Source of the DNA: an uncultured Alphaproteobacteria bacterium
GTDB lineage: Bacteria > Pseudomonadota > Alphaproteobacteria > HIMB59 > GCA-002718135
Direction of reading: 5' to 3'
Length of the DNA: 64,000 nucleotides
Assembly: GCA_902577905.1 (NCBI GenBank)
Contig: CACHAQ010000004.1
Span: forward strand, 12,206 to 76,205
Of the stretch, positions 1 through 64,000 are shown piece by piece; positions within the stretch are counted from its first letter, which is position 1; each line of letters starts with the position of its first letter. A program made the translations under genes and the position numbers. The notes beneath the pieces are model-generated. The model was given only the letters and a program-made list of their open reading frames with translations, was not told the origin of the DNA and did not search any database.

Positions 1-10
1 AAAAAAATAT

Positions 11-295
11 ATGTATATCATCATGGAACAGAACAAAGTAACTTCGCCTTGCATTAGCGTATGTAAAACTGACCCAATCTCAGGGTATTGCTACGGTTGT
101 GGAAGAACCAATGAAGAAAAAGATATTTGGAAAGATGAAAATACTTCTAATGAATGGAAACAAAATAATTTATCTGAGCTAAAATCTAGATTTTCAGATT
201 GGCAGTTAAAGGCATTTGAAGAATCATATAAATCAAAAGTTGAAACGGGTTTATCCCTTATCAAAAAAAAAATAGCAGAAAATCGTAAAAATTGA
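11..295 (+). CDS. DUF1289-family small Cys-rich protein (YdhL-like, putative Fe-S binding)
   Basis: SPCISVCK...GYCYGCGRT.EE..W motif is characteristic of DUF1289. The ATG at 23 is an alternative start. Confidence 0.6.
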   Translation: MYIIMEQNKVTSPCISVCKTDPISGYCYGCGRTNEEKDIWKDENTSNEWKQNNLSELKSRFSDWQLKAFEESYKSKVETGLSLIKKKIAENRKN

Positions 296-855
296 AAAGT
301 TTAATAATTTTTGTTTTTATTTTATTTTTTTCATTCAATCTTCAATCTCAGAATAAAATGATACTTGATAACTTAGAAACACCCGGAATTTCTTCTCAAG
401 GTCAAAATTGGGCCTTTCTTACTGATGGCGTAATGGGTGGATTATCACAAGGTAAAGCGATCATATCAAAAGTTAATGATGTTAATTGTTATCATATGAC
501 AGGAGATGTCACGACTGAAAATAATGGCGGCTTTATACAAATAAGAAATCAATTAAGACCTTCAATATCAACAGAAGAGTTTGAGGGTGTTTATTTTAAA
601 GTGTTTGGTAATAATGAAGAATATTCAATTCATGTAAGAACAGCTTTAACAGTAGCTCCTTGGCAATATTATAAGTATAGTTTTAAAACTAATTCTGAGT
701 GGACAGTAATAAGAGCACCCTTTAGTGAATTTAAAAAATCAAATGCTTATCAGCCTAAAAAATTAGTTGGCCAGAATATCAAGACATTAGGGCTTGTTGC
801 TGGATTTAAAGATTTTCAAGCAGATATTTGTTTATCAGAAATCGGCTTTTATTAA
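292..855 (+). CDS. Secreted CIA30-domain protein (complex I intermediate-associated protein 30-like)
   Basis: TTG start overlaps the upstream stop (TTGA). It has a hydrophobic signal peptide, and the NWAFLTDGVMGG.S.G and NNGGFIQIR segments resemble the CIA30/NDUFAF1-like domain. Confidence 0.5.
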   Translation: MKSLIIFVFILFFSFNLQSQNKMILDNLETPGISSQGQNWAFLTDGVMGGLSQGKAIISKVNDVNCYHMTGDVTTENNGGFIQIRNQLRPSISTEEFEGVYFKVFGNNEEYSIHVRTALTVAPWQYYKYSFKTNSEWTVIRAPFSEFKKSNAYQPKKLVGQNIKTLGLVAGFKDFQADICLSEIGFY

Positions 856-1586
856 TAATCTATTTTCAATAAATATAATCCTTCAGGTGGCGCAGTAACT
901 CCAGCATATTCTCTATTTTTGGATTGAATAATTTCTGAAATAGATTTTTCAATTTTACTAAGTCCTATATCAACCAGTGTACCGACCATGATTCTAACTT
1001 GAGAATGTAAAAAGGATTTAGCTGATATTAAAAAATTTATTTCATCATGATTAAAATTTATATCTAGTGAATTAATAGATTTAATTGGTGATTTCGATTG
1101 GCAATTTATTGACCTAAAAGCAGACAAATCAAATTTGCCTATAAATTGTTGTGATTGTTTTATCATTTTTTCAGTATCTATTTTTTTATGTACACACCAA
1201 ACTTTGTTTTGCTCTAACGTAATTGGTGATCTTCTATTTAAGATCTTGTATTCATACCATCTCAATTTTGCGGAAAATCTAGAATTAAAATCTTTATCTA
1301 CTTCTTCAGCATGTAAAATAGATATGGGTTGGGGTCTTAGATAATGATTAATGCCATCTCTAATAGTATCAGTATCAAAATGTTGCTCTAATTCAAAATT
1401 AGCTACTTGTCCTCTAGCATGAACACCTGCATCTGTTCGACCAGCTCCAAAAAGTGTTATTTTTTGTTTTGATAGTTTTTCTATTGCCTCTTCAACCAAT
1501 TGTTGAACAGAAGGACCATTTTCTTGACGTTGCCAACCAACATAATTAGTTCCATCATATTCTAATGTTATTTTGTAGTTAGGCAT
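852..1586 (-). CDS. truA: tRNA pseudouridine(38-40) synthase TruA
   Basis: YKITLEYDGTNYVGWQRQ and GAGRTDAGVHA catalytic Asp motif; 244 aa. Confidence 0.9.
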   Translation of the reverse strand: MPNYKITLEYDGTNYVGWQRQENGPSVQQLVEEAIEKLSKQKITLFGAGRTDAGVHARGQVANFELEQHFDTDTIRDGINHYLRPQPISILHAEEVDKDFNSRFSAKLRWYEYKILNRRSPITLEQNKVWCVHKKIDTEKMIKQSQQFIGKFDLSAFRSINCQSKSPIKSINSLDINFNHDEINFLISAKSFLHSQVRIMVGTLVDIGLSKIEKSISEIIQSKNREYAGVTAPPEGLYLLKIDY

Positions 1587-2502
1587 TTATTACTTCATTA
1601 ACCTTAAAACTATATCCCCGAAGAAAATCATCTTTAGAAATAGCATTTTTGCCTTCTCTTTGTAAAATTAGTGGCTCAATACTTCCGTCATTGCACCCAA
1701 TATCAAAGGTCTCATTAAGAATTGTCGATGCATTGCCGTTAGAGTTTGATTTTCTTGCTTTAATGATTTTAATTCTTTCATTTTGTATAGTAAACCAAGC
1801 ACCAGGTTTAGGTGAATGTGCTCTTATAAGATTTAAAACTTCATTTACAGATTTATTAAAATTAATTTTTCTGTTTAGTGAAGAAATTTTATTTGCATAT
1901 GTTGCATCATTATCATCCTGATCAGAATAAGAAATTTTTTTATCAAATATAAGAGGAATAGTTTCCACTAATAATTTGATTCCAACCTCTGTTAATTTTT
2001 GACTTAATTCATTTTTATTACAATCATCTTCTATATCTACTTTTTTTTGCTTAATAATTGGTCCAGCATCTAATTTTTCAATTAGTTGTATTATTGATAT
2101 ACCCGTCTCTTTATCACCGCTCATTAAAGAATGTTCTATTGGAGCTGCGCCCCTCCATCTAGGCAATAAAGAGACATGGATATTGATACAACCAAATGAT
2201 GGTAAATCTAAAATATCTTTTGGCAATATTTTACCATATGCCATGACAATAATTAAATCAGGATTTAATTTTTTCACTGTCTCAATAGTATCTTTATCAA
2301 ACGCATTTGGACAAAAAACCTCAATTTGGTTCTTACTTGCAATTTGATGGACTTCGGATTCAATTATTTTCATTCCTCTAGATTTCTTTTTTGGAGGTTG
2401 TGAAAATACCGCGGAAATTATGAAATTACTTTTAATTAAAGCCTCAAGATAGTCAGAAGCTATTTTAGGTGAACCCATAAAAATTATTTTTTTATCTTTC
2501 AT
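1579..2502 (-). CDS. fmt: Methionyl-tRNA formyltransferase
   Basis: IIFMGSP N-terminus and HVSLLPRWRGAAPI motif; lies downstream of def as in most bacteria. Confidence 0.9.
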   Translation of the reverse strand: MKDKKIIFMGSPKIASDYLEALIKSNFIISAVFSQPPKKKSRGMKIIESEVHQIASKNQIEVFCPNAFDKDTIETVKKLNPDLIIVMAYGKILPKDILDLPSFGCINIHVSLLPRWRGAAPIEHSLMSGDKETGISIIQLIEKLDAGPIIKQKKVDIEDDCNKNELSQKLTEVGIKLLVETIPLIFDKKISYSDQDDNDATYANKISSLNRKINFNKSVNEVLNLIRAHSPKPGAWFTIQNERIKIIKARKSNSNGNASTILNETFDIGCNDGSIEPLILQREGKNAISKDDFLRGYSFKVNEVINA

Positions 2503-3011
2503 TATTTTTTATTTTTTAAAAATTTTTGTACTTTTTTAATCATTATATTCCTTTTTAATGAAGAAAGATAATCTACAAATAACTTTCCAGAGAGATGATC
2601 AATTTCATGTTGTAAAATTCTTGATTCCACTCCACTAACTTCTTTTGTTATTTGTTTGTTATTTTCATCTAAATACTCGACTACTATATTTTGAGGTCTC
2701 TCAATTTCTGCAAATTGTTCAGGAAGAGATAAACAACCTTCTTCCATAATAATTTTTTCTTGAGAGTAAGAAATAATATTGGGGTTAAATAATGTATATT
2801 GTGTTTCTTTTTTAGTCTCTTGATCTACAAAAAATATAGTCACAATTTGTTTTAGAATTCCAATTTGATTTGCTGCTAAACCTACGCCTGGTGCTTTTAT
2901 CATTATTTGCATCATTTTTTTGGCAATTTCTTTTTCCTTAACTCCAACAGACTGAATTTTATCTGCTTTTTGGCGTAATAGTGGATTTGGTACGTAAAGT
3001 AATTTATCCAT
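2502..3011 (-). CDS. def: Peptide deformylase
   Basis: GVGLAANQIG, EGCLSLP and HEIDHLSG metal-binding motifs. Confidence 0.92.
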   Translation of the reverse strand: MDKLLYVPNPLLRQKADKIQSVGVKEKEIAKKMMQIMIKAPGVGLAANQIGILKQIVTIFFVDQETKKETQYTLFNPNIISYSQEKIIMEEGCLSLPEQFAEIERPQNIVVEYLDENNKQITKEVSGVESRILQHEIDHLSGKLFVDYLSSLKRNIMIKKVQKFLKNKK

Positions 3012-3017
3012 TTTTAT

Positions 3018-3617
3018 TTATGTAATTTTTTTTCTAGATTGGAATGCTGTATTTAATGTATTTTCATCTAAGTAGTGTACCTCTCCACCCATAGGGATTC
3101 CTTGTGCAAGTCTTGTTACATTTAATTCTTTAAATTTTTCCAGCTTATCTGCAATAACAAAAGATGTTGTTTGTCCTTCCATAGTTGTACTTAAGGCAAG
3201 AATAATTTCTTTAACATTATTTGTTTCAATTCTCTTTAGTAGATGCTCTATTTTCAATTCATCAGTTCCTATACCTTGAATCGCTGATAATGAACCGCCT
3301 AAAACATTATAGAGACCACGATAAAATCCTACTTTTTCTAATGTCCACAAATCTGACACATCCTCAACAACACAAATTGTTGCTTTATCTCTTTTAGAGT
3401 TTGCACAAATATTGCATGGATTTACCATGTCTATATTTCCACATTCTGAACACTCAATAATTTTATTATAAGATAAGTTTAAACTCTCAATTAAAGGAGA
3501 TAAATTTTTATCTTTATTTTTTAATAAAAAAAGAGCAATTCTTTGAGCCGATCTTCTTCCTAATCCTGGAAGTTTTGAAATATCGTTTATTAATTTGTCT
3601 ATTGGGGATTGCTCCAT
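3018..3617 (-). CDS. recR: Recombination protein RecR
   Basis: LPGLGRRSAQR helix-hairpin-helix, a C4 zinc finger (CSECGN...CNIC) and a Toprim segment. Confidence 0.9.
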   Translation of the reverse strand: MEQSPIDKLINDISKLPGLGRRSAQRIALFLLKNKDKNLSPLIESLNLSYNKIIECSECGNIDMVNPCNICANSKRDKATICVVEDVSDLWTLEKVGFYRGLYNVLGGSLSAIQGIGTDELKIEHLLKRIETNNVKEIILALSTTMEGQTTSFVIADKLEKFKELNVTRLAQGIPMGGEVHYLDENTLNTAFQSRKKIT

Positions 3618-3619
3618 TT

Positions 3620-3943
3620 TTAGAAAGGAAGTTTCATTCCTGGAGGTAATGGTAGTCCACCTGTGAGATTTTTCATTTCTTCTTGGGCTGCAGCTTCTCC
3701 TTTTTCTTTGGCATCATTTATTGCAGCGACGATCAGATCTTCAAGTATTTCTTTCTCATCTTGTTTAATCAAGCTATCATCAATTGATATTCTTTTAAAT
3801 ATACCTTTTGCTGTAGCTGTTACTTTAATAAGACCTCCTCCAGAAGTGCCTTCAACTTCAATATCATTTAATTTATTCTGTGCTTCAGCCATCTTCTTTT
3901 GCAACTGTTGGGCTTGCTTCATCATATTACCTAAATTAACCAT
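3620..3943 (-). CDS. ybaB: Nucleoid-associated protein YbaB/EbfC
   Basis: 107 aa with NMMKQAQQLQKKM and GGGLIKVT motifs; sits in the conserved dnaX-ybaB-recR order. Confidence 0.85.
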   Translation of the reverse strand: MVNLGNMMKQAQQLQKKMAEAQNKLNDIEVEGTSGGGLIKVTATAKGIFKRISIDDSLIKQDEKEILEDLIVAAINDAKEKGEAAAQEEMKNLTGGLPLPPGMKLPF

Positions 3944-5631
3944 TATTTCTCCTTTTTCATCTTTGGTTGATTTATATCTGTGTCATCATCATTTATTTCA
4001 CCTAGTTCTGTAATAGCGTGAATTTTACTTTCAGGAAATTCTTTTAATATTTTTTTTACTTCTGGATGATTTTTCATTATTTCAATTTCTTTTTGTTGGT
4101 TAATAATATCTTCATCATGCAAACTTTTTCCAAGATTGCTTGTAGATGAATGTATCTGCCATATTCTTCCAGTCCATTTAGAGATTAATTTTGCAACAGT
4201 TCTATTGAAGCCAGTCTCATTAATTTTAGATGTGTTTAGGGTAACTTCTCCTTCTTTAAAAGAGACTAACTGTACATCATTGTATAACTTAGTGTGAAGT
4301 AATCCTTCTCTATTTTTAAAAAACATATCGACAAAATGTCTAAAGTCTTGAACGTGTTTTTTATTTACATTGTCTTTTGGTAAAATTTCTTTTTTATTTT
4401 CATTAAAGTTTAGAATTTTGTTACTTTCATTAGATTTATTTTGTAGTTCAAGATTTTTTTCTAAGGGTTCTTTTTTTACTACCTCTTTATCCATTTTTTT
4501 AATTAGATCTTCTGGACTTGGACCATCATGTAAATAAATAATTCTTAAAATAATCATTTCTCCATGTTGGTATAAATGAGAGCTATTTTGTAATTCTTGA
4601 TAACCTTTGAATAAAATTTGCCAGATAATATTCAGATTATTTAATGTCATTTTTGATGACAATTCAGCTCCTTTATTTCTTTCAAATTCAGGAATATAAA
4701 TGTCATCTTTTAGATCTGGTGCTATCTTGATTTGAACAAGAAAATGTACTACGTTTAATAGTTCATCAAATATCATTGCTATATCTGCTCCTAACTCATA
4801 CAACTCTTTATAGTTATTAATTGCACCAAGGGCATCTCCTTCTAAAATAATTTCAATTAAGTTAAATATTTTTTCTCTATCAGCTAATCCCAGCATGTTT
4901 ATTACAGTTTGTGAGTCAACTTTTTCATTTGGACTAGTTATTGCTTGATCTAGTAGACTAAGTCCATCTCTTACAGATCCATCTGCTGATCTTACAAGTA
5001 AAGAAATAGCATCTAAATCTATATCAATATTTTCTAGTTTGGAAATTTTTAATAAATGATCTGATAAAATTTTATTTTCTATTCTATGTAAATCAAATCT
5101 CTGACACCTAGATAGAACGGTTAATGGTACTTTTTTAATTTCTGTTGTAGCAAAAATAAACTTAACATGTTCTGGTGGCTCTTCTAAAGTTTTTAGCAAA
5201 GCATTGAATGCACTTTTTGAAAGCATATGAACTTCATCAATTATAAATATTTTATAATCACCAATAACAGGTTTATATTTTACATTATCAATTATCTCTC
5301 TAATGTCATCAACACCGGTATTTGAAGCTGCATCAATCTCAATAACATCAAGATTACTGTCTGAAGTTGTTGATTTACATGAATCACAAGTTCCACATGG
5401 TTCACAATTTTTTTTATCTCTATTCTTACAATTAATACTCATCGCTATAAGTCTAGCAGTGGTAGTTTTTCCAACACCTCTGACACCTGTTAGAATATAT
5501 GCGTGAGCTAGCCGGTCATTATTAATAGCGTTTGATAGAATTTTTACTAATAATTCTTGACCAATTAAATCTTCAAATTTTTGTGGTCTATATTTTCTAG
5601 CTAAAACTTTATATTTTTTTTCTTCTGTCAT
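3943..5631 (-). CDS. dnaX: DNA polymerase III subunit tau/gamma
   Basis: YRPQKFEDLIGQ, Walker A GVRGVGKTT, a zinc module CxxCxxC and DEVHMLS. The start is set at ATG 5631 (MTEEKKYK) because the 5632-5664 extension on the ORF track overlaps the SRP RNA. Confidence 0.9.
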   Translation of the reverse strand: MTEEKKYKVLARKYRPQKFEDLIGQELLVKILSNAINNDRLAHAYILTGVRGVGKTTTARLIAMSINCKNRDKKNCEPCGTCDSCKSTTSDSNLDVIEIDAASNTGVDDIREIIDNVKYKPVIGDYKIFIIDEVHMLSKSAFNALLKTLEEPPEHVKFIFATTEIKKVPLTVLSRCQRFDLHRIENKILSDHLLKISKLENIDIDLDAISLLVRSADGSVRDGLSLLDQAITSPNEKVDSQTVINMLGLADREKIFNLIEIILEGDALGAINNYKELYELGADIAMIFDELLNVVHFLVQIKIAPDLKDDIYIPEFERNKGAELSSKMTLNNLNIIWQILFKGYQELQNSSHLYQHGEMIILRIIYLHDGPSPEDLIKKMDKEVVKKEPLEKNLELQNKSNESNKILNFNENKKEILPKDNVNKKHVQDFRHFVDMFFKNREGLLHTKLYNDVQLVSFKEGEVTLNTSKINETGFNRTVAKLISKWTGRIWQIHSSTSNLGKSLHDEDIINQQKEIEIMKNHPEVKKILKEFPESKIHAITELGEINDDDTDINQPKMKKEK

Positions 5632-5637
5632 TATAAT

Positions 5638-5733
5638 TAATGGAAGGAGTTGAGACCCAAACAAGATTGTTACAGCTGCTTCTTTTCAGATCTGACTGGA
5701 TTAGCAATTTATTTGCCCTCAATCCTCCCTGTA
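5638..5733 (-). ncRNA. ffs: Signal recognition particle RNA (4.5S, small type)
   Basis: The minus strand reads GGGAGGAUUGAG...CCAGUCAGAUCUGAAAAGAAGCAGCUG...CUCAACUCCUUCC. The conserved helix-8 core (GUCAG.UC.G.AA.GAAGCAGC) is flanked by a closing helix (5715-5729 pairs with 5642-5654). The position upstream of dnaX is typical of alphaproteobacteria. Ends are approximate, about 5 nt either way. Confidence 0.75.
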
Positions 5734-5783
5734 GCAATATAGCATTAATGTAAATAAAATATAAATAGACTTTTTAAAAAATA

Positions 5784-6626
5784 CTATTTTTTCCTGAATG
5801 AAGATTTCTCATATACTCCAAGGATTTCTATCTTCTTACAAAAAAATTTCATCTCTTCTAATGCTAATTTTACAGATGTATTTTCAGGATGTCCCTCAAA
5901 ATCTATATAAAATTGTGCAACATCAAAACCCTGTGGGTGAATGTAACTCTCAAGCTTAGTTATATTAACTCCATTACTAGCAAATCCACCAAGACATTTA
6001 TACAAAACTGCTGGAATACTTCTAACTGTAAATACTAATGTTGTAAGAATATCCTTTGTTTCTGGATTTATATCTAATAAATTTTTTTGCATAACAAGAA
6101 ATCGAGTTACATTATTTTGAGTATCTTGGAAATTTTTTTCCAATATATCAAGATCATATATATTTGCAGCAAGTTCAGATGCGATAGCTCCATCTTCAAT
6201 ATTATTTAACTCTGAAATTAATTTAGCGGATCCAGCTGTATCTGCTTCAACAATCATTTGCTTATCTAATTTTAAAATTTTGTTTCGACATTGGGCAATT
6301 CCCTGTTCATGACTTCTTATTCTTTTAATATCTGAGATTTTCGCACCTCTAATCCCAAGTAAGTTATGATTTACCTCATGAAAATATTCACAAGTTATTT
6401 TTAAATCAGAGTCAGGTATCAATCTTTGAGTATCGGCTACTCTTCCTGCAAGAGAGTTTTCTATTGGAACCATTGCTGCTTCAGATTTTCCCGATCTAAC
6501 ATGTTCAAACATATCTTCAAAAGTTGCACACGGTATACTTGTTGCGTTTGGAAAAATATTTTTTCCAGCTTGTTCACTATAAGCACCATTTACACCTTGA
6601 AATGAAAAACTATCAACTTTTATCAT
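5784..6626 (-). CDS. pheA: Prephenate dehydratase (PDT plus ACT domains, no chorismate mutase domain)
   Basis: FQGVNGAYSEQA N-terminus, TRF motif (NNVTRFLV) and a C-terminal ACT region. Confidence 0.85.
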   Translation of the reverse strand: MIKVDSFSFQGVNGAYSEQAGKNIFPNATSIPCATFEDMFEHVRSGKSEAAMVPIENSLAGRVADTQRLIPDSDLKITCEYFHEVNHNLLGIRGAKISDIKRIRSHEQGIAQCRNKILKLDKQMIVEADTAGSAKLISELNNIEDGAIASELAANIYDLDILEKNFQDTQNNVTRFLVMQKNLLDINPETKDILTTLVFTVRSIPAVLYKCLGGFASNGVNITKLESYIHPQGFDVAQFYIDFEGHPENTSVKLALEEMKFFCKKIEILGVYEKSSFRKK

Positions 6627-7347
6627 TGTGCTCTCTTATATTAGTTTCAATATTTATTAAATCATCTTTTGTATCTACACTTATTGGAACTTCAGGAACA
6701 TACGTAACTCCAATTGGAATATTAGAATCCATAGCCCTCATTTGTTCTAAACTTAAATGTATTTCATTTTTTGATTTAGGTAGATTGATAAATGTATTTA
6801 TTGAATCTGGAGTATAACTATAGATACCAACATGATGGTATAAGTTTTTATTTTCTATCTTAACTTCTCTATAAAAACTTATCGCCTGCGCTGTTTTATT
6901 TTTTTTAAAATCAACTTCAACTTTTGTTACATTGGGATTATTTAATTCATTATCATTTAAGTTTGTTGCAAGTGTGCCAATAGTAAAATTTCTTTTTATT
7001 GGGTTAATGACTTTGAGAATATTTTCTGGATTTATAAGAGGCATATCGCCTTGTAGATTGATTATTACATCAATGTCTTTGTTATTTTTTATCTTTAAAA
7101 AAGCGGAGTGAACTCTATCAGTTCCAGAGGGGAGATTTGGATCTGTCATAATAGCTTTACCACCATTACTTACGATTAAATCATGAACTTCAATTTCCGA
7201 GCAAGCAACAAACACTTCTCCAATATTTGACTCAATTGCTTGTTGCCATACTCGTTGTATCATTGGAATACCATTTATAGCCATTAATGGTTTTCCCGGC
7301 AGTCTAGTAGAAGCCATTCGTGAAGGTATAATTATAACATTTTTCAT
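6613..7347 (-). CDS. kdsB: 3-deoxy-manno-octulosonate cytidylyltransferase (CMP-KDO synthetase)
   Basis: IIPSRMASTRLPGKPL, DRV and NLQGDMPL motifs. Confidence 0.85.
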   Translation of the reverse strand: MKNVIIIPSRMASTRLPGKPLMAINGIPMIQRVWQQAIESNIGEVFVACSEIEVHDLIVSNGGKAIMTDPNLPSGTDRVHSAFLKIKNNKDIDVIINLQGDMPLINPENILKVINPIKRNFTIGTLATNLNDNELNNPNVTKVEVDFKKNKTAQAISFYREVKIENKNLYHHVGIYSYTPDSINTFINLPKSKNEIHLSLEQMRAMDSNIPIGVTYVPEVPISVDTKDDLINIETNIREHNDKS

Positions 7348-7426
7348 AATTTATGCGACAATTAGGCAAGAGAATTTAAATTTCATACTTACGACAAATA
7401 TATTCTTTCTTCTAAAAAATCTGTAT

Positions 7427-7984
7427 ATGTACTTATACATGTCTGGGCTTGAAGTTAATAAAATTTTAGCATCTATTATATTAGCAGTCTTAATTGTTAC
7501 CCTTATCGGGCATTTTGGAGATTTAGTCATTGATATTGATCATGATGAAAAAAAAGAAACAGCTTATAAAATAGACGTACCTGAGGATTCTACTGGCGTT
7601 GGAGTAGTGGAAAAAAAAGAAGAAGTAATAGAGCCAATATCAATGTTATTAGCAAGTGCTTCCATCGATAATGGAGAAAAATTATTCAAAAAATGTGCTA
7701 CGTGCCATAACTACGAAAAAGGTAGTGCAAATAAAGTAGGCCCACACCTGTGGAACATTATAAATAGACCAAAAGCAAATGTTGAAGGTTTTGCATACTC
7801 TAAAGCTTTAGCTGAATACGGTGGGGAATGGGGATATGAAGAATTAGCAGAATTTTTATATAAACCAAAAAAATATATAAAAGGTACAAAAATGAACTTT
7901 GCAGGTTTGAAAAAAGTAAAAGATAGAGCAGACTTAGTTTATTTCCTAAGAGAACACTCAGATAATCCAGCACCCCTTCCATAA
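7427..7984 (+). CDS. cycM: Membrane-anchored mitochondrial-type cytochrome c (CycM-like)
   Basis: N-terminal TM helix and CATCH haem-binding site; GPHLWNIINR and KGTKMNFAGLKK (Met ligand) resemble class I cytochrome c. The ATG at 7439 is an alternative start. Confidence 0.75.
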   Translation: MYLYMSGLEVNKILASIILAVLIVTLIGHFGDLVIDIDHDEKKETAYKIDVPEDSTGVGVVEKKEEVIEPISMLLASASIDNGEKLFKKCATCHNYEKGSANKVGPHLWNIINRPKANVEGFAYSKALAEYGGEWGYEELAEFLYKPKKYIKGTKMNFAGLKKVKDRADLVYFLREHSDNPAPLP

Positions 7985-7993
7985 ACTAAAGTA

Positions 7994-8767
7994 ATGATTT
8001 TAGATATAGAAGAGTTTTCAAAATTTGCAAACTCTTTAGCCGATGATGCATCTAAAACTTCGATGCATTATTTTAGAAACAAAATTGAAATAGAAATTAA
8101 AGTTGATGAAAGCCCTGTAACTTTAGCAGATAAAGAAACAGAACAAGTATTAAGAGAGAAAATAAGAAAAGAATATCCTGATCATGGAATTTTGGGTGAA
8201 GAATATGAAAATGAAAAAATAGACTCTGAATTTTTATGGGTATTAGATCCCATAGATGGAACAAGAAGTTATATAGCTGGACATAAAGATTTTGGTAATT
8301 TAATTGCATTACTTCATAACAAAAAACCAGTTTTAGGAATTATTAATTGCCCTGCACATGGTGAGCGATGGATAGGATTAAAAAATCAAAAAACAAAATG
8401 TAATGGAAAAGATGTTCAAACTAGTGAAATTAGACAAATTAAAGATGCCTATCTTTTTACATCTGGATTATATTTTGATGAACGTCAAATCAGAAAGGGA
8501 TTAGAATTACTAAAAGAACAATCAAGATATTATAGACTTGGTGGAGACTGTTACATGTATGGGATGTTAGCCTCAGGTTTAATTGATATTGTTTTAGAAG
8601 ATACATTAAAAGTGCATGATTATATGGCTCTTGTGAATGTAATTGAAGGAGCTGGTGGAGTAATTACGGATAAGTTTGGACAAGATATATCGCTAGACTC
8701 GGATGGCAGTTTAGTTGCCTCTAGTACAAGCTCTCTTCATGATGAAATAATTAAATTAATAAACTAA
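7994..8767 (+). CDS. Inositol monophosphatase-family phosphatase (possibly HisN-type histidinol-phosphatase)
   Basis: GEE...WVLDPIDGT.S and a later GGDCY-type segment mark the IMPase fold. The HisN assignment is inferred from alphaproteobacterial usage only. Confidence 0.6.
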   Translation: MILDIEEFSKFANSLADDASKTSMHYFRNKIEIEIKVDESPVTLADKETEQVLREKIRKEYPDHGILGEEYENEKIDSEFLWVLDPIDGTRSYIAGHKDFGNLIALLHNKKPVLGIINCPAHGERWIGLKNQKTKCNGKDVQTSEIRQIKDAYLFTSGLYFDERQIRKGLELLKEQSRYYRLGGDCYMYGMLASGLIDIVLEDTLKVHDYMALVNVIEGAGGVITDKFGQDISLDSDGSLVASSTSSLHDEIIKLIN

Positions 8768-8808
8768 AACTTATTTTAATTTTTAATAAATAGACATATA
8801 TTACAAGT

Positions 8809-10635
8809 ATGAAAATACTCACTTTGATCTTTACGTTTACTCTAATTTTTCAATTAAAAGCACAAGCAAATACTAATATATCACATGCAATTGCAATGCA
8901 TGGCGAGCCAAAATACTCAAAAGATTTTGGAAATGTTGAATACATTAATCCAAATTCAATAAAGGGTGGATCAATAGTAAGAAGTGCCATTGGAAACTAT
9001 GACAGTTTCAATCCATTTATTTTAAAAGGTACCTCAGCAGCTGGAATTGGAGGATTGTATGAGACATTAACAACGGGATCAAGTGATGAGGCATTCACGG
9101 AATATGGATTATTGGCAGAAACGATTGAATGGCCAGATGATAGATCTTGGGTTTCATTTACATTAAGAAACGAAGCCTATTGGCACGATGGAAAAAAAAT
9201 TACAGCTGATGATGTTGTTTGGACATTTAATACCCTAATGGAGAAAGGTCATCCATTCTACAAATACTATTATGGAGATGTAAAAGAGGTAATTAAAGAG
9301 CAAGAAAATAAAGTGAGATTTAATTTTACAACAAATACGAATAAAGAATTAGTATTAATTGTTGGTCAATTACCTGTACTACCAAAGCATTATTGGGAAA
9401 ATAAAAACTTTGAAGAAACATCTCTAGAAATTCCAATTGGAAGCGGTCCATATAAAATTAAATCATTTGATAGTGGGAGATCAATTACTTATGAATTAGA
9501 TCAAAATTATTGGGGTTTTGGTGCATCAATACCAATTAAAATTGGTAAAGATAACTTTGGCACAATCAGATATGATTATTACAAAGACAGAGGTATTGAA
9601 AGAGAAGCTTTTAAATCTGGTGAAATTGATTTCTTCTCAGAAAATTCATCTAAAGAATGGGCAACCGCGTATGATATAAACGCTGTGAATGAAGGTTTAA
9701 TAAAAAAAGAATTAATAAATCATGAAAATCCTCAAGGCATGCAAGGTTTTGCATTTAATATTAGAAAAGATAAATTTAAAGATAGAAGAGTAAGAAAAGC
9801 TCTTTCTTATGCTTTTGACTTTGAATGGTCTAATAAAAATTTATTCTTTGATGCATATAAAAGAACAGATAGTTTTTTTGAAAATTCAGAACTTGCCTCC
9901 TCTGGTCTTCCTTCAAGAGAAGAATTAAATTATTTAAATCCATATTTTGATGTACTGCCAAAAGAAATATTTACAGAAGAATATACAAATCCAGTCACAG
10001 ATGGTTCAGGTTATATGAGGATGCAATTGCAAGAAGCTTCAAAACTTTTAGAAGAATCTGGATGGGAATTAGTTGATGGTAAACTTCTACATTCTAGTAC
10101 AAAAGAACCTTTTGAATTTGAAATCTTATTACGATCGCCAGCTTTTGAGAGAATAGTTTTTCCATTTAAAGATAATCTTGAAAAATTAGGAATAATGGCT
10201 GAGGTAAGAACAATCGATAGTGCTCAATATCAAAAAAGAATGGAAACTTTTGATTTTGATATGGTTGTGCAAACCTTCGGTCAATCTTTATCACCAGGTA
10301 ATGAGCAAAGAAATTTTTGGGGTTCTGATGCTGCAGACACTGATGGCTCTAGAAATGTTGTTGGTATTAAAAATTATGCTGTAGATGGATTAATTGAAAG
10401 TCTAATTAATGCTAGTGATAGAGAAGAGTTAATTACAATAACCAAAGCTCTTGATCGTGTTCTTCTATGGAATTACTATGTTATTCCTCAATGGCATATT
10501 TCATCATATAGAGTTTTATACTGGGATTTTTTTGATCAACCAAAAATAAAACCAAAATATTCTTTAGGCTTTGATACATGGTGGATTAATCAGAATAAAT
10601 TTGAAACAATCCAATCAAATAGAACATCAAACTAA
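8809..10635 (+). CDS. yejA: ABC transporter periplasmic substrate-binding protein, family 5 (YejA-like peptide/opine binding)
   Basis: Signal peptide, 608 aa and SBP family-5 architecture; first gene of a yejABEF-type operon. Confidence 0.65.
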   Translation: MKILTLIFTFTLIFQLKAQANTNISHAIAMHGEPKYSKDFGNVEYINPNSIKGGSIVRSAIGNYDSFNPFILKGTSAAGIGGLYETLTTGSSDEAFTEYGLLAETIEWPDDRSWVSFTLRNEAYWHDGKKITADDVVWTFNTLMEKGHPFYKYYYGDVKEVIKEQENKVRFNFTTNTNKELVLIVGQLPVLPKHYWENKNFEETSLEIPIGSGPYKIKSFDSGRSITYELDQNYWGFGASIPIKIGKDNFGTIRYDYYKDRGIEREAFKSGEIDFFSENSSKEWATAYDINAVNEGLIKKELINHENPQGMQGFAFNIRKDKFKDRRVRKALSYAFDFEWSNKNLFFDAYKRTDSFFENSELASSGLPSREELNYLNPYFDVLPKEIFTEEYTNPVTDGSGYMRMQLQEASKLLEESGWELVDGKLLHSSTKEPFEFEILLRSPAFERIVFPFKDNLEKLGIMAEVRTIDSAQYQKRMETFDFDMVVQTFGQSLSPGNEQRNFWGSDAADTDGSRNVVGIKNYAVDGLIESLINASDREELITITKALDRVLLWNYYVIPQWHISSYRVLYWDFFDQPKIKPKYSLGFDTWWINQNKFETIQSNRTSN

Positions 10636-10674
10636 TTATTAAAGTTTATTAGAAATAATATAAAATAGCACAAC

Positions 10675-11778
10675 ATGGGTGCATACTTAATAAAAAGACT
10701 TCTTTTAATTATCCCAACTCTTTTTGGGATAATGATTATAAATTTTGCAGTAATTCAAATTGTTCCAGGTGGCCCAGTAGAACAAATGATTGCACAAATG
10801 ACTGGTACAGCTGTTGAAACAACAGCTCGATTTTCTGGCGGTGGCGAGGGTGAAACTTTAGAGTTTAATCGAGATAATACTACATCAGTTAATGATAGTA
10901 AATATAGAGGAGCACAAGGCCTCGATCCAGATATTATAAAAGAAATAGAAAAGATGTATGGAATGGACAAACCAGCACATCAACGTTTTATAAAAATGTT
11001 AAAAGATTATTTAACCTTTGATTTTGGAGAAAGTTTTTTTAGAGATCAAAAAGTTACTTCTATAGTTTTAGATAAAATGCCAGTTTCAATATCACTTGGT
11101 TTATGGACAACTTTATTAGTATATTTAATATCTATTCCTCTCGGTATAAGAAAAGCGATAAAGGATGGATCAAAGTTTGATATAGTATCCAGTTCAATTG
11201 TAACAATTGGTTATGCAATTCCAAATTTTTTATTTGCTGTAATACTAATAGTATTTTTTGCAGGAGGAAGATTTTACGATATTTTTCCTCTAAGAGGTTT
11301 GTTTTCTGAAAATTTTGATGAATTAACGTTATTTCAAAAAATAGTGGATTACTTCTGGCATTTAGCACTACCTTTAACTGCGATGCTGGTAAGCGGGTTT
11401 GCTGGCTTGACTTTTTTAACAAAAAATTCATTTCTTGATCAAGTAAATCAACAATATGTAATTACAGCACGGTCTAAAGGTTTAACTGAAAGAAAGGTTC
11501 TTTATGGTCATGTGTTTAGAAATGCAATGTTAATAGTAATTGCTGGTTTTCCATCAGCATTTATTGGAATTCTTTTTTCAAGTTCTCTGTTCATTGAGGT
11601 AATTTTTTCTTTAGATGGTTTAGGTTTACTAGGATACGAAGCTGCTCTGACTAGAGATTATCCAGTTATATTTGCAACACTTTATTTTTTCTCATTACTC
11701 GGATTGGTTATGGGAATAATTGGCGATTTTATGTACTCAATTATTGATCCACGTATAGATTTTGAATCAAGACAATGA
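10675..11778 (+). CDS. yejB: ABC transporter permease (YejB-like)
   Basis: Multi-TM BPD_transp_1 type permease with a long periplasmic loop after TM1. Confidence 0.65.
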   Translation: MGAYLIKRLLLIIPTLFGIMIINFAVIQIVPGGPVEQMIAQMTGTAVETTARFSGGGEGETLEFNRDNTTSVNDSKYRGAQGLDPDIIKEIEKMYGMDKPAHQRFIKMLKDYLTFDFGESFFRDQKVTSIVLDKMPVSISLGLWTTLLVYLISIPLGIRKAIKDGSKFDIVSSSIVTIGYAIPNFLFAVILIVFFAGGRFYDIFPLRGLFSENFDELTLFQKIVDYFWHLALPLTAMLVSGFAGLTFLTKNSFLDQVNQQYVITARSKGLTERKVLYGHVFRNAMLIVIAGFPSAFIGILFSSSLFIEVIFSLDGLGLLGYEAALTRDYPVIFATLYFFSLLGLVMGIIGDFMYSIIDPRIDFESRQ

Positions 11779-12803
11779 AGAAATTATCAAAATTAAATCA
11801 AAGAAGAGTGAATAATTTTAAGAACAATAAAAGAGGTTATTATTCTTTTTGGATATTCAGTTTTTTGTTTATTATTTCTTTGTTTGCTAATTTTATTGCA
11901 AATGAAAAACCCTTATTAGTAAAATATAACTCAAACTTTTATTATCCAATATTTTCTTTCTATTCAGAAACAACATTTGGAGGAGATTTTGAAACAGAGG
12001 CAGATTATAAAGATCCATATGTTAAAAACTTAATTGAGGAAAATGGTTGGATGATTATGCCTATAATTCCATATTCGTATAATACTATAATAAGAGATTT
12101 ATCCGCTCCAGCTCCTTCACCGCCTTCGAATAAAAATTGGCTTGGTACTGATGATCAAGCAAGAGATGTACTATCAAGATTAATTTATGGTTTTCGAATA
12201 TCCGTATTATTTGGATTTACTTTAACATTTTTTTCGATGATTATAGGAGTATCTGCAGGAGCAATACAGGGTTATTTTGGTGGAAAGACTGATTTATTCT
12301 TCCAAAGATTCATGGAAGTTTGGTCAGCCGTTCCAACTTTGTATGTCTTAATAATTTTGGCTAGTGTAATTCAACCAAATTTTTGGTGGCTTTTAATTAT
12401 CTTATTACTTTTTAGTTGGATGGGTTATGTTGGTGTAGTTCGTGCAGAATTTTTAAGAGCAAGGAATTTTGACTATATAAGAGCTGCAAAAGCACTAGGT
12501 GTTTCGAACATAAGAATAATGATTAGGCACATGTTACCTAATGCTACTATTGCTACTGTTACTTTTCTTCCATTCAGTTTAAGCGCTTCTGTAACTGCAT
12601 TATCAGGTCTTGATTTTTTAGGTTTTGGCTTACCACCAGGGTCAGCATCATTAGGAGAAATGGTAAATCAAGGAAGGAATAATTTACAAGCTCCATGGCT
12701 TGGAATTACAAGTTTTTTAACCTTAGGTTTGATGTTAGGTCTTTTAGTTTTTGTAGGTGAAGCAATTAGAGACTCTTTAGATCCCAGAAAGACTTTTAAT
12801 TAA
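11775..12803 (+). CDS. yejE: ABC transporter permease (YejE-like)
   Basis: WLGTDDQARDVLSRLIYG motif is typical of DppC/YejE permeases; 4-nt overlap with yejB. Confidence 0.65.
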   Translation: MKKLSKLNQRRVNNFKNNKRGYYSFWIFSFLFIISLFANFIANEKPLLVKYNSNFYYPIFSFYSETTFGGDFETEADYKDPYVKNLIEENGWMIMPIIPYSYNTIIRDLSAPAPSPPSNKNWLGTDDQARDVLSRLIYGFRISVLFGFTLTFFSMIIGVSAGAIQGYFGGKTDLFFQRFMEVWSAVPTLYVLIILASVIQPNFWWLLIILLLFSWMGYVGVVRAEFLRARNFDYIRAAKALGVSNIRIMIRHMLPNATIATVTFLPFSLSASVTALSGLDFLGFGLPPGSASLGEMVNQGRNNLQAPWLGITSFLTLGLMLGLLVFVGEAIRDSLDPRKTFN

Positions 12804-12804
12804 A

Positions 12805-14382
12805 ATGGATAAAATAGTTTCAATACAAAATCTTACAATTGAATTTAATAGAAACATTGAGGTAGTAAAGAATATAAATCTAGATGTTATAAAAGGAAAA
12901 ACTACCGCTATTGTTGGTGAGTCAGGTTCAGGCAAAACTTTATCTGCACTAAGTATTTTAAAGCTACTACCTAATGGTGCTGATATTAAGAATGGTAATA
13001 TATTTTTTAATAATGTTAATTTATTGAAATTAAATGAAAGTGAAATACAAAAAATAAGAGGAAATAAAATTTCTACAATTTTTCAAGAACCCATGACAAG
13101 TTTAAATCCTTTGCACACAATTAACAAACAAATTGAGGAGATCATTACAACACACAATGTAATTACCAAGAATGAAGCTAAAATAAAAACTATAAATTTA
13201 TTAAAAGAAGTGGGTTTAGATAACATTGCAACAAGGCCAAAAATATATCCTTATGAATTATCAGGTGGACAGAGACAAAGAGCTATGATCGCAATGAGTA
13301 TTGCTAATAGCCCAGAAGTTCTTATTGCTGATGAGCCAACAACAGCATTAGATGTTACGATTCAACTACAAATTTTAGAACTGCTAAAAAATATACAATC
13401 AAGACTGGGTATGTCTCTAGTTTTTATAAGTCATGATTTATCAGTAGTAAAAAAATTATCAGATTATATTTATGTAATGAAAAATGGTAAAATTGTAGAA
13501 TTTGGGACAAATGATGAAATATTTAATAATCCAAAAAATGATTATACAAGAGAATTAGTTTCTTATCAGAGTAATATTAAAGAGAGCAAAAATTTTGATT
13601 CAGATTCTATCTTAAAAGTTGAGAATTTAAATGTATGGTACCCAATTAAAAAAGGTCTTCTAAAAAGAACAGTTGACTATGTAAAAGCAATTAAAAATGT
13701 CAGTTTTGATTTAAAAATTGGTGAAAGTATTGGTATCGTTGGAGAGTCAGGTTCAGGAAAAACATCTCTTATTTTAGCAATTTTAAATTTAATAAATTCA
13801 AAAGGAAAAATAAAAATAAATAAAAAAGATCTTAATCAATTAAATAAAAAGGAAATGCTAAATTTAAGAAAGGAAATACAGATTGTCTTTCAAGATCCAT
13901 TTTCATCATTAAGTCCAAGAATGAATATAGAGGATATTATTTCTGAAGGTTTGTTAATTCATTATCCAAGTATAAGTAAAAAGGAAAAAGAAGAAAAAAT
14001 AAAAAATATATTAGATAAAGTTGGATTAGAGTATAAAAATACAATTGAAAAATACCCTCATGAATTTTCAGGAGGTCAACGTCAAAGAATTGCAATTGCA
14101 AGAGCTCTAATTTTAGAACCAAAAATTTTAATATTAGATGAACCTACTTCAGCTTTAGATGTAACAATACAAAATCAAATAATAAATCTTTTAAATAAAC
14201 TACAAAAACAACTTCAGCTTAGCTACATATTTATTAGTCATGATATGACAGTCATCAAAGCAATATCAGACAGAATAATTGTATTAAAAGATGGTTTAAT
14301 TGTAGAAGAAAATATTAGTAGTAATTTATTTAATACTCCTAAATCAGAGTATACTAAAAAACTTATTTCTTCTGTTGTATAG
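12805..14382 (+). CDS. yejF: ABC transporter ATP-binding protein with duplicated ATPase cassette (YejF-like)
   Basis: Two Walker A motifs (GESGSGKT twice), two LSGGQRQR signatures and two Walker B motifs. Confidence 0.75.
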   Translation: MDKIVSIQNLTIEFNRNIEVVKNINLDVIKGKTTAIVGESGSGKTLSALSILKLLPNGADIKNGNIFFNNVNLLKLNESEIQKIRGNKISTIFQEPMTSLNPLHTINKQIEEIITTHNVITKNEAKIKTINLLKEVGLDNIATRPKIYPYELSGGQRQRAMIAMSIANSPEVLIADEPTTALDVTIQLQILELLKNIQSRLGMSLVFISHDLSVVKKLSDYIYVMKNGKIVEFGTNDEIFNNPKNDYTRELVSYQSNIKESKNFDSDSILKVENLNVWYPIKKGLLKRTVDYVKAIKNVSFDLKIGESIGIVGESGSGKTSLILAILNLINSKGKIKINKKDLNQLNKKEMLNLRKEIQIVFQDPFSSLSPRMNIEDIISEGLLIHYPSISKKEKEEKIKNILDKVGLEYKNTIEKYPHEFSGGQRQRIAIARALILEPKILILDEPTSALDVTIQNQIINLLNKLQKQLQLSYIFISHDMTVIKAISDRIIVLKDGLIVEENISSNLFNTPKSEYTKKLISSVV

Positions 14383-16368
14383 ATGAATCCAATAGAGCCA
14401 TCAGAAAATAAAATAAAAGAATTAATATCATTATTTGATAAAAAAAAATTTGATCAACTTTTGAAATTATCAAATGAACTAATAGATAAATTTCCTAACT
14501 CTATTCTTATTCAAAATATACAAGGTGTAGTACACACAGAACTTAAAAATTATAAATTAGCCAAAAATTTATTTATCAAAGTAGTTAATCTAAGCCCAAA
14601 TTATACTGATGGTCATTATAACTTAGCTAATGTTTACAACAAATTAGATGAAAAAGAGAGAGCAATAGAAAGTTATAATAAGGTTATAAAACTAGACATT
14701 AATTATTTTAAAGCTCATAATAATCTAGGAAATATATATAGAAAAAAAGGGTTAAATAAGAGGGCTATTGAATGTTATTTATCAACTTTAGAAATCAATT
14801 CAAATTATAAAGTAGCATATTACAACTTAGCAGGGGTACTTCAGTTTTACATATTAGATAAAGAGAATAAAAATATCAATAAATATCTTTTACATCTTTT
14901 AAAAGAAAAAATTATTGTTAGACCAAATTCTATTGCTCCTAATATTTTAAATGGTTTATATTTAAATACAGATTTGAAGAATAACTTATCTTTAATTAAG
15001 GATAAAATAACTAATGAAGATTTAAATTATATTTTAGAAAATTTACAGAACAACTCTCTTCTAATGCAATTTATGAAAGTGTGTCCTATTCCTGATTATT
15101 ATATCGAAAAAAATTTTGTTAAGATAAGAAAAGAAATTTTAAACCAAACATACAAATTAAATATTGATAAAAATCACATTAATTTTTTAATTTCTTTATC
15201 TATGCAATGTTTTCTTAATGAATATATTTATGACCAATCAAAAGATGAGATAGAAAAAATAAAAAAAATTGATGAAAGAATTAAAAACAATTTAAAAGAA
15301 AATAAAGAAATCAGTGATTTAGATATATTGTGCTTATTATGTTATGAACCTTTAACTAATTTTAGTTGGTCAAATAAAGTTAAATTTTCAGATAAATTAA
15401 ATGAAATATTTAAATTACATCTAAATCACAATGAAATTGAAATTCAAATATCTAAATCAATAAAGTCTATATCGAAAGTAGAGGATCACGTTTCAATTAA
15501 GGTAAAAAAACAATATGAAGAAAACCCTTATCCTAGATGGGAAAATCTTGGATTAAGTATTGAACCTAGAGAAATTAAAGAGGTAATAAATGATAACGAT
15601 TTAAATTTAGATTTAAAAAAAATAACAAACTCTGAAAGCCCTGAAATTCTAATTGCCGGTTGTGGCACTGGTCAGCATGCCATTACAACTGCTTCAAAAT
15701 ATAAAAAATCTAAAATACTTGCCCTCGATTTAAGTTTTAAAAGTTTATCTTATGCAAAAAGAAAGGCAAATGAGCTCAACATTAATAATATTGATTTTAT
15801 TCAAGGGGATATTTTAGATTTAGAATCAATAGGTAGAAAGTTTGATATAATTGAATCAGTTGGTGTTCTACATCATATGGATAATCCATTTAAAGGATGG
15901 AAAATATTAACATCATGTTTAAATAAAGATTCTTTAATGCTAATAGGATTATATAGTCAAAAGGCTAGAAAACACATAATTCAAATTAGAAATAAAATTA
16001 ATGATCTTAAACTAGAGCATAATTATAAAAATATCATTAAATTTAGAAAGGATCTAATAGAGAGTAATAATGACCAATGGAATGATATTATATCAAGTCC
16101 AGATTTTTATACAGTAAGTGGCGTGAGAGATTTATTATTTCATGTTCAAGAACATAGGTTTACAATAAATACAATTAAAGAATATTTAAATAAATTAGGA
16201 TTAACATTTCTTGGATTTGAAGATAAATTAGTTAAAGAAAATTTCAAAAAAATTTATTTAAATAAAGTTGATATATATAATCTTGATAAGTGGGAAGAAT
16301 ATGAAAAGTCTAATCCAAGGATCTTTGCAGGAATGTATCAATTTTGGTGCAAAAAAATTAATATTTAA
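14383..16368 (+). CDS. TPR-repeat / unknown central domain / class I SAM-dependent methyltransferase fusion protein
   Basis: About four TPR units in residues 30-160 (NLANVY, NLGNIY, YNLAGV). The C-terminus has IAGCGTGQH (motif I), LALDLS, GDILDL and ESVGVLHHM. The ATG directly abuts the yejF stop. Confidence 0.7.
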   Translation: MNPIEPSENKIKELISLFDKKKFDQLLKLSNELIDKFPNSILIQNIQGVVHTELKNYKLAKNLFIKVVNLSPNYTDGHYNLANVYNKLDEKERAIESYNKVIKLDINYFKAHNNLGNIYRKKGLNKRAIECYLSTLEINSNYKVAYYNLAGVLQFYILDKENKNINKYLLHLLKEKIIVRPNSIAPNILNGLYLNTDLKNNLSLIKDKITNEDLNYILENLQNNSLLMQFMKVCPIPDYYIEKNFVKIRKEILNQTYKLNIDKNHINFLISLSMQCFLNEYIYDQSKDEIEKIKKIDERIKNNLKENKEISDLDILCLLCYEPLTNFSWSNKVKFSDKLNEIFKLHLNHNEIEIQISKSIKSISKVEDHVSIKVKKQYEENPYPRWENLGLSIEPREIKEVINDNDLNLDLKKITNSESPEILIAGCGTGQHAITTASKYKKSKILALDLSFKSLSYAKRKANELNINNIDFIQGDILDLESIGRKFDIIESVGVLHHMDNPFKGWKILTSCLNKDSLMLIGLYSQKARKHIIQIRNKINDLKLEHNYKNIIKFRKDLIESNNDQWNDIISSPDFYTVSGVRDLLFHVQEHRFTINTIKEYLNKLGLTFLGFEDKLVKENFKKIYLNKVDIYNLDKWEEYEKSNPRIFAGMYQFWCKKINI

Positions 16369-16375
16369 TGCTAGA

Positions 16376-16445
16376 TGGCGGAAAGAGAGGGATTCGAACC
16401 CTCGGTAGTATTGCTACTACACACGCTTTCCAAGCGTGCTGATTA
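16376..16445 (-). repeat. Non-functional copy of the 3' 70 nt of tRNA-Ser(GGA) (att-like direct repeat, left copy)
   Basis: 69/70 identical to 17674-17743 in the same orientation. It lacks the 5' acceptor strand and D-arm. Confidence 0.9.
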
Positions 16446-16505
16446 TTAGAGAGTTAGAGGATTACAACGATTATTTAGAGTTAATTTTTTATTTTCTTAT
16501 AGTAA

Positions 16506-16524
16506 GTGCAGCCTATATGTAGCC
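16506..16524. repeat. 19-bp repeat GTGCAGCC-TAT-ATGTAGCC (left copy of a nested pair)
   Basis: 17/19 identical to 17609-17627; lies 8 nt beyond the stop of the SHOCT-domain ORF. Confidence 0.8.
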
Positions 16525-16531
16525 AAAATTT

Positions 16532-17590
16532 TTATAATTCATCTAAAATTTCCTTACGTTTTTCATCATATTCTTCTTTAGTTATTAATTCTTTATCAAA
16601 AATTGATTTTAATTTGATTAATCTATCCTCCAAAGATTGGTCAATTTTTTTACTTTCCGCAGTATTATCTAAATTAATTTTATTTTTTTTATTGTTTGAA
16701 TTATTATCTAAGCTTGTATTTTGATTTATGATATTATCATCTTCACAATTTTTAATTTCAAAAATCATATCAAGTTTTTCATAACCACTCAGATCAAAGT
16801 TACTTAAACCACTATCAATAGTTTCTCCAAAGTCTGCAAAAATTGAAAATTTATAACTACCATGAAAATATATACCTGTTGCGATATCAATTAATTGATA
16901 TCCGATAAAAGTAAAATTGCTCTTTGCAGGAAAATTCTCATATTTATGTTTGGTATTAAATTCCGCTACAAGTACATTTCTTCCGTTAAAACAACTTGTA
17001 CCCATTATTTTAGGTTGAATAACTTCAGGCATGGCATCAAGCAAATTGAATTTATCAGTAAGCTGTAAGTCAGAGCGAGATAATCCTTCAACACCTACTA
17101 AGCCTAATACATACGATTTAAAGGGATAATCAATTAAAACATCATTAGTTTTATATTTTTTTTTATATTCAAAGAATGAAGATTCAATAAATGTATCTAT
17201 AAATTTTTTATATTTTTTTTTTCTTAACTTATACCAACCACCATCATAATCAGTGATCCAAAAAATAGAATTTTTTACTTCACCATTAGGAGTTAAATAA
17301 ATATCGACTTTATATGTAGTATCTCCAACTATTTTTAAAATAATTTCAATAATTAAAGTCTCGCTATTATTTTTTTTTATTGAAATACTTTGATTGAATA
17401 TTTGAGTCTCTTTTTCACCTAAGCTTGTGTATTCACTTGTAGATTTACCACTTAATTTTCCTTCAAAAAAATTATATTTTAACTTGATTGGGTCAGATAT
17501 TTTCTTAATATTTCCTGGGTAACTTAAAGCATTAACACTTAAATTAAAAAAAGTTAAAATTATAATAAAACAATAATAACGTAAACTCAT
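16532..17590 (-). CDS. Orphan secreted protein with C-terminal SHOCT domain
   Basis: Signal peptide MSLRYYCFIIILTFFNLSVNALS, a beta-rich body with no recognised motif, an N/K-rich linker and a terminal LEDRLIKLKSIFDKELITKEEYDEKRKEILDEL (SHOCT-like). The GTG at 17605 is the alternative start used on the ORF track. Confidence 0.6.
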   Translation of the reverse strand: MSLRYYCFIIILTFFNLSVNALSYPGNIKKISDPIKLKYNFFEGKLSGKSTSEYTSLGEKETQIFNQSISIKKNNSETLIIEIILKIVGDTTYKVDIYLTPNGEVKNSIFWITDYDGGWYKLRKKKYKKFIDTFIESSFFEYKKKYKTNDVLIDYPFKSYVLGLVGVEGLSRSDLQLTDKFNLLDAMPEVIQPKIMGTSCFNGRNVLVAEFNTKHKYENFPAKSNFTFIGYQLIDIATGIYFHGSYKFSIFADFGETIDSGLSNFDLSGYEKLDMIFEIKNCEDDNIINQNTSLDNNSNNKKNKINLDNTAESKKIDQSLEDRLIKLKSIFDKELITKEEYDEKRKEILDEL

Positions 17591-17608
17591 AAAAAAATTT
17601 AACACATT

Positions 17609-17627
17609 GTGTAGCCTATGTGTAGCC
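17609..17627. repeat. 19-bp repeat GTGTAGCC-TAT-GTGTAGCC (right copy; perfect internal 8-mer duplication at 11-bp phase)
   Basis: Direct reading of the sequence; located 19 nt upstream of the ATG at 17590 of the SHOCT-domain ORF. Confidence 0.8.
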
Positions 17628-17673
17628 TAAATTAATTCTGAATAATTAAACGTGACTGTAATTTTGATATTTA

Positions 17674-17763
17674 TGGCGGAGAGAGAGGGATTCGAACCCT
17701 CGGTAGTATTGCTACTACACACGCTTTCCAAGCGTGCTGATTAAACCGCTCTCACATCTCTCC
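17674..17763 (-). tRNA. tRNA-Ser (anticodon GGA), CCA encoded
   Basis: The minus strand reads GGAGAGAUG...CUUGGAAAG...GUAGUAGCAAUACUACC...GAGGGUUCGAAUCCCUCUCUCUCCGCCA. It has a 7-bp acceptor stem, anticodon loop UUGGAAA, a long variable arm and a T-loop UUCGAAU. Confidence 0.9.
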
Positions 17764-17820
17764 AATTATAAAGAATTATTATAATAATTATTTTTTATAT
17801 TAATTAAACAAAAGTATTAT

Positions 17821-18654
17821 TTAAATATAGATAAATACAGTTACACAAATTATAATTAAAGAAGAAAATAATATTTTTTTTTCATTAAAAATTAAATCAA
17901 TAGGGAATTCACCAATATTTTTTGAAAATGATACTTTGTAATACTCATAAACTACAAGTATTAAAAATGGTAAAATAATTATTAAAATATTGTTAGAAAA
18001 TAGAATAAAAATAAATACACATAAAATAAATATAGCCCCATTAATTTTAGAAACTAATTTAAGAATTGCTATTGAATAGTTTAACTTTTTAATTCTTAAT
18101 GTCTCCTGATTAAGAACTTCTAAAGATCTTTTGATTGAAATAACAAACATTGCTAAACAAAAAACTGAAATTGCTAATGATAATGATGTTTCAACTTCGA
18201 TTATGTATGATCCTAAAAATAATCTAATGAGATAGCCAATTGAGATTAAAAACATCTCTAAATATTTTACTTTTTTTAGAAAAAATGAATAACTCACATT
18301 AATAACTAAATAAATCAAAATAAAATAAATAAGTTCAGGAAATAAAATTAAAAGAATTGTAATTACAATAATAAACAAAAAAAATAAAATTAATGAAAAA
18401 TTTAAACTTAAACTTTCAGAAGCTAAAGGTTTTATATTTCTTTTTAGTTTATGAAGCTTATCATCTTTATAATCTAAAATATCATTAAGTATATAAACTG
18501 AGGAAGTTGTAAGAGAAAATATAAAAAATGCTACTAAAACATTAATTATATTTTCTAGTGAATAAAAATTACTAGAAAAAATTATTGGAAAAAAAATTAC
18601 AATATTTTTTATCCAGTCTTTTACTCTGATTAATTGGATTACACTTCTAAACAT
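17821..18654 (-). CDS. UbiA-family prenyltransferase, decaprenyl-phosphate phosphoribosyltransferase (DPPR synthase)-like
   Basis: About 8 TM helices. NDILDYKDDKLHKLKRNIKPLAS matches the ND..D...D..H..KR..(R)P.A signature of the DPPR-synthase subfamily. Confidence 0.6.
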   Translation of the reverse strand: MFRSVIQLIRVKDWIKNIVIFFPIIFSSNFYSLENIINVLVAFFIFSLTTSSVYILNDILDYKDDKLHKLKRNIKPLASESLSLNFSLILFFLFIIVITILLILFPELIYFILIYLVINVSYSFFLKKVKYLEMFLISIGYLIRLFLGSYIIEVETSLSLAISVFCLAMFVISIKRSLEVLNQETLRIKKLNYSIAILKLVSKINGAIFILCVFIFILFSNNILIIILPFLILVVYEYYKVSFSKNIGEFPIDLIFNEKKILFSSLIIICVTVFIYI

Positions 18655-18692
18655 TAGAAATTTGTATAATATAGGATTACTAGTTAAATTAT

Positions 18693-20651
18693 ATGTTTTT
18701 TAAGTTATTTTTATTCTTAACAATTTTAATTAATTTAGGCTTACCATTAGTAAACAAACTAGATCTTGTTTTTATTTTTATATTTATTTCTTTCTTAATA
18801 CTTTTTCCCAGCATCAATTGGGGTATATTTATTAAAAAAAAAATAACCCTATTTTTTTTTATAATTATTACATCAATAAACTTGTTAATTCCAAAAAACT
18901 TTTTTCATGAATTCCATCAAGTTTTTTTAAATAGTAATGACATAGAAATAATCTCTAATTTACTACCTTCCAACGTAATGATAGATATTAAAAAAGACTA
19001 CAATAAGCATTTTGACATTGATAGAGCATTAAAATCAAGAGAGTGGCAAGAAAAGGAATTTAATAAAAGTCAATTTATAAATAAACCGTTTGCATATTCT
19101 TCTGATAATTTTTTTCAAAAATCTAATTTCACTAGAAAAAATAATAAAATAGAATTTAAGATGCGAGAACAATTAAGAATAGGTGAAATTAATTCTGGTA
19201 AATATAATCTTCCTTTTGATAAACAATTTAGAAGAGAATTACCATATTATGTACTATACGAAATTGATAAAAAAGCCTCAAACTCAAAAATTTGTTCTAA
19301 CAAAAAACTTTATTTTTTTGAGTCCAACAAAAAATTAAATCAAAAATTAATTCAGAAACAAACTTTTAGTAAAACAAGTAACGATAATTGTTTGGTTGTC
19401 GGAGGAGATTATAAATATTTATATTTACTAGGATATTCAATTAATTTAGCAGATAATTTAGAAATAAATACTGAATATAATTTAGAAATAATTTTTTTAA
19501 AATCTTTAAAATATTTTTTTACTTTGATTATAATTTTATTAATTTTTAATAGTAATTATCAAAAGAATTATTATGATTTTTTAATTTATTTTATTTCTGT
19601 ATGCAGTGGTTTAATTCTCACATTCATTAGAGATCCAAATCTTATATTTGGAATAAGATACTTTAGAGGTGGGGCTGATGGTCTTCAACACTATTCACAT
19701 GGCAAAGATATTCTAGAGAACATAAGTAATAATAATTTTATATCTGCTCTACAAGGTGGAGAAGATGTCTTTTATTTTATGCCTGGCCTAAGATATTTTA
19801 GTGCTATCAATAATCTTTTTTTTGGAGATACAACATATGGATATTTGATTTTATGCACTTTATTACCTTTATTATTTTTTAAATTGTTCAAAAAAATCAC
19901 TAATAAAAAAATATCATTTTATATTTTTATATCATTTATTTTTATACCAATTTTTGAAAATATGGGTTTTGGATATTTTAATTATATATGGCAATTTGCT
20001 AGACACCATGCTGAGACTTTAAGTATTTTACTTATTGTGTACTCAATTTACTTGATAGTTTGTCTTGATTTAGAAAAGAAAACCAAAGAACCACTATATC
20101 TTATTGGAATTTTTTTATCTTTATCAGTTTTTTTAAGGCCAAATTTTTTTCCAACAAGTTTGGTCTTAGTTTTATGTTCTGTGTTAATTTTATTTCAAAA
20201 CAGAAATTATAAAAGTATTTTTTTCATCCTTACAGGATATTCATTAATTTTTATTTCTTTAATTCATAATTATTATTTTGGTAATAGTTTATTTTTCTTT
20301 ACTGACTCAGGTGTAAATTTTAAACTAAACTTAAAATCGCTAGTTATTTCAATAATATCAATTATAAAATTAGATTTTAATAATGAAAATTTTTTAATAT
20401 TAAAATCACAAATAAGCAACTGGAACCCGCTGTATAATATACACCGTTTAATTATTCTTACATTTATATTTTATATAATATTAAAAAATAAACACAAACT
20501 CATTATTTATAGTCTATTCATATCAATGATTTTACAACATGGTGTATTGCTTGTAAGTCATCCAAGTAGCAGATATGCATATTTAGCTTGGTTACTTACT
20601 TTTGTATTATTTGTTTATTCATTTTTTTATTCTAGAAAAAAAATGAGATGA
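18693..20651 (+). CDS. Large polytopic membrane protein (about 14 TM), possible GT-C-type glycosyltransferase or polymerase
   Basis: 652 aa: three N-terminal TM helices, a K/N-rich soluble insert of about 190 aa, then many TM helices with a conserved-looking loop (RYFRGGADGLQHYSHG...FYFMPGLRYF). No family is recognised by eye. Confidence 0.35.
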   Translation: MFFKLFLFLTILINLGLPLVNKLDLVFIFIFISFLILFPSINWGIFIKKKITLFFFIIITSINLLIPKNFFHEFHQVFLNSNDIEIISNLLPSNVMIDIKKDYNKHFDIDRALKSREWQEKEFNKSQFINKPFAYSSDNFFQKSNFTRKNNKIEFKMREQLRIGEINSGKYNLPFDKQFRRELPYYVLYEIDKKASNSKICSNKKLYFFESNKKLNQKLIQKQTFSKTSNDNCLVVGGDYKYLYLLGYSINLADNLEINTEYNLEIIFLKSLKYFFTLIIILLIFNSNYQKNYYDFLIYFISVCSGLILTFIRDPNLIFGIRYFRGGADGLQHYSHGKDILENISNNNFISALQGGEDVFYFMPGLRYFSAINNLFFGDTTYGYLILCTLLPLLFFKLFKKITNKKISFYIFISFIFIPIFENMGFGYFNYIWQFARHHAETLSILLIVYSIYLIVCLDLEKKTKEPLYLIGIFLSLSVFLRPNFFPTSLVLVLCSVLILFQNRNYKSIFFILTGYSLIFISLIHNYYFGNSLFFFTDSGVNFKLNLKSLVISIISIIKLDFNNENFLILKSQISNWNPLYNIHRLIILTFIFYIILKNKHKLIIYSLFISMILQHGVLLVSHPSSRYAYLAWLLTFVLFVYSFFYSRKKMR

Positions 20652-21202
20652 AAATAATAACGCATTTAAGAAAATTAATTTATCCGTATGAGGATGTAGT
20701 GAAAGAGATACCGCCTTATTCTAATATTCTTGATATTGGATGTGGAAACTCTCATATTCTAGAAGATTTCACAAAACTGAAAATTAATTCATATACTGGA
20801 ATTGATCCTAAGGTGAAAAATAAAATTGAAGAAAAAAATATTTCTATTTCAAATAAAACAATTGAAGAGTTTATCGAAGAAATTGATAAATTTGATTGTA
20901 TATTAATGATTGATGTAATGCATCATTTACAAAAAGAAATCCAGGAAATTCTATTTAGAAATATAATTTCTTCTATGAAAAAAAATTCCCTTTTGATTTA
21001 CAAGGATATTTCAAATAGAAATAAATTTTTTGCTTTTATGAATTGGGCACATGATTTGCTATATAATTTCCAAAAGATTAATTACTTTAGCTCAGATAAC
21101 ATAAAATTAATTCTAAATAATAATGGAGTTGTTTACAAACATTATTTTAAAAGAGTATTTTGGTATGATCATGAGTTTTTTATTATAAGAAATACAAAAT
21201 AA
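20648..21202 (+). CDS. Small class I SAM-dependent methyltransferase
   Basis: ILDIGCGNS (motif I), GIDP and ILMIDVMHHL; 4-nt overlap with the upstream membrane-protein gene. Confidence 0.6.
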   Translation: MKIITHLRKLIYPYEDVVKEIPPYSNILDIGCGNSHILEDFTKLKINSYTGIDPKVKNKIEEKNISISNKTIEEFIEEIDKFDCILMIDVMHHLQKEIQEILFRNIISSMKKNSLLIYKDISNRNKFFAFMNWAHDLLYNFQKINYFSSDNIKLILNNNGVVYKHYFKRVFWYDHEFFIIRNTK

Positions 21203-21203
21203 T

Positions 21204-23000
21204 TTATTCCATTTTAAGAGCATTGAGAAAAGTATTCTGTGGAATGTCTACTTTTCCAAATTGGCGCATTCTTTTTTTTCCTTTTTTTTGTTTGTCTAAA
21301 AGTTTATTCTTTCTTGTAACGTCTCCACCATATAATTTTTGTGTAACATCTTTTCTAAAAGAGGCAACTGTTTCACGAGCAATTACTTTACCTCCTATTG
21401 CAGCTTGGATTGCAACTTTAAATTGTTGTCTTGGAATTAAATCTTTTAATCTTTCACAGAGTGCTCTACCTCTTTGCTCAGATCTATCTTTGTGGACAAT
21501 TAAAGATAAAGCATCTACTGGATCTCCATTTATAAGTATCCCTACTTTAACTAAATTATTTATCTCATATCCAGTAATTTCATAATCAAAACTTGCATAC
21601 CCTTTAGTAATAGATTTTAATCTATCATAAAAGTCAAAAACAACCTCATTTAGTGGAAGCTTATATTCAACTAAAGGTCTATTACCTGCATAACTCATAT
21701 TTAATTGAATACCTCGTTTGGAAGTACATAATTCTAAAACTGATCCTAAAAATTCTTCAGGTACTATTATTGTAGCCTTAATCCAAGGTTCAGAAATATT
21801 TTCAACTTTTACTGGATCTGGCATATCAGTAGGATTGTGTAGATTTATAGTTGATCCATCTTTCATTAATATTTTATAAACAACTGATGGGGCAGTAGTT
21901 ACAAGTTCTAAATTAAATTCTCTTTCAAACCGGTCTCTGATAATTTCTAGATGAAGTAAACCTAAGAAACCACAACGAAAACCATAACCTAATGCTGGAC
22001 TTACTTCTGGTTCATAAGAAAAGCTTGAATCATTTAATGCAAGTTTAGACATACTATCTCTCATATGTTCATAGTCATCTGAGTCGATAGGAAACATTCC
22101 ACAAAAAACGACCGGTTGAGATGGTTTGAAACCTGGAAGAACGTCTTCAGTTGGAAGTTTATCATCTGTTATTGTGTCACCAACTTTACAATCGGAAACA
22201 CTTTTAATACCAGAATTTATGAAACCTATTTCTCCTGGTCCAAGTGTATCAACTTCAGTTGCTTTAGGAGAAAAAATTCCGACTCTGTCAATTGTATATG
22301 TTGCACCTGTTGCCATAAATCTAATTTTTTGTCCTTTTTTAAGCTCTCCATTTATCACTCTTACAAGTACCACGACACCAAGATAACTATCATACCAACT
22401 ATCAACTAACATACATTTTAATTCTTTGCTTATTTCACCTAATGGAGATGGAAGAAGTGTTATAATTTTATTTAATAAATTTTCTATACCTGCACCTGTT
22501 TTTGCTGAAACAAGAGAAGCATTGTCTGTTTCAATACCAAGAACATCTTCAATTTGTGATTTTATTTTATCTGGCTCAGATGAGGGAAGATCAATTTTAT
22601 TAAGCACGGGCAAAATTTCGTGATCATTATTAATAGCCTGGTACGCATTAGCTAATGTTTGTGCCTCAACACCCTGAGTAGAATCAACTATTAACAAAGA
22701 CCCTTCGCATGCTGCTAAAGATCTTGATACCTCATATGAAAAATCAACATGACCTGGAGTGTCCATAATATTAAGTATGTAAGTTTTGCCATCTTTTGAT
22801 TTGTAAGAAAGTCTAACTGTTTGAGCTTTTATTGTAATGCCTCTTTCTCTTTCTAATTCCATTGAGTCTAGAACCTGTTCTTTCATTTCTCTATCAGTTA
22901 AACCACCACAAAACTGTATTAGTCTATCGGCTAACGTTGATTTTCCATGATCTATGTGAGCAACAATTGAGAAATTACGAATAGAACTAAGTTCTGTCAT
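21204..23000 (-). CDS. lepA: Translation elongation factor 4 (LepA)
   Basis: [28 protein letters not shown] and NKID G-motifs; C-terminal LepA-specific domain; 598 aa. Confidence 0.95.
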
Positions 23001-25390
23001 TATTTTCTTATAGATGCATCAAAAGACTTAGATATTTCGTCTATTATTTTGTTTGATAATTCCTCAATTTCTTGATCGTTGAATGTTTTATCTTGAGGTT
23101 GAAGTAAAACCCTAAAAGCAATACTTTTTTTATTTTCTGGAAGTTTATCACCATCATAAACATCAAATATCATTACGTTTTGAATTATATTTTTATCTAT
23201 TTTTTTTACTTTTTTAATTATCTCACCAGCCTTTACTTCTTTTGGGAAAAGAAAGGCAAAGTCTCTTTCAACCATTTGATAGGGATTGTTAGTAAAACCT
23301 CCTTTTGAAGAAGATTTATTTTCTTGAAATTGTGAAATATTCTCCAAATATATTTCAAAACCATATACCTTGAAATTAACATCCATTGTTTTTAATAGAA
23401 CTGGATGTAATTCTCCAAAATTAGCTATTTTGTTTTTACCAAGCCTCAAAGAAGATGATTTGCCAGGATGATAAATTTTACCTTCTAATTTTTCATATAG
23501 CAAATTATCTATAGGTACATTTAAATCAGCTAAAATAGAAAATAAATCAGCTTTTATACTAAAGACATCAATATTTTTTTTATTTGATAACCAATTTTGT
23601 TCATCAGATGAGCCATAAGCTATAGCAGTGGCAACATTTTCTTGTTGGTCAGGTAGTGATTTAGAAAAGTTTGGACCTACTTCAAATATTTTAGCCCTCA
23701 AGTACATTCTTGCTTTATTTTGATTTATTGCTTCTAATAAATTTGGAAGCGTAGATGGTCTCATCGTATTTAAATCGGTACTTATAGGATTTTTTAAACT
23801 AATTATTTCATCTGATATAATTTTTGCATTATTTTCATCCATAAACGACCAAGTTACAACTTCAGAATATCCATTCAGAGCCATAATTTTTTTACTTTTA
23901 TAAAAAGTTTTTGTTTTGGTATTTAAAATCTGCTTTTTTTCTTCTTGATTAGTTACTTTTTTAAGAGGAATTTTATTATAACCATAAATTCTAATTATTT
24001 CTTCGACGATATCTGCCTCACCAACAATATCTGGTCTAAAAGTAGGACTTTGAATTTCAAATTTTGATTTTTTTTCATTAACAGAAAAACCAAGTGAAAC
24101 TAAAATTTTTTCTTGTTCCTCATTATTGATTTCTATTCCACCGAAAGTCTTCACTTTATTTGTATCAAACATAAATGGTTTACTTTTTTCTATATTAATT
24201 TCTGAAGAGACAAATTCACTAACTTCACCACCACATAATTCTAAAATCATTTGAGTTGCAGCATCTACACCCCAATAGATGGAATCAGTATCTATCCCTC
24301 TTTCAAAACGGTAACGTGCATCACTTTGAAGATTAAGTTTTCTTCCAGTTTTAGTGACAGAAACTGGATCAAATAACGCAACTTCTAAAAAAACATTTTT
24401 GGTTTCCATACTACAACCACTATCAAAGCCACCCATGACCCCGCCAATTCCATGAAGTTTATTTTCATCATCAGAAATTACAATCATATCACTATCACAT
24501 TTATAATTAACTTCATTTAGTGCTAAACACTGTTCATTTTTGTTGGCTAGTCGCATTTTTAAATTGCCTGAAACTTTGTCAGCATCATAAACATGTAGCG
24601 GTCTTCCCAAGTCAAAAGTAATGTAATTTGTAATGTCAACAAGAGCTGAAATAGGCCTTAATCCGATTGCAGTTAATCTATCTTGAAGCCATTTAGGGCT
24701 TTCTACATTTTTGACATTTTTAAAATATCGACCTGCTACTCCAGGACATAGATTATTATTTTGAAATTCTTTTTTCCACGTAATTGGACTTTTGAATGAT
24801 TCTTTTGATTTTTTATAATTTATGTCTTTTAATTTACCAATTCCTGCTGCCGCTAAATCTCTTGCGATACCTCTGACCGATAAACAGTCAGATCTATTTG
24901 GAGTTAAATTAATTTCAATAATAGGTTCATCTATTGCAAAAATTTTACTAAATAAATCACCAATTTTATAATTATCTTTTACTTCAATAATTCCATCATG
25001 TTCATCAGAAATACCCATCTCTCTTTCTGAGACAAGCATTCCGCAAGACTCAACTCCTCTAATTTTAGTTTTTTTTAAATGTAAGTCAGTTCCAGGAATA
25101 TAACTATTTTCTGGCGCAAAAATTCCAAGCATGCCTTCTTTTGCATTTGGAGCACCACACACAACTTGATAATTTCCATTTATTGTTTCAACCTGACATA
25201 CTTTAAGCTTATCTGCATCTGGATGTTTTTCTGCTTTTAAAACTTTAGCTACTGTAAAATTCTTAAATATTTCTGATTTATCTTCTACACTTTCTATCTC
25301 TAAACCAATATTGGTTAAAGTATCTGTTATGGTATTTAAATTTTCAGAAGTATCTAAATGATCTTTTAGCCAGTCTAGTGTAAATTTCAT
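23000..25390 (-). CDS. pheT: Phenylalanine--tRNA ligase beta subunit
   Basis: [13 protein letters not shown]-terminus with tRNA-binding, B3/4, B5 and FDX-ACB domains; 796 aa. Confidence 0.92.
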
Positions 25391-26452
25391 TTATAGCCCT
25401 GATCGTGTTTGGTTATCCAAAATACTAAAACCATAATGATCCAGCCATCTATAATTTGGATCAAAAAAACTTCTTAAATCTGTAATGCCATATTTAAGCA
25501 TCGACAAACGCTCAATTCCCATACCAAAAGCAAAACCCTGATACTGTTTTGAATCGATATTACAATTATCTAAAACTATAGGATTGACCATTCCACAACC
25601 CAATATTTCTAACCATTTATCTCCTTCACCAATTTTAATTTTATTATTTACTTTGGTATAAGCTACATCCATTTCTGCACTAGGCTCGGTAAAAGGAAAG
25701 TAACTAGGGCGAAAACGGTATTGTAAGTTTTTTACTTCGAAAAATTCTTCTAAGAATGAAACAAGTGTTGATTTTAAATCAACCATTGTAGAACTTGTAT
25801 CAACGACTAAACCTTCAACCTGATGAAACATAGGAGCATGTGTAGCATCGGAGTCACTTCTATAAGTCCTGCCCGGCACAATAATTTTAATAGGTGGTTT
25901 TGTGTTGAGCATAGTTCTCACTTGAACAGGGCTAGTATGGGTTCGAAGAACATTTTTGTCTTCGTTATCCTGAATATAAAAAGTATCCTGCATTTCTCTT
26001 GCTGGATGATGTTCTGGGATATTTAAAGCTGTAAAATTATTAAAATCTGTTTCTATATCTGGGCCTGTTTCTACTGCATAATTTAAATTTCCAAAAATTT
26101 CGATAATATTAAATATTGTTTGACTTATTGGATGTATTTTTCCTTTTTCAGAAATATTAGGTGGTAGAGTAACATCAATTGATTCTAAATTAATCTTGTT
26201 TGAAATTTCAATATTTTCAATTTCTGTTCTTTGGTTTTTAATACCTTCTTCAATTTCTTTTTTAATAATATTTAATTCCTGTCCTTTCGATTTTTTTTCT
26301 TCAATCGACAAAGAGCCTAATCCTTTTAAAGCTTCAGGTATTAATCCTTTTTTACCTAGATAATATAGTCGAAGTTTTTCTAAATCTTCGAAGGATTTTG
26401 AAGCTTTAATTTTTTTTAGAACATCAATTTTATTTTCAGCAAATGCCATCAA
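25391..26452 (-). CDS. pheS: Phenylalanine--tRNA ligase alpha subunit
   Basis: Class II motifs: HPAREMQDTFY, LRTHTSPVQ, FRPSYFPFTEPS and GFAFGMGIERL. Confidence 0.92.
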   Translation of the reverse strand: MMAFAENKIDVLKKIKASKSFEDLEKLRLYYLGKKGLIPEALKGLGSLSIEEKKSKGQELNIIKKEIEEGIKNQRTEIENIEISNKINLESIDVTLPPNISEKGKIHPISQTIFNIIEIFGNLNYAVETGPDIETDFNNFTALNIPEHHPAREMQDTFYIQDNEDKNVLRTHTSPVQVRTMLNTKPPIKIIVPGRTYRSDSDATHAPMFHQVEGLVVDTSSTMVDLKSTLVSFLEEFFEVKNLQYRFRPSYFPFTEPSAEMDVAYTKVNNKIKIGEGDKWLEILGCGMVNPIVLDNCNIDSKQYQGFAFGMGIERLSMLKYGITDLRSFFDPNYRWLDHYGFSILDNQTRSGL

Positions 26453-26478
26453 TATCTATTATATTTTATTAATTAAAA

Positions 26479-26832
26479 TTATCTAGCAGATTGAGCTTTA
26501 TCAACTAAAGCTTTAAAAGCCTCTGGCTGGTTAACTGCAAGATCCGCTAAAATCTTTCTATCTATTTCAATAGATGATTTTTTAAGACCAGATATAAATT
26601 GCGAATATGTTAAACCATGAAGTCTAACACCAGCATTGATTCTTTGAATCCATAAACCCCTAAAATCACTTTTTCTTTTTTTACGATCTCTATAAGCATA
26701 TTGCATACCTCTTTCGACAGCCTGCACAGCAACTCGAAAAACATTTTTTCTTCTACCGTAATAACCTTTTGCTCTTTTAATTACTTTTTTGTGTCTAGCT
26801 CTTGCTGTTACACCTCGTGATACTCTTGCCAT
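26479..26832 (-). CDS. rplT: 50S ribosomal protein L20
   Basis: [16 protein letters not shown]... The start is set at ATG 26832, 10 nt after the rpmI stop and preceded by AAGGGG. The 26833-26871 extension on the ORF track is rejected. Confidence 0.92.
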
Positions 26833-26842
26833 TGATTTCCCC

Positions 26843-27043
26843 TTACTTGTTGTATGGTAACATATGATCAATCAAAGCAGAATCACCTGGTGACATAATT
26901 GCAGATCTTTTCGTGTTACGAATAAATTTATTGGAACGTTTACTCATTCCATGCCTCTTTCCAGCAGGTTTAAATTTAATTTTACCAGTACCTGTTCTAG
27001 AAAATCTTTTTTTTAAACTACTCTTAGTTTTAAGCTTGGGCAT
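26843..27043 (-). CDS. rpmI: 50S ribosomal protein L35
   Basis: [21 protein letters not shown]; 66 aa; sits in the infC-rpmI-rplT order. Confidence 0.92.
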
Positions 27044-27145
27044 TACTATCTCCTATATTGTAAGTTTTCCCGTTAGGCTGCCCCGCAGGCCATAACAAGT
27101 TTTAAGGGCTTATACTGATAATTGAGTATTTTGCAATATGTAGAA

Positions 27146-27685
27146 TTATTTAGCAACTTGAGGGACAAGTATCATCATTATTTGTCTTCCCTCAAACTTA
27201 GGAGCTACTTCAACTTTTGCATATTCTTCGACTTCTGAAGTTAGTTTTTTTAGAAGATCAAAGCCTAAATTTTGATGCTCCATTTCACGTCCTCTGAAAC
27301 GCATAGAGACTTTAACTTTATTACCACCACCTATAAACTTTGAGAGTGCTTTAATTTTAACATTATAATCGTGGGTATCAATGCCAGGTCTCATTTTAAT
27401 CTCTTTAACTTCAATTGTTTTTTGTTTCTTTTTTGCTTCTTTCTTACTTTTTTGCTCTCTATATTTTAATTTACCATAATCTATAATTTTACAAACTGGT
27501 GGATTAGCTTCAGGAGACACTTCAACTAAATCAAAACCTTCATCTTCTGCTTGAATTAGAGCTTCACGAATGCTTAAGATCCCCATTTGTTTACCACTAC
27601 TAGATATTAGTCTGACTTCACTTGCAGTAATCTGCTCATTGATTCTTGGACCAGTATCTTTCTTTGTTTTGAAATTTACAGCCAA
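27146..27685 (-). CDS. infC: Translation initiation factor IF-3
   Basis: INEQITASEVRLIS, PPVCKIIDYGKLKY and IKMRPGIDTHDY motifs. There is no in-frame ATG at the 5' end; candidate starts are TTG 27685 or ATA 27691. Confidence 0.9.
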   Translation of the reverse strand: MAVNFKTKKDTGPRINEQITASEVRLISSSGKQMGILSIREALIQAEDEGFDLVEVSPEANPPVCKIIDYGKLKYREQKSKKEAKKKQKTIEVKEIKMRPGIDTHDYNVKIKALSKFIGGGNKVKVSMRFRGREMEHQNLGFDLLKKLTSEVEEYAKVEVAPKFEGRQIMMILVPQVAK

Positions 27686-27841
27686 AGTTATATAGAGATT
27701 GAGTTAAAGCTATTAATTAATAGCATATTAGGAAATTAAGTCTTTTGTCATACTTTGTTAGGATATAATCTCAAATGAATTTAAATTCAAGGGCTGATTT
27801 TAAAAAATATAAACTGTTTTTTAAGTTATTAAATACACTTT

Positions 27842-28849
27842 ATGAAAATTTGTTTAATTAGAAACGATAAAATGGGAGATATGATCCTTACTCTTCCAGT
27901 TGTTCAAGGACTAAAACAAGCTAATCAGGATTGTAAAATTGATATTGTATGTTCTCAAAAAAATCAAAAAATATGTAAAAAATATAAATCTATTAACAAA
28001 ATTTTTTTACTTCAAAATAAATTTTATCAAGTCTTGAAAATAATTTTAAAATTAAGAAATGAAGATTATGATTATATTTTCACATTTAGCCCTGGTATAT
28101 TCAGTATATTAATATCAATTTTTTCTAAAAGTAAAATAAAGTCATTATTAATTTTTAAATCTCGATACAAAAATAATTACATGAGTAAATTTTTTGATAG
28201 AATTTTGGGTAAAATCTTTTTTACTCACTGCTTAATAATCGATCGTCAAATAAGATATTCCAAAAAAATACCAATTCATCAAACAGAAATTATGATGGAG
28301 TTAGTTACTAAAAGTGGATTAAGTTATAATAATACTGCAGAAATTAAGAATGAATTAGGATTTAATAAAATAGAAATAAGTTCTAAGAAATTATGCTTAA
28401 TTCACTTGTCTTCAAAATGGATCAATAAATATTTTTCAGAAGAAAACTTTATTAAACTATTAGACAATCTTAAAAATTTGAAAATCAATATTGTAATAAC
28501 AACTGATGGAACATCAAAAAATGTATTCTATGAAATATTTAAAAAATATGAAGTTATTACTAATGAAGAGTTTGAAAATCTTAAAAGTATAAATAATATT
28601 TTAATCTTAGATAAATTAAGTTTTGATAATTGGACATCAATAATAAACTCTTCAACATATGTAATTACACCTGAATGTGGATGCACACATATTGCATCAC
28701 TTTCTGAAACGAAACTTTGTGTTATTTATGATTCAGATAATCTTCCAGGTATGATTGCAGATGAATATGCGCCATGGAAGAAAAAATATACTAAACTATT
28801 CTCTAACAACCAAAATTTAGAAAAAGAATTAATTTCATTTATTGATTAA
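27842..28849 (+). CDS. Glycosyltransferase family 9 (LPS heptosyltransferase-like)
   Basis: The N-terminal KICLIRNDKMGDMILTLPV motif is typical of GT9; 335 aa. Confidence 0.6.
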   Translation: MKICLIRNDKMGDMILTLPVVQGLKQANQDCKIDIVCSQKNQKICKKYKSINKIFLLQNKFYQVLKIILKLRNEDYDYIFTFSPGIFSILISIFSKSKIKSLLIFKSRYKNNYMSKFFDRILGKIFFTHCLIIDRQIRYSKKIPIHQTEIMMELVTKSGLSYNNTAEIKNELGFNKIEISSKKLCLIHLSSKWINKYFSEENFIKLLDNLKNLKINIVITTDGTSKNVFYEIFKKYEVITNEEFENLKSINNILILDKLSFDNWTSIINSSTYVITPECGCTHIASLSETKLCVIYDSDNLPGMIADEYAPWKKKYTKLFSNNQNLEKELISFID

Positions 28850-29770
28850 TTTACTATCTTGTAAAAAATCTAAAACTTTTTTTACTGAAATTGAGTCCAT
28901 TGTATCGGTCAGAATCGTATAAGCATTTTTATATTCAGATAAGTTTGATTTTGAGATAACATTATCTTTAGCTAAAAAAAGAATAGGTGAATTACTTAGA
29001 GCTGCTATATGACCTGGGCCAGTATCATTACTAATTATAAAATCACTTTTTTTAGCGATGGAATAGATGATTTCAGGAGGTGATTTATCGCTTAAATCAA
29101 TAACCTTCTGACATGCATTATTGATCGTTTCTACTGTTTGTTTATCTGATTTTTGCCCAATAACACAAATATGATATCCTTTTTTTTCTAGAGTACTTGC
29201 AAGTATTGCAAATTTATCTGGTGACCATTGCTTGTCCTTGCCTGATTTAGAAACACCAGGTATCATTAAGATTATTTTATCTTCATTAATTGCCGTAATA
29301 TCTCTGGAAAGCCAATCTACATTTTGATAAATTTCATTTACTCCAAGTAACTTTAGTTGATTATATAAACCTTGTTGTGGAGATTCAGTTCCTTGTGGAG
29401 GAATTACATATTGAATATCACAATTAGAACGAGATCCGTTAACTTTTACTTCTGAAATAAATTTTAAGAATGACCAATAATTATTTGTTCTTTTAGAATT
29501 CTGTAAATCTATGATTAGATCGTATTTATTTTGATTAATTTTTAATATAACCTTAAGTGAATCAATTATTCCTTTTCTATTATCTTTAAAAATCGAATTA
29601 AAATAATTTGAATTGCTTAAAAAATTTGCGTATTTTTCTTCAGTTAGCAAGTCAATAGTGGCATTACTAAAAAATTGCTTAATTGATGCCATAGCAAGTA
29701 TAGAAAATGCAATATCACCAAGTGATCCATGCTTTACAACTAGTATTTTGTTAAATTGACTGCTGTTCAT
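28835..29770 (-). CDS. Glycosyltransferase family 9 (LPS heptosyltransferase-like)
   Basis: ILVVKHGSLGDIAFS N-terminus and a C-terminal SNDTGPGHIAA motif. Confidence 0.65.
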   Translation of the reverse strand: MNSSQFNKILVVKHGSLGDIAFSILAMASIKQFFSNATIDLLTEEKYANFLSNSNYFNSIFKDNRKGIIDSLKVILKINQNKYDLIIDLQNSKRTNNYWSFLKFISEVKVNGSRSNCDIQYVIPPQGTESPQQGLYNQLKLLGVNEIYQNVDWLSRDITAINEDKIILMIPGVSKSGKDKQWSPDKFAILASTLEKKGYHICVIGQKSDKQTVETINNACQKVIDLSDKSPPEIIYSIAKKSDFIISNDTGPGHIAALSNSPILFLAKDNVISKSNLSEYKNAYTILTDTMDSISVKKVLDFLQDSKLINK

Positions 29771-30878
29771 ATAAGTCTACGTAACTTTGTACCATTTGGT
29801 ATTTTGAAAATGTTTTTGATATATAGTCTTTGCTTTCTAATGAAATATTAGAAAATTTTTCTTTATCTATTTTTATAATATTTTGAAGTTTTATGTTTAT
29901 TTCATTATATTTATGAGGATCTACTTTATAAATATCATCTAATTTATTGAGCTGATCTTTAACACCACCATAGTTAAAGGCTAGTAGCCTTTTTTTCATT
30001 ATTAATGCTTCGCTTATAATTCTTCCAAATCCTTCAGCTTGTAAAGGAAATGAGGTAATAATTGATGATAGGTAATATAAAGTTTTCAAATCATCTCTTG
30101 GTAGATTGCCTATAATCTTACATTTATGACCAAGGTTAAAACTTTGAATTTTATTTTGTAGTTTCTCTGTATAAGATTGATTTTTTGTATCTCCTGCAAA
30201 ATAAAGTAAAAAATTATCATATTGCATCTTATTAAATATATCTAAAAACTCAATTTGACCTTTCCAGTTTGTTAGCCTTGCAGGATATAGAATAATATTT
30301 TTTGAGGTATCAATTTGATACTTATTTATTATATTTTCTATTTGAGAATCTAAAAGTGGTTTTTCAAAAAATTTAACATCAACTCCTCTATTAATCACTT
30401 TAATTTTATTTGAATCCAAATTGTATTTTTTACTAATTTCATTTTTTACATAATTTGAAATAGCAACAATCTGATCAACTTTGGATAATTGCTTATTATA
30501 GATTTTTTTAAAATAAGAATTACCACTATACACATTATGAAATGTAGATATTGTTTTGAAGTTTCTATTTTTTATAAAACTTAAAATCCATGCTGGTGCT
30601 CTTGATCTTACATGAACAACATTAATATTTTGATTAAAAATTAATTTTTTTAATTGATTAGCAATTAATGGATAAATAAAAAAATTTTTTGAGTTAACTG
30701 GTAATTGAAAATGATCAGTATAATTTTTATCAATTTCCTTAATTAAACGCCCTCCATTTGAAATAATATTATTTTTTAAATTTAATTCAGATAAATAATT
30801 TGCAACTTCAATAGTGCCTCTTTCGACACCACCAGAATCTAAAGAGGGAAGAATTTGAGCGACATTAAATGATGACAT
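29751..30878 (-). CDS. Glycosyltransferase family 4 (GT-B, group 1)
   Basis: PSLDSGGVERG N-terminus and a C-terminal E..G....EA signature (QAEGFGRIISEAL). Confidence 0.65.
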   Translation of the reverse strand: MSSFNVAQILPSLDSGGVERGTIEVANYLSELNLKNNIISNGGRLIKEIDKNYTDHFQLPVNSKNFFIYPLIANQLKKLIFNQNINVVHVRSRAPAWILSFIKNRNFKTISTFHNVYSGNSYFKKIYNKQLSKVDQIVAISNYVKNEISKKYNLDSNKIKVINRGVDVKFFEKPLLDSQIENIINKYQIDTSKNIILYPARLTNWKGQIEFLDIFNKMQYDNFLLYFAGDTKNQSYTEKLQNKIQSFNLGHKCKIIGNLPRDDLKTLYYLSSIITSFPLQAEGFGRIISEALIMKKRLLAFNYGGVKDQLNKLDDIYKVDPHKYNEINIKLQNIIKIDKEKFSNISLESKDYISKTFSKYQMVQSYVDLYEQQSI

Positions 30879-30908
30879 TTTATTAAAATATAAGTATTTG
30901 TATCAAAG

Positions 30909-31640
30909 ATGCCTTACTTTATTAATAAGAAAAAAGAAAGAATTCGCTATAAATCTATAAAGGGTAAGGGGCCTGGTATCATCTTTATCCATGGCCTTAA
31001 CTCAGATATGAGTGGTCAAAAAGCTTTGTCTTTAGAAAGATTTGCGCGAAAAAATAAATTGCGGTTTATCCGTTTTGAATGCCGTGGTCATGGTAAATCT
31101 GATGGAAAATTCGAAGATTTTACAATTTCAGATTGGAAGAAAGACTTAATTGATATCATTGATAATATTGCAAAAGGACCGCAAATTCTGGTTGGTAGCA
31201 GTATGGGTGGATGGTTAATGTTTTTAGCAGCCAAAGCAAGACCAAAAAGAATTGCTGGATTAATTGGCCTAGCGGCAGCACCTGATTATATCGATGGGTT
31301 TTACAAAAAACTCCCTTTAAAGAAAAAACAAGAAATGAAGAAAAAAGGAATTATTAAATATTCCTCCTACGGGTTTAGTTATCTTATAAAAAAGAAATAC
31401 ATTATTGAAGGTAGAAAAAATAAAATTTTAAATAAAGAATTCAAATGGAATAAGCCCTTAATTTTAATACAAGGACTAAAAGATAATGTTGTCACTCCTG
31501 ATGTTCCAGAAAAAATAGTAAAAAAAATTAAAGGAAAGCAAATCCAAATAAAATTATTAAAAAATAGTGATCATAGATTATCCGATCCATATGATTTAAA
31601 AATAATGAATGATTCTATTCAATCAATAATAAAAAACTAA
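30909..31640 (+). CDS. Alpha/beta-fold hydrolase
   Basis: IIFIHGL oxyanion region, GSSMGG nucleophile elbow and C-terminal D...H (NSDHRL). Confidence 0.65.
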   Translation: MPYFINKKKERIRYKSIKGKGPGIIFIHGLNSDMSGQKALSLERFARKNKLRFIRFECRGHGKSDGKFEDFTISDWKKDLIDIIDNIAKGPQILVGSSMGGWLMFLAAKARPKRIAGLIGLAAAPDYIDGFYKKLPLKKKQEMKKKGIIKYSSYGFSYLIKKKYIIEGRKNKILNKEFKWNKPLILIQGLKDNVVTPDVPEKIVKKIKGKQIQIKLLKNSDHRLSDPYDLKIMNDSIQSIIKN

Positions 31641-34600
31641 GCAGATTTTTCTTCTTGAATTAATACAGGTTGATCAAATTTATTGATCATTTCTTTTGGA
31701 ACAATCTGCCAGAAGAGTAATTTCTCATTTTCCCAATTTTCGAGTAAATTTTTTGCGTACATTGAATTTGTTTCCTTGATATGTTCTTCAATTTTTTGAT
31801 ATAAAACTTTTTCCCAATAAGTTGTCATTTGTTGTTGATAGAAAATATCCTCAAGATTAATTCGAAGTGGTAGAGTTCCTTCTTTATCGTACACAAATGC
31901 CATACCTCCAGTCATTCCAGCTCCAAAATTATTTCCTACTTCGCCAAGAATAACTGCACTTCCTCCAGTCATATATTCACATCCATTATCACCACATCCT
32001 TCAATAACAGCATGTGCGCCAGAGTTTCTGACAGCAAATCTATCACCAGCAGTTCCAGCTGCAAAAAGTTTACCACGAGTTGCTCCATATAAGACAGTAT
32101 TCCCAATGATAACATTTTTGTTTGTTTTTAGTTGTGAAGATGAGCTTGGTTGTATAACAATTTTACCCCCTGATAATCCTTTTGCAACATAATCGTTAGC
32201 GTCACCAAAGACTTTAAGAGTAGTTCCTTGCACACTCCATGCTCCAAAAGATTGCCCAGCAGAACCATGAAAATTAACTGTAAAGAAATCCTCTGGAAGA
32301 GAACTCATTCCTTTTGTAGTAGTAATTTCTGATGCAAGTCTTGTACCAATAGCTCTATCAGTATTTTTGATATTATAGTTTAGTTCAATTTTTTGATCTG
32401 TTTCAAAGAAAGACTTAGCGTCCCCTATGATTTTAATATCAAGGCTATCGCTAACTTTATTAATTGTATTTTTCTTTATGTCAAATTCTCCAACTGATGA
32501 ATCAATGGTTTGAATAATTGGATTTAAATCTAAATCATCAAGATCAGAACTTCCTCTACTGACTTGATATAAAAGATCAGATCTTCCAACTACTTCATCA
32601 AGAGAAGAAAAGCCTAGTGATCCTAAAATTTCTCTAACTTCATCAGCAATAAAACTAAAAAGATTAATTACTTTTTCTGGTGTTCCGGTAAATTTTTCTC
32701 TAAGTTTTTCATCTTGTGAGCAAACTCCAACGGGACAAGTATTTGAATGACATTGTCTAACCATGATACAGCCCATAGCAACTAAACTTGCTGTACCAAT
32801 TCCATATTCTTCTGCCCCAAGCATAGCCGCAATAACAATATCTTTTCCTGTTTTCAAACCCCCATCAGTTCTAAGAACAACTTTATCTCTTAAGTTATTT
32901 AGAGATAGAACTTGATGTACTTCACTTAATCCGAGTTCCCAAGGAAGTCCTGCATACTTAATGCTTGTTTGTGGGCTTGCTCCAGTTCCACCATTGTGAC
33001 CAGAAATGAGTATCGTATCAGCTTTTGCTTTTGCAACACCAGCTGCGACTGTTCCAATCCCTGACTGAGCAACTAACTTAACGCATACTTTAGCTCTTGG
33101 ATTAATTTGTTTCAAATCGTAAATAAGCTGAGCTAAATCTTCGATAGAATAAATATCATGATGAGGAGGAGGACTAATAAGCGTCACACCTTCGGTTGAA
33201 TGTCTTAGTTTAGCAATTAATTCTGTAACTTTTCCTCCTGGCAATTGTCCGCCCTCACCAGGTTTTGCACCTTGTGCAACTTTAATTTCAATTTCTTCAC
33301 AATTATTTAAATATTCCGCTGTTACACCAAATCGTCCACTTGCAATTTGTTTAATTTTTGATGATGCGTTATCTCCATTTGGCTTAGGTTTAAATCTAAT
33401 CGGATCTTCACCACCTTCACCTGAATCAGATTTAGCTCCTATCCTATTCATTGCTACAGAAAGAGTTTCGTGCGCTTCTGGACTTAAGGCTCCAAGTGAT
33501 ATTCCTGGTGCAACTAACCTTTTTCTAATTTCTTGAGAAGGTTCTACTGTGTTAGAGTTACTATTATTGTTATTTTTTTTGAAGTCTAAAAGATCACGAA
33601 TATTTATAGGATCCATTTCATCAATCATCGAAGAATATTTTTTAAATAAAGAATAATTATTAGAAGTTACTGCAGTTTGAAGCATGTGAATTGATCTTGC
33701 TTCAAAAGCATGTTTTTCACCACCAAATCTATAGCGATAGTTTCCTCCAATTGGCAGCGTAATAACACTTTCTTCATAAGCATTATCATGAGCTAATCTT
33801 GATCTTCTTTCAATACCGCTGATACCGATACCGGATATTTTAGAACTCATAGAAGGGAAATATTTGCTCATTAAATTTCTACTGAGTCCAATCGCTTCAA
33901 AATTACAACCACCTCGATATGAATTAATCACTGATATTCCCATCTTACTCATAGTCTTAAGCAAACCATTATTTATAGAATTAATAAATCTCTCTACACA
34001 TTCTTCATATGAGAGATTTTTAAATAATCCTTTTTTATGTCTTTCCGCTATAGCTTGTTGTGCCATATATGCATTCACACTTGTTGCTCCAACTCCGATA
34101 AGCACTGCAAAATATTGTACATCTAAACATTCTGCAGATTGAACATTTAAGGAAATAAAAGTTCGAAGATTTTGTTTAATTAAATGATGATGAACAGAAC
34201 TTGTAACTAATATCATAGGAAGAGCTATTCTTGTTTTAGACATTTCTTTGTCACTTAAAATTATATGAACATACCCCTCTCTAACAGCTTGTTCTGCTTC
34301 TCGGTTTATTCTTGCAATTTCTATCTCAAAATTATTTTCAGGATTTATTTTATCCATTGTTGTGTCAATGATCTTCACACTATCCTTCATATATCTTCGC
34401 ATAGATTTGAATTGCTCAATTGAAAGAACAGGGGAGTTCAATTGTAAATGATCGCATTGATCTTCATCTTCATCAAGAATATTACTTAAGTTTCCAATCC
34501 TAGTTCGAAGACTCATCACAACTCTTTCTCTTAATGAATCAATTGGTGGATTTGTAACTTGACTAAAATTTTGTCTAAAAAAGTGATGGAGTCCTCTGTA

Positions 34601-36154
34601 TTTATTTGAGAGCACAGCTAGTGGAGTATCATCTCCCATTGATCCCGTTGCTTCTTTTTTTTCAGCAATCATCGGATGAAGTATTAATTCTATGTCTTCT
34701 ACTGACCAGGCAAAGCATGCCATTCTTTTTCTTAGATCTCCAGAGTCTAAATCTCTAAATTCCTCATCAACAGATTGAACAAGTTTATCAATATACGTAA
34801 TTTTTTTAGTCCAATCACCAAATGGTTTAGTTTCTGCTAAATACTTTTTTATCTCATGATCTTTAAAAAATTTTTTCTCTTTAAAGTTGACTGCTATTAA
34901 TTGACCTGGCCCTACCCTACCTCTTTCTACTATTTCATTTTCTTTAATATCAACCATTCCAGTTTCAGAACCAGCAATGAGAAGATTTTTTGTTAGTGTA
35001 TATCTTATAGGTCTAAGGCCATTTCTATCCATTCCAGCAATGGCCCAATCACCGTACGCGCCACATATTGCTGCTGGACCATCCCATGGCTCCATAACTG
35101 CTCCACCATAAGCGTATAAATCTTTTATTTTTTTCGGAAAATCTCTTCTGTGGGACCAAGCTTCTGGAATTGTTATTATTTTAGCCATAGGTAAAGAACG
35201 ATTAGCTTTAACTAATAACTCTATTGTTGAATCTAATGCAGCAGAGTCAGACGCTTTAGCATCAATTATGGGTTTTAAATCATCTACATTATTACCAAAA
35301 TTTTTATGTTCCATTCTTGGTTCATGAGCAGCCATCCAATTTTTATTTCCTTTAAGTGTATTTATTTCACCATTATGCGCAATCACTCTAAAAGGCTGTG
35401 CTAAAGACCATGTAGGAAATGTATTAGTTGAATAACGCTGGTGATAAACTGCATATCTAGAAATAAAATTCTCATTTTGGATGTCTGGATAAAAATTAGA
35501 AAGCTGTTCTGCTAAAAACATACCTTTATAAACAATAGACTGACAAGATAATGAGCAAATATAAAAGTCTGAAATATTTTGATTTCTAATTTCTTTTTCT
35601 ATTCTTTTTCTAATTATATAAAGTTTATTATCAAATTGCTTTTCATCTTCTAGTTCTTCATTACAAATTAGAATTTGTTCTATTTCAGGCCTTGTTGCTT
35701 TTGCTTTATCACCAATAATCGATGAATTAATTGGAACGTGTCTCCAACCATATATTTTCAAACCTTCTTTGATTATTTCAGATTCAACAATAGTACGAGC
35801 GTTTTCTTGAGCGGCAAAATCTGTACGTGGTAAAAAAATCATGCCAACCCCGAAAGGTAGATCATTAGGAGTATGACCGGTCCTTTCTATTTGTTGAGTA
35901 AAAAAATTCTTTGGTATGGATAACTGTATTCCTGCGCCATCACCTGTTTTACCATCAGCATCAACTGCTCCCCGGTGATACAAAACTCTTAAAGCTTGAA
36001 CTCCTAACTCGACAATTTCTCTTGTCTCAGAGCCGTCCAAAGATGCTATTAGTCCAACACCACATGATGAATGTTCATCTTGTTCATTATAAACGTGATT
36101 TTCTTGTAGAAGTTTTTTATTCTTTTTATACTTTTCAATAAAGTGATTAGGCAT
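31637..36154 (-). CDS. gltB: Glutamate synthase (NADPH) large subunit
   Basis: 1505 aa with an Ntn amidotransferase Cys (HSSCGVG), central and FMN/3Fe-4S domains, and a C-terminal GXGXG beta-helix domain. Confidence 0.95.
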   Translation of the reverse strand: MPNHFIEKYKKNKKLLQENHVYNEQDEHSSCGVGLIASLDGSETREIVELGVQALRVLYHRGAVDADGKTGDGAGIQLSIPKNFFTQQIERTGHTPNDLPFGVGMIFLPRTDFAAQENARTIVESEIIKEGLKIYGWRHVPINSSIIGDKAKATRPEIEQILICNEELEDEKQFDNKLYIIRKRIEKEIRNQNISDFYICSLSCQSIVYKGMFLAEQLSNFYPDIQNENFISRYAVYHQRYSTNTFPTWSLAQPFRVIAHNGEINTLKGNKNWMAAHEPRMEHKNFGNNVDDLKPIIDAKASDSAALDSTIELLVKANRSLPMAKIITIPEAWSHRRDFPKKIKDLYAYGGAVMEPWDGPAAICGAYGDWAIAGMDRNGLRPIRYTLTKNLLIAGSETGMVDIKENEIVERGRVGPGQLIAVNFKEKKFFKDHEIKKYLAETKPFGDWTKKITYIDKLVQSVDEEFRDLDSGDLRKRMACFAWSVEDIELILHPMIAEKKEATGSMGDDTPLAVLSNKYRGLHHFFRQNFSQVTNPPIDSLRERVVMSLRTRIGNLSNILDEDEDQCDHLQLNSPVLSIEQFKSMRRYMKDSVKIIDTTMDKINPENNFEIEIARINREAEQAVREGYVHIILSDKEMSKTRIALPMILVTSSVHHHLIKQNLRTFISLNVQSAECLDVQYFAVLIGVGATSVNAYMAQQAIAERHKKGLFKNLSYEECVERFINSINNGLLKTMSKMGISVINSYRGGCNFEAIGLSRNLMSKYFPSMSSKISGIGISGIERRSRLAHDNAYEESVITLPIGGNYRYRFGGEKHAFEARSIHMLQTAVTSNNYSLFKKYSSMIDEMDPINIRDLLDFKKNNNNSNSNTVEPSQEIRKRLVAPGISLGALSPEAHETLSVAMNRIGAKSDSGEGGEDPIRFKPKPNGDNASSKIKQIASGRFGVTAEYLNNCEEIEIKVAQGAKPGEGGQLPGGKVTELIAKLRHSTEGVTLISPPPHHDIYSIEDLAQLIYDLKQINPRAKVCVKLVAQSGIGTVAAGVAKAKADTILISGHNGGTGASPQTSIKYAGLPWELGLSEVHQVLSLNNLRDKVVLRTDGGLKTGKDIVIAAMLGAEEYGIGTASLVAMGCIMVRQCHSNTCPVGVCSQDEKLREKFTGTPEKVINLFSFIADEVREILGSLGFSSLDEVVGRSDLLYQVSRGSSDLDDLDLNPIIQTIDSSVGEFDIKKNTINKVSDSLDIKIIGDAKSFFETDQKIELNYNIKNTDRAIGTRLASEITTTKGMSSLPEDFFTVNFHGSAGQSFGAWSVQGTTLKVFGDANDYVAKGLSGGKIVIQPSSSSQLKTNKNVIIGNTVLYGATRGKLFAAGTAGDRFAVRNSGAHAVIEGCGDNGCEYMTGGSAVILGEVGNNFGAGMTGGMAFVYDKEGTLPLRINLEDIFYQQQMTTYWEKVLYQKIEEHIKETNSMYAKNLLENWENEKLLFWQIVPKEMINKFDQPVLIQEEKSA

Positions 36155-37592
36155 TTACTGCTTTCTTATTAATATTATTTTTATCGGCATATTTGTTTTC
36201 TAAATATTCATTAATATTCTTTGCTGCATCACGACCATCTTTTATTCCCCAAACAACTAAACTTGCACCGCGAACAATATCTCCAGCAGCAAATACTCCA
36301 TCAATAGATGTCATCATATTTTTATAATTAATTTTTAATGTACCCCATCTTGTAACTGTCAGGTTGTTATGATCAAAAAGCTTTGGTAAATCTTCAGGTT
36401 CAAAACCCAAAGCTTCTATAGCTAAATCAACATTTAGGTCTTTTTCCGTACCTTCTTTTGGCTCTGGCTTCCTTCTACCTGACTCATCTGGTTCTCCAAG
36501 TTGCATTAAAACGGTTCTGACATTTTTTAAAGATCCGTTTCCCGAATATTCAGTTGGTAAAGTCAACCATTGAAAATCAACACCCTCTTCTATTGCATTT
36601 TGAACTTCTCTTTGCGAACCAGGCATGTTTGTCTTATCACGTCTGTAAAGACACTTAACAGATTTTGCTCCTTGTCTTACAGCTGTTCTAACGCAATCCA
36701 TAGCGGTATCACCGCCGCCAATGACAACTACATTTTTCCCATTTGCGTTTAATCTTCCATTTGTAAAATCTTTAACTTTATCTTTTAAACCAGTCTTGTT
36801 ACTTGCAATTAGAAAATCTAAAGCTGGTACAACATTATTAAAATTAGATGTATTTAGATTGATTTCTCTAAATTTGTAAACCCCGGTTGCTATAAGAACT
36901 GCATCATGCCTAATTTTAATATCTTCAAAAGTAATGTCTTTGCCAATATCGCAGTTTAATTCAAACTTAATTCCACTTTCTTTAAGTCGATTTGTTCTTC
37001 TTATAACAATATCTTTTTCTAGTTTAAAATTTGGGATACCATAAATTAAAAGACCACCTGGTCTGTCGTAGCGATCATAGATTGTAACTTGAAATCCTTT
37101 TTTACGAAGTTCTTCTGCTGCAGCTAATCCAGCGGGGCCAGAGCCGATAATTCCCACGCTTTGGTTTCTTTCTTCTACTGGTTCTATATTTTTAACCCAA
37201 CCTTCTTCCCAAGCTTTATCCGTAATATATTTCTCTATTGATCCTATAGTGACAGTACCGTGGCCAGATTGTTCAATTACACAGTTACCTTCACACAAAC
37301 GATCTTGGGGACAAATACGACCACATATTTCAGGCATATTATTTGTAGAGCTGGAAATTTCAAATGCCTCCTGCATTCTATCCTCAGCAGTCAGTTTTAA
37401 CCAATCTGGAATATTATTGTGTAAAGGACAATGAACTTGGCAGAAAGGCACGCCACATTGAGAACATCTGGAGGCTTGTTCTTCTGCCTTTTGTGAGGCA
37501 TATTTAGCGTAAATTTCATCAAATGATTTTACTCTTTCTTTAGCAGAAATTTTACTAGGATTTTCCTTATTTATTTTTGTAAATTTTAGCAT
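36147..37592 (-). CDS. gltD: Glutamate synthase (NADPH) small subunit
   Basis: Fe-S Cys clusters (CSQCGVPFC..CP, CGRICP) and two dinucleotide folds (GSGPAGLAAA, VIGGGDTAMD); 8-nt overlap with gltB. Confidence 0.93.
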   Translation of the reverse strand: MLKFTKINKENPSKISAKERVKSFDEIYAKYASQKAEEQASRCSQCGVPFCQVHCPLHNNIPDWLKLTAEDRMQEAFEISSSTNNMPEICGRICPQDRLCEGNCVIEQSGHGTVTIGSIEKYITDKAWEEGWVKNIEPVEERNQSVGIIGSGPAGLAAAEELRKKGFQVTIYDRYDRPGGLLIYGIPNFKLEKDIVIRRTNRLKESGIKFELNCDIGKDITFEDIKIRHDAVLIATGVYKFREINLNTSNFNNVVPALDFLIASNKTGLKDKVKDFTNGRLNANGKNVVVIGGGDTAMDCVRTAVRQGAKSVKCLYRRDKTNMPGSQREVQNAIEEGVDFQWLTLPTEYSGNGSLKNVRTVLMQLGEPDESGRRKPEPKEGTEKDLNVDLAIEALGFEPEDLPKLFDHNNLTVTRWGTLKINYKNMMTSIDGVFAAGDIVRGASLVVWGIKDGRDAAKNINEYLENKYADKNNINKKAVNA

Positions 37593-37710
37593 TTAGTTAT
37601 CATTTGTTTACTATTTTATCTAGATCGAACCAAATACACATTCAAGATAAGAAAGGAAACAAAAATTTTGTAAAAATAGTACCAATTATGTACTAAAACT
37701 AAAGAAACCC

Positions 37711-38616
37711 TTAATTTACAATAATATTTTTAAGTATTTGTAAAGTGTCCTGTGGATTAATATCAAGATTTTGGAATGATTTATCAACGTTTACGATAAG
37801 ATTGTCTTTTTCAAATAATGTTAGTTGTTCTGACGTAAGAGGAGAAAAAGGTGTTTTTTCAGCAATGTTTAAAATAGGTTTCATTACTGCTATAGGAACA
37901 GGAACAAAAACTCTAGTTTTGTTTAAAAAATTAGAAATATGATTAAAAAATTCTTTGTAAGAATAAATCCTGGGACCGGCAAGCTCATAAATATTTTTCT
38001 TTTCGGTCTGAGAATTAATTATTTCATCAACAGCTAGAGATACATCATCAATAAATACTGGTTGGAATTTTGTTGAACCATCTCCAAAAAGTGGCACAAA
38101 AAATGAAGCTTTAAATATTGGCAAAAGTCTTTTCAAAAAAATATCACCACCGCCTATAATAACCCCTGGTCTAATAATAATTGCATTATGTAGTTGTTTA
38201 AAGGCTTCCTTTTCAGATTTATGCACTGCAATGCTTCTTTTTGAATTTTTATCAATATCCACACCAAGACCAGAAAAAAGAATGAATTGTTTTAATTCCT
38301 TACAAGATTTTAAAATTCTAATAAGTTTCTGATTAAACTTATATATTGTATTATTAAAATCACCTTTCTTTTGATCGTATGTAGTTTTCAAATTAATGCA
38401 TACATCTGTATTATTTAAAACAGATTTAAGCCTTTTGTCTTCTAATGAAGAATAACGAAATGGAATTACCTGTCCTGTAACACCTAAAAGTCGGATTTTA
38501 GCTTCTTGTACAGATCTTTGATATGGAACAATGATTTTATGGCCATTTTTAGTAAGACGCCTTATTAAATGCTTACCTACAAAACCTGCGCCTCCAAAAA
38601 TTACTATTGATTTCAT
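37711..38616 (-). CDS. NAD(P)-binding SDR/epimerase-family protein, complex I NDUFA9 (39 kDa)-like
   Basis: N-terminal GGAGFVGKHL Rossmann motif; 301 aa. The overall layout matches NDUFA9-like proteins common in alphaproteobacteria. Confidence 0.55.
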   Translation of the reverse strand: MKSIVIFGGAGFVGKHLIRRLTKNGHKIIVPYQRSVQEAKIRLLGVTGQVIPFRYSSLEDKRLKSVLNNTDVCINLKTTYDQKKGDFNNTIYKFNQKLIRILKSCKELKQFILFSGLGVDIDKNSKRSIAVHKSEKEAFKQLHNAIIIRPGVIIGGGDIFLKRLLPIFKASFFVPLFGDGSTKFQPVFIDDVSLAVDEIINSQTEKKNIYELAGPRIYSYKEFFNHISNFLNKTRVFVPVPIAVMKPILNIAEKTPFSPLTSEQLTLFEKDNLIVNVDKSFQNLDINPQDTLQILKNIIVN

Positions 38617-38678
38617 GACCTTTAATTAAATAAGTGATATAGAGAAAAAATATAAATTATACAGGCAATAAAATCAAA

Positions 38679-39287
38679 ATGAAAATAAATTTCTATAAAG
38701 GAGATCTTCCATCAAGTTTTAAAGCTTCTAATATTATTGCATTGGATAGCGAAACAATGGGATTAAATCCTAAAAGAGATAAACTATGTTTAGTACAAAT
38801 TTCTAATGGGGATGAAGTATGTCATCTAGTAAAAATTGATTTATCTGCTGAAAAACCTTTAAATTTAATTAAAATTCTCAAGAATAATAAAATTCAAAAA
38901 ATTTTTCATTATGCTAGGTTTGATGTAGCAGTATTAAAATACAACTTTAAAATTAATATTAAAAATATTTACTGTACTAAAATTGCATCAAAGTTAGTTA
39001 GGACTTATACTGATAAACATGGATACAAAGATCTTTGTAGTGAATTACTAGGAAAATCAATTTCAAAAACCGAACAGTCTTCTGATTGGGGTGGAGAATT
39101 AACTAAAGAACAACAAAAATATGCTGCTACCGATGTTTTATATTTACATAAAATAAAAGACAAGCTTGATGAAATGTTATTAAGAGAAAGTAGAAGTAAA
39201 CTAGCTAAAGCCTGTTTTGATTTCATTCAATACAGAACAGAGTTAGATATTAATGGTTGGTCAGAGCAAGATATATTTAAACATTAA
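38679..39287 (+). CDS. DEDDy-type 3'-5' exonuclease (short RNase D-like)
   Basis: Exo motifs ALDSETMGL, HYARFDVAVL and YAATDVLYL. Confidence 0.7.
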   Translation: MKINFYKGDLPSSFKASNIIALDSETMGLNPKRDKLCLVQISNGDEVCHLVKIDLSAEKPLNLIKILKNNKIQKIFHYARFDVAVLKYNFKINIKNIYCTKIASKLVRTYTDKHGYKDLCSELLGKSISKTEQSSDWGGELTKEQQKYAATDVLYLHKIKDKLDEMLLRESRSKLAKACFDFIQYRTELDINGWSEQDIFKH

Positions 39288-40246
39288 TGAATAATAATAG
39301 TAAAATAATTAACAGTGCAAAAAGAACATTATCAAGAGAAATAAGTAGCATAAAAAATTTAAAATCTACATTTAATTTGAATTTTTGTAAGGCTGTAAAT
39401 TTGATTTATAATACAAAAGGGAAAATTGTGATTACTGGTGTTGGTAAAAGTGCGCATATCGGTAATAAAATATCTGCAACTCTTACCTCAACAGGAACAC
39501 CATCATATTTTGTTCATGCAACTGAAGCTAGTCATGGTGATTTAGGAAGTATAAAAAAAGATGATTGTGTAATAGCGATTTCTAATTCTGGTGAAACATC
39601 TGAACTTAATAATATTATTCAATTTACTAAAAGATTTAATATAAAACTTATCAGCATATGCAGCAACTCAAAAAGTATACTGCATAAAAATGCTAATGTA
39701 GGGATTCTGTATAAAAAACCTATTGAAGCTTGTCCTTTAAACCTAGCGCCTACAAGCTCTACTTCAATGTCCATGATTATTGGAGACTGTATTGCAATTT
39801 CTTTATTAGAATTAAGAGGCTTTAAAAGTACACAATTTAAAAGCCTTCATCCTGGAGGTAATCTTGGCAAAGATTTAAAAAACTTAAGTGATGTCATGCA
39901 TTTGGGGAAAAAATTACCTTTAGCAAATTTAGATGAAAAGATGTCTAAAGCATTGATTACTATGACCAAAAAAAGCTTTGGTTGTATTGGAGTAATTAAT
40001 AAAAAAAAACAAATAGTCGGAATAATTACAGATGGTGATTTGAGAAGAAAGTTAAATTCAAGTTTTTTTAATAAAAAAGCTTCAGAAATAATGACTAAAC
40101 AACCAACATTAGCAAAAAAAAATATGCTTGTTGGAGAAGCAATCAATTTGATGAACACCAAGAAAATAACCAGTTTATTTATTTGCAATAAAAAAATTCC
40201 TATGGGAATTGTTCACATACACGATTTATTAAGATTGACGAGTTAG
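39287..40246 (+). CDS. kdsD: Arabinose-5-phosphate isomerase (KdsD/KpsF; SIS plus tandem CBS)
   Basis: GVGKSAHIG and SNSGET SIS motifs with a CBS pair at the C-terminus; lies upstream of lptCAB. Confidence 0.8.
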   Translation: MNNNSKIINSAKRTLSREISSIKNLKSTFNLNFCKAVNLIYNTKGKIVITGVGKSAHIGNKISATLTSTGTPSYFVHATEASHGDLGSIKKDDCVIAISNSGETSELNNIIQFTKRFNIKLISICSNSKSILHKNANVGILYKKPIEACPLNLAPTSSTSMSMIIGDCIAISLLELRGFKSTQFKSLHPGGNLGKDLKNLSDVMHLGKKLPLANLDEKMSKALITMTKKSFGCIGVINKKKQIVGIITDGDLRRKLNSSFFNKKASEIMTKQPTLAKKNMLVGEAINLMNTKKITSLFICNKKIPMGIVHIHDLLRLTS

Positions 40247-40247
40247 T

Positions 40248-40697
40248 TTGAATTTTTTTTTATATATAAATAGAAAGTTAATAATATTCTTTGTTTTATT
40301 TTTAATATTTGCATTTGCAATATTTGTTTTTTATAAACAAATTAATTTAAACAATATTAAAGTTGAGAATCTTAATAATAATTTCTCTGACGCAGATATT
40401 TCTGAACCAAAATTTGCTATTAACAATGAATCAAAAAAAATTAATATAACTGCAACAGAAGGAAATTTTTTAAGTCAAAATAAAGTTTTGTTAAAAGATA
40501 ATGTAAGATTTAAATCAAATGATTTTAGTATTGAAACAGAGGAGGTTATATTTAATAGAGATAAGCAAACAGCTCATAGTAAATCAAAATCACTTTTTAA
40601 GTCTAAAAATGTTACAATTGTTTCAGATGGTTTTAACATACATGATAGAGGTAATAAGATAATATTTTATGGAAATTCTAATCTTATTCTAAAATGA
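40248..40697 (+). CDS. lptC: LPS export system protein LptC (putative)
   Basis: Single N-terminal TM helix followed by a beta-jellyroll-sized domain; position between kdsD and lptA. TTG start. Confidence 0.55.
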   Translation: MNFFLYINRKLIIFFVLFLIFAFAIFVFYKQINLNNIKVENLNNNFSDADISEPKFAINNESKKINITATEGNFLSQNKVLLKDNVRFKSNDFSIETEEVIFNRDKQTAHSKSKSLFKSKNVTIVSDGFNIHDRGNKIIFYGNSNLILK

Positions 40698-41458
40698 AAA
40701 TATTTTTGAAATTAGTAATAATTCTTTTAATTTCTTTTAACTTATATTCTAGAGAAATAGGAGAAACAGAAATCACAACAGAAGATGGTATTGAAGTTTT
40801 TCAAGAAGAAAAGTTTTATTTACTTAAAAAAAATGTAATTATTGAGTCTGATAATTTCACTCTAAGTGCTGATGATGTAAAAATTAATTTTGATAAAAAC
40901 TTGTACGATATTACTAATCTTTATGCAGAAGGTAATGTAAGCTTTTTCTCAAATGATTTTGCAATGAATGGAAATGGAGAAACTTTAAACTTTAAAATTA
41001 AGACTGAAAAACTGAGAGTACAAGGTAAGCAGTCAGAATTAATTACAAAAGACGTTAAGATGTTTTCAGATGGTTTTATAGAGGTTAATAATCTAAATGG
41101 GGACTTTTCTCTAAAAGGATCAAACTCTAAATTAATTAATGAAAGTATAATTATAGAAGCTTACTCGATTGATGGAAATTTTGTTGATAACAATAATATC
41201 AAAGAAATAACTTTTTTAGAAGTTTATGATGAAAAAATATCTTATGTCAAAAATAATGATACCGAAATGTACGCTAAAACAATAAATTTTAATAATAATA
41301 CCTCAATTATTGAATTGATAGATAATGTTACTATTATTCGTAATGAGGAAAAAATTACAGGAGATTATGGCACTCTTGATACAATGAATAATTCCTATAA
41401 AATTAAATCAAAAAATAAAAATAAAGTAAAAGCAATAATTCAAGATAATGAACAATAA
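40694..41458 (+). CDS. lptA: LPS transport periplasmic protein LptA (OstA-like), with C-terminal extension
   Basis: Signal peptide and repetitive beta-strand pattern; position immediately upstream of lptB. At 254 aa it is longer than typical LptA. Confidence 0.6.
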   Translation: MKIFLKLVIILLISFNLYSREIGETEITTEDGIEVFQEEKFYLLKKNVIIESDNFTLSADDVKINFDKNLYDITNLYAEGNVSFFSNDFAMNGNGETLNFKIKTEKLRVQGKQSELITKDVKMFSDGFIEVNNLNGDFSLKGSNSKLINESIIIEAYSIDGNFVDNNNIKEITFLEVYDEKISYVKNNDTEMYAKTINFNNNTSIIELIDNVTIIRNEEKITGDYGTLDTMNNSYKIKSKNKNKVKAIIQDNEQ

Positions 41459-42194
41459 ATTTAATTTATTAGAAAGTGGTCTTTCAATAAAAAAAATCTC
41501 AAAGACATATGGAAATAAGCAAGTTGTCAGAGATATTAGTATTTCAATAAAAAGAAATGAAATTGTAGGTTTGTTAGGACCTAATGGTGCTGGAAAAACA
41601 ACTACATTTTATGTAATTGTTGGATTAGTTAAACCAGATAGTGGTAGTATAGTATTGGATAAGTTAGATGTTTCAAATTTACCAATCTATCTGAGAGGAA
41701 AATTGGGTATAAGTTATCTACCACAAGAAGCATCAATTTTTAGAGGTATGAATGTTGAAGATAATCTTTTGTCAATAATTGAAATTAAAGAAAAAGATAA
41801 AAATAAACAGAATATATTGTTGGAAAATCTTTTAAACGAATTTGATATCAATCATGTAAGGAAGTCAAAGTCTATTGTACTTTCTGGAGGTGAAAGACGA
41901 AGATTAGAAATTGCAAGAACAATTGCTACAAATCCTAAGTATTTGCTGTTAGATGAGCCATTAACGGGTATCGATCCAGTTTCAATTGAAGAAATTAAAA
42001 TAATTATAAAAAAATTAAAACAAAGAAATATTGGAATATTAATCACTGATCATAATGTTAGAGAAACTCTAAAAATTGTTGATAAAGTATATATTGTTAA
42101 TGAAGGAGCAATATTTTATGAAGGCGATCCTATGTCTGCAGTGAAAGATGAAAAAATTAAAAAATTTTATTTAGGTTCAAATTTCCAACTTTAA
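41448..42194 (+). CDS. lptB: LPS export ABC transporter ATP-binding protein LptB
   Basis: GPNGAGKTT, LSGGERRRLEIAR, LLLDEP and ITDHNVRE motifs. Confidence 0.9.
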   Translation: MNNKFNLLESGLSIKKISKTYGNKQVVRDISISIKRNEIVGLLGPNGAGKTTTFYVIVGLVKPDSGSIVLDKLDVSNLPIYLRGKLGISYLPQEASIFRGMNVEDNLLSIIEIKEKDKNKQNILLENLLNEFDINHVRKSKSIVLSGGERRRLEIARTIATNPKYLLLDEPLTGIDPVSIEEIKIIIKKLKQRNIGILITDHNVRETLKIVDKVYIVNEGAIFYEGDPMSAVKDEKIKKFYLGSNFQL

Positions 42195-42195
42195 T

Positions 42196-43494
42196 ATGAT
42201 TAGTGATGTAATAACAAATGGTATAAATGGTGAACCAAAAATACCTGGTGACAAGTCCATATCACATCGATCTATAATAATACCATCTATTTCAAATGGT
42301 ATATGTGAAATAGATAATATCTTAAAATCAGAGGATGTTATGCATACGCTTAATGCGTTTAAGTCTATGGGAGTTGATATAGAAGAAAATGAAAAAAAAA
42401 TAATAATAAAAGGTAAAGGTCTAAACTCATTAAATGAACCAAAGAATAAAATATATCTTGGCAACTCTGGAACAAGTGCAAGATTACTGACGGGTTTATT
42501 ATCTTCGCAAAAATTTAATTCTGTCTTGATTGGAGACAAGTCATTATCTAGTAGGCCTATGAAAAGAATTGCAGATCCTCTAGCTAAGATGAATGCAAAA
42601 ATTTATACTACTAATGGCTCCTTACCTATTAGTATTGAGGGTAGTAATTTAAAACCTACTGATATAAATTTAAAAATTCCATCTGCTCAAATTAAATCTG
42701 GGTTGCTACTTGCCGCTTTAAATACTGAAGGTGAAACAAATATTACTGAAAATAAAATAACCAGAGATCACACTGAAATAATGTTAGAGTCATTTGGAGC
42801 AAACATACAAACTACCCATAAAAACGAAAATAAAATTATAAAAATTGTTGGTCAAAGAGAACTAATCCCAAATAATATTTCTGTCCCAAATGATCTTTCA
42901 AGTAGTGCTTTTTTTATAGTGAGTGCCCTCATTAATGAACGCTCCTCTATAATTCTGAAAGATATAAATAATAATCAGACTAGAAACGGAATAATCTTAG
43001 CTCTTAAAAAAATGGGAGCTAAAATAAAGTTGAGCAATAATAGAAAAAATAATAATGAGAATATTTGCGATATTGAAGTTAAAACTTCTAATTTAAATGG
43101 TTGTGAATTGGGTCCAGAATTTGCTGATTTGATGATTGACGAATATCCAATTCTTTCAATTGCTGCATCTTTTGCAAATTCACCAAGTATTTTTCGTGGT
43201 TTAAGAGAATTAAGAGTGAAAGAGAGTGACAGATTGAAATTAATTTTATTAAATTTACAAAATTGTGGAGTTAATTGTAAATCTGAAAATGATGATTTAT
43301 TTATTTATCCTTCAGCAAATTATAAAATAAGGAATAATCTTATACAAACTGATTTTGATCATCGTATAGCAATGGCTTTTTGTATAATGGGTACAAAAAT
43401 AGGTCCTTTGCATATCAATGAATCAAGTTCTATTAATACAAGTTTTCCTACCTTTAAAAATGAACTAAATAAATTAGGTGGTAAAGTTTTTTGA
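42196..43494 (+). CDS. aroA: 3-phosphoshikimate 1-carboxyvinyltransferase (EPSP synthase)
   Basis: PGDKSISHR, LGNSGTSARLL, RPMKR, KESDRL and DHRIAMAF motifs. Confidence 0.92.
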   Translation: MISDVITNGINGEPKIPGDKSISHRSIIIPSISNGICEIDNILKSEDVMHTLNAFKSMGVDIEENEKKIIIKGKGLNSLNEPKNKIYLGNSGTSARLLTGLLSSQKFNSVLIGDKSLSSRPMKRIADPLAKMNAKIYTTNGSLPISIEGSNLKPTDINLKIPSAQIKSGLLLAALNTEGETNITENKITRDHTEIMLESFGANIQTTHKNENKIIKIVGQRELIPNNISVPNDLSSSAFFIVSALINERSSIILKDINNNQTRNGIILALKKMGAKIKLSNNRKNNNENICDIEVKTSNLNGCELGPEFADLMIDEYPILSIAASFANSPSIFRGLRELRVKESDRLKLILLNLQNCGVNCKSENDDLFIYPSANYKIRNNLIQTDFDHRIAMAFCIMGTKIGPLHINESSSINTSFPTFKNELNKLGGKVF

Positions 43495-44126
43495 AAAAAA
43501 TAATTATAACTATTGACGGTCCAGCTGCGTCTGGAAAAGAGAGAATAGCAAAATATATAAGTAAAAAATGGAAACTTAATCATTTAGACTCTGGTATCTT
43601 ATATAGAAGATTAGCACTAATTTTTTTAAATAATAATGTTGATACAAATAATATTAATCAAATTAAAAAAAAAATAAAACAAATCCATGAAATTTCTTTC
43701 AGAAATAGTAAACAAATTCGCACACAGAATATTAGTAAATTAGCTTCAAAAATAGCTATTCATAATAATGTTAGGAGATTTATAAATAAGTTACAGTATG
43801 ATTTTGTAAAAAAAAATAAGAAAAAACAAGGTTTTGTTATTGATGGAAGAGATATTGGATCTATTGTTTTCAAAAATGCTGATTTAAAACTCTATATTGA
43901 AGTAAAAGCAGAAATAAGGGCAAAAAGAAGATATAAACAGTTGATTGATAGTGGTGAAAAGTCTATATACCCAAAAATTTTGAAAGATATTAAATTGAGA
44001 GATAGACAAGATAAACTAAGAAAAAATTCACCATTAGTAATACCAAAGGGTGCGCAAATTATAGACAACAATGATAGTTTTAAAAATACTATCAGACAAA
44101 TTTCTGAATTATTAGAAAATTTTTAA
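43491..44126 (+). CDS. cmk: Cytidylate kinase
   Basis: ITIDGPAASGK P-loop, LDSG..YR and DGRDIGS motifs. Confidence 0.88.
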   Translation: MKKIIITIDGPAASGKERIAKYISKKWKLNHLDSGILYRRLALIFLNNNVDTNNINQIKKKIKQIHEISFRNSKQIRTQNISKLASKIAIHNNVRRFINKLQYDFVKKNKKKQGFVIDGRDIGSIVFKNADLKLYIEVKAEIRAKRRYKQLIDSGEKSIYPKILKDIKLRDRQDKLRKNSPLVIPKGAQIIDNNDSFKNTIRQISELLENF

Positions 44127-44127
44127 T

Positions 44128-45828
44128 ATGAACCAACAATCTACAAACAAAATTACTAATTCAGAATACGATACACTTATTGCAAAATCATTAGAAAATT
44201 CTTCAGCTAAAGAAAAAAGTATTGCAAAAGGTAAAATTATCTCAATAGAAAACGAGATTGTAACGATTGATGTTGGGTTAAAAAGTGAGGGTCGTATTCC
44301 TTTAAGTGAATTTTCTAGACCTGGACAAAAAACTGAGGTTGAGGTTGGAGATATAACAGAGGTTTTCATTGAAAATGTAGACAATGCTAATGGTGAAACA
44401 TTGCTGTCAAGAGAGAAGGCAGTTAAACAAAAAGCATGGCACAATTTACAAAATAGTTTTGATGAAAACAAAATTGTAACTGGTGTACCTTTTAATAGAG
44501 TTAAAGGCGGGATGAGTGTTGATTTAGATGGAGTTGTTGCTTTTCTACCTGGCAGTCAAATTGAAACTAGACAAATTATTAAAGATACAAAAGAGTTATT
44601 AAACAAACCTCTAGAACTTATGATCTTAAAGATGGATAGGTATAGGGGTAATATAGTTGTGTCAAGAAAAGCTATAACTGAAAATGAATTGAAAGAACAA
44701 AGGTCTGAACTTCTTAAAAATATTAAAGAAGGGTCAATTATTGAAGGTAAAGTAAAAAATATAACTGACTATGGTGCTTTTATAGATTTGGGTGGTATCG
44801 ATGGTCTTGTACATGTCACTGATATATCTTGGACAAAAATCAGCAATCCCTCAGATGTACTTGAATTGAATTCTACAATAAAAATAAAAGTTTTAAAGTT
44901 TGACGAAGAGTTATCGAGATTAAGCCTAGGTATTAAACAATTAACTCAAAATCCATGGGATAACATAAATGATGAAATTAAAAGTAATGAAAAGGTTTTT
45001 GCCAAAGTAATAAGTATGAATGATAATAACGTTCACTTAATTATAAATAATAAATATGATGGAGTTGTGACTTTAAACGAACTTAGTTGGTTAAAAAAAC
45101 CACCACACCCGTCAAAAATTGTTAATTTAAATGATGACATAGAAGTACTAGTCTTAGACATTGATGATGATAAAAAAAGAATAAATTGTAGTTTGAAGCA
45201 AATGAAAGAAAACCCATGGTTGAAACTTAAAGAAAAATTTAACATTAATGATACTTTTGAAACTGAAATAGTAAATATCGTTGATTTTGGTATATTTGTA
45301 AAAGTTATAGACGAAATTGATGGCATGGTTCATATTTCTGATTTAAGTTGGGACGAAAAAGAATGTGAAAATCTCATCAAAGATTTAAAAAAGGGAGATT
45401 TAATAAAAGTAAAAATACTTGATATAAATGCAGATAAAGAGAGAATAAGCCTCGGAGTTAAACATCTGAATAATGATCCAGTTCAAGATTTTATAGAAGA
45501 TAATCCAATTAACTCAAAAATAACCGGAAAAATAATTGAAGTGGACGAAAAAGGGTTAAAAATCGAATTAGATGAAGCAAAACAAATTTTTGGCTTTATT
45601 AAAAGAAACAATTTATCCAATGATAAGAATGAAAATAAAACTGAAAGATTTGCACTTAATGAACAAGTAGATTCAATAATCTTATCAGTTGATACTAAAA
45701 GTAGAAGTCTTAACCTATCAATAAAAGAATTAGAAATCAGAGATGAAAAGGAAGCGCTTAGCAAATATGGATCAAGTGCATCTGGAGCTTCTTTAGGTGA
45801 TATTTTAGGATCAGTATTAAAAAAATAG
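44128..45828 (+). CDS. rpsA: 30S ribosomal protein S1
   Basis: Six S1 (OB-fold) repeats with recurring G.V..I.DFGAF(V/I)...DG(L/M)VH.SD motifs; 566 aa. Confidence 0.93.
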   Translation: MNQQSTNKITNSEYDTLIAKSLENSSAKEKSIAKGKIISIENEIVTIDVGLKSEGRIPLSEFSRPGQKTEVEVGDITEVFIENVDNANGETLLSREKAVKQKAWHNLQNSFDENKIVTGVPFNRVKGGMSVDLDGVVAFLPGSQIETRQIIKDTKELLNKPLELMILKMDRYRGNIVVSRKAITENELKEQRSELLKNIKEGSIIEGKVKNITDYGAFIDLGGIDGLVHVTDISWTKISNPSDVLELNSTIKIKVLKFDEELSRLSLGIKQLTQNPWDNINDEIKSNEKVFAKVISMNDNNVHLIINNKYDGVVTLNELSWLKKPPHPSKIVNLNDDIEVLVLDIDDDKKRINCSLKQMKENPWLKLKEKFNINDTFETEIVNIVDFGIFVKVIDEIDGMVHISDLSWDEKECENLIKDLKKGDLIKVKILDINADKERISLGVKHLNNDPVQDFIEDNPINSKITGKIIEVDEKGLKIELDEAKQIFGFIKRNNLSNDKNENKTERFALNEQVDSIILSVDTKSRSLNLSIKELEIRDEKEALSKYGSSASGASLGDILGSVLKK

Positions 45829-45833
45829 GATTA

Positions 45834-46142
45834 ATGTTAAAATCACAAATCCTAGAAAAACTTCACAAAAAAAATAATAATTTAGCCTTTGAAGATATTG
45901 AGGAGCTATTTGATCTATTTATAAAAAAAGTATCTATATCTTTACATGAAGGTAAGAATATCGAAATAAGAGGATTTGGAACTATCAGTAGAAAAATCAA
46001 TAAAGAAAAAATTGTTAGAAATCCTAAAACAAATGAAAAATTATTTAAAAATCAAAGTTATAAATTACATTTTAAAATTGGAAAAATATTGCATAAAAAA
46101 ATAAATAGTATTGCTGACTCTAATATGGAAAATGAAGTCTAA
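45834..46142 (+). CDS. ihfB: Integration host factor beta subunit (HU/IHF family)
   Basis: IEIRGFGT...R.R.VRNPKTNEKL motif; position after rpsA as in alphaproteobacteria. Confidence 0.8.
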   Translation: MLKSQILEKLHKKNNNLAFEDIEELFDLFIKKVSISLHEGKNIEIRGFGTISRKINKEKIVRNPKTNEKLFKNQSYKLHFKIGKILHKKINSIADSNMENEV

Positions 46143-46818
46143 AAAAAAAGTAATTGTAGCCTTAGACAGTAACAATATAAACAAAATAATCAGGTTAGTT
46201 AAAATCTTAAAACAAGATGTTTTTGCTTTTAAAATTGGTTATCAGTTTTTTTATAATTTTGGCTTAGAAGGTTATAAAAAAATTTATTCAGTATGTCCCA
46301 AAATATTTCTTGATTTAAAGTTGCATGACATTCCTAATACAGTTGAGAAGGGATTAGAGGGTATATTTAAAATGAAACCCCTCTTTACTACAATTCATAT
46401 CTCCGGTGGTGATCATATGATGCAAGTATCCAAATTCAAAAAAAATAATACAAAAATTTTAGGAGTATCAATTTTAACAAGCTTAGATAGTGATCAAACT
46501 AAAAAATATTATAATCAAAAAAATGTAAAAAAATTAGTAAAAAATTTTACTCTGGCAGCTAAAAAAAATAAATTAGATGGAGTTGTATGTAGTCCTAAAG
46601 AAATAGAATATATAAGAAAAGAAGTTGGAAAAAACTTTATAATTGTTACTCCTGGAATTAGAATTAATAGCAAAATAAAAAGTGATGATCAAAAAAGAGT
46701 GCAAAGCCCAAAAAAAGCTATAGAATTAGGAGCTGATTACCTGGTCATTGGAAGACCTATAACAAAATCAAAATATCCACTAAAAGTTTTAAAAGAAATT
46801 AATAAAACATTAATTTAA
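46132..46818 (+). CDS. pyrF: Orotidine 5'-phosphate decarboxylase
   Basis: VALD, FLDLKLHDIPNT and LVIGRPI motifs. The start is set at ATG 46132; the ORF track uses TTG 46111. Confidence 0.88.
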   Translation: MKSKKKVIVALDSNNINKIIRLVKILKQDVFAFKIGYQFFYNFGLEGYKKIYSVCPKIFLDLKLHDIPNTVEKGLEGIFKMKPLFTTIHISGGDHMMQVSKFKKNNTKILGVSILTSLDSDQTKKYYNQKNVKKLVKNFTLAAKKNKLDGVVCSPKEIEYIRKEVGKNFIIVTPGIRINSKIKSDDQKRVQSPKKAIELGADYLVIGRPITKSKYPLKVLKEINKTLI

Positions 46819-46819
46819 A

Positions 46820-47449
46820 ATGATTATAAAAATTTGCGGAATACAAAATAAGGACACATTACTTTGTTGTGAAAAAAATAACGTAAATTTTTTTGGAATG
46901 ATTTTTTATTCAAAAAGTCCAAGAAATATAAGGATTGAGAGTGCAATTAAGCTTCAAAAAATATCTGAAAATTTAAATATTAATGGTGTTGGTGTATTTG
47001 TTAATAAAAATATTAATGAACTAGAAGAGATAATTAACAGTTTAAAATTAAAATTTGTACAGCTACATGGATCTGAGGATGAAGCATATATAAAAAAAAT
47101 AAAAAAAAATGGAGTAAAAGTGATCAAGTCAATATCTGTATCTAGAAGAGATGACTTAAGTGAAATAAATAAATATCAAAGTATTGATTATTTTTTATTT
47201 GATTACAAACCTCTCAAAGGTGAATTACCAGGTGGAAATGCTAAAAGTTTTGATTGGAGTTTGTTAAACAATTTTAAAATTACAAAACCTTGGTTTTTAT
47301 CTGGAGGCATAAATATAGATAACATTCAGCAAATTAATAATGATATAAATCCATATGGTATAGATTTGTCTTCTGGTGTTGAAAAAGAGCTTGGCATTAA
47401 AGATAATCGCATTATAAATAGTTTTATTGAAAAATTAAAAAATGCTTAA
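46820..47449 (+). CDS. trpF: N-(5'-phosphoribosyl)anthranilate isomerase
   Basis: IKICGI..., VQLHG, FLSGGI and GIDLSSGVE motifs. Confidence 0.88.
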   Translation: MIIKICGIQNKDTLLCCEKNNVNFFGMIFYSKSPRNIRIESAIKLQKISENLNINGVGVFVNKNINELEEIINSLKLKFVQLHGSEDEAYIKKIKKNGVKVIKSISVSRRDDLSEINKYQSIDYFLFDYKPLKGELPGGNAKSFDWSLLNNFKITKPWFLSGGINIDNIQQINNDINPYGIDLSSGVEKELGIKDNRIINSFIEKLKNA

Positions 47450-48651
47450 AAATACTTATAAAAGTTACCCAGATGAAAAAGGGTATTTTGGTCAGTTTGG
47501 AGGCAGGTATGTATCTGAAACATTAATGCCTTTAATTATTGAAGTTGAAAAAGAATACGAAAAAATAAAAAATGATAAAAATTTTATTAATGAATTTAAT
47601 CATTATTTAAACACTTACGTTGGTAGACCCAGCCCTTTGTTTTTTGCTGAAAGAATTACTAATGATCTTGGGGGGGGCAAAAATTTATTTTAAAAGAGAC
47701 GAACTTAATCATACAGGTGCCCATAAAATTAATAATTGTATGGGGCAAATATTATTGGCAAAGAAAATGGGTAAATCAAGAATTATCGCAGAAACAGGAG
47801 CGGGTCAACACGGCGTAGCTACAGCTACAGTATGTGCTCTTTTTGGTTTACCTTGTATAGTTTATATGGGAGAAAAAGATATTGAAAGACAATCACCAAA
47901 TGTTTTTAGAATGAAATTGCTTGGTGCAGAAATACGATCTGTTTCAACTGGCTCAAAATCACTTAAGGATGCAATGAATGAAGCTCTAAGAGACTGGGTA
48001 ACAAATGTTAAAGATACTTTTTACATAATAGGAACTGCTGCAGGACCCCATCCTTATCCAGCAATGGTAAGAGATTTTCAATCTATTATAGGCAAGGAAG
48101 TTAGAAGACAACTTGACGAGGCAGAGGGCAAGTCACCAGATTTATTGATAGCTTGCATAGGTGGTGGCTCAAATGCTCTAGGACTTTTTCATGAATTTTT
48201 AGACGACACAAATGTTGAAATGATTGCTGTAGAAGCAGCTGGGCATGGTATAAATACTGACAAACATGCAGCAAGCTTAACTGGGGGAAAACCAGGTGTG
48301 TTACACGGTAATAAAACATATTTACTTCAATCAGAAACAGGACAAATTCAGGAAGCGCATTCTATCTCTGCTGGTTTAGATTATCCAGGTATTGGTCCAG
48401 AGCATTCTTTTTTATTTGAAGAAAAAAGAGTAACATATATGTCTGCAACAGATAAAGAAGCTTTAGATGCTTTCCAATATTGTTGCAAGTTAGAAGGTAT
48501 TATTCCTGCTTTAGAGCCAGCTCATGCTTTGGCTGTATTAAAAAAAATAGCAAAAAACTATAGTAGTGATAAAGTTATTGTTATGAACATGTGTGGAAGA
48601 GGTGACAAAGATATTTTTACTATAGCCGATGAATTAAAAATAAAAATTTAA
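47442..48651 (+). pseudogene. trpB: Tryptophan synthase beta chain, interrupted by a +1 frameshift in a G8 homopolymer (47670-47677)
   Basis: ORF 47442-47693 encodes the TrpB N-terminus (GQFGGRYVSETLMP...[15 protein letters not shown]). ORF 47620-48651 encodes the rest ([22 protein letters not shown]..., GGGSNA). Removing one G restores ...[22 protein letters not shown]. Confidence 0.9.
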
Positions 48652-49446
48652 ATGACTAATTTAATTAGTCAGGCATTTAAAAATAAGGAAAAAAAGTTAG
48701 TAACATTTGTTACTGGAGGTGACCCTGATTTAGAAACTAGTTTGGAAATTATTAAGACTATTATTAATAATGGTGCCGATATAATTGAAATTGGGATGCC
48801 CTTTTCTGATCCAATGGCTGATGGTCCAACAATTCAGTTATCAAGTAATAGAGCGATAAGTAGAGGAATTGATTTAGAAAATATTTTCTCTTTAGCTTCA
48901 GAGGCAAAGAAAACAAAAAGTGATCTCCCTATTATTTTAATGGGTTACTATAATTTGATTCTATATTTTGGAATTGAGAAGTTTGTAAAAAAATGCAAAG
49001 AAAATGGGGTTGATGGTTTAATAATTGTAGATCTACAACCAGAAGAAGATGAAGATTTGATCAATGAGCTTAAAAAAAATGAAATTGATTTAATTAGATT
49101 AATTACTCCTACAACTGGCGAAGAGAGGCTTAAGTTAATATTAAAAAATGCTAGTGGTTTTTTATATTATGTAAGTGTTATGGGAATTACTGGACAAAAA
49201 TCTGCCAATCTTAATGAACTTAAAAAATCAGTTGCATTTATTAAAAAACACACGAACTTACCAGTTGTGCCAGGATTTGGTATTAAAAACTCAACTGATG
49301 TAAACAATATATGCAAAATAGCTGATGGCGCAGTTGTTGGCTCAAGTATAATTAAAATTATTGAAGAGAATTTAAATAACAGAGAAAAGATGTTGTCAGA
49401 TATTAATAAATTTTCAAAAGATTTGAAAGATGGAACTAAAGTATGA
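48652..49446 (+). CDS. trpA: Tryptophan synthase alpha chain
   Basis: GDPD, EIGMPFSDPMADGPTIQ and VPGFGI motifs. Confidence 0.9.
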   Translation: MTNLISQAFKNKEKKLVTFVTGGDPDLETSLEIIKTIINNGADIIEIGMPFSDPMADGPTIQLSSNRAISRGIDLENIFSLASEAKKTKSDLPIILMGYYNLILYFGIEKFVKKCKENGVDGLIIVDLQPEEDEDLINELKKNEIDLIRLITPTTGEERLKLILKNASGFLYYVSVMGITGQKSANLNELKKSVAFIKKHTNLPVVPGFGIKNSTDVNNICKIADGAVVGSSIIKIIEENLNNREKMLSDINKFSKDLKDGTKV

Positions 49447-50285
49447 ATTGGTTAACAAATTTTGTAAAACCTAAACTATCCTCACTTGTAAAAAGAAGAA
49501 GTGTTCCTGAGAAATTATGGAATAATTGTGTGTCATGTGGAAATATGATTCATCATAAAGATTTAAAAGAAAATTTATATGTTTGTGTAAATTGCAATTA
49601 TCATTTTAGAATGTCTGCTGAAGATAGGATAAAATTGTTTTTCAAAGATGGTGATTATAGCGAAATTACCCCAGATAAAATCTCAGATGATCCACTGAAA
49701 TTCAAAGATAAAAAAAAATATAAAGATAGATTAAAAGAATACAGAAAAAAAACAAATAGGGATGACGCTTTTATTCTTATAAAAGGAAAAATTAAAGACA
49801 AAGAAATTATCTCGGGACTAATGAATTTTGAATTCATGGGAGGTTCTATGGGTAGAGCAGTTGGTGGAGCAATAGTTAAAGGAGCTAAAATTGCTATAGA
49901 AAACAAATTGCCTTATGTAATTGTTACTTCTTCTGGTGGAGCAAGAATGCAGGAAGGAATTGTAAGCTTAATGCAAATGCCAAGAACAATTGCTGCTGTT
50001 GATCTGTTAAATGAAAATAATATACCTTACATAGTCGTTCTTACTGAACCTACTACTGGTGGAGTAACAGCTTCTTTCGCAATGTTAGGCGATATAACAA
50101 TAGCAGAAAAAGGCGCTACAATTGGTTTCGCAGGTAAAAGAGTTATACAAGACACCATCAGAGAAGAATTACCTATAGATTTTCAAAAAGCTGAATATCT
50201 AAAAGATCATGGGATGGTAGATATTGTTTCTCATAGAAAAGATCTTAAAGAAACTTTATACAAAGTATTAGATCATATAAGTTAA
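49443..50285 (+). CDS. accD: Acetyl-CoA carboxylase carboxyltransferase beta subunit
   Basis: N-terminal zinc ribbon C..C...C..C, MGGSMG and SGGARMQEG motifs. Confidence 0.9.
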   Translation: MNWLTNFVKPKLSSLVKRRSVPEKLWNNCVSCGNMIHHKDLKENLYVCVNCNYHFRMSAEDRIKLFFKDGDYSEITPDKISDDPLKFKDKKKYKDRLKEYRKKTNRDDAFILIKGKIKDKEIISGLMNFEFMGGSMGRAVGGAIVKGAKIAIENKLPYVIVTSSGGARMQEGIVSLMQMPRTIAAVDLLNENNIPYIVVLTEPTTGGVTASFAMLGDITIAEKGATIGFAGKRVIQDTIREELPIDFQKAEYLKDHGMVDIVSHRKDLKETLYKVLDHIS

Positions 50286-50288
50286 TAA

Positions 50289-51548
50289 GTGAAATCTAAA
50301 ACAGAAAAGTTGTTAGATGAACTGGTCAAACTTCATCCCAAATATATTGATCTTTCATTAGACAGATTAAAATTATTATTAAAAAAATTAGGTAATCCTG
50401 AAGATCATCTACCAAAAACTATCCATATTGCAGGAACAAATGGAAAAGGATCTGTGCAAAGTTTTATAAGAAATATTTTACTGAAGAATGGGTATAAATG
50501 TGATGCATATATTTCGCCACATTTATCTAGATTCAATGAAAGAATAATTCTAAATAATAAAGAAGTAAGCACCAAGAAACTTTACGAAACTCTAAAATTT
50601 GTAAAAACAATAAATAATAACAAACCAATAACTTTCTTTGAAATAACAACAGCCGCAGCATTCATATTGTTTAAACAATCAAAATCTGACTTTCTTATTT
50701 TAGAGACAGGATTAGGAGGTCGATTAGATGCAACTAATATAATACCAAAAAAGATTTGTAGTATTTTAACGCCAATTAGTTTTGATCATGAAGAATTTCT
50801 TGGCAAAACACTTAAGAAAATTGCTAATGAAAAATTGGGTATAGTAAAGAATTGTAAGTTTGTGTTAGTTGGTAAACAAAAAAAAGAATTAAAAGATCAC
50901 ATTCAAAAAAAACTAAATAAATTTGAAAATAAATATTTTTATGGAAAAGAATATCGAGTCTTAAAATCATTAAAAAATAAGTTTCAGATAAAAATAGATG
51001 GAAAAAAATATTTCTATAGTCGACCTTCATTGAATGGAAAACATCAGGAAGAAAATGCATCAATATCTATTTATTTTGCAAAAATTATGAAAAATATGGG
51101 TTATAGATTAAATAAAAAAGATATTAATGCAGCGATAAAAAAAACTGCGTGGCCAGGAAGATTGGAAATTGTTAATTATAAGCATAAAAAAATAATTCTT
51201 GATGGATCACATAATATTGATGGAGCTGATAAACTAAATGAATTTTTAAAAACTGAAAAAATAAAACCCATAGTCTTGTTTGGAATGTTAAATAATAAGA
51301 AAGCAAATTTATTTTTGAATAAAATAAAAAAAAGAGTATCGAAAGTTCTAGCTATAGAAATTCCAGATGAAAAAAATTCATTTAAAACTAAAAAAATAAA
51401 TGAAATTTGTAATTTTCATTCTATTGAATGTGAGCAAATAAATAATATAGATGATGCTTTAAAATATTTTGGATCTCATCAACAAAAAACATATTTAATT
51501 ACTGGTTCGTTGTATTTGATAGGAAAAATTAGAGAAAAACTATTTTAA
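50289..51548 (+). CDS. folC: Bifunctional folylpolyglutamate synthase / dihydrofolate synthase
   Basis: HIAGTNGKGS P-loop, ETGLGGRLDATN and DGSHN motifs; GTG start. Confidence 0.85.
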   Translation: MKSKTEKLLDELVKLHPKYIDLSLDRLKLLLKKLGNPEDHLPKTIHIAGTNGKGSVQSFIRNILLKNGYKCDAYISPHLSRFNERIILNNKEVSTKKLYETLKFVKTINNNKPITFFEITTAAAFILFKQSKSDFLILETGLGGRLDATNIIPKKICSILTPISFDHEEFLGKTLKKIANEKLGIVKNCKFVLVGKQKKELKDHIQKKLNKFENKYFYGKEYRVLKSLKNKFQIKIDGKKYFYSRPSLNGKHQEENASISIYFAKIMKNMGYRLNKKDINAAIKKTAWPGRLEIVNYKHKKIILDGSHNIDGADKLNEFLKTEKIKPIVLFGMLNNKKANLFLNKIKKRVSKVLAIEIPDEKNSFKTKKINEICNFHSIECEQINNIDDALKYFGSHQQKTYLITGSLYLIGKIREKLF

Positions 51549-51863
51549 ATTGGATTGTATCCAGGTCTCTAATGCTGTTTTAGGAAGACTACCAACCTTA
51601 GTATCGATTAACTCACCATTTTTAAAAATCATTATTGTAGGAATACCCCTAATACCATATTTTTGTGGTGTCATAGGGTTCTCATCAATATTCATTTTAT
51701 ATATTTTAACTTTATCTTTATTCTCAACAGCAATTTCTTCTAAAATTGGGTCAAGTACTTTGCATGGACCGCACCATTCTGCACCAAAATCAACTACTAC
51801 TGGAACATCATTATTAGATATATCTTTATCAAAAGTTTGATCGTTTGTTTTAAAAGTAGACAT
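51540..51863 (-). CDS. trxA: Thioredoxin
   Basis: WCGPCK active site and GIRGIPT motif; 107 aa. Confidence 0.92.
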   Translation of the reverse strand: MSTFKTNDQTFDKDISNNDVPVVVDFGAEWCGPCKVLDPILEEIAVENKDKVKIYKMNIDENPMTPQKYGIRGIPTIMIFKNGELIDTKVGSLPKTALETWIQSNLK

Positions 51864-51909
51864 GAATAATATGTAAGAAATATTTATTTATTATCAAGCT
51901 AAATTAAAT

Positions 51910-52590
51910 CTAATTTTCTAAAATTGATTTTTTATCCCCAATATGTCTTATTTTGGAAGGAATAATATAACCTTTGATTTGATGTTTTTTAATTAGTTTT
52001 GTCCAAATTTCATTCATAGGGAATATTTTTTTTCTATTATTAAAGATATTTTTAGATACGATTTGAAGGCCGGAATAATACAATTTCTCATTTTTATTAT
52101 TCCAATTTGTGACTACATTTCTTTTTAGATTAAAGTCTCCATTTTCTTTTTTTAAACCTAAAAAATTAATATCTTTAGATAACAACATTTTACAGTGAGA
52201 AATATCTTGATGATTACCAAGAAAATATTTGATATGTGATTTATTATTTTTAGTCCAAAAAATATCAGAATTAACAACACATATTTTTTTTCTATTTGTA
52301 TAATTGAAAATATTTTTTACCCCTCCCCCTGTACCAAGTATTTTTTTTTCATAAATAATGTGAATGGGATATTTTTTAAAATTTTTGTCTAAATATTTTT
52401 TAATTTTATTATGTAAATAGTGTGTATTTATTAAGATTTCATCACATCCAATATTAGTAAAGAAATCAATTGTGTTCTTTAATAATACTTTATTTTTATA
52501 TTTTAAAAGAGGTTTTGGTGTACTGCGTGTCAAATTCAGCATTCTCGATCCAAAACCTGCACATAAAATCATTAATGTAAAATTATTCAT
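51910..52590 (-). CDS. Sugar-1-phosphate nucleotidyltransferase (MurU-like)
   Basis: LCAGFGSRM...PKPLL N-terminal nucleotidyltransferase motif; conserved partner of the adjacent kinase-fold gene and tsaE in alphaproteobacteria. Confidence 0.6.
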   Translation of the reverse strand: MNNFTLMILCAGFGSRMLNLTRSTPKPLLKYKNKVLLKNTIDFFTNIGCDEILINTHYLHNKIKKYLDKNFKKYPIHIIYEKKILGTGGGVKNIFNYTNRKKICVVNSDIFWTKNNKSHIKYFLGNHQDISHCKMLLSKDINFLGLKKENGDFNLKRNVVTNWNNKNEKLYYSGLQIVSKNIFNNRKKIFPMNEIWTKLIKKHQIKGYIIPSKIRHIGDKKSILEN

Positions 52591-52593
52591 AAA

Positions 52594-53511
52594 TTATAAA
52601 TACTTTTCATAAAATGATCTTAGTTCATAATTTTTAATATTATTCAATGTCGCTATTGTTCTAGATTTAGTTATTTTTAAATAATTTAAGTATTTATTAT
52701 CATTATTTGTGCTAATTAATTTTCTCCATCTACCAAGTAATCGAGTCTGTCGAGCTAAACTTAAAACATAATATTGCTCCAGAAAAGTATTAAAATTTTC
52801 AATAATTGAGGTGTTATCATAAAAATATTCAATTAATTTTTCATTGTAATCTCGTGTAAAATTAATTCTTGGATTCTCTAATAGTGATATTAGGTCCCAT
52901 CCTATAAATCCCTTAAAAGCACTTTGAAAATCAATAATTCCACATTTTAAATATGATTCACAATTTTCTAAAAAAAATAAATTTACAAATTCAAAGTCTT
53001 TGTGAACAAAATTTTTCATATTATAATTTTGAGAATAAAATATACTTTTCCATGATTCATAAAATTTTGAAGTTGGAAAATTTGAATTTTTTTTATTAGG
53101 AATATAATAATCAACAAACTCTTTAAGTTCGTTTTTTAAATCTTCAAAGGTGTATTCTTTTAAATTTTTTAAATTATTTAAATTTGATTGATTTTGGATA
53201 ACAATTATATTTTCTACAGCTAGTTTTAAAAGTTTATAAAGATTATCTTTATTGTATATTTTATTAAATCTATTTTTTCCAAAATCTTGCATGTATATTT
53301 TATATTGCTTTTGATTAACTTCATATATTTTAGGAATTGATATATTAATCTTTTGTAATATTTCATAAACAGTAAGGAAATTTTTAAACTCTTGTTTATC
53401 TCTAGAAAAATCAATTATTATTTTGGTATTCTCTTTTTCAGTAATTCTATAAATTAATTTGTTAGATAATCCGTCTTCAATTTTTTCTAAATCATTATGA
53501 TCAGAATTCAT
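52594..53511 (-). CDS. Aminoglycoside-phosphotransferase-fold kinase (AmgK-like anomeric sugar kinase)
   Basis: APH/choline-kinase-like fold (HKDFEFVNLFF catalytic-loop analogue, IDFQSA); syntenic with tsaE and the nucleotidyltransferase. Confidence 0.55.
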   Translation of the reverse strand: MNSDHNDLEKIEDGLSNKLIYRITEKENTKIIIDFSRDKQEFKNFLTVYEILQKINISIPKIYEVNQKQYKIYMQDFGKNRFNKIYNKDNLYKLLKLAVENIIVIQNQSNLNNLKNLKEYTFEDLKNELKEFVDYYIPNKKNSNFPTSKFYESWKSIFYSQNYNMKNFVHKDFEFVNLFFLENCESYLKCGIIDFQSAFKGFIGWDLISLLENPRINFTRDYNEKLIEYFYDNTSIIENFNTFLEQYYVLSLARQTRLLGRWRKLISTNNDNKYLNYLKITKSRTIATLNNIKNYELRSFYEKYL

Positions 53512-53515
53512 TAGA

Positions 53516-53962
53516 TTATTGTTTAAAACAAATATTAATTTTTCTTTTAGTTTCCGAAATCATATCTAAATTTATTAAATAATGATTTTTGTTTAGCGGT
53601 AAACTAGTTAACATTTCAGGCCACTCTATAAATGTAATATTGTTATTTAAATTTTCGAAGAAATCTAATTCCTCTAACTCCTTTAGGCTCTTTACTCTAT
53701 AAAGATCATAATGATAGATTTGTGATGAATTCAATTCATAGGTTATCAAAATAGGGAATGTTGGACTAGTAATAGAAGATGGTTTTGGTAAATTATTTAA
53801 TACAAAAAGATTATTAATTAATAATCTTATAAATGTTGTTTTACCAGCACCTAGCTCTCCTTGAAATAAGTAAATATCTCCAACAGATATGTCTTTACAT
53901 AAATTAGTGGAGAGTTTTTCAAGTTCACGAAGATCTAAAATTTGATTACTTAATTTTTGCAA
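53516..53962 (-). CDS. tsaE: tRNA t6A37 biosynthesis ATPase TsaE
   Basis: L.GELGAGKTTF P-loop, SPTF and HYDLYR motifs. Confidence 0.88.
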   Translation of the reverse strand: MQKLSNQILDLRELEKLSTNLCKDISVGDIYLFQGELGAGKTTFIRLLINNLFVLNNLPKPSSITSPTFPILITYELNSSQIYHYDLYRVKSLKELEELDFFENLNNNITFIEWPEMLTSLPLNKNHYLINLDMISETKRKINICFKQ

Positions 53963-53968
53963 ATTTTA

Positions 53969-55138
53969 TTATGCAATAGCTTTTAGAGCTTCCACTAAAT
54001 CAGTTTTTTCCCAAGTAAAATGTCCCTTGTCACTTGGTTCTCTACCAAAATGGCCATAAGCAGAGGTTGGGACATAAATTGCATTTGTAAGTTTTAAATG
54101 TTCTCTTATTCCTCTTGGGCTTAGATCAAATAAATCTTGCACAGATTTTTCAATTTTCTGTTCATCAACTTTATTTGTTCCATTAGTATTTACATATACC
54201 GATAAAGGTTTTGATACTCCTATTGCATAAGATAACTGTATAGTACACTCATCAGCTAGATCAGCTGCAACAACATTTTTTGCTAAGTACCTAGCTGCAT
54301 ATGCTGCAGATCTATCGACTTTAGATGGATCCTTTCCTGAAAATGCACCTCCACCATGGGGCGCTGCACCACCATATGTATCAACTATTATTTTACGACC
54401 AGTTAAACCAGAGTCACCGTCAGGGCCTCCAATTACAAAGTTACCAGTGGGATTAACATAGAATTCTTCATCTTTAAGACCATCTAACAAGTTATTAGGT
54501 ATGCACTCATATACGTAAGGTTTAACAATTTCTTTTACGTCCTCAGGAGATAAACCTTCTTTGTGTTGTGAAGAAATAACTAAAGAAGTAACTTTGCTTG
54601 GTTTTCCGTTTTCGTAAAGCATTGTAACTTGGCTTTTTGAATCAGGTTCTAAACCAGATGCAGATCCATCTTTACGGGCTTGTGCCATTTTATATAATAT
54701 TTGATGAGAATAATGTATCGGCGCTGGCATTAATGATTCAGTGTCTTTACAAGCAAAACCAAACATGATTCCTTGATCGCCTGCGCCCTCATCTTTATTG
54801 CTACCAGAATCAACACCCATAGCAATATCTGCTGACTGCTCATGAAGAAAACTTTCAATATCACAATTCTGCCAATGAAAGCCATCTTGTTCATAACCAA
54901 TATCTTTAATACAATCTCTAACTTGAGATATAATCTTATCTTTAGAAACTGATGGCCCCCTAACTTCTCCAGCTAAAACTACTTTATTGGTGGTAGTCAA
55001 AGTCTCACAAGCTACGCGCGTTTGTGGGTCACCAGAAGATAAATATGTATCAACAACCATATCTGAAATTCTATCACAAACTTTATCTGGATGGCCTTCA
55101 GAAACTGATTCACTTGTAAATAAATAAGATCTTTTCAT
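53969..55138 (-). CDS. metK: S-adenosylmethionine synthase
   Basis: [19 protein letters not shown] and GGGAFSGKD motifs. Confidence 0.95.
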
Positions 55139-55146
55139 ATTAACTC

Positions 55147-58140
<2,994 letters not shown>

Positions 58141-58169
<29 letters not shown>

Positions 58170-58854
58170 ATCTTGTTCTTATTTGGTCAAAAGAATTATC
58201 ATAAGATCTGAATTTTTTTCTTAATCTCTTTATATGGCTATCAATAGTCCTATCATCAACGTATATAGAATCACCATACATAGCGTCCATTAATTGATTT
58301 CTATCCTTTACTACTCCAGGATACTGAGCAAGAGATTTTATTAAATTAAACTCTGCAACCGTAAGTTCAATTTCTATACCTTTCCAAAAACATAATTGTT
58401 TATCTTCATCTAGTATTAAATCACCTTTTATAAAATTTTGTTTTTTAATATTATTATCCTTTTGTTCTTCAGTTCTATTGTTATGAATTCTTAGTACTGT
58501 TCTTATGCGTTCATTTAATAATTTTTGTGAAAAAGGTTTTTTTATATAATCTGAAGCTCCCATTCTTAATCCAATAATCTCATCTTGTTCATGATCTTTT
58601 GATGTTAAAAAAATAATCGGAAGATCTTTTAGATTTTCAATCTTGCTCGAACGTACTTTTGAAAGAAGTTCATTTCCATCCATTTTAGGCATCTTAATAT
58701 CAAATAATCCCAAATCATAAGATTTGCTTTCAAGAGCCTCTAGGGCCTCAACTCCATTAAGAAATGTATCTACTGTAAACCCTTCACTTTGGAGAGAAAG
58801 AGATACTGATGTGAGAATCGACTGCTCATCATCAACCAATGCTATCTTAGTCAT
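58141..58854 (-). CDS. chvI: OmpR-family response regulator, ChvI/BvrR-like
   Basis: KIALVDDEQSILTSVSLSL..EG, FDIKMPKMDG.ELL, IFLTSKD.E.DE..GL.MGA.DYI.KPFSQ.LL.ER closely tracks ChvI; winged-helix C-terminus. Confidence 0.8.
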
Positions 58855-59005
58855 ACTACTTTTTATTAATAATTTATGGCAGATTTAAGTTCAAAGAAAA
58901 AATGACTCAGTAAATAAATTTAACAAAATGTGATTTAAGTTGATAAGTAAATGTAAATATTTCAATAACTTGTTTGCCTCCTGAAAATATGAATTAAGTA
59001 AGAGA

Positions 59006-59033
59006 TTGACATGATAAAAAAAATATTTATGTT
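59006..59033 (+). promoter_or_regulatory. Candidate sigma-70 promoter for nrdAB-grx (TTGACA-16 nt-TATGTT)
   Basis: Perfect -35 hexamer at 59006-59011 and a 4/6 -10 at 59028-59033. By-eye prediction only. Confidence 0.3.
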
Positions 59034-59088
59034 CTTATTTTGTTCTTATTGCGATATTGAGCAAATGTTGTATTGTCCCTTTTCGGCG

Positions 59089-59104
59089 GCACTACATATT
59101 GTGT
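59089..59104. promoter_or_regulatory. NrdR-box-like 16-bp palindrome
   Basis: GCACTACATATTGTGT matches 14 of 16 positions of the remembered NrdR box consensus acaCwAtATaTwGtgt; it lies 39 nt upstream of the nrdA ATG. Confidence 0.45.
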
Positions 59105-59142
59105 TTTTCGACAATAATTTATTAAAAATGGATAGAATTTAA

Positions 59143-61896
59143 ATGGCAGACAATCTACAGGTATCGGCAAAAATCCCGGAAGAAAAAAGTGTAAATATTT
59201 TAACATTAAGTGTGGTACGTCGTGATGGAGCTATCACTCCCTTCAAATCAGATAAAATTTCAAATGCTATAAAAAAAGCATTCTTAGCACAAACAAAAAT
59301 TAGAAATGACAAAAATAAAGAAAAAGAACAACAAGACGGAATTCATAAAACTGTTGAAGCTTTAACACATAAAGTTGTCTCGGCTCTAACAAGAAGGATT
59401 GCTGATGGTGATATGATTCACATTGAAGATATACAAGATCAAGTGGAATTAGCACTTATGAGAGATGAGCATCATAAAGTTGCTAGAGCATATGTCCTAT
59501 ATAGAGAACAAAGAGCAGCTTCTAGATATCACACTAAAAAACTAAAAGAGCAAGTTGGAGAAAAAGCTTCTTCAATGATGGTAACTAAAAGAGATGGAAG
59601 TAAAGAGCCGATTTCACTGGATAAAATAACCAACAGAGTTTCTGTTCTATCAACTGGATTAAATATTGATCCAATTGTCGTTGTTCAAAAAGCAGTTCCA
59701 GGATTGTATAGTGATATTAGTTCTGTTGAAATTGACACTTATCTAGCTGAAACTGCAGCAGCTTTAACAGTAGAGCATCCTGATTATTCATATCTTGCCG
59801 CAAGAATAAAAGTTAATTCATTACATAAAGAAACCCCAGGATTTATAATAGCAACAAAAAATTTATACGATGATGGTTTATTAAGAGAAGAGTATTTTAA
59901 AAAAGTGATGGAAAATGCTGACACAATAGAATCAATAATTGATTATGACAAAGATTATACATTTGATTATTTTGCCCTTACAACACTAATTAGAGCTTAT
60001 TTGTTAAAGTTTGATAATAGAACAATTGAAAGACCTCAGGACCTATGGATGAGAGTAACTTTAACAGTTACAGGTAACGAGTTTAATTTAGATAAAATAA
60101 AAGAAACCTATAAAAGTCTATCTAGTGGTATGTATACACATGCTACTCCAACATTGTTTAATAGTGGATTAAAGATGCAGCAATTATCATCATGCTTTTT
60201 AATAGGTATGGAAGATGATTCTATCGAAGGTATTTTTAATACTATCAAAGATTGTGCGCTAATATCAAAAACTGCTGGCGGTATCGGAATGCATGCTCAC
60301 AACATTAGAGGAAGTGGAAGTAGAATAAAATCAACAAATGGTAAATCTAATGGTCTTATTCCATTTCTTAAAATTTTTAATGAAACTGCTAAATCAGTTG
60401 ATCAAGGTGGAGGAAAAAGAAAAGGTTCTTTCGCAGTTTACTTAGAACCTTGGCATGCTGACATTGAGAAATTTCTAGAACTTAGAAAAAATACAGGTGC
60501 CGAAGAATTTAGAGCGAGAGATTTGTTTTATGCTTTATGGATACCTGATTTATTCATGAAAAGAATTGAAAATGATGAAGAATGGACACTTATGAGTGAA
60601 CATGAATGTCCAGGTCTTTCAGATGTATATGGTGACGAGTTTGAAAAACTTTACACTAAGTATGAAAATGAAATGAAGCATTTAGAAAAAATTAAAGCAA
60701 GAGATCTAATGTCTAAAATTATAGAAGCGCAGATAGAAACAGGACAGCCTTACATGCTCTATAAGGACTCAATCAATAACAAGTCCAACCAAAAAAATAT
60801 TGGTGTTATTAAATCTTCAAACCTGTGTGCAGAAATAGTTGAATACTCTGATAAGAACGAGACATCTGTATGTAACTTGGCTTCTATAGCTCTGCCAAAA
60901 TTTGTAAAAAAATCAGATAAAAAATTAATATATGACTATGATGCTCTTTATGAAACAGCAAAATTGGCCGCAAAAAACTTAGATGAAGTAATTGATATTA
61001 ATTTTTATCCAACTGATAAAACTGAAAGATCTAATAATAAACACAGACCAATAGGTTTAGGAATACAGGGTCTTGCAGATGTCTACTTCAAGTTAGGAAT
61101 AGCTTATGAGTCTGAAGAGGCTAAAGAAATAAATAAATTAATTTTTGAAACAATTTACTTTGGAGCTTTAGAAGCTTCATGTGAATTAGCGAAAGAAAAG
61201 GGAGCATACGAAACATTTAAAAATTCACCAATTTCGGAAGGTAAATTTCAATTTGATCTGTGGAATGTTAATCCGTCTTCAAAATGGGATTGGGACTCGC
61301 TAAGAGCTAAAATTAAAGAGCACGGTGTAAGAAACTCTTTAACCACAGCTTGTATGCCAACTGCGTCAACAGGCATTATATTAGGTAACACTGAAACATT
61401 CCAAATACAAACCTCTAATATATATAAAAGACAAACACTCTCAGGTGAGTTCCTTCTTGTAAATAGATATTTGGTGAATGAACTTTCTCAAAGAGGACTG
61501 TGGAATAAAGATATGAGAGACAAAATAATTTTAGAAAATGGATCGGTTGAAAACATAAATGAAATTCCAACTGAGCTAAAAGAAATCTATAAAACAGTTT
61601 GGGAAGTATCACAAAAAACTGTCATAGATATGTCAGCAGATAGAGCACCATTTATTGATCAAACCCAATCAATGAATCTTTGGCTTTCAACGCCTACATT
61701 TGGGAAAGTTAATTCAATGCATATGTATGCTTGGAAAAAAGGTCTTAAAACAGGAATGTATTATCTCAGAAGTAGATCAGCAGTTGATGCTGTAAAAGTT
61801 ACAGTTTCATCAGAAAAAGCAGCAAAAGATGCTTATATAAATACTGCTATTAAACAAAACAATGAACCAGAAGATTGCGAAACTTGCAGTGCATAA
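59143..61896 (+). CDS. nrdA: Ribonucleoside-diphosphate reductase alpha subunit (class I, eukaryote-like, two N-terminal ATP-cones)
   Basis: Two V..RDG....F...KI ATP-cone starts (residues about 24 and 147), active-site SNLCAEI and CMPTAS motifs, and a C-terminal CETCSA redox tail. Confidence 0.93.
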   Translation: MADNLQVSAKIPEEKSVNILTLSVVRRDGAITPFKSDKISNAIKKAFLAQTKIRNDKNKEKEQQDGIHKTVEALTHKVVSALTRRIADGDMIHIEDIQDQVELALMRDEHHKVARAYVLYREQRAASRYHTKKLKEQVGEKASSMMVTKRDGSKEPISLDKITNRVSVLSTGLNIDPIVVVQKAVPGLYSDISSVEIDTYLAETAAALTVEHPDYSYLAARIKVNSLHKETPGFIIATKNLYDDGLLREEYFKKVMENADTIESIIDYDKDYTFDYFALTTLIRAYLLKFDNRTIERPQDLWMRVTLTVTGNEFNLDKIKETYKSLSSGMYTHATPTLFNSGLKMQQLSSCFLIGMEDDSIEGIFNTIKDCALISKTAGGIGMHAHNIRGSGSRIKSTNGKSNGLIPFLKIFNETAKSVDQGGGKRKGSFAVYLEPWHADIEKFLELRKNTGAEEFRARDLFYALWIPDLFMKRIENDEEWTLMSEHECPGLSDVYGDEFEKLYTKYENEMKHLEKIKARDLMSKIIEAQIETGQPYMLYKDSINNKSNQKNIGVIKSSNLCAEIVEYSDKNETSVCNLASIALPKFVKKSDKKLIYDYDALYETAKLAAKNLDEVIDINFYPTDKTERSNNKHRPIGLGIQGLADVYFKLGIAYESEEAKEINKLIFETIYFGALEASCELAKEKGAYETFKNSPISEGKFQFDLWNVNPSSKWDWDSLRAKIKEHGVRNSLTTACMPTASTGIILGNTETFQIQTSNIYKRQTLSGEFLLVNRYLVNELSQRGLWNKDMRDKIILENGSVENINEIPTELKEIYKTVWEVSQKTVIDMSADRAPFIDQTQSMNLWLSTPTFGKVNSMHMYAWKKGLKTGMYYLRSRSAVDAVKVTVSSEKAAKDAYINTAIKQNNEPEDCETCSA

Positions 61897-61910
61897 AGAA
61901 GGAGTAAAGA

Positions 61911-62900
61911 ATGATATCAAAAGGCGTTAAATCAATATTTCCAATAAAAAACCAAGAAATTTGGGATAGGTACAAACAACATATTCAAGCCTTTTGGACA
62001 ACCGAAGAAGTATCTTTGCAAGATGATTTAAGAGATCTTGAAACTTTAAATGATGGTGAAAAGCATTTTATTAAGCACGTACTTGCATATTTTGCTAACT
62101 CCGAAGCAATGATTAATGAAAACTTAGCAAGTAGGTTCTACAAAGAAATTTTAATTCCTGAAGCAAGATGTTTTATATCTATACAAATGTTGAATGAATC
62201 AATTCATGCAGAGATGTATGGTCTACAAATTGAAGCTTATGTAAAAGATGCAAAAGAAAAAGACATGCTTTTTGATGCAATACAAAACGTGCCATGTATT
62301 AACCATAAAGCACAATGGGTATCAAAATGGCTCAATGGTAGTCAAAATTTATTAACAAGACTAATAGGATTTGGATTAGTTGAAGGTTTATTTTTTGCTG
62401 GCTCTTTCTGTGCAATATATTATTTCAGAAAAAGAGGCTTATTACCTGGTTTAGCATTATCTAACGACTGGATTGCAAGAGACGAAGGAATGCATTTTAG
62501 TTTCTCATCTCTTATGTTTAGAACTTTAAGAGATAAATTTAATAATAAAACATTAACTGATGCAGATATTAGCGATTTGTCTTTGATCCCCTCAGATGTG
62601 GCTCAATCACAATTTGAAGAAATTGTTAGAGAAGCAGTAGCATTTGAAAAAGAATTTGTAAGAGATGCTTTACCAGTAGATTTAATTGGTATGAATCAAG
62701 ACTTAATGTGTCAATATATTGAAGCTGTTGCAGACAGAATTGCTGACCTATTTGAATTTGACAGAGTCTTTAAAACAGAAAATCCTTTTGATTTTATGAG
62801 AGCTTTAGATGTACAAAATGTTACTAACTTTTTTGAAAAAAGGGTATCTGAATATCAACGACCTACAGATAGAGCTTTAAGTTTTGATGAAGCATTTTGA
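61911..62900 (+). CDS. nrdB: Ribonucleoside-diphosphate reductase beta subunit
   Basis: Ligand and radical motifs NSEAMINENL, ESIHAEMY, VEGLFFAGSF and ARDEGMHFSF; C-terminal ...SFDEAF tail. Confidence 0.92.
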   Translation: MISKGVKSIFPIKNQEIWDRYKQHIQAFWTTEEVSLQDDLRDLETLNDGEKHFIKHVLAYFANSEAMINENLASRFYKEILIPEARCFISIQMLNESIHAEMYGLQIEAYVKDAKEKDMLFDAIQNVPCINHKAQWVSKWLNGSQNLLTRLIGFGLVEGLFFAGSFCAIYYFRKRGLLPGLALSNDWIARDEGMHFSFSSLMFRTLRDKFNNKTLTDADISDLSLIPSDVAQSQFEEIVREAVAFEKEFVRDALPVDLIGMNQDLMCQYIEAVADRIADLFEFDRVFKTENPFDFMRALDVQNVTNFFEKRVSEYQRPTDRALSFDEAF

Positions 62901-63139
62901 TGGAAGCAGAGATATACTCTAAAACTAATTGCGGATACTGTGATAGAGCTAAACTACGGTTAGCTAAATTTAATCCAAAGATTTATATGCTTGATACAGA
63001 TTATACGAGAGAAGATTTTTTTGAAAAGTTTCCGAACGCTAAAACCTTTCCTCAAATAATTTTAAATGGTGAAAAAATTGGAGGGTATCATGAACTTGAA
63101 AAATGGTTTGAAATGAATACCTTTGACGAAGAATTCTAA
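62897..63139 (+). CDS. Glutaredoxin (nrd-operon linked)
   Basis: CGYC active site, TFPQI and GG.HEL motifs; 80 aa; 4-nt overlap with nrdB. Confidence 0.8.
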   Translation: MMEAEIYSKTNCGYCDRAKLRLAKFNPKIYMLDTDYTREDFFEKFPNAKTFPQIILNGEKIGGYHELEKWFEMNTFDEEF

Positions 63140-63264
63140 ATAACCTTTTTTTTTCCTTTTCTTGAGTAAGTTTTTTTATTTCTAATAACTCTTTGTTTAT
63201 ACTTAGGTAGTTTTAAATCTTGAGCAAAGGGATTTCTTTTCTTAATTTTTTTTTTTATTTCCAT
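63136..63264 (-). CDS. Uncalled 42-codon highly basic ORF, ArfA-like (alternative ribosome-rescue factor A-like)
   Basis: Hand translation gives MEIKKKIKKRNPFAQDLKLPKYKQRVIRNKKTYSRKGKKKVI. The segment P.YKQRV..NKK.Y.RKGK resembles the ArfA core P.F(R/K).RVE..KKGKGSY.RK.K. It is too short for the ORF track and fills an otherwise empty 135-nt gap. Confidence 0.35.
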   Translation of the reverse strand: MEIKKKIKKRNPFAQDLKLPKYKQRVIRNKKTYSRKGKKKVI

Positions 63265-63274
63265 AAAATGTATT

Positions 63275-64000
63275 CTAATGTGCCTGTCCCCAATGATCAC
63301 CAGTACCAAAATCAACAGTGAGTGGAACTGAAAAATCTTTGTATTTTAAATGTACAGACTCCATAATCTTTTTTACATTACTTACTAAATTGTCATATTT
63401 TTTAGTTTCAACTTCAAAGATTAGTTCATCATGTACTTGTAAAAGCATTTCAGCCTCAATATTTTTAAGTTTTATTTCCTTATGAATTTCTATCATTGCT
63501 AACTTAATAATGTCTGCTGCACTACCTTGGATTGGTGCATTAATGGCTTGTCTTTCTGCAAAACCTCTAACAGCAAAATTCTTATCGGCAATTCCCTTAA
63601 TATTAATTTTCCTTTTAAAAATTGTTTCAACGTATTGATTTGTTTTTGCGAAATCAATTTGATGCTCCATATATTTTTTAATTTTTGGGTATTTAATAAA
63701 ATACTCATTAATGTAATCTTTTGCTTCTGTATTGGAAATATCAAGTTGTTTAGCTAAACCGTAAGGACTAATTCCATATAGAATACCAAAATTTATTGCT
63801 TTTGCTTTTCTTCTATAATCATTGTTTATTTGACTATCGTCTAAATTAAATATTTCCTTGGCAGTCGAAGCGTGAATATCTTCATTATTTTTAAAAGCTT
63901 TAATAAAATTTTTATCACTAGAAATTTCTGCAGCTAATCTAAGTTCTATTTGAGAATAATCGAAACTGACTAATTTCTTCCCTTTTCCACTAACAAAAGC
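63275..64000 (-). CDS. polA: DNA polymerase I, C-terminal part (gene continues beyond the window end)
   Basis: The frame stays open to position 64000: ...KAKAINFGILYGISPYGLAKQL...RQAINAPIQGSAADI...QVHDELIFEV... (pol motifs B and C), ending ...WGQAH. Confidence 0.92.
   Translation of the reverse strand, partial: AFVSGKGKKLVSFDYSQIELRLAAEISSDKNFIKAFKNNEDIHASTAKEIFNLDDSQINNDYRRKAKAINFGILYGISPYGLAKQLDISNTEAKDYINEYFIKYPKIKKYMEHQIDFAKTNQYVETIFKRKINIKGIADKNFAVRGFAERQAINAPIQGSAADIIKLAMIEIHKEIKLKNIEAEMLLQVHDELIFEVETKKYDNLVSNVKKIMESVHLKYKDFSVPLTVDFGTGDHWGQAH

What the first reader, a model, noticed from the sequence alone, without database searches (positions are those of the whole stretch)
16376..17763. 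A 70-nt duplication of the tRNA-Ser(GGA) 3' part brackets a 1.2-kb single-gene insert: an att-like island with no integrase
The minus-strand tRNA-Ser(GGA) at 17674-17763 is intact, with acceptor GGAGAGA/TCTCTCC, a long variable arm and an encoded CCA. Its 3'-terminal 70 nt (17674-17743) recur in the same orientation at 16376-16445 with a single mismatch (16383 A versus 17681 G, which would make a G-U pair). The left copy has no 5' acceptor strand or D-arm, so it is not a gene. This is the classical attL/attR footprint of site-specific integration into the 3' part of a tRNA gene. A 70-nt core is unusually long. The bracketed DNA holds only one ORF and no integrase or excisionase. It is therefore either the eroded stump of a larger element, for example a temperate phage of the kind known to target tRNA genes in SAR11, or a minimal cassette mobilised in trans. 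The left copy begins 7 nt after the stop of the TPR-methyltransferase gene. The inferred empty site is therefore the methyltransferase stop, 7 nt, then tRNA-Ser.
Basis: partly seen in the sequence, partly recalled or inferred. Interest (0 to 1): 0.7.

Follow-up and report, generated by a model that had tools for sequence, protein, structure and literature searches.

The report
Integrase-less gene cassette at tRNA-Ser
A single gene of unknown function was spliced into the serine tRNA gene of a SAR11 marine bacterium as a small mobile cassette that keeps its docking sequences but has no recombinase of its own; it is one of dozens of such cassettes stacked at this tRNA in related genomes.

Summary
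A 71-nt direct repeat (70 of 71 identical) brackets a 1,228-nt insert next to an intact tRNA-Ser(GGA).

The att-site reading is supported:
- Related SAR11 genomes include empty sites (methyltransferase, 17 nt, tRNA, 17 nt, lepA).
- They also carry other cargo and arrays of up to four cassettes separated by tRNA 3' fragments.
- I catalogued 60 such cassettes of 127-3,097 nt. None encodes an integrase.

All cassettes share one layout: tRNA 3' part, about 45 nt, a tandem 9-11-nt repeat (M), cargo, the same M variant, about 60 nt, then the next tRNA fragment.

Full-length tyrosine integrase genes sit directly behind the same tRNA-part, arm and M layout in other marine contigs. One contig also carries an excisionase-like gene and a primase, as phage satellites do.

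The window's cassette is therefore most likely a non-autonomous relative of these elements. It would have been inserted by crossover in the anticodon loop, with the integrase supplied in trans.

The 70-nt repeat is not unusually long. It runs from about the anticodon stem to the CCA end of a long-arm tRNA. No phage carries the site.

tRNA-flanked cassettes in streamlined marine bacteria are already described. The shared arm and M layout appears undescribed.

The parts
16376..16445 (-). Displaced, non-functional copy of tRNA-Ser(GGA) positions 21-90. It is the distal att junction and marks the tRNA's original position beside the methyltransferase gene.
   Evidence: It is 70/71 identical to 17674-17743, lacks a 5' acceptor strand and D-arm, and is not called by ARAGORN or Rfam. 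In empty-site relatives the full tRNA occupies this position.
16446..16505 (-). P arm of the cassette (family B/C). It contains the conserved stretch CTAAATAATCGTTGTAATCCTCTAACTCT next to the partial tRNA copy.
   Evidence: The same arm sequence lies next to partial tRNA copies of cassettes with unrelated cargo, for example in L049, L054, L065, L092, L025 and L160.
16506..16524 (-). Tail copy of the tandem motif M (GGCTACATATAGGCTGCAC), a candidate pair of arm-type integrase-binding sites.
   Evidence: This motif and its head copy are the only two matches (3 mismatches or fewer) in the 64-kb window; 0 are expected. Head and tail copies match in the majority of cassettes, beyond all 200 shuffles in about half of those of 300 nt or more.
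16532..17590 (-). Cargo ORF of 352 aa. It has a hydrophobic N-terminal stretch that reads like a signal peptide, a beta-rich middle in a low-confidence model, and a C-terminal SHOCT-like helix pair. Its function is unknown.
   Evidence: SHOCT E 6.5e-5, below the Pfam cut-off. There are only 6 near-full-length or substantial homologs among 5.8 billion proteins. No PADLOC hit. The AF2 model is poor, pLDDT 51. Every homolog whose context I examined lies within the element that starts just downstream of a tRNA-Ser(GGA) 3' end.
17609..17627 (-). Head copy of the tandem motif M (GGCTACACATAGGCTACAC, two 11-nt-spaced units). It lies 46 nt beyond the tRNA 3' end and 18 nt before the cargo ATG.
   Evidence: In integrase-bearing relatives the integrase start codon follows M at the same place.
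17628..17673 (-). P' arm, the 46-nt AT-rich spacer between the tRNA 3' end and M.
   Evidence: In nearly all cassettes with a recognisable M, and in the 3'-type integrase-bearing element L203, M starts about 41-48 nt after CCA.
17674..17763 (-). Intact tRNA-Ser(GGA). Positions 21-90 (17674-17743) form the proximal att junction, inferred to have arrived with the cassette.
   Evidence: ARAGORN and Rfam, 53.1 bits. The sequence is identical or nearly identical to the tRNA of the relatives retrieved.
14383..16368 (+). Left flank: the TPR plus class-I methyltransferase gene. It is not part of the cassette.
   Evidence: Pfam. It lies next to the tRNA in empty-site relatives, and is absent from a more distant clade where yejF abuts the tRNA.
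17764..21203 (.). Second, independent variable segment between the tRNA 5' end and lepA: a UbiA-family prenyltransferase, a 652-aa polytopic membrane protein and a 184-aa methyltransferase. No tRNA repeat or M motif bounds it.
   Evidence: This interval is 14-17 nt in many relatives and up to 5.9 kb in others. Homologs at 37-48% identity sit in the same place in L007, L082, L131 and L175.

Best explanation
The 1,298-nt unit is a non-autonomous integrative cassette. It consists of a complete attP-type docking module plus one cargo gene. The module reads M, P arm, tRNA-Ser positions 21-90, P' arm, M, about 200 bp in all.

Mechanism, with shown and inferred steps marked:
- A circular form recombined with the chromosomal tRNA-Ser(GGA) by tyrosine-recombinase site-specific recombination (inferred).
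- The crossover lay in the anticodon loop (inferred from where the identity blocks of all element types overlap).
- The cassette's own tRNA 3' part completed the gene, and the old 3' part was pushed next to the methyltransferase gene (layout shown; direction of events inferred).
- The integrase was supplied in trans by a related autonomous element (inferred).
- Such elements exist. They target the same tRNA, carry the same arm layout, and place the integrase gene exactly where this cassette has its cargo (shown).
- Repeated events at the same site build arrays (arrays shown; serial insertion inferred).
- The tandem motif M is most likely the arm-type binding site of the integrase's N-terminal domain, and perhaps also the operator of the integrase gene (inferred).
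For: 1. Footprint: a precise duplication of tRNA positions 21-90 with an intact tRNA.
2. Empty sites in at least 12 relatives and flank homology across the partial copy.
3. 32 cassettes in 66 species-level genomes and 28 more in metagenome contigs, 127-3,097 nt with 0-4 ORFs. Arrays hold up to 4 fragments. All copies in a locus share one orientation, and each locus checked has at most one real tRNA.
4. Conserved ends regardless of cargo, in two arm families. M starts about 41-48 nt after CCA, and M ends 50-72 nt before the partial copy. The M variant is the same at both ends of a cassette and differs between neighbouring cassettes. Head and tail similarity is correlated (r = 0.20; 0 of 1,000 permutations reach it).
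5. The cassette is the unit of homology. The alcohol-dehydrogenase cassette is 93-98% identical in five different species, and the similarity stops at the tRNA fragments. Two cassettes lie in opposite order in L036 and L050.
6. Many partial copies carry a different, compensated tRNA allele, so they were imported rather than copied locally.
7. Integrase-bearing relatives were found. L203 reads M, arm, tRNA 33-90, 45 nt, M, RBS, integrase, then an AlpA-like excisionase and a primase. L202 and L206 are integrated beside SAR11-type genes (L202 in the lepA locus); L201, L207 and L208 begin at the tRNA 5' part with no upstream flank. All five read tRNA 5' part, arm, M, integrase.
8. The M variants beside those integrases (GGCACAC, GGGTTCAC, GGTCTCAC) are the same ones found in integrase-less cassettes.
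9. Mirror-image 5'-type cassettes keep 43-62 codons of the integrase N-terminus, with a weak Pfam Arm-DNA-bind_4 hit. This shows descent from integrase-bearing elements.
10. The identity blocks of all element types overlap only at positions 33-41, the anticodon loop plus 2 nt.
Against: - No excised circle or circularly permuted contig of any integrase-less cassette was found.
- No integrase with the window's own M variant (GGCTACAC) was found.
- No integrase lies in the 64-kb window or in any of the roughly 190 loci that carry 3'-type sites.
- Only one 3'-type integrase-bearing element (L203) was found, and its P arm is longer (about 113 nt from M to the core) than that of the cassettes.
- Binding of M by the integrase is inferred from position and co-occurrence only.
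- Homologous recombination could account for much of the present distribution.
Confidence: 0.6

Rival explanations
1. In-situ erosion only. Each cassette is the stump left after a complete integrase-bearing element (satellite or prophage) integrated and then lost its integrase and replication genes by deletion. The stumps are no longer mobile and are inherited vertically.
For: The 5'-type cassettes retain integrase N-terminal remnants with variable truncation points. SAR11 genomes are strongly deletion-biased (established knowledge). Complete elements exist at the same tRNA.
Against: - None of the 60 3'-type cassettes has an integrase remnant, yet the large majority keep recognisable arms, M or both.
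- In the cassettes inspected the cargo ORF begins within a few tens of nt of M.
- The same cassette occurs in different species, at different array positions and in permuted order, with 93-98% identity bounded exactly by tRNA fragments.
- 127-132-nt 'empty' cassettes consist of arms plus a single M.
Confidence: 0.2
2. Homologous recombination moves the cassettes. The arms are relics of ancient integrase events. Today the 62-72-nt tRNA fragments, or the flanking core genes, act as RecA substrates for loop-out, Campbell-type re-insertion or allelic replacement after DNA uptake.
For: The repeats are long enough for RecA-dependent recombination, and SAR11 populations recombine heavily (established knowledge). 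No integrase lies near any 3'-type cassette. No circles were seen. The neighbouring tRNA-lepA segment varies without any repeats.
Against: This does not explain three things: why M and both arms stay conserved at fixed distances in cassettes with unrelated cargo, why the M variant matches at both ends of a cassette, and why the same M variants sit in front of integrase genes. Partial copies of 86-94% identity would be poor RecA substrates.
Confidence: 0.15
3. Local tandem duplication or an assembly artefact created the second tRNA fragment.
For: None beyond the bare fact that a repeat exists.
Against: The same cassette, with both junctions, was assembled independently in a TARA metagenome at 99% protein identity. 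The layout recurs in dozens of independent single-cell genomes and metagenomes. The insert is unrelated to flanking DNA.
Confidence: 0.02

Closest known systems
Additive flexible genomic islands: gene cassettes inserted at tRNA genes in streamlined marine and freshwater bacteria. Described for SAR11 (PMC11796062), 'Ca. Actinomarinales' (PMC7771536) and Methylopumilus (PMC10872708).
   Same: [quoted passage not shown] The SAR11 paper reports partial tRNA repeats in four islands and only one integrase in all islands.
   Different: In the text I could read, those papers do not describe conserved arms, the tandem motif M, empty cassettes, the two polarity types, or a link to a specific integrase family. 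I could not establish whether this tRNA-Ser locus is one of their four islands, because the supplements are not held.
Marine phage satellites (VEIMEs, PMC9618062) and PICI-like tycheposons of Prochlorococcus (bioRxiv 10.1101/2020.12.28.424599).
   Same: The integrase-bearing relatives found here carry a tyrosine integrase, and L203 also has an AlpA-like excisionase/regulator and a D5-type primase. They use tRNA attachment sites in abundant oligotrophic hosts. VEIMEs are reported integrated in Pelagibacter. Tycheposon islands hold stacked elements separated by partial tRNAs, plus degraded remnants.
   Different: The window's cassette has none of the defining genes. I did not test whether L203-type elements belong to a published VEIME module or are packaged. 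The integrase family is absent from IMG/VR contigs.
CIMEs (cis-mobilisable elements) of Streptococcus: att-flanked elements that lack recombination genes. Recalled from my own knowledge, not checked here.
   Same: Elements flanked by att sites, with no integrase, related to integrase-bearing elements that use the same site, and able to sit in tandem (accretion).
   Different: CIMEs are larger and derive from conjugative elements. Mobilisation of the present cassettes has not been shown.
Mobile and chromosomal integron cassette arrays.
   Same: Works alike: arrays of promoter-poor cassettes of one to a few genes, each with its own recombination site, mostly co-oriented, with orphan or secreted-protein cargo and a recombinase acting in trans on the cassette.
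   Different: There is no IntI gene or attI next to the array, and no attC-type folded single-strand site. The repeated unit is a tRNA fragment with lambda-type arms. This is not a member of the integron family.
Temperate pelagiphage integration at SAR11 tRNA genes (bioRxiv 10.1101/410191; PMC8477408).
   Same: Tyrosine integrases that target SAR11 tRNA genes, with partial tRNA duplication and reconstitution of the tRNA by the element.
   Different: Reported sites are tRNA-Cys, -Leu, -Arg, -Asn and -Met, with cores of 11-46 bp that lie at the 5' end or in the middle of the tRNA. tRNA-Ser is not named in the text of either paper that I could read, and one paper's table of eight sites was not available. 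No phage record or viral contig matches this site. The HTVC019P integrase has no relative in any locus.

Membership tests
tRNA-targeted tyrosine-integrase integrative element (attL/attR footprint) | A direct repeat of part of a tRNA gene brackets the insert, and the tRNA is reconstituted intact. | tested here: met
tRNA-targeted tyrosine-integrase integrative element (attL/attR footprint) | Unoccupied (empty) sites exist in related genomes. | tested here: met
   (L003, L004, L016, L021, L030, L033, L044, L045, L055, L058; yejF-adjacent in L019 and L064).
tRNA-targeted tyrosine-integrase integrative element (attL/attR footprint) | The element encodes its own integrase. | tested here: not met
   Pfam on the cargo. 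tblastn with 9 integrases against the window and all loci found nothing.
tRNA-targeted tyrosine-integrase integrative element (attL/attR footprint) | attP arms carry repeated arm-type sites recognised by the integrase. | tested here: inconclusive
   The tandem motif M lies at set distances on both arms and directly upstream of integrase genes in relatives. Binding was not tested.
tRNA-targeted tyrosine-integrase integrative element (attL/attR footprint) | The element excises to a circular intermediate. | tested here: inconclusive
   No contig among those held (193 loci) has terminal repeats. L203 looks like a free attP form of an autonomous element. Reads were not available.
Additive flexible genomic island | A tRNA-adjacent hot spot whose cassette content differs among close relatives, with partial tRNA repeats at cassette ends. 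| tested here: met
   Definition taken from PMC7771536, PMC11796062 and PMC10872708.
Phage satellite / VEIME / PICI-like tycheposon | Integrase plus excisionase or regulator plus a primase or replication module within the element. | tested here: not met
   The window cassette has one ORF with no such domain. The relative L203 does meet this feature.
Integron | An IntI integrase gene and attI adjacent to the array, and attC sites on the cassettes. | tested here: not met
   The neighbours are yejF, the TPR-methyltransferase, UbiA, a membrane protein, a methyltransferase and lepA. No tyrosine recombinase lies in any array locus. The repeats are tRNA fragments, not attC sites.
Pelagiphage prophage or remnant | Phage genes in the insert, or a matching attP in a pelagiphage genome. 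| tested here: not met
   Caveat: the exact-match patterns could not have matched elements whose core starts at position 33 or that carry the 5' half. The integrase-based scan and BLAST against phage records do cover those.
CIME-type non-autonomous integrative element | Flanked by att sites, lacks recombination genes, and shares its att site with autonomous elements. | tested here: met
CIME-type non-autonomous integrative element | Mobilised in trans or in cis by the autonomous element. | not testable with these tools
   The evidence is indirect only: the same cassette in different species, positions and orders.

The most novel reading that the evidence does not exclude
SAR11 is regarded as almost free of mobile elements. 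It may nevertheless run an integron-like gene-capture system at tRNA-Ser(GGA).

- A pool of integrase-less cassettes, each a roughly 200-bp attP module plus 0-4 genes, would be inserted, stacked, shuffled and lost at the anticodon loop.
- The enzymes would be a diversified family of tyrosine integrases carried by rare satellite-type elements.
- Specificity would be set by co-varying pairs of tandem arm motif (M) and integrase N-terminal domain.
- The cassettes would then be hitch-hikers on phage satellites, and a major route of gene gain in the ocean's most abundant bacterium.
Probability: 0.4. Interest if true: 0.8.

Novelty: new member of a known kind. Interest (0 to 1): 0.55.

Why it matters
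SAR11 has an open pangenome but almost no recognisable mobile elements, so how it gains genes is an open question. This locus offers a concrete and testable route: defined docking modules, a defined target (the anticodon loop of tRNA-Ser(GGA)) and a candidate integrase family. The sequences needed for a recombination assay are now in hand. They are the attB, several attP modules with different M variants, and matching integrases. The cargo includes orphan proteins with signal-peptide-like N-termini, dehydrogenases, tdh-kbl and hydrolases, which suggests niche-level adaptation. For annotation, the case shows that partial tRNA copies in SAR11 mark cassette boundaries and are not pseudogenes.

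Tried and rejected
- **Phage origin.** Three exact-pattern scans of IMG/VR for the tRNA core, two for the arm sequences and one integrase-based scan all returned nothing. BLAST of the core and of two reconstructed attP sites against 50,697 phage records found only generic tRNA-Ser matches from unrelated hosts. The first three patterns were too strict to match 5'-type or L203-type sites. I realised this only.
- **Integrase hunt by regular expression**. The second motif (GH..Y) would miss this family, which has GNW/GGW..RY, so I replaced it with tblastn.
- **Cargo function.** Pfam gave only a weak SHOCT hit and PADLOC gave nothing. AlphaFold2 with 7 sequences gave pLDDT 51, too poor for a fold search.
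- **Circular contigs.** None found.
- **Promoter and terminator scan of the cassette.** No more sites than in shuffles.
- **M as a XerCD/dif-like site or a replication iteron.** I considered both from memory. I rejected them because M is a direct tandem repeat with no inverted arms, and no Rep gene is present.
- **The 3.4-kb tRNA-lepA segment as a 5'-type cassette.** Rejected: it has no tRNA 5' fragment, no M and no conserved arm.
- **Supplementary tables** of the two key papers are not held, so I could not match this locus to published island numbers or attB lists.
Full report
**1. The observation**

The window holds one tRNA gene, tRNA-Ser(GGA), at 17674-17763 on the minus strand (ARAGORN; Rfam 53.1 bits). 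Its 3' 70 nt recur at 16376-16445 in the same orientation. The repeat is 71 nt if the base after CCA is counted. The single mismatch is 16383 A versus 17681 G.

The left copy corresponds to tRNA positions 21-90. It has no 5' half, and neither tool calls it a tRNA. It starts 7 nt after the stop codon of a TPR plus methyltransferase ORF (14383-16368). The 1,228 nt between the copies hold one ORF, 16532-17590 on the minus strand, 352 aa. Its only Pfam hit is a weak C-terminal SHOCT match.

**2. What relatives show**

An exact-pattern scan of one genome per species found 66 loci. Almost all are SAR11 single-cell genomes. I oriented them like the window and mapped them with the window's proteins and the tRNA.

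- **Empty sites.** Twelve loci have the tRNA directly after the methyltransferase gene, or after yejF in a more distant clade that lacks the methyltransferase. In several of them lepA follows the tRNA after only 14-17 nt.
- **Flank homology.** The DNA beyond the window's partial copy is homologous to the DNA beyond the full tRNA in those empty sites. The partial copy therefore marks the tRNA's original position.
- **Occupied sites.** Twenty-two other loci carry one to four partial copies, all in one orientation. With few exceptions they start at tRNA positions 19-32 and run to or near the 3' end. ARAGORN finds at most one real tRNA per locus.
- **Catalogue.** I found 32 fragment-bounded cassettes in these genomes and 28 more in SAR11-like metagenome contigs. 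They are 127-3,097 nt long and carry 0-4 ORFs.
- **Cargo.** It includes orphan proteins whose N-termini read like signal peptides, a zinc alcohol dehydrogenase, a dienelactone-hydrolase-type enzyme, MORN-repeat proteins, tdh-kbl, an HNH protein and a eukaryote-like glutaminase.
- **The window's cargo.** It is rare: there are only six substantial homologs among 5.8 billion proteins. Every homolog whose context I could examine lies within an element that begins directly downstream of a tRNA-Ser(GGA) 3' end. One is the same cassette, with both junctions, in a TARA metagenome.

**3. Conserved layout**

The cassette ends are conserved whatever the cargo.

- After the CCA comes an AT-rich arm of about 45 nt. 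It is followed by a tandem repeat of a 9-11-nt unit, which I call M. In the window M reads GGCTACACATA GGCTACAC, at 17609-17627.
- The cargo follows. Then comes a second M of the same variant (16506-16524), a 50-72-nt arm, and the next tRNA fragment.
- The arms fall into two sequence families. The window belongs to family B/C.
- M comes in at least eight variants, including GGCACAC, GGTCTCAC, GATCACAC and GGGTTCAC. The variant is the same in both units and at both ends of a cassette, but differs between neighbouring cassettes in an array.
- The majority of cassettes show a recognisable M at both ends. In about half of the cassettes of 300 nt or more, the head-tail match exceeds all 200 shuffles.
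- In the window M occurs only at these two places, where 0 are expected.
- Two 'empty' cassettes (L005, 132 nt; L062, 127 nt) consist of the two arms and a single M.

**4. The cassette is a mobile unit**

- The dehydrogenase cassette is 93-98% identical in five different species, and the similarity ends at the bounding tRNA fragments.
- It sits next to yejF in one genome, next to the full tRNA in another, and in opposite order relative to the hydrolase cassette in L036 and L050.
- Many partial copies carry a different tRNA-Ser(GGA) allele with compensated changes in the variable arm. The fragments therefore arrived with the cassettes rather than being copied locally.

**5. Where the integrase is**

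No cassette, no flank and no part of the window encodes a recombinase. This rests on Pfam and on tblastn with nine integrases against about 1.2 Mb.

The lead came from mirror-image cassettes on the lepA side of the tRNA (L006, L027, L195). They read: displaced tRNA 1-41, an arm, M, cargo, M, an arm carrying a promoter-like sequence, and a new tRNA 5' half. Directly after their first M is a 43-62-codon conserved reading frame that continues into unrelated tails.

A profile of this frame hits the N-terminus of full-length tyrosine integrases, and it has a weak Pfam Arm-DNA-bind_4 match. The closest integrase family has about 45 clusters in marine metagenomes. It is encoded directly behind the same layout:

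| Locus | Layout | Context |
|---|---|---|
| L201, L208 | tRNA 5' part (to position 45), arm, M, RBS, integrase | contig begins at the tRNA part |
| L202 | same | integrated in the lepA locus |
| L206, L207 | same, with tRNA 1-66 | L206 is flanked by SAR11-type glycosyltransferase genes |
| L204, L205 | same | upstream DNA carries an M-like repeat and genes of unknown origin |
| L203 | M, arm, tRNA 33-90, 45 nt, M, RBS, integrase, then an AlpA-like excisionase/regulator and a D5-type primase | no host genes, no full tRNA, same M variant on both sides |

L203 is most simply read as the free attP form of a satellite-type element.

The M variants beside these integrases are the same ones seen in integrase-less cassettes. 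Two integrases that share an M variant are about 97% identical to each other.

The identity blocks of all element types overlap only at tRNA positions 33-41, the anticodon loop plus 2 nt. This places the crossover there. That is the classical sublocation, flanked by the symmetric anticodon stem (the generalisation is from established knowledge, Williams 2002, as cited in PMC8477408). It also explains the 62-72-nt repeats in a 90-nt long-arm tRNA.

**6. Interpretation**

The window's cassette is a non-autonomous member of a family of integrative elements that target tRNA-Ser(GGA). It keeps the whole docking module, and its cargo gene sits where the autonomous elements have their integrase.

I put 0.6 on insertion by an integrase supplied in trans. 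I put 0.2 on immobile erosion stumps and 0.15 on present-day movement by homologous recombination. These readings are not fully exclusive. An artefact is excluded.

Not shown: circles, integrase binding to M, and an integrase paired with the window's own M variant.

**7. Relation to what is known**

- Stacked elements and remnants separated by partial tRNAs are described for Prochlorococcus tycheposons.
- Phage satellites with tyrosine integrases are reported integrated in Pelagibacter.
- Pelagiphage attachment sites are known at other tRNAs, with cores at the 5' end or in the middle of the gene.

The finding is therefore a new member of a known kind.

I found several features in none of the papers searched: the shared arm and M layout, the two polarity types, the empty cassettes, and the link between integrase-less cassettes and a specific integrase family.

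**8. Verdict**

Interest is 0.55. The more novel reading is an integron-like capture system with the recombinase acting in trans. I give it 0.4 probability, and it would deserve about 0.8.

Noticed in passing
L006 (oriented coordinates 2574-4730), L027, L195:4809-7493, L196-L200: Mirror-image '5'-type' cassettes lie on the lepA side of the tRNA. They read: displaced tRNA 1-41, conserved arm (TCGTCTTGTAGCGCGACT...), M, a 43-62-codon remnant of an integrase N-terminus, cargo, M, an arm carrying a promoter-like sequence, and a new tRNA 5' half. In L027 the insert is only 180 nt, and the working tRNA has a different 5' half supplied by the element.
   Followed up: yes
window 17764-21203: The interval between the tRNA 5' end and lepA is a second variable segment, 14-17 nt in many relatives and up to 5.9 kb in others. 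Here it holds a UbiA-family prenyltransferase, a 652-aa polytopic membrane protein with no Pfam hit, and a small methyltransferase. GC is about 0.2. Divergent homologs (37-48%) sit in the same place in L007, L082, L131 and L175. It looks like a replacement-type cell-envelope glycosylation island.
   Followed up: partly
L012 (oriented 553-2846): A 2,294-nt cassette with GC 0.38 encodes a 678-aa glutaminase with an N-terminal EF-hand-like domain and C-terminal ankyrin repeats. From memory, this domain layout is typical of eukaryotic kidney-type glutaminase. It may be a eukaryote-derived gene in a SAR11 cassette.
   Followed up: no
L091:77-2555: A two-gene cassette encodes a threonine-dehydrogenase-like zinc dehydrogenase and a class-I/II aminotransferase of the kbl type. 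This would be a route from threonine to glycine, which is notable in an organism I recall as being glycine/serine-dependent.
   Followed up: no
L050, L027, and many partial copies (for example L007, L012, L014, L065): A second tRNA-Ser(GGA) allele circulates. It has compensated changes in the variable arm (GTATAGTGGCAACACTATC), and in some genomes a different 5' half (GGAGAGGTGGCCGAGTGGTTGAAGGC). Partial copies of one allele sit next to full tRNAs of the other.
   Followed up: partly
L197:4965-11518 and L198: Two full tRNA-Ser(GGA) genes bracket about 6.4 kb. The segment contains an integrase N-terminal remnant, a 464-aa protein, several small ORFs and a DUF2130 protein. It may be a larger, partly degraded element.
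   Followed up: no
window 14383-16368: The methyltransferase domain of the TPR-methyltransferase matches the PADLOC model mad2 (E 1.4e-12). This is probably generic methyltransferase similarity. The gene is absent from a more distant SAR11 clade, where yejF abuts the tRNA, so it is itself accessory.
   Followed up: no
window 16379-16420 and 17677-17718 (+ strand): Rfam gives sub-threshold hits (about 44 bits; gathering score 68) to the plastid psbI-rps4 3'-UTR family on the strand opposite the tRNA. The match covers the T-arm and variable arm, so it looks like tRNA-Ser antisense similarity rather than a real element.
   Followed up: no
L008, L042, L047, and L001, L015, L023, L028, L029, L031, L034, L057: Some relatives have 0.1-4.2 kb between the methyltransferase gene and the tRNA with no detectable tRNA fragment. 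The larger inserts carry GT2 glycosyltransferase and large membrane-protein genes. These may be older cassettes with decayed repeats or a different insertion route.
   Followed up: no

Follow-up and report, generated by a model that had tools for sequence, protein, structure and literature searches.

Three-component systems for the addition of pentofuranose residues have been described in Citrobacter youngae O1/O2, where they consist of a PRP-PPPRS (ORF15), a MATE flippase (ORF14) and a GT-C transferase (ORF12) (Kelly et al., PNAS 2024, PMC11127046). The transferase ORF12 founds the family GT136, characterized by 11 transmembrane (TM) helices, with a small helical domain following TM1 and a carbohydrate-binding module at the C-terminus (PMC11127046). 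Related pathways exist elsewhere. The mycobacterial decaprenyl-phospho-arabinose pathway comprises Rv3806c, Rv3807c, DprE1/E2, Rv3789 and the Emb/Aft GT-C enzymes, and pilin arabinosylation by the TfpW system of Pseudomonas (para)aeruginosa combines a Gram-negative PPPRS homologue with a GT-C enzyme. In the Gtr (GtrA/GtrB/Gtr*) and Arn (ArnC/ArnT) systems, a lipid-phosphate sugar synthase, a flippase and a GT-C enzyme act in succession.

Here we analyse a stretch of 64,000 nucleotides (the window) from an uncultured marine alphaproteobacterium of the SAR11 group, in which the block 17764-21203 is probably an extracytoplasmic pentofuranosylation module for an envelope glycan, and a variant of the three-component systems. 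The first-pass annotation of this DNA could match the block to no described SAR11 system; the systems published in 2024 (PMC11127046) do fit it. Both pair a UbiA-type, PRPP-dependent polyprenyl-phosphoribose synthase with a GT-C-type transferase (PMC11127046), in a compact module outside the main O-chain cluster. In both, ribofuranose is expected when an epimerase is absent, and the HAD-UbiA fusion and flippase of the published systems recur in loci related to the window module. In contrast, the window has no HAD domain, MATE or GtrA, and a SAM methyltransferase is coupled or fused to the transferase, which is not described in PMC11127046.

With mycobacteria, the window system shares a homologous first enzyme that keeps the PRPP ligands, and the use of a lipid-linked pentofuranose by GT-C enzymes, AftB being among the best structural matches. 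However, no DprE1/E2 epimerase, PAP2 phosphatase or SMR flippase was found for it, there is a single transferase instead of a set of polymerising enzymes, and the host is Gram-negative with a streamlined genome. The Gtr and Arn systems resemble the module in their order of steps and in their accessory location adjoining a tRNA gene, whereas the donor synthase of the window is of the UbiA type and uses PRPP, not a GT2 enzyme with a nucleotide sugar. Like the TfpW system, the window joins a Gram-negative PPPRS homologue to a GT-C-type protein, but it has no adjacent pilin gene and no DprE1/E2 homologues were found, and for these reasons the acceptor is probably not pilin.

The locus and its accessory character

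Three genes make up the block between tRNA-Ser(GGA) and lepA (Table 1). Sequence inspection confirmed the three open reading frames, the divergent spacer, the neighbouring tRNA and a 4-nt overlap of the methyltransferase gene with the 652-aa gene (20648-20651), as well as the UbiA-family peptide quoted earlier, NDILDYKDDKLHKLKRNIKPLAS. Any promoters in the spacer region must extend into coding sequence, and a promoter scan gave no useful information, with 34 sites where 33.6 are expected. On the left, 57 nt separate the tRNA gene from the stop codon of the UbiA gene; on the right, the lepA stop codon is 1 nt away from that of the methyltransferase gene.

Table 1. Features of the module and its boundaries (positions in the window)
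Feature	Position	Strand	Basis
UbiA-type polyprenyl-phosphate 5-phosphoribosyltransferase gene (277 aa, predicted)	17821-18654	-	ORF call, NCBIfam, PDB match, residues
652-aa membrane protein gene	18693-20651	+	ORF call, AlphaFold, Foldseek, hhalign, conservation
SAM-dependent methyltransferase gene (184 aa)	20648-21202	+	ORF call, Pfam, AlphaFold
Divergent spacer, 38 bp, between two start codons	18655-18692		ORF coordinates
tRNA-Ser(GGA), left boundary of insert	17674-17763	-	ARAGORN + empty-site comparison
lepA, right boundary of insert	21204-23000	-	ORF call + empty-site comparison

The 652-aa family is present in 21 of 116 genomes of the same family. In 9 of 29 genomes of the same genus the site is empty, the tRNA-Ser gene starting 5 nt after the lepA stop codon; the block is thus a 3.4-kb accessory insert, and its patchy presence and the empty sites bear out the accessory nature proposed for it. 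LepA ends in KME* in the window and in KMNDN* in the empty-site relatives. The module does adjoin tRNA-Ser, as had been reported, but not the cassette 'scar', which sits on the 3' side of the tRNA; the module is located between the 5' end of the tRNA and the lepA stop codon.

The GC content of the three genes is 18.7-22.7%, compared with 29-34% in lepA, pheST and gltB, and the fraction of Ile, Lys, Asn and Phe in their products is 0.41-0.44 compared with 0.24-0.32, in agreement with the enrichment first noticed by eye of these residues over core genes. Two other envelope genes of the window, GT9a and TPR-MT, are AT-rich to a similar degree.

The UbiA-type protein and its predicted product

The 277-aa protein matches the Pfam UbiA family (4.5e-13), and its best NCBIfam model is NF008977 (DPPR synthase, 5.9e-40); it also matches the HAD-UbiA model PRK08238 (8e-37). 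A single generic model, PRK12884 (3.7e-6), represents the other prenyltransferases, and no quinone or haem prenyltransferase model is listed at the 0.1 limit in NCBIfam. In the PDB, Rv3806c is the only match (8j8j, 2.7e-20, and 8j8k). The score of 137.5 bits does not reach the 234-bit equivalog cut-off of NF008977; the protein is a divergent member of the PPPRS clade and not an NCBI 'equivalog'. Neither Pfam nor NCBIfam detected a HAD phosphatase domain fused to it.

The ligands of PRPP, of its 5'-phosphate and pyrophosphate groups and of Mg have been reported for Rv3806c (PMC10994848). Those checked (R22, K28, Y70, N73, D77, K87, R90, Y138, K143 and Y157) correspond in the window protein to R10, K16, Y54, N57, D61, K71, K75 (R to K), Y122, K127 and Y141, while D58 and D65 also match PRPP/Mg sites and the position of Q135, which is variable in the family, is occupied by N. 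Across 24 aligned rows, consisting of the window protein and UbiA homologues linked to the 652-aa family, the PRPP/Mg ligand positions are invariant or conservative. In contrast, the equivalents of K28, Y70, K87 and Y157 are missing from the genome's own CtaB-like and UbiA-like paralogues. The ND..D...D..RP.A signature to which the first-pass annotation had appealed is present but not diagnostic alone, as the genome's 4-hydroxybenzoate-type UbiA paralogue has the motif too; the real discriminators are K16, Y54, K71, Y141, R144 and K175. Each of 23 aligned sequences, the window protein plus 22 linked homologues, matches the DPPR-synthase and PRK08238 models. In a small tree, Rv3806c is nested among the linked homologues (support 97/93), where it groups with those of Acidimicrobiia, and the genome's own CtaB and UbiA paralogues are on very long branches. 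Model scores, the sole PDB match, the PRPP residues and the tree placement together argue for a DPPR-synthase-type polyprenyl-phosphate phosphoribosyltransferase, and the earlier views that the protein sides with Rv3806c and fits quinone or haem prenyltransferases less well are both sustained.

An alternative is that a small molecule is prenylated by the UbiA-type protein and methylated by the methyltransferase, in the manner of UbiA and UbiG, and that the membrane protein is unrelated to glycans. UbiG is indeed the best, if weak, NCBIfam match of the methyltransferase (7.5e-8) and appears among its fold matches, and all UbiA enzymes share the NDxxDxxxD motif. This reading is nevertheless highly improbable: the phosphoribose-binding residues of Rv3806c that prenyltransferases do not share are all present, the match to DPPR-synthase models is of the order of 1e-40 with only PRK12884 among other prenyltransferase models, the genome already has UbiA and CtaB, and in five related loci the UbiA reading frame is long and apparently HAD-fused, like Citrobacter ORF15 (PMC11127046).

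The observation that no DprE1/DprE2-like epimerase or phosphatase is visible holds near the module, where no Epimerase-family or SDR gene, no FAD_binding_4 gene and, in or beside the block, no phosphatase gene was found. The assembly, which is 87% complete, yielded no ALO/DprE1-type domain; it has just two FAD_binding_4 genes, both on contigs other than that of the module, and a housekeeping pgpA on contig 16. The lack of a nearby epimerase makes ribofuranose the most likely sugar, and arabinofuranose an unlikely end product. A mycobacterial or TfpW-style arabinofuranose pathway would need DprE1/DprE2-like enzymes encoded elsewhere, with the 652-aa protein as arabinofuranosyltransferase. AftB, a user of decaprenyl-phospho-arabinose, is the lowest-rmsd structural match of the 652-aa model (6.8 A over 385 columns), Rv3806c groups with the family-linked homologues of Acidimicrobiia as noted above, and adh_short or SDR epimerase genes occur in some related loci. 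Yet DprE1 and DprE2 were found together in none of the related loci, the actinobacterial FAD protein belongs to FAD_binding_3, and the assembly and the surroundings of the module speak against such enzymes as well; we consider this pathway very unlikely. No flippase gene (GtrA, SMR or MATE) is present in or beside the module; GtrA and SMR have no match in the assembly, and MATE genes are found only on other contigs.

The 652-aa protein, its partners and the methyltransferase

Hydropathy and the helices of the AlphaFold model (pLDDT 90.8, pTM 0.90) give 14 TM helices for the 652-aa protein, as estimated earlier, with both termini inside. Residues 1-67 form three TM helices and are followed by a periplasmic beta-rich domain (residues 68-263) with two invariant cysteines (C201 and C233), TM4, and a predicted GT-C-like core from TM5 to TM14. 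The 4-TM and beta-domain addition before the core, the 14 helices and the lack of a C-terminal domain set the protein apart from GT136 as described. The family, of about 1,060 clusters at 50% identity, has no match in Pfam, NCBIfam or, by sequence, the PDB: the protein itself has no Pfam match, none of 69 diverse members matches a GT-C Pfam family, and a PDB search with the family profile returned nothing.

Structure comparison is more informative. The best 14 Foldseek matches of the model are all GT-C proteins, from four families (STT3/AglB/PglB, AftB, DPY19 and ALG12). Their probabilities are 0.94-1.00, but no E-value is better than 1.6e-2 and the TM-scores are about 0.3; transporters, Wzy, WaaL and SEDS proteins are not among these 14. 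When the 69-sequence profile was aligned with ArnT/PMT_2 by hhalign, the score was 46 (P=1.4e-4, probability only 53%), compared with 14-24 (P 0.06-0.35) for reversed and unrelated controls. This weak match, which a narrower SAR11-only profile did not reproduce, is one the family shares with the Arn system and pairs the GGxD329G loop with the catalytic 'DE' loop (EL1) of PMT_2. D329 is invariant and follows TM5 on the periplasmic side. All invariant polar residues of the family are on the periplasmic face, where the invariant or near-invariant positions are D329, R367, Y368, R482-P483-N484, H525-N526 and R627. The predicted fold and a profile match above controls lend moderate support to a GT-C-type glycosyltransferase, in line with the GT-C-type transferase or polymerase considered at first reading.

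Could the protein instead be some other polytopic envelope protein acting on the lipid-linked product, such as an acyltransferase, a flippase or exporter, or a polymerase or ligase resembling Wzy or WaaL? Transport would close the gap left by the lack of a local flippase, the TM-scores are weak in absolute terms, and no known glycosyltransferase matches the family by sequence. Nevertheless, the uniform GT-C character of the best 14 structural matches, the alignment with the PMT_2 catalytic loop, the periplasmic cluster of invariant Asp, Arg, His and Tyr, which resembles GT-C active sites, and the separate GtrA flippases beside the family in related loci make this unlikely.

The pairing of synthase and transferase extends beyond the window, where the two genes are divergent neighbours. 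Of 56 loci, 27 have a UbiA gene beside the 652-family gene; all orientations occur, and these loci come from Alpha- and Gammaproteobacteria, Bdellovibrionota and Acidimicrobiia. The two genes are fused in P0135. Long, apparent HAD-UbiA reading frames occur in 5 of the 27 loci, with HAD confirmed by Pfam only in L073, and GtrA-type flippase genes lie within the module in L059 and L064. One family member is fused to a PgpA phosphatase (P0231), and four carry Methyltransf_23-type domains on their C-terminus (P0115, P0232, L037 and L046). Because about half of the loci lack a UbiA gene within 7 kb, the family is not bound to a single donor. Such paralogous loci contain GT2 and SDR epimerase genes, with UDP-glucose dehydrogenase in L050 and L054, a combination also reminiscent of the Gtr and Arn systems; it offers a different way of making a polyprenyl-phosphate sugar and agrees with a GT-C role.

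The 184-aa protein is a cytoplasmic class I SAM-dependent methyltransferase with a Rossmann-like fold. It matches Pfam Methyltransf_23 (1.1e-16), its glycine-rich SAM motif DIGCG is invariant, and its AlphaFold model (pLDDT 88.3) has 964 PDB methyltransferase matches at E<=1e-3, of a generic small-molecule type. The ATGA overlap suggests that its translation is coupled to that of the 652-aa gene. Adjacency in other loci and fusions in other organisms support the co-conservation of the three genes. The first-pass annotation had held that its reading would fall if the UbiA homologue clustered with quinone or haem prenyltransferases, if the membrane protein had no GT-C or polymerase-like fold, or if the genes were not co-conserved; all three points were examined and none turned out that way.

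The proposed pathway and its significance

We propose that, inside the cell, the module produces a sugar of the ribose type on a lipid carrier. Its 5-phosphate would be removed by a phosphatase encoded outside the module. The methyltransferase, whose translation seems coupled to that of the transferase here and whose counterparts in other bacteria are fused to the cytoplasmic tail of the transferase, would modify the lipid-linked sugar or a different intermediate of the pathway at the cytoplasmic face. After the donor has been moved across the membrane by a flippase, the GT-C-type protein, probably with Asp329 acting as catalytic acid, would pass the pentofuranose on to an acceptor on the periplasmic side; its N-terminal beta-rich domain may bind the acceptor. 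The sugar attached to the surface glycan is possibly methylated. The LPS core or O-chain is a natural guess for the acceptor because GT9 and GT4 core-type genes are located 6.6 kb from the module. It is scarcely credible that the pathway stops at lipid-linked (methyl-)ribose, which would then serve as a membrane or signalling lipid: the module contains no identifiable acceptor, flippase or phosphatase, but this leaves the conserved partnership with a GT-C-like protein, including fusions, unexplained.

A more far-reaching reading, which we put forward tentatively and regard as doubtful, is that the 652-aa protein founds a new and widespread CAZy-level GT-C family with a physically assembled donor pathway and methylation before flipping. 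The PPPRS, the 5-phosphatase and the methyltransferase would be fused or coupled to the cytoplasmic tail of the transferase, the lipid-linked pentofuranose would be methylated ahead of flipping, and the task of the missing flippase might fall to the transferase or to its additional N-terminal 4-TM module. If so, SAR11 and many other Proteobacteria would carry O-methyl-ribofuranose decorations that arise by methylation of the donor, for which no three-component system offers a described precedent.

Since the pathway type was described in 2024, the window module is a new variant of it, with a different GT-C family and a coupled methyltransferase, and not a new principle. A large protein family that had no annotation is now tied to a specific, testable role, that of a predicted GT-C transferase fed with polyprenyl-phosphate pentose donors, and gene fusions point to a methylation that has yet to be reported in pathways of this kind. 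Because there are culturable carriers (Hwanghaeella grinnelliae, Aestuariispira insulae and Fluviispira multicolorata), the predicted role is directly testable. As a presence/absence trait, the pentofuranose module is a plausible source of strain-level differences in susceptibility to phages and grazers.

Layout and genomic setting of the three-gene block

A gene for a UbiA-family protein stands divergently to a gene for a large membrane protein, which overlaps a methyltransferase gene; the ORFs, the spacing and the overlap are exactly those of the first-pass annotation. As it had also remarked, the encoded proteins contain more Ile, Lys, Asn and Phe than those of the flanking core genes (combined fraction 0.41-0.44 vs 0.24-0.32 in lepA, pheST and gltB), and a similar AT and residue bias is found in other envelope genes of the window. 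The block has the lowest GC content of the local region (18.7-22.7% vs 29-34% in the same core genes). A promoter scan gave a chance-level outcome.

The three-gene block and the adjoining tRNA gene
Feature	Position	Strand	Basis
UbiA-family protein, 277 aa	17821-18654	-	ORF call
652-aa membrane protein	18693-20651	+	ORF call; divergent from UbiA gene, 38 bp apart
Methyltransferase, 184 aa	20648-21202	+	ORF call; ATGA overlap with membrane-protein gene
tRNA-Ser(GGA)	17674-17763	-	

The accessory character proposed for the block is borne out by comparison with relatives. In 9 of 29 other genomes of the genus, tRNA-Ser(GGA) lies 5 nt past the lepA stop codon (empty-site loci L089, L092, L093, L097, L101, L105, L106, L107 and L114; L-numbers denote loci from other public genomes), and the module is therefore an insert of 3.4 kb (17764-21203), flanked by lepA and by the 5' end of the tRNA gene. 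The end of lepA (21204-21215) reads ...LKME* in the window vs ...LKMNDN* in the empty-site relatives shown (L089-L114), indicating that the insert junction altered the last lepA codons. The remaining genomes of the genus carry different short inserts at lepA or reach a contig end there, and one of them, L094, has the module's methyltransferase at this site. Of 116 genomes belonging to the same taxonomic family, a good part of them incomplete, 21 contain the family of the 652-aa protein, as do 4 of the 11 that are at least 90% complete. Searches of the phage and plasmid collections yielded no copy of the family.

In related SAR11 genomes the pair of UbiA and transferase genes is kept at this site and the partner genes vary; among them are a Methyltransf_23 gene, or a GT4 gene with an FkbM-type methyltransferase gene, and in one such genome there is in addition a second large membrane protein along with an SDR epimerase and a GT2. 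In the SAR11-like loci L031, L034 and L035 the transferase gene is followed by GT4 and an FkbM-type methyltransferase of 294 aa (weak Pfam match, 1.6e-4) instead of Methyltransf_23, and in L034 a carbamoyltransferase gene adjoins the UbiA gene. A TPR-methyltransferase fusion gene (window 14383-16368) stands directly beside tRNA-Ser in empty-site relatives (compared in L097, L101 and L086) and belongs to the conserved flank, not to the module. On the other side, 6.6 kb from the module and after infC-rpmI-rplT-pheST-lepA, two GT9 (heptosyltransferase-type) genes and one GT4 gene (27842-30878) look like an LPS-core cluster of the conserved flank; the same arrangement occurs in L029.

The UbiA protein and its genetic linkage

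The UbiA protein had been likened to decaprenyl-phosphate 5-phosphoribosyltransferase on the strength of an Asp-rich motif. The motif is present, but is not diagnostic by itself, since a 4-hydroxybenzoate-type paralogue in the same genome also retains NDxxDxxxD...RPLAS. The assignment itself is upheld by other evidence. Pfam recognizes a generic UbiA domain only (4.5e-13), and the top NCBIfam models are NF008977 (decaprenyl-phosphate phosphoribosyltransferase, 5.9e-40) and PRK08238 (HAD-UbiA, 8e-37), both scores lying under the equivalog cut-offs. Among all PDB sequences the sole matches are two entries of the mycobacterial enzyme Rv3806c (2.7e-20). According to the structure paper on Rv3806c (PMC10994848), the 5'-phosphate is bound by K28, Y70 and Y157, pyrophosphate by R22, K87, R90, K143 and Y138, and Mg by N73 and D77, and the phosphoribose sites are not kept in other UbiA enzymes. 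By alignment, the window protein has R10, K16, Y54, N57, D61, K71, K75, Y122, K127 and Y141 at the ligand positions, which are invariant or conservatively replaced across 24 homologues adjoining relatives of the 652-aa protein. Two further UbiA-family genes on another contig of the same genome, the 4-hydroxybenzoate-type one and a CtaB-like one, both lack equivalents of K28, Y70, K87 and Y157. A small maximum-likelihood tree places Rv3806c within the group of linked UbiA homologues (support 97/93 with those of Acidimicrobiia); having few outgroups, this tree is informative solely on that nesting, both paralogues sitting on very long branches and the 4-hydroxybenzoate-type one being unplaced. 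The UbiA protein is thus predicted to be a polyprenyl-phosphate 5-phosphoribosyltransferase (PPPRS).

Co-conservation of the three genes is documented by gene fusions and by neighbourhoods. Among the longer family representatives (P-numbers), P0135 ends in a UbiA domain that has the same motif block, and P0115 and P0232 end in a Methyltransf_23 domain homologous to the window methyltransferase over its full length (5e-17); P0231 carries PgpA, a lipid-phosphate phosphatase, and P0229 a GDSL domain. Since the C-terminus is cytoplasmic in the predicted topology, the methyltransferase, UbiA and PgpA domains fused to it would face the cytoplasm, where the donor is made and SAM is available. Of 56 loci from public genomes, 27 have a PPPRS-type UbiA gene next to the family, in arrangements that include divergent, upstream, downstream and convergent ones; among the hosts are Alpha- and Gammaproteobacteria, Bdellovibrionota and Acidimicrobiia. 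Five loci have a long UbiA ORF, HAD-fused in appearance, which resembles the characterised Citrobacter ORF15. A methyltransferase of the kind seen in the window lies next to the family, or is fused with it, in 11 loci, and small GtrA-type flippase genes lie within the module in L059 and L064. Carriers that can be cultured are Hwanghaeella grinnelliae Gri0909, with a UbiA gene and a transferase-methyltransferase fusion, Aestuariispira insulae CECT 8488 and Fluviispira multicolorata. Loci devoid of a UbiA gene usually encode a GT2 and an SDR 'epimerase/dehydratase', a Gtr/Arn-style route to a polyprenyl-phosphate sugar, to which two Francisellaceae loci add UDP-glucose dehydrogenase. The family is partnered throughout with enzymes of lipid-phosphate-sugar donors, as expected for a GT-C glycosyltransferase, and the three genes of the window form one unit.

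Paralogues of the 652-aa family occupy Epimerase(SDR)-transferase-GT2 cassettes without a UbiA gene in L050 and L054 (Francisellaceae MAGs) and in L055, L057 and L058 (SAR11 SAGs). These are Arn/Gtr-like in layout, and in the first two the additional dehydrogenase, together with an SDR, would fit a pentose derived from UDP-glucuronate. L028, a 1.6-Mb contig of an anaerobe-like genome, has three tandem family paralogues downstream of a GT2 and upstream of a weak PMT-like GT-C, and L048 (Desulfobacterales) has two in tandem. L030 (PBQF01000041.1), a 7.4-kb contig labelled Parcubacteria group bacterium, is probably misbinned; its UbiA-transferase pair is 47% identical to that of the window, in a SAR11-like arrangement. 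Distant and long family members (900-1087 aa) in L079-L082 (Ilumatobacteraceae and a 'Bifidobacterium' MAG) have a different, lipid-flavoured context of adh_short, FAD_binding_3 (geranylgeranyl-reductase-like), MFS, AMP-binding and ABC1 kinase genes. The neighbours of these actinobacterial members are not DprE1/E2, and the loci were not counted as support for an arabinose pathway.

Fold of the 652-aa membrane protein

Single-sequence searches of Pfam, NCBIfam and PDB with the 652-aa protein gave no match, none of 69 diverse family members matched a Pfam GT-C family, and the family profile matched no PDB sequence. The family is large: a word-indexed search found about 100 homologues, mostly SAR11-like, and when 1.84 billion representatives were searched by profile, 1,060 clusters matched at E<=1e-3, of which 340 reached E<=1e-30. 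The AlphaFold model, built with 45 homologues, is confident (pLDDT 90.8, pTM 0.90). Its helices and hydropathy indicate 14 TM segments with both termini inside, short Lys/Arg-rich cytoplasmic loops and, between TM3 and TM4, a periplasmic beta-rich domain of 196 residues with two Cys invariant among close homologues. Residues invariant or nearly so in the wide family, namely D329 (GGxDG), R367-Y368 (MPGxRYF), R482-P483-N484, H525-N526 and R627, are all on the periplasmic face in the predicted topology.

The GT-C-type transferase suspected in the first-pass annotation is moderately supported by comparisons of the predicted structure and of profiles. The 14 best Foldseek matches in PDB are all GT-C glycosyltransferases (STT3, AglB, PglB, AftB, DPY19, ALG12), with probabilities of 0.94-1.00 but weak E-values (1.6e-2 or worse) and TM-scores of about 0.3; the matches that follow are small beta-sandwich domains, presumably corresponding to the periplasmic domain. 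As an independent test, an ArnT/PMT_2 alignment was drawn from 30 alphaproteobacterial loci. Compared by hhalign, the family profile matched it over residues 317-653 (score 46, P=1.4e-4, probability 53%), aligning D329 with the 'DE'-loop Asp of PMT_2 and MPGLRYF with the 'PPL' segment; reversed profiles and the unrelated UbiA family, used as controls, scored 14-24 (P 0.06-0.35). A narrow SAR11-only profile gave no signal against ArnT/PMT_2, and comparisons of the family with the L028 PMT-like protein and with a 601-aa protein of L029 (labelled DUF8201 by one tool, no Pfam match on rescan) were not significant. With moderate confidence, TM5-TM14 may be regarded as the GT-C core, following an add-on of four TM segments and the beta domain. 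A conventional PMT_2/ArnT-type GT-C is encoded elsewhere in the genome (contig 3, 64857-65348; 470-aa ORF, 7.1e-25).

Relation to described pentofuranose pathways

Of the systems described so far, the three-component pentofuranose pathway (Kelly et al. 2024, PMC11127046) comes closest. It combines a PRP-PPPRS enzyme with a MATE flippase and a GT-C (GT136), and adds alpha-ribofuranose to finished O-antigens in the periplasm, or xylo- or arabinofuranose if epimerases are present. The window system is a variant of this type of pathway, with which it shares a PPPRS and a GT-C-type partner, both predicted. Unlike it, the window module has a transferase that differs in domain layout and comes from another, unannotated family, a methyltransferase coupled to that transferase, and no local phosphatase or flippase gene. 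In the 87%-complete assembly no GtrA or SMR was found, MATE genes are distant only, and the pgpA present is a housekeeping gene. In agreement with what had been noted before, neither a DprE1-type domain nor a nearby epimerase was found, so the sugar is more likely to be ribofuranose than arabinofuranose.

Fold searches with the methyltransferase returned generic class I matches (BioC, polyketide O-methyltransferases, METTL6, UbiG, NodS) with no pointer to its substrate. The enzyme could cap the 5-phosphate in place of a phosphatase, but such a stand-in role is unlikely, because the same methyltransferase accompanies apparent HAD-UbiA fusions (L064, L067, L073). Our best guess is that it methylates a hydroxyl group on the lipid-linked sugar.

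The original observation is thus confirmed and its interpretation supported. To it are added a large unnamed family linked to a lipid-linked pentose pathway, gene-fusion evidence for a methylation step, and a clean presence/absence polymorphism of the module in SAR11.
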